NCBI GenBank assembly: GCA_031835245.2
Contig: JAVKOQ020000023.1
Span: 62,001 to 126,000 of the forward strand
Length of the DNA stretch: 64,000 nt
Origin: Balamuthia mandrillaris
Lineage: Eukaryota
Reading direction: 5' to 3'
Position numbers and translations under genes: made by a program. A model generated the notes under the pieces. That model made no database searches. It saw nothing but the letters and a program-made list of their open reading frames with translations, and was not told where the DNA came from. Positions 1-64,000 of this stretch are shown here, in pieces; position 1 is the first letter of the stretch; every line of letters starts with the position of its first letter.

Positions 1-10483: not shown

Positions 10484-13400
10484 TCAAGGAAGCTCCACCA
10501 CCATCACGCTGATGTTGTCGGAACTGCCAAGAAGGAAGGCGAGGTCTCGCAATGCGGTGGCAGGAGAGACGTGACCTTCTATATCATACATAACGCCCAC
10601 TCCGCTTCCTCCATCCCGCTCGTTCTCATCCTCCATTTCCTTCTCGCCCTCGCAAGAAGAAGAGGAGGAGGAAGAACAAGAAGAAGAGGAGGAAGCAGGA
10701 GAAAGGAAAGGAGAAGGTGAGGGAGAAGGTGAAGGCGAACGGGAGGTTGGTGATCTTGTGGCTTGACCCTCGCGACCTATCTTCACAGAGCAAGTCTTCA
10801 GCACAATATTTACAGCGTCTTGGTCTGAGACCTCGTCCCATAGTCCATCACAGGCCATGATAAGAAAGCGAGGGCCTCTTGCTGAGGAAGAAGAACCGGA
10901 TACCAGGTTTACTCTGGTGCGAGAACGGTTTCTCTTAATGCGCCGAGGGCCGCGTCTTGCGCCTCTTCGCATGTGGCCGCCGCTGCTAGAGTCGTAGAGG
11001 GGTATTCTGTACACTTGGGGTTCGCACGTCACAAAAGGTTTGCATTTGGCATCTCCTAACGATCTGCTCACCGCCAAATCGTTTTGAACTCGTCCTATAA
11101 GTAAAATAGATATATTAGAACTACCGGTTGGCAAACAAGGAAAATCATGAAGAAAGAAAGGAAGAACGAAAAAGAAACCTTTTTCAGAGACAAAGCCACC
11201 AAGGCTCATGATACGATCCCGCTCCGAAGCAATAAACGGCGTATGATCCCTAGAAATTCTCTCCGCCACCCCGCTCATTCCTCCTCCATTCCCTCCTACG
11301 CTTCCATCCGATGATGCCTCACCCCATCCATTACAAAGAACAGCACGTGAATCACCAGCGTTGGCCACCCACAAGGCTCCTTCGTCGAGAGAGAGCCAAG
11401 CCACGTTGGCGGTGCAGCCTGACTCTGTACCCGATTGAAGGATGAGCTCGTCCAACTTGGCAAAAGTCTTGAGCAGTACTCGATCCATGTCGTCCCATTC
11501 GTTTATCTCATCTTCGTCGTCCTCGTCATTATACCGTTGTTTGCTTAGTTTCGCCATTTGTAACCTTTTGTCTCTTTTGTTTAACTGAGTATTTGTTGTC
11601 ATTTTTTTAGATGTTAGTCATACATAGAACGGAGAATGGAGAAAACAGAAAATAAGCATAAGAGAACAGAGGGAAAATAGCAAGAAGAAGGCAAAGAACA
11701 AACCATTTGCTCCAACACACCGCTTAAATGGATAGCAGCAAGTTCAGCAGCTTTGCTGCCTCCGTGCCCATCAAACACAGCAAACACGTATTCGTTGGGA
11801 TTACCTCGAAAATTCTTGTGAACCAATATTGTGTCTTCCATTTCGCCTCGATTGCCTCTCATCTCCGCCCAAGTTACGTAAACGCTTGGCGCAGGGGTGA
11901 ATCCACCATCAACTCGGTCAATATTTTCTCCACCTTTCTCTTTCTCTTTTTCCTCTTCTCCTCCATCAGAAAGAGAAATAGTAGGAAGGCCTGAAGACGT
12001 TGATGAAGTAGAAGATAAAGAGGAAGGTGTATCAGGTGACACAGTGACAGAATGTTCCGTGAGGTTGTGCAGGTCAAGAGGAACCCCTTCTTCTCTTTCT
12101 ACCCCATTACCGCCAGCAGTGGGGGATGGTGCTTTAGGCCGAGGAGGATTAAAAGGATTTCCAATAGTGCTAAACCAAGAGAGAGAATGTTGCGTGGACA
12201 ACTGGCGAATGTCGTTCCAAGGCACAGCACTGTAGGAGACGTTACAGTAGGATATTTTGAGATGGGTCAAACTGGTGAGCCGAATCAGGTCTCCTGGCAA
12301 GGTGGAGAGAGAGGGATTGGCGGAGAGGTCCATTTCGACCAGACGCCCGAGGCCGGCAAGGGACTGAGGGCAGGCGCTGAGCTGGTTGTAGGAGGCCTCC
12401 AACTCACTAAGGCAGTGCAGCATGTCTAGCTCGTCGGGCAGGGAGGTGAGGTTGTTGTCCGTCACGTCCAATACTTGTAGGTTGACTAACTTGCCTATGT
12501 CTGGTGGTAGCTCTGCCAAAAGGTTGCCTGAAAGGTAGAGATGCTGTTTTCGAAGCAATGGAGTGAGATGCGTTCAAACAACCACAGTAAGTAAAGGTAA
12601 GATGTACTTTTAACCAAGGTAACTGGAACACGCAGGTCGGGATTGACTTGAGGCGATTTCCTGAAATGGCAAGTACTTGCAGTGTGGTGAGATTGCAAAT
12701 GGAGTCGGGCAGAGTGGTCAGCTTGTTGTAGCCCAAGTACAACCTCTCCAGCCCCACCAAGTTGCCAATCTCCGAAGGAATCTCTGTGATTATGTTTCCG
12801 GCTAAGCTTAGGCGGGAGAGACTTGTCAAGAGAAAGGCCTCTTTGGGGAGAATAGAGATGAGATTGAGGCTCATTTCCAGTTCTTTGAGTTTGGTCAACT
12901 CTCCGAGGCAGGGGGCGAATTCTTTAAGCAGGTTCTTCCGAACATCCAACTGGCCTAGCCGTTGAAGGTTGCCTAAGGTGGGAGGCAGTTCCTCCAAAGC
13001 GTTATCTTGTACGGCAAGGACCAGCAGGTTTTCCAGCTTGCCGATGCTGTCGGGCAGGTGGCTAAGTTGATTGGATCCTAGGTATAGTCTTTGTAGCCGG
13101 TCCAAGCACCCTAACTCGTTAGGTAGACTACGCAGTCTAATAAAGATTGCATTAAAAGGCTTAGTTTAGGGTGTATTTCGTTCCTTTTGTTTCTCTCTTT
13201 CTCATTGCCTCTTTGATGACGTACCTGTTTTTGGAGAGGTTGAGTTCTGCAAGGGATGAAAGCGAAGAAATTTGTGGAGGAAGCGAAGTGAGGAGGTTGG
13301 CACGTAGGTTAAGTTTGCCAAGGTTTTGCAGCATGCCAAGTTCTGGCGGGATGCTCGTGAGCCGGTTATTATCCAGTTCGAGTTGGGTTAGAGCGGTGAG

Positions 13401-14310
13401 ATGGCCAATAGAACCAGGAAGCTCTCGCAGCGTGTTGAAGGACAGAAACAACGTTCTAAGTTTTTTCAACTTGCCCAGCCCTTGAGGCAAGCTCTGTAGT
13501 TTGTTGAACGCCAACTCGATCCTTTTTTTTAAATTAAAATAAAAGGAATGTAACAGGAGAGAACAAAGTTGAAACGATGGGATTTTGTTGGTTAGCGCAG
13601 ACTAGAAAAGAGGTTGCAAGCAAAGAAAGAAACCACAACACTGACATGACACACACACAACACAGCAAAACAAAGGAAAGAGAGAAATAAAAAAACCTTT
13701 CGAGTTCGACAGCATCTTCCAACTGAGGAGGAAGATGAGTGATGCGGTTGCCGCTGGCGTTGAGCCGCTTGAGGGCTAGAAGCGAGCCGATCATGCCGGG
13801 TAGGGTGTGCAGCTGGTTGGTGGCAATGTCCAGGTCGGTAAGGTTGCTGCAGAGGCCCACCTCCTCCGGGATGCTCTTCAGCTGGTTGACATAGACGACA
13901 AGCTTGCGGAGGGAGCTGCACCAGGCTATTTGTCTCGGCAGCTCTGCCAGCTGGTTCATGGAGAGGTTGAGCTCCTCCAGCAGCTGGAGGTTCTCAAAGA
14001 GGTCCTCGGGGATGGAGGCCAGCTGGTTGTTGGCCAGCTCCAAGCGGGTGAGGTTGGTGAGCTGGCCGAGCTCCAAGGGGATGGCTGTGAGCTCGTTCTT
14101 GTTGAGGGCGAGTCGTTCGAGGCGGGTCAATTTGCCGATCTTGGGAGGCAGCGCAGAGATCTTGTTGAAGTTGCCGATGAAGGTCACCAGGTGCTTGAAG
14201 GAGTTGATCTTGACGACGAGAAGGTGCTGGGTGGTGAGGCCTTGGTTGGAGAGGTCCAACCGCTCGCTGGATTTCAAATCTTTGCCTGGTTTGCCTTGCA
14301 GGTTGCCCAT
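10484..14310 (-). CDS. LRR-PP2C phosphatase (PHLPP-like architecture), N-terminal MG possible myristoylation
   Basis: More than 20 LxxLxLxxNxL repeats are followed by PP2C motifs EMEDT, FAVFDGHGG, SGCTA, VANAGDSRAVL, DH.P, LAVSRSLGD, MACDGLWD and GSSDNIS. The protein starts MGNLQGK. Confidence 0.92.
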
Positions 14311-14677
14311 CTTTTTTTTTTTTGTTATTATTTCGCCTCTTCTTTTTTCTTTCTTCCCAGAAAAACGCTTTAAAACCGAGACTGTTGCTTATTGACGGAC
14401 CAAGGGCAGTTCGTGGCTTGCTGCAAGCAAGCCACACGTACGCACACGTCCCACCAAACACACAACAGGCCCACAACCAGCACCGTCACCGTTCCCCCTT
14501 CTTTATTTTATTTTATTTATTTATTTTGCCTGAATAATTCACTTCTTTCTTTTCCAAGTCAGCAATGCTGAACCCTCTTGTAGATCCTGATCATGTGATC
14601 AGTTTTATGTCGACATTTAATATCATGACGACTTGAGAAGAGGCATTGCGGTGAGCGACGACGAGGATGGAGAACGC

Positions 14678-14751
<74 letters not shown>

Positions 14752-14985
14752 GTATGAGTGAGGCAAAGAGCAGAGCACAGCAGGTATCTGCTGTATTTGT
14801 CTGCAGGCAGTCCTCTCGCCCTGACCACTGAACAAAAACAAAACAAAACAACAACACAAACAAACAAACAAAACAAAACAAACAAACAAAACAAACAAAC
14901 AAACAAAAACAAGGCTGCTTCTGCCACTGAAAGCATCGTAACCAACAAACGCACAAACTTGAATGGATGGATGTTTTTCTGGTCT

Positions 14986-16764
14986 TTACTTTCTCATAGC
15001 ATGCCAGTGTTGGTGAAAAAAGTCAAAGTCGGGCTGAATGCGTGATTGCTCGTTTCCATCGTAGGAGAATTCCTCATCCGAAGGATACGTTTTTTCATCA
15101 ATGGCTTCCCATTGATTCCGCTCTACTTCTTCCTCTTCCTCTTCCCCTTCCTCTGCGCCAAGGCCATCGTAACCGTACAGCTCTCCTTTTGGTTTTCTGT
15201 AGCCGTAGAGATAGCGGTCTTCCTCGTCGTCGCTGGAAAGGTCCACCTCGCTGCCTATTCCCTCTTCCTGACTGGAATCTTCTTCCTCTGGATACTCATA
15301 GTCTGACTGATCTGCAGCTGTATATTGTATATTACAGTGATCGCATATTTAGAGTAAAAGGAAAGGATGATGATGATGAAGAAGAAGAAGAAGAAGAAGA
15401 AGAAGAAGAAGAAGAAGAAGAAGAAGAACAAGAAGGACAAGAAGGACAAGAGGAACAAGAAGAAGAACAAGAAGAAGAACAAAGAGAACAAGAACAGGAA
15501 GGAAACGAATACGACAAAGAGGAAGAAAAGTAACAAAGGAGATTCAAAAAACAGGAACCCAAACCATTTGAATCATCTGTTTCATCTTCAGAATCAGAAG
15601 GATCATACTCGCCGTGCCAAAGACTTCGTGCTGAAAAACTTTCAATGGATATCCTGTGTGTAATGTGGTTTTAGCAACTGAATCCAAAGTGTTTGACAGG
15701 AGAAACAACGTACACAGCCTTGGCGTCATCTAACTCTTCCCTTTGGGCGTTATCATCAAAATAATAAATATCATATACATACTCTCCATCCTCCTCTTCT
15801 TCTTTCTCTTTGTCTTTCTCTTTTCCGCTCCTGTCTTTTCCTCGTGTTGTTGCTTTTGCTGGTTCTTTGCTACCTTGCCAATGAGCGTGCAGTTCTTCTT
15901 CCTCATCATCCAGGGTGCTTCCCTGTTCGTGTAAGTAGTCTCTGAGCATTGGCAAATAGTTCGCGAGCATCATCTCCTCTTCCTTTGCTTCTTTCTGTAA
16001 TAGTGGTGTTTTTTCTGCTCGCTGTCTACCCTGTTTTAGGTTTGGGGCAAATGTTTTTTTGGTTGGTCGTTCTCGAGAGGCCAAGGTCCCTTGTGATGAT
16101 GATGGAAGATAAGATTCTTCTCCTTGTTTTTCAAGATCTACGATGTGATAGGATGGTGCTCCACCTCCTTCCTCCTCCTCCTCTTCCTCTTCTTCTTTTG
16201 CTCTGCGTAGCTTTGCTTCTTGCTGGGCGCGTTTCTTTCATTTTTAAAAAAATAATGAGAGAGAGAGAGAGAAACGAGAGCAGAGAAGGAGTAGTCAGAA
16301 GAGAGAGGAGAGAGAGAGAGAGAGAGAAAAGAGAAGCACATACGATGGCCAGTTCAGCAGGATGGCCTGCAGTGGTGGAGTGTGCTAACCGGAAAAGCTT
16401 CCGCCTTGGTGCTGCTCCGTTGATCTCAGTTTCCAAGTTTCGCCGCCTGTTCTCGTCCTGCTGAACAAGTTTGGTTTCATCTTCTTCTTCTTTCTCTTTG
16501 CCAATGGATGTGAGGTCTCGCAACGCAGATGCAAGTTTGCTGACACTGACCCGTTTTGTGGGCCTCGGATTTTCCACAATCACTTTTTTTTTTCAGTGGG
16601 TTTTTTTTGTGTGAGAAGAGAGCAAGAGAGAGCGAGAGCGAGAGCGAGAGCGAGCGCGTACCCAATGTGTCTGCAGGTTGTTCGGTCCTCTTACGCTTCA
16701 CCCGAATGAAGGTTGGCTTCAACAACGAAGACGGTCGTGCACTTGCAGGCTCCTCTGTGGTCAT
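14986..16764 (-). CDS. IWR1: RNA polymerase II nuclear import factor Iwr1/SLC7A6OS-like
   Basis: N-terminal IRVKRKR..P...L.VE, central YVYDIYY and acidic DDSN-AADQSDYEYPEE (cf. DSN.E....DYP) are reconstructed over 5 exons. Confidence 0.8.
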
Positions 16765-17024
16765 CTTTGCAACTTGCGCAGTTAAACGTGCACTTGTTTG
16801 TTTTTTTTGAGGCCTGCTGTCTCCTATCCTGTCCTCCCCTAAGTCTACCGCTTTCATGGACGTGAGCGAGGACAGCGTTGGGAGGGAAAGGCGAAAATCA
16901 GGTCGTCATGACTATGTGAACTTCCCGCCAAAAAACCATATTGTCGACAGCAAAGAGAAAAATTTGACGAATTTTTTGGGTTGTTTTCATTTGTTTGGAG
17001 TGAGTCAGGATGGATGGCAGCGCT

Positions 17025-19430
<2,406 letters not shown>

Positions 19431-19828
19431 CCTTTTCCTTTCTTTTCGTTTCTTTTTTTTTGTTTGTGCGAAATGAGATTGCTTGCATCGGGTGTCGAAC
19501 CTATAATACGTATTTTCCACGACGACATGAAGATTTTCTTTTGTCGACATGATCTCCATTTTTGATATCTGTTTTCTTCCTTATTTTGAAAAAATTCGAT
19601 TGGTGGTTTGAAATTTTTGTCAAAGATCAAATCGTTGCACCGCTGTAATGCCGATTCAACCAGCAAACGAAAACATGAGGGCGTAACAAGAGAGAGAGAA
19701 GCAAAAAGCCTTTTTGTTTTTTCGCTCGTTCTAAGGGTAAAGCGTACAACAACCACAACAAAAACAAAAAAAAGGAGGAGTTTTAAAAGAAGAAGAGAAG
19801 AAGAAGGAAAAAAAGCACAGCTGTGCCT

Positions 19829-21644
19829 TCAGAAAGTGGTGATGGATTTGGAGGGTTGGTTCATGCGTTTGGTAGGCGGGGTCAGCGGTATGCTCTGAAA
19901 GGCATCCTCCAGCTCCTCCTCCGAAATGGCGGCAGCCCCGCCGTTGGAGGTGAGCTGCGGTTGAAACCTCTGGGAGGAGAGCACCACCTCCTTCCAGTTC
20001 CGCTTCTCCAAAGTCCTCACGTTCTCCGCCGGACCCAGCTCCATTTCCAGGTAATGCAGCAGCAGGAGGAGTTGGTCGTCCACCCTGGCGCCCCAGTAGG
20101 GCTCGATGGGGACGGCGTTGCCGTAGTTCCTGGTCCACGTGCTTGGGGTGTCGTCTATGATCAGCATCTTTTCTCTTAGGTAGCCTTTCCGCCTTAGTTT
20201 TCTCAAATCCTTGATCACCACTCTCTATAATAAATTTTACATTAAAAGTTAGAAAAGAATAAAAGAATAAAAGAATTTAAAAAAAGCAATAAAGAAAAAA
20301 TAATAGAAAAAGAAAAAGAAAAGAAAAAAATTAAAAAAAGAAAAAAGAAAAAGAAAAAAGAAAAAACACCCGAAAATAAATAAATGAAAGAGAAATGAAA
20401 AATGGAACCTCCAAATGAACACGACAAACAATAAAAGAAGGAAAAACTCCTTCGCGAATGACAACAAAAGAGAAAGCATTACCTCCCCCGTTACAGCACA
20501 ACTTTTGTTGGTACATCTTTCAGCAGAGTATATAAATTTGAGGCGCCTTGGGTCGGCGAAGATGTTCTGAACGACCTTGGCCGCGTACTCGCAGCCGGAA
20601 GCCGTCCAAACCCCGACCTCGAACCACTCCAGCAGGGTATCCAGGAAGAGCTTCAGGTAGGGCCTCTTGAAGACAAAGATCTCGTCGTCGAACAAGCTAA
20701 AGTCGTGCGGCTGGTGAGGACGCGGACGGAACTCGCTGTGAATGAGAGTCCCATCCAAGTCCAACACGATCAGCTTGTCGAAGCGTTTCTTTGTGGCAGA
20801 TAAAAGAGGAGAAGGAATGAGAGAAGAGGTCCCTGTTCGTTCGTCATCTTCCATGGCCTCTACCTCGGTTTCGTTTTCTGAAGGGTTGGATTGAAACTCC
20901 TGTTGTTGGTGTTGGTGAAGTTGGTGTTGGAGTGGAGGAGCGGGTTTCTTTCGCTTCTTCTTTTCCATCTTGCGAAGGCGGCGAGCCTCCAATGTTGCTT
21001 CTCGGGAAAGGACCAGCGGTCGTGTGGGAGGAGCTCCTCCTTTTCTCTTCTGAGAGTTGTTGCTTTTGCAGTCTTCCACTTTTTCTTTTTGTTTCATTAT
21101 TTCTCGCTCTTCCGCCTCCTCTTGTTGCAGTCGTTGTTGTGGCAATTCTTCTCCTTCCTCCTCTTCTTGCTCTTCTTCTCTGGCGGTGTTCACGTGGAAG
21201 GCGCCTTCTTTGAGGTGAATGGCCTCCGTTCTGGAGATGACGACCTCGAAGGTGGTTCGCTCGCTGGCCGGAGAGGTGCAGATGGAGGGAGAAGCAGAGG
21301 CGGCCGCGCTGGACCGGGATTTCTTGTGGGAGAGAGGTTCTGCTCCTTCAAACTCCAATTGGTCTTCCATTTCCTCTAGCCGACTTTTTTGGTGGTAGGC
21401 CTCTGTGAAAACTTTGCTGTCCTGTTTTTTGTGGTTGTAGAAGGAGAAATAGTATAGCAGTGAGGGAAAGGTTCCGCGGAAGACTCCAGCCCCTTGCATA
21501 GTTTTCTTCGTTATAGGGGCGCTCTTTTTTTCCAAAACTTCAAGAAACAAAAGGGGAGAAGAATAACAAAAAACCAAGCGGAGAGTCACGAAAGAGAGAG
21601 GGAAATTGTGGTTTTCGGAGGCTTACCTTCTTGGCTTTGCTCAT
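19829..21644 (-). CDS. NIF/FCP1-homology HAD phosphatase (CTD small phosphatase-like)
   Basis: LIVLDLDGTLIHS, KRPYL..FL, VWTAS, IKDL, LIIDD.P, NAVPIEPY..DDQL. Likely first exon ACCACCATG-SKAKK|gtaag splices in frame to DSKVFTEAY. Confidence 0.88.
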
Positions 21645-22032
21645 GGTGGTCAGAAGACTTATGGTCTTTTCTTGGTTGTCCTCCCGCTTATTCTTCTTTT
21701 GTTTGTCTTTGGAAATTGGTTGCGTTACAAGGGGCGAAAAATGGGACATTGCATTTCATAATTAATTCGTGATTGCTATTTCTCCCCAAAGAAATGGTCG
21801 AGGGCGACCTATGTCTAACGTTCACCCCGAGATCACCTCGAGACAATTTTTCTGCTACCATATCCCGTTACGAGATTCAGGGAATCCCTCTCTCTTGTCC
21901 TCTCCCATATCTGATCTCTTATCCGATTGACTTTCGTGACGACACGTAAGTATCGTGACGACATGAAAATTTTCAGACACGCAAAAATAAAAGAGAAGAA
22001 AGCGAGAAAGAGAGAAGATACGGAAAGGAAGG

Positions 22033-23857
<1,825 letters not shown>

Positions 23858-24101
23858 TGAGGATTCAACGCACCCCACGTTTTTGCTGAGCTCTCCCTCC
23901 CCAATAAAACAAAAGGTTTCTCTCTCACTCCTCGCATTGCAATGGGTCCTTTCTGCTCCCCATTATCTGTGTCGTCGTGAACCCTTTTCCCGCCAAAAGG
24001 CACCTCGCACACACCTCCCTCCACGCTAACCTTTGAAGGACGAGCCCAGAAAGCAAGAGAGAAAGAAAGAGCAGCAACAAAAAAAAGAAAGCAAAGGCCC
24101 T

Positions 24102-25736
24102 ATGACGACTTTGGCGTCGGAGAGACATTGCGGCGTGCGGGTAGTTTGCCGCTTTCGTCCGGAGGCTGCCACTGCAGCAGGATCGCGCGGACGGGTCTCC
24201 ATCGCGCCTGCATCTCAGCAGCTTGCACTCGATTCGCGGGTGGAGTTCCTCTCGGAGGACACGATTCAGGTCCATCGCAGCCCAGCTCTCCCTTCCGCTT
24301 CCCCTTCTTCTTTCTCGTTACCATCGAGCAAGAATAGCAAAGAAAGATTCACCTTTGATCGGGTGTTTTGGGGACACGCCGCCACACAGAACGAGGTTTA
24401 TGAATACACAGCCAAAGAAACCGTTGAGTACGTATCTTTCTTTGAAGAACAATACTGGGAGCTGTTTAACGCGTGGATTGTTTTTTTAAAAACCAGGGAT
24501 GTGCTGAAAGGTTACAATGGAACGATCTTTGCGTACGGCCAAACGGGAGCAGGCAAAAGCTTCACCATGTTTGGGCCAACTTTGGGCGACCCTGAGCTGC
24601 GTGGCATTATTCCTCGTGCTTGCACGTACAAATCCGAAACTCCTCTCTCTGTCTGTCTCTCTCTGTCTCGCTCTCCTTCCTGACCCCCTTTTCTGCGAAG
24701 GCAACTGTTCGCACACATCGCACATGACCGCAACTCAGCAACAGAGTACACCACCAAGTGCTCTTTTCTGGAGATCTACAAGGAACGTGTAAGGTTACTT
24801 CCTGTGCACCCACAATGATAGTTTGTTCGTTCAGAGGAAGAAGTGTTGGAGTTGTTGCAATTTGGAGAGAGGTTGCGATCTGTTGCCGCTACTGACATGA
24901 ATGTGTTGAGCAGTCGGAGTCACACGTATGTTCTCGCCATCTCTTCTGTCTCTGGTCTGCTTTCTCAGCTATAACTGATGGATGTCTGTTGCAATTTCAT
25001 AAACAAAAGGCTATTCACAATAACGGTTTAGCAAACACTAAGAGATGGGTCCACAAAGATAGGGAGCTTGAACTTGGCAGATTTGGCAGGGTCAGAGAAA
25101 GTGAGCAAATCAGGAGCAAGCGGAGAAACGCTGGAAGAAGCCAAGAAGATCAACCAATCCCTCAGCGCCCTGGGGAACTGCATCTCTGCTCTCTCCAAGC
25201 TGCCCAAAGGAGCCAACCCGCCGAGCCAAGCAGCAGCCACCAGCAAGCACATTCCTTATCGGGACTCCAAGCTGACATTCATTCTGAGGGAATCGTTGGG
25301 AGGGAACAGCAAGACCACTTTGGTCTGTGCTTGTTCTCCACACTCCTCCAACTTGGAGGAAACTGTTTCCACTCTTCGTTTTGGTCAAAGGTTTGCTTCT
25401 TCTTGTTCTCCTTGTTCTTCTTCTTCTGCTTCTTCTTCTTGTTCTTCTTCTTCTCCCCTTTTTCCTTGTTTTTGATATTCTCTCCTTCTTTTGGGTCCCC
25501 TCTCACAATAGCTGACCCATTTTACAGGGCAAAGAAAATCAAGAACACGGTTCAAGTGAACGAAGAGCTATCTGCTATCATTGCCAAGCTTAAGGAGGAA
25601 GTAGCCATGCTCCGCAGCGGAATGGAACCAACTTCTGATCCTGCTGCTGAGACAGTGGACATGCTTGAATTGGAAAAGTTACGGAACTCTTCCAATCTAC
25701 GAATAGAAGAATTGAAAGAAGAAATGAAGGCTGTAT

Positions 25737-25778
<42 letters not shown>

Positions 25779-26312
25779 CCTCCCTCCTGGTTCTTTATAT
25801 GAGTTTTCTTACATTGCCATTCGCTTCTATGGTACGCCTTTCTTTTAAGCTGGAGAACAGAGAAAAGGAATGTATTTCTATGACAACACAGATGAAAGAA
25901 GAACTGCAACAGAAAGATGAAATCATATCGAGGATGACTAGTGAGGCAGCCATTGCGAAGGCTAGCTATCTTAAGGAACTTAACCAAGCGGACAGAGCCA
26001 CAAAGCAACTGCAGTTAGAGGTAATATTCCTTTCGAGTTTACCTTTTCACTGTTTGTCTGCATGAAGTTTACATGTGCTCTTTTTTTTAAACAATGCAAA
26101 AGATGGAGCAACAGGCAAGAGAGTAAAGCATTAATTGAGCACAACATATCTTTACAGATGAATGTGAAGGAGGGAGCAAACAAAGTTGCTGCTTTGCAAG
26201 CAGAGAAGCGGTCTCTATTGAAATATAAGGCGCGGCTGCTCTGCAAGAATGAACTCACTGAAGAGCGTCTTCAAGCCTGCCGAAAGACCCTGAAAGATCT
26301 CCAATTGCAACG

Positions 26313-26348
<36 letters not shown>

Positions 26349-26520
26349 CTCTTTCGATGTGCTAAGCATAAACTATGAAATACCGCAGTAACGGACTTAC
26401 TGAAAACAACTGAAACTCTTAGGTGCAAGAAACGACAAGCCAAGGTGGAGCGAAACGAGGCCTTGCATCTACTAAATACAATGAAACTACAAAATAGGCA
26501 ACTAGAACGAAAACTAAAAC
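24102..26520 (+). pseudogene. Damaged tandem duplicate of the downstream kinesin
   Basis: P-loop [13 protein letters not shown] and DLAGSE are present. Thirty codons (VRDLLNP...NLTEE of the paralog) are missing at 24789-24821, and a 1-nt deletion gives TAA at 26124-26126 when the homologous acceptor is used. Confidence 0.7.
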
Positions 26521-27029
26521 AAGAACAAAAACGAGAACGGGAACAAGAGCGAAAACGAGAACGAGAACGAAAGAGAGAACGTGACCGAGAGCAAGAAAGA
26601 GAAAGGGAACGAGAAGCAGAACAAGGAGAAAGGGAACGGCAACGAGCACACGAACGAGAGCAAGAACAAATTCGAGAACAAGCACGTCAAAGACAACAGG
26701 AAAGAGAACAAGAACGGGAAAGAGAACGAGAAGACGAACGAGAGCAAGAAAGAGAACGAGAACGAGAACGAGAACGAGCACAAGAACGAGAAAAAGAACT
26801 GGAACGAGAACAAAAACGAGAACAAGAATGGCGTCGCGAACAGCAAGAATTAGAACGTCTGCAACAAGAACTGAAACAAATGAGGTTTTCCCTAGAAGCG
26901 CTACAACGAGAGAGTCAGAAACAACAAGTGCCAGAACAACTTCAACCTCAACCGCTATCACAAGAACAAGATGGCCAACTGCAACCAACGCTCTCTCCAT
27001 CCTTCCAACAAAGCACCTCGCACGATCCA

Positions 27030-27937
27030 ATCACACCATGCTACTTTTGTCCTTGGTGTGAATGCTCCCCACAAACAACACAGAATGACCAAACAGCTGC
27101 CACAAACAGGGCACACCACCAACATGTCCCTCAACAGGACAAGCGCTTTATGGCGGAAAAGAGGTTGATTGCCAGTGGAGATGTTCCGGATGCCTCAATT
27201 GTTTGCCAGGATTTTGCCACTGTAACAGACAAGTTAACCCAATACCCAGTCCTGTTCTTTTGTCGATACACTCACGACCCTTCAAAGTACGATGGCCTTG
27301 GCCGCCATTATCGTGTGTTTGTAGGAGGACCACATGACAAGGTACTTACCATTTATGAAACGGTGTCCATATCAAAACTTACCACCAACCCTAGCATCTT
27401 CAGAATCTTCCTGCCTTAATATGCAGTGCATGGCTTCAGTTGGCAAAGGAGCGATTCTTCGGTGCAGATAGGACCACTATCTCCGTTTGGAGTAACGGCC
27501 AAAGCAAATGTTTCAACATGACGCTCAACCTACTCTTTATGAGCAAGTTGCAGGAGGTTCATCCTGAGTGGAAGTTTATTTACAACTTTTTCGATTCCCA
27601 TCATACCAAAGATAGCTGCGCCGCTCTCACGGCGATTGCTGGCAACGCGTTCAGAACGTTGGAGAGAGACGACGAATGTACGCATACCCACCAGCTCACA
27701 ATGTCTACGCTGGAGTGCATCTCTTTGCCCAGAGAAGGTGACTGCCTCCATCGAGCCCAACCAACACCAAGGTACTACAAGTACCTATTTCCTCAGGCCG
27801 GTGAGATGCTGGCATTCGAGGCAAGCGACGACCAAGCACCAAAGGAAACGTTATGCCGGACAGAAGAAGAAATATCAAGCTGTTTCCCCTTCTTTAACCC
27901 ATCCTCAACAACGGCCACTTTGTGCCCGACGGAATGA
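27030..27937 (+). mobile_element. Degenerate DDE/D transposase-like relic (Sola-like motif pattern), one intron at 27342-27403
   Basis: CPWC, then IVCQDF, HDK|NLPALICSAWLQL, ISVWSNG (cf. WSDG) and YNFFDSHHTKDSCA (cf. FF...HGK..CD). The apparent second and third catalytic Asp are substituted. Confidence 0.55.
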
Positions 27938-27970
27938 GCAATACACACATCTCTCCTCTCTCCTCTCTAT

Positions 27971-28032
27971 CCTCGCTCCTCTCCAGGCCCTTGTCCTCGC
28001 TCTTCTCCAGGCCCTTGTCCTCGCTCTTCTCC
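27971..28032 (+). repeat. 24-bp tandem repeat (about 2.5 copies)
   Basis: The unit cctcgctc(c/t)tctccaggcccttgt is repeated. Confidence 0.9.
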
Positions 28033-28045
28033 TCTCTCTTGCCCT

Positions 28046-28099
28046 AAGTTGCTTCCTAAGCGGCGCGCGTTCGAATCTCGCTCCCCGCAGCGTTTTTTT
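28046..28099 (+). pseudogene. 3' half of a type II tRNA (Leu-like) with Pol III terminator
   Basis: Variable-arm hairpin ttgctt-cct-aagcgg, T-arm gcgcg-TTCGAAT-ctcgc, acceptor strand tccccgc, discriminator A, then T7. No matching 5' half (GCGGGGA plus D-arm) was seen upstream. Confidence 0.6.
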
Positions 28100-28175
28100 G
28101 TAGTTCCGCGTGGAATTTTTCGTGACGACGTGATTTAGGAACAAAAAATAAATAAAAAAAGAGTAGCGGACAAAG

Positions 28176-31100
28176 ATGACTTCGTCGTTCTCGTCGGAGA
28201 GGTACTGCGATGTGCGCGTGGTGTGTCGGTTTCGCCCGGTGACTGAAGTCGAGAGCAAACGGACTTGCATCAGCGACACCGAGGAGGGGGAACCGTGCTT
28301 CGAGTTTCCATCGGAGAGCACGGTTCAGGCGCTGCGCGGTTCCGCCTCCAACAAAAGCGACGAGAGCTTCACCTTTGATCGGGTGTTCTCTGGGACCACC
28401 GTCACGCAAAAGGAGGTTTACGAATACGCCGCCAAGGAAACTGTTGAGTACGTTAGCTTTAAATCTAGGTCAGATTTTTTTGTTTAACGAAGAAATAACG
28501 GCTCCATTCGGGATGGCTAAAGGGATGTGCTGAAAGGTTACAACGGGACGATCTTTGCGTACGGCCAAACGGGAGCAGGCAAAAGCTTCACCATGTTTGG
28601 GCCAACTTTGGGTGACCCTGAGCTGCGTGGCATTATTCCTCGTGCTTGCACGTATGCTATGAAGCAGTCTTCTAGCTCTTCTCTTGGCCTTTCTTGTTCT
28701 TCTTCTGCTTCTGCCCTGATTATTCTTTTTGCTTTGCTTGTTTATTCTGGTTCTTGTGCCTCTTCTTGTTCTGCTGCTGCTGCTTCTTGCTCTTCTTGTT
28801 CTTGTTCTTGTTCTTGTTCTTGTTCTTGTTCTTGTTCTTGTTCTTGTTCTTGTTCTTGTTCTTGTTCTTGTTCTTGTTCTTGTTCTTCTTCTTCTTCTTC
28901 TTCTTCTTCTTCTTCTTCTTCTTCTTGTTCTTATTCTTCTTGTTCTTGTTCTTCTTCTTCTTGTTCTTCTTGTTCTTCTTCTTCTTCTTCTTCTCTTCGT
29001 TCTATTGAAATCCTCTCTTTTGTCACCTATTCCTTTTCTACGAAGGCACTTGTTTACACATATCGCACGGGACCGGAGCTCGGGCACAGAGTACACCATC
29101 AAGTGCTCTTTTCTGGAGATCTACAAGGAACGTGTCAGAGATTTGCTAAATCCAAAGAATGCCAACCTGAAGGTTCGCGAGACTCCTTCTCGTGGAGTTT
29201 GGGTTGATAATCTTACAGAAGAGGTGCGTTTGAATTCCCCTTCTTTGGAAAAACTTTCTCGGCTTTTCTAAAACAAACGACACTTACAATACACTATCAG
29301 TTTGTGCATTCAGAGGAAGAAGTGTTGGAGTTATTGGGATTTGGCGAGAGATTCCGATCTGTTGCTGCTACTGAAATCAATGCCTTAAGCAGTCGAAGTC
29401 ACAGGTACATTTCCTCCTTTCATCGATTTTCTTGCTGCTGGTCCTTCAAATCCTCGTAAACAGTAACTGAAAACTCTGCGCACGTTAAAAAACAGCCTAT
29501 TCACATTAACGCTCCACCAAAAACTGCGGGATGGGTCCACAAAGACAGGGAAGCTGAACTTGGCGGATTTGGCAGGGTCAGAGAAAGTGAGCAAATCAGG
29601 AGCAAGCGGAGAAACGCTGGAAGAAGCCAAGAAGATCAACCAATCCCTCAGCGCCCTGGGGAACTGCATCTCTGCTCTCTCCAAGCTGCCCAAAGGAGCC
29701 AACCCGCCGAGCCAAGCAGCAGCCACCAGCAAGCACATTCCTTATCGGGACTCCAAGCTGACATTCATTCTGAGGGAATCGTTGGGAGGGAACAGCAAGA
29801 CCACTTTGGTCTGTGCTTGTTCTCCACACTCCTCCAACTTGGAGGAAACTGTTTCCACTCTTCGTTTTGGTCAAAGGTTTGCTTCCTCCTCTTTTTATGC
29901 TTATTCGTCCTGTACTTCTCCTGGGGTCATTCTCAAAAACTCATACTCTATTAAAGGGCAAAACAAATAAAGAACACAGTGCAAGTGAATCAACAACGCA
30001 GCGCAGAAGAGCTATCAGCCATAATTGCTCAGCTCAGGAAAGAAGTTGCTATGTTGCGTCGGCAAGTGGCTTCTTTGCAAGCTGAATTGAAGAAGTACAA
30101 ATCAGACGGCACCAATAACACCAGTAACATAGACACAACGAATGGTGCTCGCTCCAACGCAACCCCTTCTGCTGCTTCTTCTCCATTTCGTTTCTCTCTG
30201 TCTCGCAAAAACAGCACCAAAACCGCAATTTCTCCTCGTCGAAGTCAGGTCCCGGCCGCAAGCGATAAAGAAGCGAAGCTAAATGAAGTAGAAGAAGAAA
30301 GAGAGGATGATACGGAATCCACTTCTTACTATGACCCTGTGGCTGCGGCAGAGGCTGTTTTGGAGTTGGAACGGTTGAGAGAGTCTTCTAATCTTCGCAT
30401 TGAAGAGCTGATGGATGAACTCAAAGTTGTGCGTACAAACACTCTCTCCCTTTTTCTTTCTTTGTATTAAATTCTTTACAATAGTTGGAAAGTACAGAAA
30501 AGGAGCAATCAACGAAGATAGAACGGATGAAGGAAGAACTACACCTTAAGGATGAAATCATTGCAAGGACGACAAGTGAGGCATCAAATGCGGAGGCTAA
30601 CTTCCTTCAGCAACTCAACAAAGCGGACTACGCTGCAAAACAGCTACAATATGACGTGCGGCCATTCTCCCTGTTTTTCTGTAGTCTCTACTCTCTGCTC
30701 TTTCTTGTATTTGTGGATGTTGTTTGTGTTATTACGCTGCGCTGTAGATTTGTTGTCTGCAAATTCTCATGCCTCATTAACAGATGGAGCAACAAGCCCA
30801 AGAGATAAAGGCGTTGTCTGAGTATAATGCTTTGCTAAAGACAAGAGCAGAGGAGGAAGCAAATAAAGCTACTGCTATGCAAACGGAGAATCAGGCTTTA
30901 TTGCTCTCCCAGGAACATCTGCTAAGAAAGAACAAGCTAGCTGAGGAGCGTGTTCAAGTTTGCCAAGCATCTCTTGAGGAACTCCAAAACCAAGGTTCTT
31001 TCTCTTTCTTATCGCTCACTTATCCCTTTGCTGAACAACTCCAAAATCAACCGAAATACAGTAAAAAACTTAATGGGAGGCTTGGAAACGCTTCAACAAA

Positions 31101-32513
31101 AGAAACGACAGGCACAGAAGGAGCGGGATGAGGCGCTGCATATGCTCGAGACGATCAAACAAGAGAAGAATGGACTGGAATTGCTTCTCCAAAGCCAACG
31201 CTTAGCTCACGCTGAGCAACATTTCTCTGTTGACGAGCAGGTAAGTTCCTCTCCTCTGTGCTCTCTCCTCTCTTCTTTCCCTTTCTCCCTTATGTATTGT
31301 ATTAACGTCAAAAAAACAAAGGTGAAAAGGTTGGAACACGAGATGGAAAAGCTGGTTCAACAAAACCAACAGCTCGCTGCCGACGCTCAACAAGCCAAAC
31401 TAGACAACCAACAACTGCGCAGCTTGTTGAAAGAATCCGAAGCCAAACAAACCTCTGAAAGAAACTCTTTAAGCCGGCAGTTGAGCGATGCTCAAAACGC
31501 GATCGAGAAGGAGCAGCAGCGAAGTCAACGAGCTGAGATTGCTTTAGAAGAGAAAGAGATAGAAGCGAGAGAAGCATTGCTCCGAGCAAGCTCGCTTGCA
31601 TCAGACCTGGAAGAACGAGATATGCTTTACGAACAACTGAGAGTGGAGAAAGACTCACTTTTGGCAACGCACAAAAAGAAGGATGAAGAAAAGGATAGAA
31701 GGTTGACTGAAATGGAACAAGAGATGAATCGCATGAAGCAGGAAATGCAGAAACAACAACAAAAGATGGAAGAGGAGCGAGCCAACCACTTGGCAAGAGA
31801 GAAATTGCTCAAAGAGAAGCTTGCTCTTTTCGAGGATGCGGAGAACCGCGCGATGAGGGTGAGGGTTGTTGCTCCTGTTCGTCCTAATATTGTCGCTTCT
31901 GTTTTCAAACGGGTACGTTAGTTTTCTTTCTATCCTTCTCTGATTTGGTCAGCGCTCATCTCTCTGCTGTCTTGAAGCGATGTTTCTTATTTTCTCTATG
32001 CTAACTTATCATTGTTTAAAGAGGCAAAGCCTTACTGCAGGGGCAGGAGCAGGTTTCACAATCGAAAAGGAGCGAGCACGACTCTCGATGGTGGTAAGCA
32101 AAGAAGGGTGGTTGACCAAAGAAGGTGGTTTGGTGCGCAACTGGAAGCAACGCTGGTTTGTCTTACAAGGCCTTTCCTTGCTCTACTTTGAAGCTCCAAG
32201 CAAAGGTTCGTTGTTTCTGTTTTTGTTGATGTTGTTTTATTCTGCTTGGCTCAAAAACAAAACACACAAAACAAAACTTGAACAAAAAACATAAACAGAG
32301 AAACCAAAAGGAAGCATTCCGTTGGATGGATGTTATTTAGGAGTGGTAGAAAACGTTACCAGCAAGAAACATAGCTTCGCCATCTACCACGACTCTCGCC
32401 GCACATTTATTTTACAAGCAGCCTCCGCTGAAGAAATGACTGCTTGGATGGCTGCCATTGACAGCGTCATTCTCTCCACTTCTTCTAGCGCTTCAACAAC
32501 GACAACAACTTAA
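28176..32513 (+). CDS. Kinesin-1-like motor protein with coiled-coil stalk and C-terminal PH domain
   Basis: [63 protein letters not shown] and neck [16 protein letters not shown]. The tail [22 protein letters not shown]...F.LQA.S.EEM..W..AI is a PH domain. Confidence 0.93.
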
Positions 32514-32542
32514 CACTTGAATGCTTCACTTGTTTTTTAGCG

Positions 32543-34114
32543 TTAATCATTGATACTGACAGTTCTTACTCGTTCAAACACCAGTTTCAAGTCTGATAGA
32601 TTAGAGTTATTCCACTCTTCGAAAATCTGCTTCGCTGCTGGTCTAGCTCTTGCCATTTTGACGACGTCATGCATCACCTTTCTAACGACACGTTCCAGGT
32701 TATTCTCTCGCTGTTTCTTCTTTTCTTGTTCCAACGAGGTCAACAACAGAGCAGCCTCCTCCATCTTTCCGCTTCCAACCAACGCACAAGCCATCAACTC
32801 TTTCGTATGATAATTAACCACCTTCCTCCCCTTCTCTCCCTCCTCTTCCTTCTTTATATCTTCAACTTGCTGTTGATCATGTTGAAGCAGATGAAGGAGA
32901 TACTCGGCAACATCAGCAACCCGTTGAGGCCAACCGCTCGCCAAGAAGGCCATCATTGCAAGATTGGAATGCTTGGGTCCGGCCTGGAGGTCGTACTCCT
33001 TCATCTTTTTCAACATGGTGAAGGCTCTCTCCGGTCTTCCCTTCTCCGCATAATACTGTATCACCAGCGCCATAACCTCTTCGTCAGGTTCGTCCTCTAT
33101 CTTTTCCTCGTTTTTTTCTTCTTTCTTTGTTTCATTGTTTTGTTTTTCCATCTTTGGTTGTTGACGTTGGTTTTGCTGAATACGTTTTGCAAGAACGCGT
33201 ATAGGTAAACCGTTGTAAAGCACGTTTTCGTTGGGAGGCAACATGTTCTCTCTTAGCATCAGGTTGAACAGGCGAACGGCTTCTGCTGGCTCTTTGATGG
33301 AATCCAGAACAGACGTTGTTGTTTTGTCTGGCTCTGGTCTCTTGGTTGTTGGATTCGCTGTCGCACTTTTTCTTTCCGTCCCTTTTGTTTTGGGGTGTTG
33401 TTGTTGTTGTGCGTGTTGTGGTTGCTGGTGTCGTCTTTTGTTTTTATCGTTGTCGTTGGCATTGGCATCGTCGTTCTTTCTCATCTTCATTTCTTTTGCT
33501 TTTTGTCTGACTGCTTCCATCAGCTGTTTCACATCCTCTCTCAGCTTTGCAGGAGATTTCGCCGTGGTTGCATTGCTTTTGTTGCCCGAGGCGTGTTGTT
33601 GCTGCTGGCTTTGGCGTTGTGGGTGTTTTCGTTTTCCTTTCCCTCCTTCTACTTCTTTGGAGTGTTGAGTAACGTCCTTCACTGCAGCGTTTTCCTGTTG
33701 TTGCTCTCTCTCAAAGGCGGCTCGTTTCTTTGCCTTCCTTGCTATTCTGGCTCGTTTGTTCCTCTCTTTCTGCTTTTGTTTTTCGGCGTTCTCTCTTTCT
33801 TCCGCTGAGAGCTGTTGGCTTTGTTGTTGCGGCTGTGGGCGAACCGCTTTTTGCTGCGAAACACGAGCTTGGTGCGAAGAAGAAGAAGAGGAAGAAGAGG
33901 AAGAGCTTCGCGCTTGACGGCCATCATCTTCAGCAAAAACAACGGAAGAGGAAGAAAAATAACGAGCGCGACAAAGGGATGGTGATGAGACCGAAAGGAA
34001 GAACGGACGTAAGGTTGCTACAGGTCGACCATGAAGTCCTCGTGTCGTTGTACAGAACAAAGCTAGAGAAGGACCACGTCTTGCGGGAGGCAGAAGAAAC
34101 GAACGACAAGCCAT
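32543..34114 (-). CDS. Intronless pentatricopeptide-repeat (PPR)-containing protein with probable mitochondrial presequence
   Basis: Arg/Ser-rich, acid-free N-terminus (MACRSFLLPPARRG...RYFSSSS). PPR-like unit PDEEVMALVIQYYAEKGRPERAFTMLKKMKEYDLQ plus adjacent degenerate units. Confidence 0.7.
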   Translation of the reverse strand: MACRSFLLPPARRGPSLALFCTTTRGLHGRPVATLRPFFLSVSSPSLCRARYFSSSSVVFAEDDGRQARSSSSSSSSSSSHQARVSQQKAVRPQPQQQSQQLSAEERENAEKQKQKERNKRARIARKAKKRAAFEREQQQENAAVKDVTQHSKEVEGGKGKRKHPQRQSQQQQHASGNKSNATTAKSPAKLREDVKQLMEAVRQKAKEMKMRKNDDANANDNDKNKRRHQQPQHAQQQQHPKTKGTERKSATANPTTKRPEPDKTTTSVLDSIKEPAEAVRLFNLMLRENMLPPNENVLYNGLPIRVLAKRIQQNQRQQPKMEKQNNETKKEEKNEEKIEDEPDEEVMALVIQYYAEKGRPERAFTMLKKMKEYDLQAGPKHSNLAMMAFLASGWPQRVADVAEYLLHLLQHDQQQVEDIKKEEEGEKGRKVVNYHTKELMACALVGSGKMEEAALLLTSLEQEKKKQRENNLERVVRKVMHDVVKMARARPAAKQIFEEWNNSNLSDLKLVFERVRTVSIND

Positions 34115-34615
34115 CTTTCTTTTCTGAATTCCTTTGTTGTTTTCTTTTTCCGAATTCGTGACGACATGGTATTTACAACGTCGGCATAAAATGTGGTATT
34201 TAAAGTCGACCAATTAGATTAAGCTTGAGGAGTCACAATGTTGACTTTAATACCCGTTTTCGGCAAATACGGTAATAATGTCGACGAAGTAACCATAATT
34301 GGATAAAACGTAAGGAGTTTTCATCATAAATGCACGGGGCAAGCGAATCGGAAAGCATAGGCGCCAATATTAGATTTGTCTTTGCCTCTTTCTTCCGAGG
34401 ACTTTTTTCTTCTTCCATCTTCTTTCTCCCCATCCACCCACCCACCCACCCACTATTGCTTTGTCCTCCATTAGTTTTTTTTCGTTTCATCCTAGTACTC
34501 TCCCACTTTCAAAAACACCACCCACCCACCCACACTCGCGCAAACGCTTTGTTTGCTCTCTTCTTCGTTTCTCTGTTTTTTTCCCCAGCGAAAAAATAAA
34601 CGGAAAAGAAAGCAA

Positions 34616-35704
34616 ATGGAAACTCTTGGACAGGTGAGAGGGAAGGAGGAGGAGGGGACGGAGCAGCTTCCCCCCCAGGACGTGTTCATGGGGCTGCCCA
34701 AACAGCTCTACGAGAAAAGCAGCGCCAAAGCGATGCTCCGCCTGGTGAGGGCCTTGGCCTACGTCTCCCTGGCCTACGTCGTCCTCACCCAGCTGCCGTG
34801 GTACCTCCTGCCGCTGGGCTGGCTCTTGGTGGGAACCACTATGGGCAGCGTATGTCTTTTCCCTTTCTTTCTCTCTCCCTCGTTCTTTCTTTCTTTCGTT
34901 TTCTTTCTTTTTTTTTCTTTTCTTTTTTTCTTTTTTCTTTTTCTTTTTCTTTTTTTTCTTTTTTTTTCTTTTTTTCTTTTTCTTTTTCTTTTTCTTTTTT
35001 CTTTCTAAGAGTTTTTTTTTTGTGGTGCTATATAATACAGTTATTGGCGGTGGCGTACGCTTGCCACACGAACGCCTTTTTCAACAACACGCTCGTGAAC
35101 CATGTGGTCGGCCAATTGGCTCTTCTTCCGTTGATGACTCCCTTCGAGTCATGGTTCTCTTTTCTTCCCCTCTCTCTTCTTTCTCTCTTTTTCTTTCTTA
35201 CTTGTTATCTCTCTTATCCCTTCTCTTCATCGTTCTCTTCATCGTTCTCTTCATCGTTCTCTTCTCTCTTCTCTCTTCTCTCTTCTCTCTTCTCTCTTCT
35301 CTCTTCTCTCTTCTCTCTTCTCTCTTCTCTCTTCTCTCTTCTCTCTTTCTCTCTTCTCTCTTCTCTCTTCTCTCTTCTCTCTTCTCTCTTCTCTCTTCTC
35401 TCTTCTCTCTCTCTCTCTCTTTGTTTTTCTGATCTTTCTTTCGATACATATAAAAAGGCACGATCACTTCACCCAAAAGAAAGAGACAATGAAGCAGAGA
35501 GTGACGGATTATCTGTCGCGGGGTCCCTTCTGGTGGAGCTCTTCCTACTGGCAATTTTTGGTCTCCAACGTGGAAGGCTTTTTGGCGTTGGCGCCTTGCA
35601 TGGGCACCGCCACTAAGAAACGCATCATTGGTATTTTTCCTTTTCTTCTTTCGTTTTTTCTTCACTAGCCTCTTTCATTGTTCGTTGTTCTCTCTCTCCC
35701 TCTT

Positions 35705-35742
<38 letters not shown>

Positions 35743-37929
35743 GTCTCTCTCCTTTCATCTTATATAACTGAACATTTTGATATCAAACCAAAAGGAAACG
35801 TTGTAATGTTGTACATATTTGTGGCTATTTTCTTTCCGTTGATGGCGTATAATGTGGGCCTTTGGGGGCTGTGCAAGTATTACTTCTTCCCGTTGATGGT
35901 GTACCACTTTTGGGCATCCTCCTTCCTTAAGACTTCCAGCATTCTTAAAGTGCTGCAGATCCAACACAGCGACTTTGTGACATTGGCGTACTACAAGTAT
36001 CCCAAGTGGGTAGAGTTCCTTAGCTTGGAACTCAACTACGCCATCTCTTCGCTTCAACACTTGCACCAAGTTGCCATCGTCGAGAAGACTCAAAAGTTCT
36101 CCTCTGCCTTCAAGAATTATCTCGATGAAGATGAAGAAGATGATGAAGAGGAGGAGAAAGAAATGGAAAAAGAAAGTGAGGAGGACGAAAAGCTTCGTGT
36201 GATGAAGAGAGAAGGAGCGGCTCCTCCGTTCGCTCCTACCATTCCTTATTACAACCTCAAAGAGGCCATCAACTTCATTCGCAATCACTCTGCAGCTGCC
36301 TCCATTAAAGCTTCTTCCTCTAACATGATCCAAAAATGGCGTTTGGAGGAACATTCCTTCTTCTCTCTCATTTTCGGTTTCGGACAAAACGAGAACGAAA
36401 CCAACCTTTCGATGAGAGAAATGATGGCAAGCCTTTGGAAGACCTGTCAAGAGATCAACTGGGTCACCACCACTTACTTGTTTGTGACTCCTCTCATTGC
36501 TCTTTACGGGTTAATTACCTGTGAGCACTACTGGCAAACTTGGTTGTTGGCTTTTGTTCATTACCAGTTGGGAGGCCAGGGTATCACGATGGGTTATCAC
36601 CGCTTGTTCTCGCATCGTTCTTTTTCTGCTCACCCCATCGTCAAGTACATTCTGCTTTTCTTTGCAACTGGTACTGTTTCTCTCTCTTTTTCTTGTTTTT
36701 TTCTTTTCTTTTCGTTTCTTTATTTCCTGTTATTTATTTCTCGTTGTCCATTATGAAGGTTGCTTCCAAATGAGTTGTTTGGATTGGGCAAACGATCATA
36801 GAGCGCATCATCGGTACACAGACACGCCAAAGGATCCCTACAACATCAACAACGGTTTCTGGTATGCCCACATGGGATGGCTCCTCCGTCATCGCAAAGT
36901 GGAATCCAAATCCGACATCAGCGATCTTCGTGCCGATCCTGTGGTACCCTCTCTCTCTCATTTGATTTGTTGTGTTCATGTCTCCACGCATTGTACTATT
37001 TGTTAAAGCGAACGTTTTGCAGCTTCGTTTCCAACACAAATGGTTCCTGCCGCTGGCCGTGCTGCAAGGATATGTGCTTCCTACCGTCATCGCTGGTCTG
37101 TTTTGGGGCGATTGGTGGGGCGGCTTCTTCATTGCTGGCATCTTCAGTCGCGTGATCATTCTGCAGAGCACCTTTTGCGTGAACAGCGTTGCCCATTACT
37201 GGGGCGACTTTACTTATGCTGATCAACGGTTGGTTGCTGTCTTTTTTTGCTTTTCAGCTGTTATAACGAATTACTAACGAAACAAACAGCTCGCCAAAGG
37301 ATTCCTGGTTGGTGGGTCTGTTGACCTTTGGAGAGGGCTACCACAATTTCCATCATGAGTTCCCCTACGACTACCGCAACGGCGCCCACTGGAAGGCATT
37401 TGACCCCACGAAATGGATTATATGGGCGCTGTCGTTCGTCGGCCTCACGTATGACCTCAAGCTCTTCTCGAAGGAGACCATAGCGAAGGGGAAGCTGCAA
37501 ATGAAGGAGAAGCAGCTGATTAGGGAGAGGGAGAGGCTCCATTGGGGACCGCCGGAGGAGACGCTGCCTTACTACACGGAGGAACAGGTGGCCCAGCTTT
37601 GCAGCCGCAAGGAAGGAGGATCCGCGGAGGAGAAAGAGGAGGAAGAGCTGAGGAGAGAAAAGCTGATCATTGTGGACGGCTATGTCCACGAGGTCAGCCA
37701 GTTCATGGAGGAGCATCCGGCTGGAGCGGCCATCATGAAGCCGTACTTGGGCAAGGATGCCAGCCAGGCGTTCAACATCACGGTCTACAACCACAGCAAC
37801 GCAGCGAGGAACATTCTGCAGACCCTTCGCATCGCGCGCGTGAAACCTTCCTCGCCAACATCCTCTCCTTCTCCATCCTCTCCTTCTCCATCCTCCTCTC
37901 CTTCGCCAAAGGGCATCAAAGCCGAATAA
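34616..37929 (+). CDS. Fusion desaturase: His-box-degenerate omega6 (DesA/FAD6-like) domain + delta9 acyl-CoA desaturase + cytochrome b5
   Basis: N-part LPKQLYEKS..KA..LPWYLLPLGW..GT...VNHVVG.LALLPL..PFESW ... YPKWVEFL ... IPYYNL. C-part GYHRLFSH, DHRAHHRYTDT, GFWYAHMGW, TFGEGYHNFHH and cyt b5 FMEEHPAG...NHSNAARNIL. Confidence 0.9.
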
Positions 37930-38339
37930 TTATTATTGTAGCAAATAGAAAATCAAACATTCGGGTTTCTTTGAATTCCGATTCGTCACGAAATTTCCAT
38001 AGCGAAGAAAAAAGAAAGAAAAAAAAGAAAAGAAAAGAAAAGAACAAAAAGAGTTGAGAAGGAAGCGGGAAATGTGATCCCTGCCGTTCCTCACTTGTTC
38101 TTCTTTTTTGCTTTTTTTTTAACCTGCCCTTTTGCTGCTTTAAAAAAAACAACTTTGTTGCGGTTCTATTTTGGTTTAAAACACCAAAACGGGTCGTTCG
38201 TTGCAAACAACAAAAAAGAGAGAGAAGAGGAAGAAGGAAAAGAAGCAACAACGACAGTTGCCAAGAAGCCCTACAAAGGGGGAACCTCTCTCTACAAAAC
38301 AGTCCAAAGAAAAGAAAGAAAGAGAGAGCAAAAAAAAAA

Positions 38340-40269
38340 ATGAGAGACAAAGTTGGCAAAAAGTTACACAATCCAGCAAACCTCCTCCAACAAGCCTCCC
38401 TTTCCGTCGCCAAGCACATCGACTACTACCTGCCCGACCTAACGCCCGCCCACCTCCAGCAGTTCACGCACCTCCTCACCGCCTTTGACGACGCCTACCT
38501 GCCCCCTCACCTGGCCGACCAGCTCATCCGCTGCCTGCAGAGCACCAAGCGGCTGAGGGTGGATTACTACTGCGCGCTGCTACGCTGCTCGGAGGAAACG
38601 AGCACGGCGGACCTCTCGGCCCTCAAGCTGCCCCAACCGGACACGAAGCCGCTGGGCTGCAGCCCCATCGACTTTGTGCTGCTCCATGGGGTGGGGCGTT
38701 GCAGGAACCTCACCACGCTCAACCTGGCTCGCTGCGGGAAGAAGGCCACCAACGCGGCCTTGCAAGAGGCCCTCTCCGGGCTGCCCCGACTGAGGCACGT
38801 CGATCTTTCTGGCTGGGACAAGCTCTCCGATCGAACGTTGGAGGTGTTGGTGCGAACGACCCACAAGAAGAACAAGAGAGAGGGCAAAAACGAGAGCGAG
38901 AACGAGGAAGAGAGCAAGGGAGCAGGACTGCATTCGTTGTCTTTGTCGTTGTGCTGTCGGTTGAGTTCGCAAAAGTTGGGCGAATTGGCGGGTGGACTTT
39001 GTGGGTTGGTGCGGTTGAATCTGAACGGGTGTTCTTGGCTGGAGGACGACGCTTTGTTGCAGCTGTTTCACCATTGTACTGCTTTGAAGAGCTTAGACTT
39101 GGCTGGTATGTTAGCTTCGCTCGTTTTCATCTTCTATTTCATCATCATCTTCTGCTTTTTAATTAGTTTTCTGACTTTCTTTTCCTGTTCTTTGCTTTTT
39201 TTTTCTCTGTCAAGGTTGTTGGGAAGTGACAGATAGAGCGTTTGCCGACACCGTTTCTTTTGCCAACCATAACGAGAAGGCATTTATAATAGAACGAGGA
39301 ACGGCGGCGGCCTTCAACAGACAAACGGGGCTGACTTATTTAGACGTGAGCGTTACAACTATCAGCGATAAGAGCGTGCATGCCATTGCCACCGTTTGCA
39401 CACAGCTACAAACGCTCATTATGGAGGGATGTCTCTCCGTGACCGACAATGCCTTTCTTCTTCCTTCTGCTTCCACTTCTTCTTCGCATAGTCCATTTTG
39501 TAGTTTACAAGAGCTGAAGCTTGGTGGATGCACTTCCATTCGTGGGGATAATGCTCTTCGCAATATTGTTCGCAACTGCCCTCACCTTCAAAAGCTAGCT
39601 CTCCCCCCTTCCTCCTCATATCAATCGTTATGGCGGATACTCGGCTGTTACTCATTGGAACCGGAAGAAGATGACGATGACGATGATGAAGAGGATGAAG
39701 GAATTCATAGAGGATTGTCTGACCTTAGATGGTTGAGCCTTCGCAACTGTAATCAAATCATTTCACCATTTCCATCATCAGAAGGAGATGAGGAAGAACA
39801 AGCGGCGATGGAAAGTGATGACGAAGATAACGACAAGGAAGGACTTCAGCGTAGCCCCACATCTCCTCTTAGTCGGTTGCGGCACTTGGACTTTACCGCC
39901 TCTTCCATCGGCGATGACATCTTGCAAGACCTTGCTCGCGCCTTTTCTCTGTCTTCTTCTTCCACTAATGCTGATGGCATCAACGAGAAGGGGAGAATAG
40001 AACAAGAAGGGCTGACAGAGCTTTGCTTATCCGGATGTACTGCCGTGGGTAACGTTGGCGTAGAAGCCATTGCACTCAGCTGTCGTTGCACGCTAACGCA
40101 CCTGGACGTATCGCGGTGTCCGCGAGTGACCGTCCAAGCTTTGAAGAGGGTGTTGCCGGAGATGAAGGCCTTGCGCACAGTGTCTCTGCTCTCTTGCACT
40201 CGCATCACCGTTTCTCATTTTAATGCGTTGCGGGCAACCTATCCTCACATTTCTTTTGTTTGGCGATAG
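38340..40269 (+). CDS. Cysteine-containing LRR protein (FBXL/AMN1-like repeats)
   Basis: Repeated LxxLxLxxCxx(L/I)(T/S)D units (CRNLTTLNLARC, CTQLQTLIMEGCLSVTD, LTHLDVSRCPRVT). One intron. Confidence 0.8.
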
Positions 40270-40357
40270 CAAGGTATTACTTATGATTATAATACTTTCC
40301 ATGTAACAAAAAGTTTCACGAAGTTTGGTCTTCCACCCCTTGAGGAACTTGGGTATT

Positions 40358-42282
40358 TCATTGCCGAGAAGAAGAAGAAGAAGAAGAAGAAGAAGAAGAA
40401 GAAGAAGAAGAAGAAGAAGAAGAAGAAGAAGAAGAAGAAGAAGAATCATGATAAGCCTGACGGTGTGTGCGGCGCGGGCCTGCCGTCCAAACCCCACCAA
40501 AGCTCGGCATCCAGTCCTTGTTGTTGCCTTGGGCAGCCTTCATTCTCTTTTTCTGTCTCAGGTAATCAGCTCCCACACGATCGGGGTTCTTCTTTGCCTC
40601 CTCTCGTTGTCTCTTCAGTTTTGCTCTGGCCTCCTCCAATGCTTCCTTCAACACATCCTTCTCTTCGTTTTGGTCAACAATAGTGGTTGCTGATGTTGTT
40701 GATGAAGGCATTAGCCAAGGCGGAGTGCCACCTGTGTGGACGTTGCCTTCGCCTGGTGCTAATGGTGGCACTGTTATCGTAGTTAAACCTATTATTTACG
40801 GTGATGTTAGAATCTCTGCATTACAACAGAAAAAAAACAAACAGAGGATAAGTTACTTTCAGCAGCAGCAAAGGCTGTTTGCTTCCGCTCCAAACCGGTT
40901 CCCTCCGCAGCAGCAGACTTTGAAAACCGAGCCAGGCCTTCATCTTGAATGAGGTCAATGGGCCAAGCCATCCACCCACTTCGCGATGAGTCGTTGTTAT
41001 TGTACTTGACAATGCCGCCGCCCCATACACGACGACCGTTGTGCCATCCAGTTGGATTCTGAAGCACACCGCTTGGTCCTTTGATGGTTTCTGCAGTTAA
41101 CTTTCTTGTTGCTTTTTTAAAAAAAGAAGAATGAAAAAAGATATGTGAGTATAAAGATAGCACACCAAGAGATAAAGAAGAACGGAAGAAGACCATTGGA
41201 AGCAGCGGTTACGGAGGATGACGGCCCAGCAGGAGAGGAAGCGGAGGAGGTAGTAACCCTCCTCAAAGTATTCATGGAGGAAGTCTGAGCTAATGAAGGA
41301 GAAACAATAGAGGATGATTGGGAGAGGGGAAAACTATGTTCAAGGGAAGGGTTTGGATGGATACAATGCTCAATGGCGGCTTGTTTTCTCTTTTCTGTTT
41401 CTTGCTTCTGCTCCTGGGCGCGTTTCAACAGACTCTCTGCCTCTGCTTTGTACTTTTATCAAAAAGGTCGGGTTGCTGATTTCAGACTCTGAAAGAACAA
41501 ATAACGAGGAGAGAGGGAAGAGAACAGACACAAAGCGAGAAGAGGAGAACTACAGAAGAAGAAAGAAGACAGGAGAAAGCAGCGCAGAGAGAGCACATGA
41601 TGTAGAAAGAGGCGAAGAGAGAGAGAGAGAGAGAGAGAGTGAAGTGATGCCATACCCGTTTCCATTCTTGAGAAGATAAGAGGTGCAAAGCCTTTTCTTT
41701 TCTCGGCGCATTGGTCTTTTCCCAAAAGTCTTCCACCGCTCTTCTATGGGCTTTGCTTGCCAAATGCCGAAAAGTGTTATAACTTTTTGTTGTTAAAGGA
41801 TGGGAACGTTAGAAACAACTTAACAACAGAAATCTCTTCTCTTCACATCACTTCGATTCTTCTTTGCTTTGTTCTCATCTCTTCCTGTTTTTTTACCTGT
41901 AAAAATCATTGTCGGCGTTGATAACTTCCGTCTCGCAGAACCAGCACCAATAGTTCTTGTCCCGCGACGTGTCCTTGTGCAGGAGCACTCCAGCAGGAGG
42001 AGGCTCCGGCGTTGGCACCGGCCGAGCGAGGTGGTGCTCCCTGCGGTGCCGGACCTTGGCGCCCGCTTTGCCCAGCACGTAGGCCACCTTGGTCTGGTGT
42101 CGTTTCGTGTAGCCGTGCTTCCGGCGGCCTTGGTTGTGATTGATCCTGCACGCGGGGCAGAACTCGAAGCTCCAACTTTGTTGTCCTTGTTGTTGTTGTT
42201 GTTCTCGTTGCTTGGCCACTGCTTCTGGGAGGTACTGCGGCTTGCCTCTTGCCACATCATTGCGCCTTCCTCTTCTCTCCAT
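40358..42282 (-). CDS. CCDC84: CENATAC/CCDC84 (TITAN-LIKE) zinc-finger minor-spliceosome factor
   Basis: FCPACRINHNQG..H.Y...H, WCWFC, HLASKAH..AV..FW, GNVHTGGTPPWL, NPDRVGA and WMPSFGGVW..GPR. A C-terminal poly-Ser comes from (TCT)n. Confidence 0.85.
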
Positions 42283-42457
42283 CTTCCTTTTCTTTCTTTC
42301 ACTGGAAGGACGACAGTTCAACACCAGGTAAAGACACTTATGTTTTGTTAAAATAGGTACTCACGTTCGACACTCGGTATTAGCAATTTCTTTTTAAATT
42401 AATAATTGAAATTTTGACATTAAATTTTTCTTGGAATTTTTTTTTAAAAAAAGAGAA

Positions 42458-43063
42458 ATGGAAGATGAAGGAGGAGGTGCTGCAGCACCCATTTTTTACT
42501 CGGGAGAGGAGGCCTCTGGCGAATACGGCGCGTTCTCCAACAGAGCCGCCTTTGCGTTCGAGCTGGATGGCAAGCGATGGCCCACCGTTGAGCACTTCTT
42601 TCACGCCCAAAAGTTTGCAGGCACGGACCACGAAGAAGCCATCCGAAACGCCAAAAACGCCAACTCTGCTCATCGGTTTTCTTCTCTCTTCTTGTTTTTT
42701 TCTTGCTTCTTCTTCTTCTTCTTCTTCTTCTTTCTTCTTCTTCTTTACAAGTTGAGTTCCAACACAAACAGAATGGGGAGAGACCGTTCTCGGCCGTTGC
42801 GAGGCGATTGGGAGCAAGTCAAAGAGCAGGTGGCAGAGAGAGGCATCCGCGCCAAGTTCCAGCAGCACAGCGAGCTACGACGGCTTTTGTTGAGCACCGG
42901 CGACAGACCCCTTGTGCAACGCACCCGCAATGACGACTATTGGGGTGACTCTGGCAAAGCCAACGATCGTGGTGGGGTGCGGGGACAAAACGTAATGGGA
43001 CACATTCTTATGAAAGTACGAGCGAGCCTCATCGAAGAAGCAGAAGCAGAAGCAGAGAAATAA
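42458..43063 (+). CDS. NADAR (YbiA-like N-glycosidase) family protein
   Basis: YGAFSN, WPTVEHFFHAQKF, LRGDWEQVK, AKFQQH..L..LLLSTG, DDYWG, GQNVMG.ILMKVR. One intron. Confidence 0.93.
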   Translation: MEDEGGGAAAPIFYSGEEASGEYGAFSNRAAFAFELDGKRWPTVEHFFHAQKFAGTDHEEAIRNAKNANSAHRFSSLFLFFSCFFFFFFFFFLLLLYKLSSNTNRMGRDRSRPLRGDWEQVKEQVAERGIRAKFQQHSELRRLLLSTGDRPLVQRTRNDDYWGDSGKANDRGGVRGQNVMGHILMKVRASLIEEAEAEAEK

Positions 43064-43222
43064 CAAAGGTTTGCCGTTGTTGGGTCTTTCTTTCTTTCTT
43101 GCTCCTTCCCTGCGCTGCTGCTGCTATGTAAATGAATCCTCATTCATTTGTTTTGTTGTTTTGTTTCTTTTTCTGTTGCCGTTCTGGTTTTACTTTCTTC
43201 GCAAAGTGTTTTCTCTATATGT

Positions 43223-43272
<50 letters not shown>

Positions 43273-43273
<1 letters not shown>

Positions 43274-43600
43274 TATTTATCTGCTAACAACGAAAAACAA
43301 CAAACACACTTCCAAGGAGGACAAAGAAAGTAAGGGCATACCCTTTCCTGCCGTAAACGCGTGTTCTTGGATTTAAGCTTTTCCATTCGCTTCTTGGACT
43401 TGCCGCCTCCTTTATTGTGAAAGTGGTTACTGTAAGCGTTCATTTCCTTTGGAAACACGTAACACACACATACACAAGAGGAGTTTTTGTAAAAATGGAA
43501 GATCTATACCTCCTGCTGTGAGTTCAACGTTTATCTTCCGGCCAAGCATCTCAGAATGATGTAACTTTAATGCTTTCTGTATGTTTGGTTTGAATGTAAG

Positions 43601-43632
<32 letters not shown>

Positions 43633-43827
43633 GCATGGAGAGCGTAGAGTGGAGAAAGGAGAGGGAGAGAAGCGGTACATTGAGGGAAGCATGGTTCTTG
43701 ACTTCAAGAAAGGCACAACCTCTTGGCTCTCCCGTTTTCTTGTGCGTTAGCATTCTCACCTCCGCTATGTTCTCTGCATGTGGTTTTTTTATTTATTTTT
43801 CTTGTTATTTATTTAAAACTGTTTGTT

Positions 43828-43874
<47 letters not shown>

Positions 43875-44598
43875 TACCTGCACCAAGGCTGAGAAAATGT
43901 TTCGTGATGAGGTTGGGGTTGGCAGAGTATGGCAAGTTTCCTGGTTGGGTTTTTTTAAACGGATGTCAGAAAAACAAACCCGCACGAGCGAGAAGCGTAA
44001 ACGAGAACACACACACGCCACACATACCAAGAAAGGCTATGTAGCGTTTTCCTTCTTCTTTCGGCTGCTCGTTTGGTTCTCCTTCTCCTGCTTCTCCTGC
44101 TTCTCCTTGCTCCTCCTGTTCTTCTGCTTCTCCTTCCTCCTCATTCTCGGACTTCGCTTCTTCTCCTACTTCTTCTTCCTCTTCCTCTTGCTCTTCCACC
44201 TTTCTCTTTTTTTGTGGTCGCTCCTTCTGCTTCTTCTCTTCTTCACTCTTTCCTCCTCGTTGTTGTTGTCGGTCCTGCCCTCCTGCTCCTCCGCGTTTCT
44301 TGAAAGCACCGCCTTTGCTTGCTCCTGCTGTGGTCGGCGAGGACGCGCCGAAAAGGGGCACAAAGTCCTCTTGTTGGGAGATGGGATCTATTCCGCTCTG
44401 TGGCTCCTCTCCTGCCTCCTCCGGCTTTCTTTTCCTGTTTCGCTCCCCATCACTGCGGTTGTTGACCCTACCACCGCGCCCTCTTTCTCTTCCTCCTCTC
44501 CCTCCTCTCCCGCCTCTTCCTCCTCTCCCGCCTCTCCCGCCTCTCCCGCCTCTGCTGCCGCCCCGATGTGAACCGCCTCCGCTGCCTCCTCTTCCCAT
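43273..44598 (-). CDS. NOP6: Nucleolar RRM protein with RGG N-terminus (Nop6-like); 3' end uncertain
   Basis: RGG repeats, RYIAFLGNLPY, TGEPRGCAFLE, KALKLHHSEMLGRKINVELTAGGGGKSKKR.EKLK.KN. Confidence 0.75.
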
Positions 44599-44804
44599 CG
44601 CGTCTTGTGGATCGCTACTCTTTTTTTTTTCTTTCTTTCTTTCTTCTCAGACGATAAAAACAAAATTATCGATTTCTTATCACCATTTGGTAAAAAAATC
44701 GAATGGTTTGCAAATAATTATTGGTCTCATCGAGAAATAGGAATTTTTCGAGAAAGTCTTCGATAATTACAATAAACTACACAAAATTTTCGTTTATTGT
44801 TTCT

Positions 44805-45343
44805 TCATTGAACGGTCGCGTTACGGTCGTTTCCGTTGTTGTTGTGGTTTTGGTTTTGTTGTTGTTGTTGCTGTTGCTGTTCGATGGCCTCCGTGTCCCC
44901 TGACCGAAAGACCCTGTCGTAGCGCTTTCGTCGGTCCCATATCACCTCAGAGTCGGTTCGAAAGTACCATATCCGATGGAATGGAATGTCGCCTCCTTTC
45001 TCTGTCGTGTATTTGAAACGCAGGAACAGTTAACAAAACATATATATGAAAAGAAAAAAAAAAGGAACAGCCAGAGGAAGACGTCTTGTGTTGCTTGTTT
45101 TTAACTGTTTGTGGTGGTTATGGTTTTTTTTTTCTTTTTGTTTGTTGTGGTTACGTGTTTTGGTGGAAACGAACCATTGGGACAGAACTCGTCAAAGTCT
45201 ATTTCCATCATGCCTTCGAAGCGGTCCTCGTAGCCGATGACCACGTCGGCCGTGGGCCACGTGCAGTCCCAACAGAGCCTATCGTAAACGTCCTTTGAGG
45301 AGCGCAGCTTGTTCTTTCCGTCTCCGCCTTCTCCGTCAGACAT
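44805..45343 (-). CDS. Stand-alone MJ1316/DUF504 (RNA repair-associated) domain protein
   Basis: LRSSKDVYDRL.WD...VIGYEDRFEGMME.....DIPFHRIWYF......VIWDRRKRYDRVF.SG. Two exons. Confidence 0.85.
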
Positions 45344-45729
45344 GGTTTTTTAAATGTTTGTGTTCGTATGTTATTGAGAGGAAGAAAAAACAAAAAAAAA
45401 AAAAAAACGGAAAATTTATTAAATATGGATGTTCCAAGCGTTACTGAAAATGGTTTCACAAATTTTCTCAAAGCTATCGGTCCTTCAGCATCCCCGCTTT
45501 TTTCCTCTCTTCTCTTTCTCTTCTCTTTCTTTGCTTGCGGCGTGTTTCCACCTTTCTTCTTTGTTTTTAACTTATCCTAATTAGGATAATATTACCATGG
45601 CAACATGTGTTTCCAACGAGTTTTCGCAGAAATATCTCATAACTGACATCAGCTTTTCTCTTAAAAAGCATTTCGTGACATCAGCATCGGCAACTCCCAA
45701 AAAAAAAAAGGGTGTAAGAGAGAGAAAGA

Positions 45730-47793
45730 ATGGAGGCGAGGGGCATGGTTACCTCGATGGAACAAACCAACCAAAGCAGCAGTCCAAAGACGGAAGAAGA
45801 GCATCTCACCCATTCATCTCGTTCTTCTTCTTGTGCGGGAGAGCAAGCGGCAACCAAGACGGAAGAAGCAAGGAAGAAGAAGGCGGACAGACATCCGCCC
45901 TCTTGTTGCCAGAAGGTGCCAAGAGCCACCCTCCTGGGCAAAAGGATCAGAGTGCCCCTTTTGTTTGCAACCACGACCACAACAGCAAGGGAGGAGGGAG
46001 GCAGCGTGCCCTGCGGTGGCCAGGCGGCAGAGGAGTCGGAGAGCGAAGAGGAGGAGGTGGACTACAACAGCCCAAAGGCAGCCAACACCTTTTTGTCCAT
46101 CTTGAAACGCACCAAGGAGAGGGTCATCGGAGAGAGCCCTCCTTCTTCCTCTCCAGGCGGTGTGGGAACAGCCGCTACTCTCCTCTCTCCTCCTTCGCAC
46201 AACAAACCTCCTCCACAACCTCAAAGAGGGGAGGCGGAGCTGCGTGAGCGGATAAGGGCGCGGAGACAACGAACGGACAGCCTGGAGAGCAGCCTCTTCG
46301 TGCCCAAATGGGACTCTCTGCTCTCTCACTTTGCCACGAACAGCTCCCTTCACCAGAGAGAAGCCATGCAGAGGCGAGAAGGAGAAGCGGCCGCCAATGA
46401 CAACCACAAGAACCGTTGTGGAGAGCAGCGAGCACAACCACAACAACCACATGATGAAGAGGAGGAGGATACAACGTCTCTTCGGCGGCAAAGATTGTTG
46501 AGCAAGTGGTGGCAGGTGGAACGAGGAACCGCTCATAAACCAACACCGCAAGGACAACGTTCGTCCATCGTTGCTGCTTGCCTTCCAACCTCTTCCATTC
46601 TCGCTGGAACTGTAAATAGTGTTGGCAACAAAGTTAACACGGACGCTGAAGCGCAACAACAACGACTCCTCGATCTGAAAGAGGAGGATGTGTTTGTGAT
46701 GTCGGAGGAGGAGGAAGCCACAAACAATAACGTTCCAGAATCGAGCATTACAGCATCCAAAGAAACAGAGGAGGAGGAAGACAATGACGATGATGACGAT
46801 GGCAAGGAAGAGGATGAGGAAGCTGCAGGAACGGAACGAATGATGTTGGCTCCATCCGAATTTTATGCAGCAAGGCCCTATCTTTTTGGCATGGCTGTTC
46901 CCGTTTGCAACGAGCACATTCGCACCCTCAAAGCTTTGGGCGTTGGTTTGCTGGTCAGCGCTACTGCCGATCCGCTGAAAGGTATTTGCCTCCTTTGTTA
47001 TCTTTATAACGCTTATTCGTTTTCATTGCTTAACTTGCAAAGTTTTTTTCTAAAAGGAGGTCTGATGGTCAATCGTCAGCCACGCTTATCCGTACGCGAC
47101 GTGGTGGAATACACGGAAATCGACCAGGATATCTTCAAACGAGGTTGTGGCCCACGGAAGATACGTCGCATCCATATCCCCATTGTGGATGGATCTCCTC
47201 CCTCCACACAAAACATGCTGAATTTTTTGGCGGAAGCCAAGGCGACCATCGATGCCGGTAAAGCTGTTGCCGTGCACTGTTGGCAAGGGAAAGGACGAAC
47301 TGGAACGTTGATTGCAGGTATGATTTTGCCGTGTGGCTTTTTTTGTACTTTTGTTCTTGTTTCTTTCTTTTTGCACAAGTGATTAACAAAACAAACGTAA
47401 CTTACCACTGAAATAGGATATCTAATTTATTACGAGAAGATGGAGCCTCAAACAGCAATAGACTACATACGATCACTCTCTCCGGGGTCCTTATGCTCTC
47501 CTAATCAGGTGGAGTACCTTCTCAGCGACTGCTTTCCCGAACGTAAAGAGGAAGACGATAAATGTGAAGATGAGGACGACGACAAGGGAGCGGAAGACGA
47601 TGCCAATGAAGAGGAAGCAGACAAAAAGAACGAGAAAGAAAATGGAGAAGAGGCTGAAGTAGACCAACGCAGTAGTCTGGACGCACTTTGCGAGATAGAG
47701 GAAAGCGCTTTCGATAGGTTCTGTTCACGAGCGTTTTTCCTTCATCAAAATAGCCCACCAGGAACCGTTTGTCTTTGGGGAAATCGCTTTTGA
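45730..47793 (+). CDS. Dual-specificity protein phosphatase with long disordered N-terminus
   Basis: HIPIVDGSPP and catalytic VAVHCWQGKGRTG (HCx5R), then AIDYIRSLSPGSL...NQ. Confidence 0.88.
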
Positions 47794-47893
47794 GCTCCTT
47801 TTTCTCGTTTCTTTCGGTTAGAAGAAAGAAAACCATCTACAAACATCGATGATAGACACCCTCTCTTCGCATCGAGTCCCTATTCAGATTTAT

Positions 47894-49628
47894 TTATTCT
47901 ACCCACTTCTTCACAAGAGATGCAGTCACTTCGATGCTTGGAAGTTCAAAGGAGGAGATGTAGTCTTGGAAAGGCTGAAATGCATCTCGTCTTTGGAGTT
48001 CCGCAAGGATACTTTGCGGAGTGCGATCCTCCAAGAAGAGCTGGATGAAAGCATTTTGGTATGCCTTTAACTCTTCATCCTCGTAAATCACCTCGTTGAC
48101 CCTTTCTTCCTTTTTCACTTCCCCGTCTTTCTCTTCTTCTGTTTCGTTCTCTTCTGCCGTAAGTTCTTTTCTTTTTTCCTCTGCTTTCCGTTCTTCTCTG
48201 AATCGCTTCACCACATCCAACATTCGACGATAATCAGCTCTTAATCGCTCCGCATCTTTTCCTTCGTCTTTGTCATTGTTGTTGAAAGATTCTTGGATAG
48301 TATTACCGATTCGTTCCAGAATAACGACCTCCACGTTAGGACACATCCTCAATGCCAAAGGTAGAGCCTCTTCAAAGATAACCTCTGGCACTGGGCCTGT
48401 AATTTTTTCAGTTAAAAGTAAGAAACTCGCTCTCTCTCTCTCTCCAGTGTGCGCACTTCTAACTTCCCAATTGAAAAGAAGGAAGATCGTACCATCATGA
48501 GTATCTCTTCGAAAGGCTTTTGGTCTATCGGTGGAAGAATCAGAAGAGGAAAGAGGATAAGACCAAGATCCACCAGAGATGTGAATGGCATGCACTCTAT
48601 CCAAAGGATACAGCCTCAACGCTTCCTCCCAGCTCTTCAACCCAAAGTTCCACAACTGGCAGTACAAATTGTGCAAGTCCAACAACATGATGCCGTTCTT
48701 TTTCGTCTTCTTCGTCTTTGCTGAATGCTCGTCTTCTTCCTTCTCTTCGTTATGTTCATCTTCATATTCTTCTTCATCGATGGCCCGAATGATGTCCAGT
48801 ATCATGGTGCCTTGTGAGAGAACGTCTTGCATGCCCATGGCCAATGCCAGGTTCTCCAAGCCTATGCCCTTCACTCCTTTGCCTGCTGCCTTTGACAGCA
48901 TTCGTAACCTTTCTCTTGCAACTTTTACTCCTCTTTTTTGTTCAAAAGAATGATATAAGAAGATAAAAGAAATGGAAGGAAAGAATGGGAAGACGTGAAG
49001 GGCACAAACCCAGAAGTGTGAGGTTGAGGCAGAGGACAGCCAGACGTTGTGGAAGCGATGGTCATGAAGCCATAGTGTTCTGTAATGTGACGATAACGAA
49101 GTTGTTTGCATTCCTGTTTTAAGGACTCTATCCACTTTTGTTGAAAGAAGAGTCAATAATTTGCGAAAATGAAAAGAATAAGAAAGTAAAGGAAGAAGAA
49201 GAAGAAGAAGAAGAAGAAGAAGAAGAAGAAGAAGAAGAACCAGAAGAACAAGAACAAGAACAAGAAGAAGGAGAACAAGAACAAGAAACCTGAGCTTGTC
49301 GGCTTTGCCATTCGGCAGAAAGCGGAGAGAAGAGGACACCATGGCCAAAGAGCCTGTTCCTTTGGCTGTAGTCCTGCAACACGGCTTTTACCCATGGGTC
49401 AAAGTTTTTTCCCATAGCCCACCCTATATCCATGCTTTATTGTTTATTGAAAAAAAGATCAGTGTTGTTCTCTTCTTTGCTTTCTTGTCGTTACAGTATT
49501 TTTAAATACCTCCATTCAACTGCTTCAACTTGGCCGGCATCAAACAAAGGAGCAACAGCACGACGAAAGGAGCCGCCGGGCATCAAGGAAAGGCCGACCC
49601 ATGGTTTGCTCGCCTCCGCTTCTTTCAT
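47894..49628 (-). CDS. DUF692 multinuclear non-heme iron-dependent oxidase (MNIO), ChrH-like; 5 exons
   Basis: Spliced protein VGLSLMP..AVAPLF..VEAVEWS.D..RLFGHGV.FS.LSA.W..RQ.W..LK.E..YRHITEHYGFM..G.PLP..IGLENLA..LLDLHNLYCQ..NF..YPLDRVHAIHISGGSW..RRDTHDG.VP..VILER. All four GT-AG introns restore frame. Confidence 0.88.
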
Positions 49629-49807
49629 TCTCGTCTTCTGTTGTTACCAAAATTATTAAAATTTGTTGAAACAATTTTTTATAGAATAAGATAATTGTCG
49701 ATAATCAGTAAAAATGACAGCCTTCGATATTTTTTCGATATTATGAAGCATTCCATGATTTTATCGAAATTGTCTCATTATTAAAAATCAACAGAGATAG
49801 GAGAGAG

Positions 49808-50504
49808 ATGACACGATTTTTGGTGGCTGTGGATGGCTCTGAGAACAGTTTCAGGGCCTTGGAGAGAACGCTCAAGCTGCACAAGCCAGGGGACTCCTTG
49901 CTCGTTGTGCACGTGGTGGAAACGGGTCTTCTGCACAAAGCCAAAGTGGGTAGCCATGCCCTATATCTAAAAAAAAAATTATTGCTTCTCTGTCACTCTC
50001 ACTCTCTCTCTAACGCTCGTTCTTGGTTGAAAAAAAAAAGTACATGACCCATGAAGAGGTGAGCGAGATGATGGACAACACAGCACAGCAGTTGGTCGCT
50101 CGAGCAGAGCAGCTCTGCAAAGATAGCAATGCTGTACCTACTCCAACATTTGTTTTTTCAACCTTATCATTTTTGGATTTGTTTTTGTTTTGTTTTTGAT
50201 GTTTTTAGAGCCGTTGTTTTTCTTTGCTTGTGTTTCAATGTTTTTTCTTATTTTTTTTTTTGTTTTTCTTTTGTTCTTTATTTTTTTTAAAAACAAACAA
50301 ACAACCATAAAGGCGGAAGCCAAGTGCCAGGTGGCCAAAGGCAATGATTGCAGAGAGAAGCTCATTCGTCTCTGCGAGAAGAACGAGATCGATGTCTTGG
50401 TCTTGGGCAGCAGAGGCAGCGGAGCGGTGGCCTCCCTGCTGTTGGGCAGCACCGCCGACCATTGCCTCAACAACGCCCATTGCTCCGTCTTTTTGGTCAA
50501 GTGA
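49808..50504 (+). CDS. Universal stress protein (USP-A-like)
   Basis: FLVAVDGSENS..AL, GNDCREKL, IDVLVLGSRGSG.VASLLLGSTADHC..NAHCSVFLVK. Confidence 0.93.
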
Positions 50505-50557
50505 AGATTATTCTTCGTTTCTTTTTGTTGACAAACAAATATTCGATATTCGATGAA

Positions 50558-50664
50558 TGTCGACAAATAAGATGACAAACAAAGTTGCATTTTTGTCGAC
50601 ATGATAATATAACATTTGAAAAATGTGAAGAATTCGATGCTGTCGACAAATAAAATCTGTCGAC
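50558..50664. promoter_or_regulatory. Cluster of four TGTCGAC(A) palindromes upstream of the AGC kinase
   Basis: Sites at 50558, 50594, 50641 and 50658. The same 8-mer recurs upstream of other genes (14608, 16942, 19542, 56838). Confidence 0.55.
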
Positions 50665-50887
50665 TTGATTAAATGAAAGGAATTTAAGAAATTTGAAGAA
50701 TGTGGAAATATTTTCGTGTAATGCATTACAGCCAAAAAAAAAAAAGTGAGCAACGAAAAAGAAAGTGCGGGGCAGCCCTGTATGTTTCACGTTTTATGAA
50801 CATGGTTGTCCGGAAGTTATAGTATTGTGAAGCATCGTTCCTACTGCACTTTTTCTCTTCACAAGCAAAACTAAAGAAACAAAAAAG

Positions 50888-54077
<3,190 letters not shown>

Positions 54078-54257
54078 AGAAGCAATTGTTATATATTACA
54101 ACACAACAGAAGAGGGAAGAGTAACAATAACAACAACAACAAAGAAAGAGGAAAAAAAAAACGTGTGTTTAATACTCCTCTCAACAGGTAGTTTTGGTTT
54201 TTGTTCTATTTATTTATTTTGTTTAAAAAAAATCTTTTGTTTATCTTTACCTGTACA

Positions 54258-55426
54258 TCATAGAAGAAAAGAAGCAGAATCATTCTCACTTGTAGAAGAA
54301 GAGGGTCGGCTTCGAGCAGCAGCAGCAGCAGCCCACCGAATGGAGTTCCTCAAATGCGGTTTGATGTCATAGGAGGAAAGTTCCGGGTGAGCGCTGAACA
54401 GGACCAGCCGACCGCTCTGCTTGTAGGTTCCGCAGATGATGGCCGCGGCGTCCATCATCGTTCCTTTCTGCATGCCCTCGCAGAGGAACTCGGTCCGAAA
54501 CGTAGCCAAAACGATCGGCTCCGACCATTCCTCTTTCTTTGCTTCCTTGGCAGGTCCAAACAACGGCCCGTTGGCATAATAATATTCCCAGCATTCTTCC
54601 TCTCCTTCCGTCTTCTCTTCTTCCTTCTCTTCTTTTTGTTGGAGCAGCAGCCGAGTGCCGGCTGCGGAGAGAAGGTGTTTGGCGCTGCCCATGCCGCGCT
54701 TCCAATGTTGGACGTCCACGACGGTGGCTGCCGACAGGCCGAATCGCCACTCGCCGCCGCCTTCCTCCTTGGCGCAGGCCAGGTGGGCGCCCGCGCAGGC
54801 TCCCACGTAGCCACCGCCGGCAGCGAGGAAGGCCTTGATCTGTCGCTTTCCCTCTGGTCCTATGGCTTTGGCATGTTGAGAGCCAAGACCTGGTTTTTTT
54901 TTTGTGTAAACGAATGGAACAAAAGTCCTCCTGTTAACCATACATACCACCACCGATCCAAAGAACGTCATAGCCCTCCTTTTGAAGGACTCCATCGGCC
55001 AGTTGCTCGGGGGTGACCTGAGTGACACGAAAGACGTCCTGCACGCGCTCCCTCAGCTTCTGCCATTTGGAGTCCGTCGGGTCGAGTTTCTCCATGAACA
55101 CGGCCATTTTGAGCTCCGGCTGGGAAGGGCCATAGCTTGTGCTCGTGGTTTGAGACTTGTTCAGAATGTTTCTTCTGTTAACAAAGAAGAAGAAGAACAA
55201 GAAGAAGAACAAGAAGAAGAACAAGAACAAGAAGCAAATGTAAGCTCTCTTCTTTGTCAAACGCCATGTAATGAAATCTTGGAAAGTGGAAATATGCTCG
55301 TGTGAACCTTAACGCTTGAAACTCGGAAAGCAGGGAAGAGCCTCCGCTGTCATCGTCCTCCTCTTCATTGGCGTGGACGTCTTGTTGGTTGGTCTCTTCG
55401 TGAGCCGCAAGTCCTTCTTTTTCCAT
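54258..55426 (-). CDS. BPL_N / class I glutamine amidotransferase-like protein
   Basis: YDVLWIGGG, G.RQIKAFLAAGGGYVGACAGA (nucleophile elbow) and LVLFSAHPE (His-Pro-Glu). Confidence 0.82.
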
Positions 55427-55752
55427 TTTGTTTTTCTTTTTTTCTTTCATTGATATTATATCGTGTCGTCCTTAGTATTTGCCTCCGGTTCGAATCTTAA
55501 AGCATACACATTCTTTTTTAATTTTTATTTATGATCTGTTCTTCTCTTTTTTTGTTTTTCTTTTTTTCTTTTATTTTTCAATTCTTTTTGTACTCTTTCC
55601 CTTCAGCTGCTTTGCAAACTTCATGAAAAACAAATGGTGTATACAGCCGAAAACAAAAAAAAAACTTTGTTGTTTACTTACAAAATAACAACAAAATTAT
55701 AGCAGGGATTTTAAAACCCTGCAGCTGAGGGCTGCTGCAGAAGGGAAACCCT

Positions 55753-55860
55753 TTACTTGGTGCGTCCCATGATGGTATCAGCCATTCGGTCGGCAGGAGC
55801 GGCCATAGCATTGGCGATGGTTGCCATGATGCCTTCCTTTGGCAGATGAGGCTAACCAAG

Positions 55861-55899
<39 letters not shown>

Positions 55900-56437
55900 C
55901 AAGGCCGAGAACGAATGGGGTAATGAGTAACGTACATGGGGTCTAGTCGGCATGGAGTTCCTGCTCTGCTCAATGCGCTGGGCCAGGTTCTTTATCTGGT
56001 CCGCGTTAAGGTGCTTCTCCATCTCTGGAAGGATGTTAGATTCCAGATGCTCCATATGGCTCATGGTCAACTGCAAATAGCAGAACGTAAGAAGAAAGCA
56101 CACCAAACAAATGAGTGACAAAAGTACATACCCTGATAACTTCATTCAGGTTCGAGTCCCATTGAGTGTTGTCAGGGCTCAGCTTGGTGAGCTCGTTGAG
56201 AGAGGACTCGATGTTGAGGTTATCCTCTAGCGCCCTCCTGACCAGTTGGTCTCCGTTGGGAAGATTCTTCCTGATCTCCGGGTAGAGATGCCTGGTCTCC
56301 AAGTTGTTGTGAATGCAGATCTCCTTGATGAGCTCGTTCCCGAGGTTCTTCTTGTTCTCGAGGTCAGAGGAGGTCTTGTGCTGGTCCCAAAGCCTCTTGA
56401 TGTTGAGGTTATCCTTCCTGAGCCAAGATTGCAACAT
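55753..56437 (-). CDS. Hemerythrin (HHE)-like protein, 3 exons, partly degenerate ligands
   Basis: ELIKEICIH...E...LYP, SH...LE..ILP.M, and C-terminal MPTRPHPH.P...MAAP.DR..D, typical of HHE-domain proteins. Confidence 0.8.
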
Positions 56438-57128
56438 TGTGGTGTAGTGTTATCAAGCGTTGTCGTAGTAGTTGTTTGACGAAAACAAAGTGTCGTTTGA
56501 ATCCGGTTTTTATACAGGAGGTTGCCGGGGTTGTCGCCTACCAAGAAGATCAGGAGTGGCCGCTGGATTTCGATGGATTGGGTTGCTCCAATGGCGTTGC
56601 TCCCAATCATATAGCCCCACCAATGGGAGGCATGGCAGGGGTGCCTTTTCATCAGAATTTCCAGCAAGGGTGTTGCAAACAATCGGTTGACCCGAACCGA
56701 ACCGAGTCAACGGGAGCTTCTACCCCGAGAAACCATGTGGTCCGCACGGGGAGGCCGAAGGGAGATGCCCATGCCCATGCTCTCCTTTGTTTCTTTGCTT
56801 TTGCGTAAAATTTCTCCACATTCGGGACGTCACGAATTGTCGACAATGGAAGAAATGTATCCTTTTTTAGGCCATCATGCCCAGAAATAGAGAAAACATC
56901 CTTCTCAGCAAAAAAGCACAGGGAAACACAGCTGCTTTTTTTTTTTTGTTTGTGGGGAGAGAGAGGGAGAAGGCTGCTGCTGCTGAGTGAGCACATACAT
57001 ACTAAAGAGAAAAAAAGGAACCCTTGAAAACCTCCTCCCACTTGCCTCCCTCCGAACTATTGTTTGGGTCGAAAGAACAAGTTTGAATTCGCTTAGGCCA
57101 CCTCAGCTGAGCAAATTATTACAAGCTA

Positions 57129-60292
<3,164 letters not shown>

Positions 60293-60388
60293 GGTAAACG
60301 AGAGAAGGGAGAGGAGAGTGAGAGAGAACAACATACAACAACAAAACAAAACAATACTTTCTGTACAAACAAAAAAAAAAACAAGCTT

Positions 60389-63387
60389 TCATTCTTCTTT
60401 TGCAAGCATTGAATGATGATGAAGAAAAGTGTTGGGAGATGATGTGCCGGAGAATCTTGCTTTCAAGGCTTGTCTTCGTTGTTCGACTGACAACGACGAC
60501 GCAGTTGACGGCGAGTTGAGCATTTGGTGCAACGTTTGGACAGTCTTTTTCAACTCTCTTTTCATCCATCTGGTGCCAGCGAGGAATTGCGTTTTGGTAG
60601 TGGCTACATCGTTGTCTGCTTCTTCTTCCGTTCCCTCGTCGATGATGTGAAGCTTCATAACTGAGTCGCCGAATATGTCTTCGTCTCTGTACGGTTTTGT
60701 TGGAAGGGAGGATATCGAAGGTACTTTGTCTTGTTGTTGTTTTTCTTGTTCATCTTGTTCTTCTGCTTCTTCTTTTTCGTCTTCTTCTTCTTCTTGTTCT
60801 TCTTGTTCTTCTTCTTCTTCTTCTTCTTCTTCTTCTTCTTCTTCTTCTTTGTCTTTTAATGTTGTCTCTTCATTCCTTTTAGGAGCATCGTCCAGTGTTG
60901 CGAGATTTAGTTTTTGGACCTTTGTGATTCTAGGCAATGAAGTTCCTGACGGAGCTTCATGAAATGGTGATGTAATACAAGCTCCTAGCCGCTTCCATTC
61001 TTCGACAAGCTGCGTTACAGGCATTTCCCGTTCCTCCCCTTCTGATCCTTTTACAGCTACAGCATTCACGTTGTTTCCTTTGTGCGGTGGGTACGTTGAG
61101 TGGAAAACGTTGCGTTGTCGTGTAGCAAAAGAAGAAGTTTGATGCTGTAACGGTGATGACGGAATCTTCGCGGTACCGCATGTGCGCTTTGCATGGAACC
61201 AACGTTCAGAGTTTCGAATGGGAGATGGTATCGTCATCATTGGTGTAGCTGCTGGTGAATGGATCTGTTTCGTATTTTCTTCTTCTTGCTCAAGTTTTAT
61301 TACGGATGTTATGTGACGATGAAGCAGCGTTTCTGCACGATCGATAAGCCTTCTCTTTTTCAGACGGTGGGAGGCGTTCCGTGAGGACATGGAAGAGGAA
61401 GAAAAGTTTGACGGACTGGGTCGAGGAGATATGTTGGGAGAAGGCCAACAACCGAGTGGTACTTTTACTCTTGGCGAAGCGGAGGAAGGTGGTTTTTGCT
61501 TTTGCGGTACTAGGAGCGGTTGATGCAACGTCTTCTCCTCTCGCTTGCAAGTAAGCCGCTCGAATGAGTGACGTTGCTTAGAAGAAGACTTTGGACGCTG
61601 AGAAGGCGTAGAAGGAAGAGAGGCGAGTAGTGAATGAGGAGAATTGTGAAGCTTCATTGAAGCAGACACGGAGAGGAGACGAGCTTTGCTCGGAGTAATC
61701 TGAGCAAGGCAATAGTGACTAGACGAAGGGAAAGGTGCAATAGAAGAGGAAGACGAACGACAACGTTGAGTCCTTCTGTGCAAGAGGCCAACTTTCTTTC
61801 GTGGAGGAGGTGGCATCTGTGTGATTTGTTTGCTGCTGGACTGCGTGCCTTCCTCTTCTATTTCTTCTTCCTGAAGCAGAATGCAAAGTGAGATGAATGA
61901 ACCTGTTCCCACTGGTAGAAGACACAATCATCGTGGTACCTTTGGCTTTGTTCGAGGCAGCTTCACGATGATAGGCGGTGGATATCGGAAGCGGGCGCTC
62001 TCCTCGTTCCCACGATGGCTCCTCCCCCACCTCACGAGCTTGTCGTTGCTCGTGCCCAACTCCTCCCCTTTGCTGCTTCGAAGGGTAGCAGCCGCCAATG
62101 CGCCTCCTCCTCCATCCATTTTCATCATCCCTAGTTTGTTCTGTTAACTGCCTGCCTAGCTTGCTTGCCTCCTTCCTTCCTTCTTACTTTGCTTGCTTGC
62201 CTGGTTTGTTGCTACTCTTTTCGCTACGTTTTTTCGGTGTTGTGTGTTACACTCACTACATTTTTTTGTTGGTGTAGTAAATCGATGATATGTCCATGTA
62301 CACAGTACGGTAAGGGGGAGGATGTGCTACTCATTGAAGGAGGAGGAGGGAGGCCATCAGCAGCTTTTTTCTTGCTCCTGCTCATCATCCAGCAGTTCGC
62401 CCAGGTAATCCGTTTGGGACTTTGCGGGAAAGAGAAGAAAGGGTCATTCAAGAGAATGGTGGAGAGCGAGAGAGAGAGAGAGAGAACGAACCAACTGATA
62501 AGCCAGGGGACCCTTGTTCCAATCGTTCGAGAAGGTGGAGGAGGCACTGCCATCACCATTGTTGTCACTCTCCCCCATCAGCAACTCCTCCATGTTCAGC
62601 AAAGCTGCCTGAACACCATCTTCATCTTCATCTTCACCCAACGTTTTGCTCTCTTGCTGTTGTTTTTGTTGTTCTTCCAGAAGTAACAAAGAGGTAAGTT
62701 GGCTGCCTATTCGTGATCCTCCGAGCATTCGGTTGTGGTTCGTTGCTTGTTGTTGTTGTTGATGTGTTGAAGAGGTAGAGGTGGAGAGTGGGTCTGCCAA
62801 AGAGAAAAAGTTTTGTGAATCTCCTCCACCTCCTCCGCCGCCCCAGAGATCCTCCAGTTGTGACGGCATCTCGTCAAGTGCGCTCTGCGTCGGTTGCTTT
62901 TTCACAGGAAAAAATAAGATCAACAGCGAAATCAAACAAACAAACAACAAAAACGTACTGATGGTTCTGTTTCTTCTTCATAGTCAGAGGCTGAGGAAGA
63001 CGAGGGAGGCAGGGACTCTGACTGAAAGGAAAAAGCGTCAAAATGTCCCCTTTTCCTCGTTCTCCTCCTTCCCTTCCTGTGTCTTTTGTTGGAATGGTTG
63101 GCTCCGTTGTGCAGGGGCGTTTCTTCCGGAGAAGAAGAGCGTAGCAGCCGGCTGGGGCTAACATCGAGGGTACGTGAGCCGAAAGAGAGCCGTTGAGAGG
63201 GGATGGCGACGTTCAAAGAGCAACATATCTGGGGCAGGTAGCCCTCTTGCTGGATTCTTCGTTGGATCTCCGCTATCTTTTCTGGCTCAGGTTCTGGTTC
63301 GGAGGAAGCAACCTCCTCTTCATCCTCATCTTTCGCACATCTTTGCATCTCTCTCTTTTGTTTTCCCTTTTGTACTTCCGCATTCAT
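60389..63387 (-). CDS. Uncharacterised low-complexity protein (multi-exon, boundaries uncertain)
   Basis: Long minus-strand ORFs (512, 66, 168 and 151 aa) are separated by GT-AG pyrimidine-rich gaps. A C-terminal coiled-coil-like segment is present, but no domain was recognised. Confidence 0.5.
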
Positions 63388-64000
63388 CCTGTGTTCTCTT
63401 GATCTTAGGATCCAAGATCAAAACGATCGACGGGACAACCCACACACCGCCAGGTACGCACGTTCAAAGCTTGGCGCAAACAACTTTGTTCGTTTTCCAA
63501 TTATCATCATGCCAATCATCGTAACAATTATTACCCAAGCAAAACGATCCCGTGCCAAACTTGTCCATGAAAAACGGAGAGAAATCCCTGGACATCATTG
63601 TTAGTGTTGGGTCCTTATGCGAAGCATAGGGTTCCGTAATTTCATAATGGACCATACCCAGATGGTTTTCCTTTTTATGTCGCGAAAACTTGGAGCGAAA
63701 AAACAAAACGGAAAAGAGTGTTATAGTGCCGCTCCCTAGGTGCACAAGTCCTTGGCACACACCCGGAAGATTCCTTCTCTCTCCTTTTTTTTTTTCCTTA
63801 TCGCTTGATTTTCTGAAAGAAAAGAGAACCCAAGGTGGAGAAGACCGAATACGACCGATAAAGGCACAAAAGAAAAAGGCTCCTGCTTGGGAAAGATTGT
63901 TTTTGATTTTTGTTTTTTCACAAGTTGCCTGGGCCTCCTGTTCCACCATAAGGTAGAAGAAAGAGTAACAACAAGGCGGCAAGAAGAAGAAGCAAAAAAA

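Follow-up and report, generated by a model that had tools for sequence, protein, structure and literature searches.

Why does a gene for an MNIO, an enzyme type called bacterial in the papers cited below, lie in the genome of the amoeba Balamuthia mandrillaris, and what would its product act on? The gene occupies the minus strand of a 64-kb stretch of contig JAVKOQ020000023.1 (positions 62,001 to 126,000), referred to here as the window. We give a probability of about 0.5 to the reading that it encodes an intron-bearing ChrH/DybH-type enzyme, acquired once, which would act in trans on a host protein or peptide encoded elsewhere that has a tail of the CxxCG[MRL]G type.

When joined, the five exons comprise 1332 nt and encode 443 residues with a single terminal stop. 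The product is a letter-for-letter match to NCBI KAL6074639.1 (Balamuthia mandrillaris, "DUF692 domain-containing protein"), for which the DUF692 label is already public in the NCBI annotation. The 443-residue frame and its identity to this entry bear out the five exons and four frame-restoring GT-AG introns that a sequence-only reading of the window had proposed, and the (TTC)n tract that it placed in one intron sits in intron 2. The features of the locus are as follows.

49510..49628, minus strand: exon 1, residues 1-40, with the ATG at 49628; its joint to exon 2 was seen in RNA
49435..49509, minus strand: intron 1, 75 nt, GT..AG, spliced in three X7 reads and one X1 contig
49290..49434, minus strand: exon 2, residues 40-88, with Fe1 ligand H71
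49135..49289, minus strand: intron 2, 155 nt, GT..AG, with the (TTC)n tract; placed from sequence and alignment
49010..49134, minus strand: exon 3, residues 89-130, with Fe1 ligand H108
48933..49009, minus strand: intron 3, 77 nt, GT..AG, spliced in one X8 read and one X1 contig
48493..48932, minus strand: exon 4, residues 130-277, with E156, an acidic insert at about 181-207, D215, N218, H247, D273 and H275
48397..48492, minus strand: intron 4, 96 nt, GT..AG, in frame and stop-free; placed by comparison with homologues and by the NCBI model, which is identical
48418..48478, plus strand: antisense intron, 61 nt, GT..AG, inside MNIO intron 4; joint in one X1 contig
47894..48396, minus strand: exon 5, residues 277-443, with E304, a charged linker, the C-terminal helical bundle and the stop
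47900..48082, minus strand: MelHc-like helical bundle, residues 382-442, fused; four helices in the structure model

The evidence for splicing comes from reads and contigs aligned to the locus, none of the runs listed as containing it being recorded as RNA. Joints were reported only from at least three reads or a contig; one that fell at a repeat was discarded, and the repeat in intron 2 was skipped by the joint-calling method. Between 3 and 5% of each raw-read run was sampled, and one of the three (X9) gave 0 reads. The predicted splicing was seen in RNA for introns 1 and 3. Introns 2 and 4 come from the alignment, with no RNA joint listed for either at low depth (37, 43 and 0 reads on 3.4 kb), and runs X3-X6 gave unspliced contigs and no splice joints. 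We infer that intron 4 is removed, because its retention would split the DTHDxxVP motif, which is contiguous in homologues, and because the NCBI model is identical. A 61-nt skip was considered as an alternative intron 4 and rejected, since it has GT..AG borders on the plus strand only and would break the frame. The same joint indicates a spliced antisense transcript overlapping the MNIO gene, perhaps from the convergent phosphatase gene with an extended 3' end.

The MNIO gene is flanked by eukaryotic genes. Pfam domains in the window ORFs of at least 110 aa (102 of 218) include kinesin, KRR1, RhoGAP, calpain, PP2C-LRR, a DSP phosphatase and a universal stress protein (USP), whose gene is spliced. 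The immediate neighbours are the DSP phosphatase gene, which is convergent, and the USP gene, which stands head to head with the MNIO gene. A gap of 179 bp separates the MNIO start codon from the USP gene (49808-50504, plus strand), whose first intron is joined in seven reads and a contig. TCGA words reach 4-5 per 200-nt bin at 44601-44800, 49601-49800 and 50401-50600, where the mean is 0.5, and two of these three bins are AT-rich (29% GC); such bins may mark promoters. Elsewhere in the window we observed NADAR (42410-43060, plus strand), BPL_N (54261-55052, minus strand) and hemerythrin (56039-56449, minus strand) domains.

The assignment to DUF692/MNIO made from the sequence alone held against the PF05114 profile, with 53.4 bits relative to a gathering cut-off of 25 (E 2.9e-14). 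Within NCBIfam the ChrH model NF050165 scored highest, at 245 bits compared to 34 for BufB, 26 for HvfB and 16 for ApyH, and the best Atlas matches were ChrH-type clusters. Thus, judged by its sequence, the Balamuthia enzyme is a ChrH/DybH-subfamily MNIO. It does not reach the NF050165 equivalog cut-off of 600 bits, and its named relatives among bacteria (Melainabacteria and Arsenicibacter) also fall short, at 303-362. The suggestion that the protein most resembles Chryseobacterium ChrH therefore survives at the level of the subfamily and fails beyond it: a joint clade with Chryseobacterium was rejected (p-AU 9e-6) and, together with the score of 245 against 600 bits, this rules out ChrH proper.

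DybH binds its irons through H65/H102, D179/H210 and D228/H230, and mutation of these residues blocks or stalls the reaction (bioRxiv 10.64898/2026.10.27.762324). They correspond to H71, H108, D215, H247, D273 and H275 of the Balamuthia MNIO, so that all six are retained in a proper alignment, and every motif named in the sequence-only reading (GHGV, TEH, GLEN, LLDLHN, IHISGG, DTHD and ILER) is present. The DybH ligands recur at the same spacing in all seven Bacteroidota homologues that were compared, with a shift of +1 to +2 for the last pair. E156, N218 and E304 are found in 149-150 of 150 alignment rows. At 48 positions that are near-fixed (at least 95%) in 263 other rows, the Balamuthia protein keeps 44, departing at G135A, F173M, F211I and E245A. 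Position 245, two residues before the Fe2 ligand H247, is Glu in 98% of other rows and Ala, Thr or Gln in six of the eight eukaryote-type rows that cover it.

A structure model built with a 150-sequence alignment reached a pLDDT of 90.7 and a pTM of 0.91; a single-sequence fold (pLDDT 45) was not used. The model was most similar to TglH (8hi7_B, Z 24.0, rmsd 3.3, 271 residues aligned) and MbnB (Z 23.6), with non-MNIO barrels at Z of 15.6 or below, in a comparison that scarcely covers residues beyond 346. The predicted architecture is a TIM barrel of the MbnB/TglH type with ligands for up to three irons. Pfam found no dehydrogenase domain fused to it.

The sequence-only reading had noted neither a visible partner nor a precursor. 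The first part of this needs amending, since a partner-equivalent domain is fused at the C-terminus. Residues 382-442 share 31% identity over 61 aa (E 4e-10) with a separate small ORF that lies behind a split bacterial MNIO (locus L004). In the Melainabacteria system MelHc is a required helper of about 8 kDa, a C-terminal helical bundle that occurs fused or separate (PMC13056109). By this match, the amoebal enzyme has its own helper built in. ChrH and DybH function without ChrI, which is dispensable (PMC13056109). Since the subfamily works without ChrI and the helper is fused here, the lack of a visible partner is no puzzle. The Pfam scan of 102 of the 218 window ORFs contained no DUF2063 or DoxX.

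Where did the gene come from? Its nearest relatives are P0004 from Pellita catalonica (EukProt) and proteins from JGI and Logan. Scanning with an HMM in full brought in P0191, P0299 and a second EukProt protein, P0271. In a careful tree of 63 chosen rows (8 eukaryote-type, 38 named loci and 17 other proteins), which omits P0299, the intron-bearing fragments and any outgroup from another MNIO subfamily, the eight eukaryote-type rows form one clade with support of 95/95 and no resolved sister. Support varied with sampling. The first FastTree gave four of the rows an SH-like value of 29, and quick trees were less tidy: P0039 fell outside the clade in one, and P0271 fell among Bacteroidota in another FastTree. 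A signature in the C-terminal bundle occurs in seven of nine eukaryote-type rows, the Balamuthia protein (P0001) being without it, compared to 0 of 309 others. Two members of the clade carry species names, Balamuthia mandrillaris and Pellita catalonica, which we take to group together in Centramoebia. NCBI places both in Discosea.

Several metagenomic fragments resemble these proteins. Intron-like inserts are read through after LALAM in P0318, P0345 and P0335, and similarity ends directly after the EEAxKR helix in P0318, P0345, P0333, P0334 and P0335. The places of these inserts are common to the fragments and are not used by Balamuthia. Judging from the inserts, the fragments are probably further intron-bearing eukaryotic copies.

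Identity between eukaryote-type members is 36-42% and does not exceed that to bacterial cores, in keeping with an old transfer. As the gene is common to Pellita and other eukaryote-type sequences, its acquisition is, on this comparison of sequences, old and not specific to Balamuthia. The proposed horizontal acquisition from bacteria is supported, and a single old transfer from a bacterium into an ancestor of several amoebae is likely. As donor or sister, Chryseobacterium was rejected by the test given above, and a grouping with Myxococcota is compatible with the data (p-AU 0.46). FastTree and one quick tree placed the clade near Melainabacteria, another quick tree among Myxococcota. No Acanthamoeba-named homologue appeared in the protein searches, which left 113-175 aa and more than 776 aa uncovered, so that absence is not implied. 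Seven pattern matches in viral contigs included no relative. Between strains we found 9 synonymous and 11 non-synonymous differences, none at a ligand, which lean to silent changes (pN/pS 0.33, p 0.015, pooled over different samples with few reads). We conclude that this known subfamily has a real eukaryotic branch, which is old and has become detached from its operon.

What the detached enzyme might act on is best approached from its bacterial relatives. At 74 of 80 bacterial loci an upstream ORF within 5 kb ends in CxxCG[MRLTQK]G; three of the remainder end in AACG[MR]G and three have none, and an opposite-strand control returned 0 of 7125 ORFs. In the 64-kb window, no ORF ends in CxxCG[MRL]G in any of the six frames or in a check for tails split by an intron, in agreement with the earlier observation that no precursor is linked. 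Assignment to a chryseobasin/DAG-RiPP gene cluster was discarded, there being no adjacent CPxCGxG precursor in the window. An Atlas search with the precursor tail as query gave no usable match.

Separation of enzyme and precursor is also seen in bacteria. We searched four whole genomes, namely the three in which no motif is linked to the enzyme and a complete chromosome, and in three of the four an orphan precursor ending CPACGRG lies away from the enzyme, each genome having a single ChrH-type gene. These orphans (L161, L162 and L166, at G001:C17, G002:C1 and G004:C1:4407101) end DPCPACGRG, and that of G004 is 1.07 Mb from the ChrH-type gene. By inference, they provide a precedent for action in trans. 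One of these genomes, G001, also encodes a protein of more than 500 aa ending CTGCGMG (L167). Modification has been reported for an internal motif as well as for one that ends a 34-kDa protein, and the minimal C-terminal motif is argued to be what is recognised (PMC13056109).

Other bacterial loci show how the system varies. At eight loci (L024, L054, L061, L104, L111, L121, L143 and L145) the MNIO or its helper carries a fused zinc alcohol-dehydrogenase domain, and at all eight the precursor ends in a single-Cys xxxCGRG, compared to two Cys at 126 of 128 other motif-bearing loci; the three named cases are all Myxococcota from one clade and are not independent. This suggests that the dehydrogenase-fused loci make a different product, for example a reduced thioaldehyde or aldehyde. 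At the Melainabacteria-type loci L010, L014, L019 and L027 the precursor ends CLGCGMG, and an 830-aa gene on the opposite strand lies between it and the enzyme. The precursor at L032:4687-4983 has a leader that we take to be NHLP/Nif11-like and a tail that reads CALCGQG; downstream of it lies a large ABC-transporter-like gene. This locus may link a ChrH-type enzyme to another route of export.

We propose, at roughly even odds and by analogy, an amoebal MNIO pathway that would place a hydantoin and a thioether macrocycle on the C-termini of the amoeba's own, probably secreted, proteins. Exon 1 encodes no hydrophobic signal stretch at the N-terminus, which suggests a cytosolic enzyme; it would be a monomer loading two to three Fe. 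It would bind a freshly synthesised substrate, probably destined for secretion, at its tail and use O2 to turn the second Cys into a thioaldehyde. A hydantoin would then form with the following residues and a thioether macrocycle would close with the first Cys, for a net change of -4 Da. These chemical steps are modelled on DybH, ChrH and MelH. The parts shown by the data are the gene structure, two of the four splice joints, the fold, the ligand conservation, the fused helper and the single eukaryote-type clade; the constancy of the motif at bacterial loci and the lean towards silent strain differences also speak for the proposal. Against it count a window without a precursor, the drift of eukaryote-type rows at near-fixed positions such as 245, the lack of the clade's bundle signature in the Balamuthia protein, the bacterial loci with single-Cys tails, the dependence of clade support on sampling, the small number of members with a species name (two) and the low RNA depth.

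A possible but less favoured explanation is a Cys-oxidising modifier retuned to another host sequence or product, for instance a single-Cys tail converted to formylglycine or a glutathione adduct. DybH gives either of these products when the enzyme or its substrate is slightly altered (bioRxiv 10.64898/2026.10.27.762324), and the bacterial relatives with a fused dehydrogenase already use single-Cys tails (8/8). The change at E245, next but one to an Fe2 ligand, is specific to the clade, and a eukaryote may have acquired the enzyme gene without its precursor. However, all Fe3 ligands for the full reaction are kept, as are the helper bundle and the 44 of 48 fixed positions, and the Balamuthia enzyme lacks the dehydrogenase. 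An enzyme with no host peptide substrate, working instead on a small molecule, in iron or oxidative-stress handling, or on the precursor peptides of eaten bacteria, would suit both the window without a precursor and the USP gene 179 bp away. We consider it unlikely, given that the enzyme falls inside the ChrH subfamily and keeps the bundle that MelH needs for its protein substrate. Prey peptides in particular would hardly be encountered in the phagosome by an enzyme with no hydrophobic signal stretch.

That the gene is a slowly decaying relic whose substrate has been lost seems improbable. Low read counts, low-complexity inserts, 11 amino-acid differences among strains and the lack of an Acanthamoeba-named match in protein searches could be read this way, but the frame is open and all ligands are kept despite the 36-42% identity between eukaryote-type members, the pN/pS is 0.33, and intron positions that differ by lineage imply long residence. 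Bacterial contamination or an assembly artefact is hardly credible, even with nearly all homologues being bacterial. Four spliceosomal-type introns, two of them spliced in RNA, and eukaryotic flanking genes uphold the original view of an integrated gene; the spliced reads already refute contamination, and unspliced copies with strain differences occur in another sample under the same organism label. The ChrH/DybH-type enzyme acting in trans on a host tail is therefore the explanation that we prefer.

Literature searches, which reached few subscription journals and did not extend to the enzyme lists in PMC13056109, found no paper on a eukaryotic MNIO. Some 14,000 MNIOs are described across bacterial groups in the accessible part of PMC12452194, and the available portions of its supplements do not contain "Balamuthia" or "Eukaryota". 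"Eukaryot" is likewise absent from the available text of PMC10214503, and DUF692, PF05114 and CGMG are absent from the Balamuthia annotation supplement of PMC10471605 (one file). The clade is preserved across several lineages of amoebae, each with introns of its own, which implies that a eukaryote uses this chemistry without the operon, and probably also without the bacterial lipoprotein route. If the proposal is true, the pathway would be the first RiPP or protein modification by an MNIO in any organism other than a prokaryote. It would also offer a eukaryotic system for learning the function of the ring, the role of the ChrH/DybH product being stated as unknown (PMC13056109). The expected chance occurrence of a C-terminal CxxCG[MRL]G is about 0.006 per 30,000 proteins, so that one match in the proteome would name the substrate. 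An active enzyme without a motif-bearing protein in the proteome would point to a new reaction.

DybH (Dyadobacter crusticola), ChsH, HymH and ArlH are fused ChrH-subfamily MNIOs (PMC13056109; bioRxiv 10.64898/2026.10.27.762324). The Balamuthia MNIO shares with them a TIM barrel with a fused C-terminal bundle, a KW-type tail, six iron ligands and the lack of a separate partner. Unlike them it is eukaryotic, has five exons and acidic inserts, has E245 replaced, and has no CPxCGxG precursor beside it. No counterpart of the bacterial lipoprotein route that finishes DybA is known from amoebae. The MelH/MelHc/MelA1 system of Candidatus Melainabacteria, a precedent in that a whole protein is modified at its tail (PMC13056109), is similar in that residues 382-442 are homologous to a MelHc-type ORF, as tested with L004. 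It differs in that the Balamuthia helper is fused and no MelA1-like gene lies beside the enzyme, and Melainabacteria are not resolved as sister. Chryseobacterium ChrH (PMC10214503; NF050165) provides the best NCBIfam model, with 245 bits against 34 for the next, whereas a score below the 600-bit cut-off and the rejection of a joint clade separate the two; in that system ChrI and SAM methylation were later found to be dispensable or spontaneous. The closest solved folds are those of TglH (PDB 8HI7) and MbnB (PDB 7FC0, 7TCR), with Z of 23-24 and identities of 16-21%. Unlike the Balamuthia enzyme, these need a separate TglI or MbnC and are without the C-terminal bundle.
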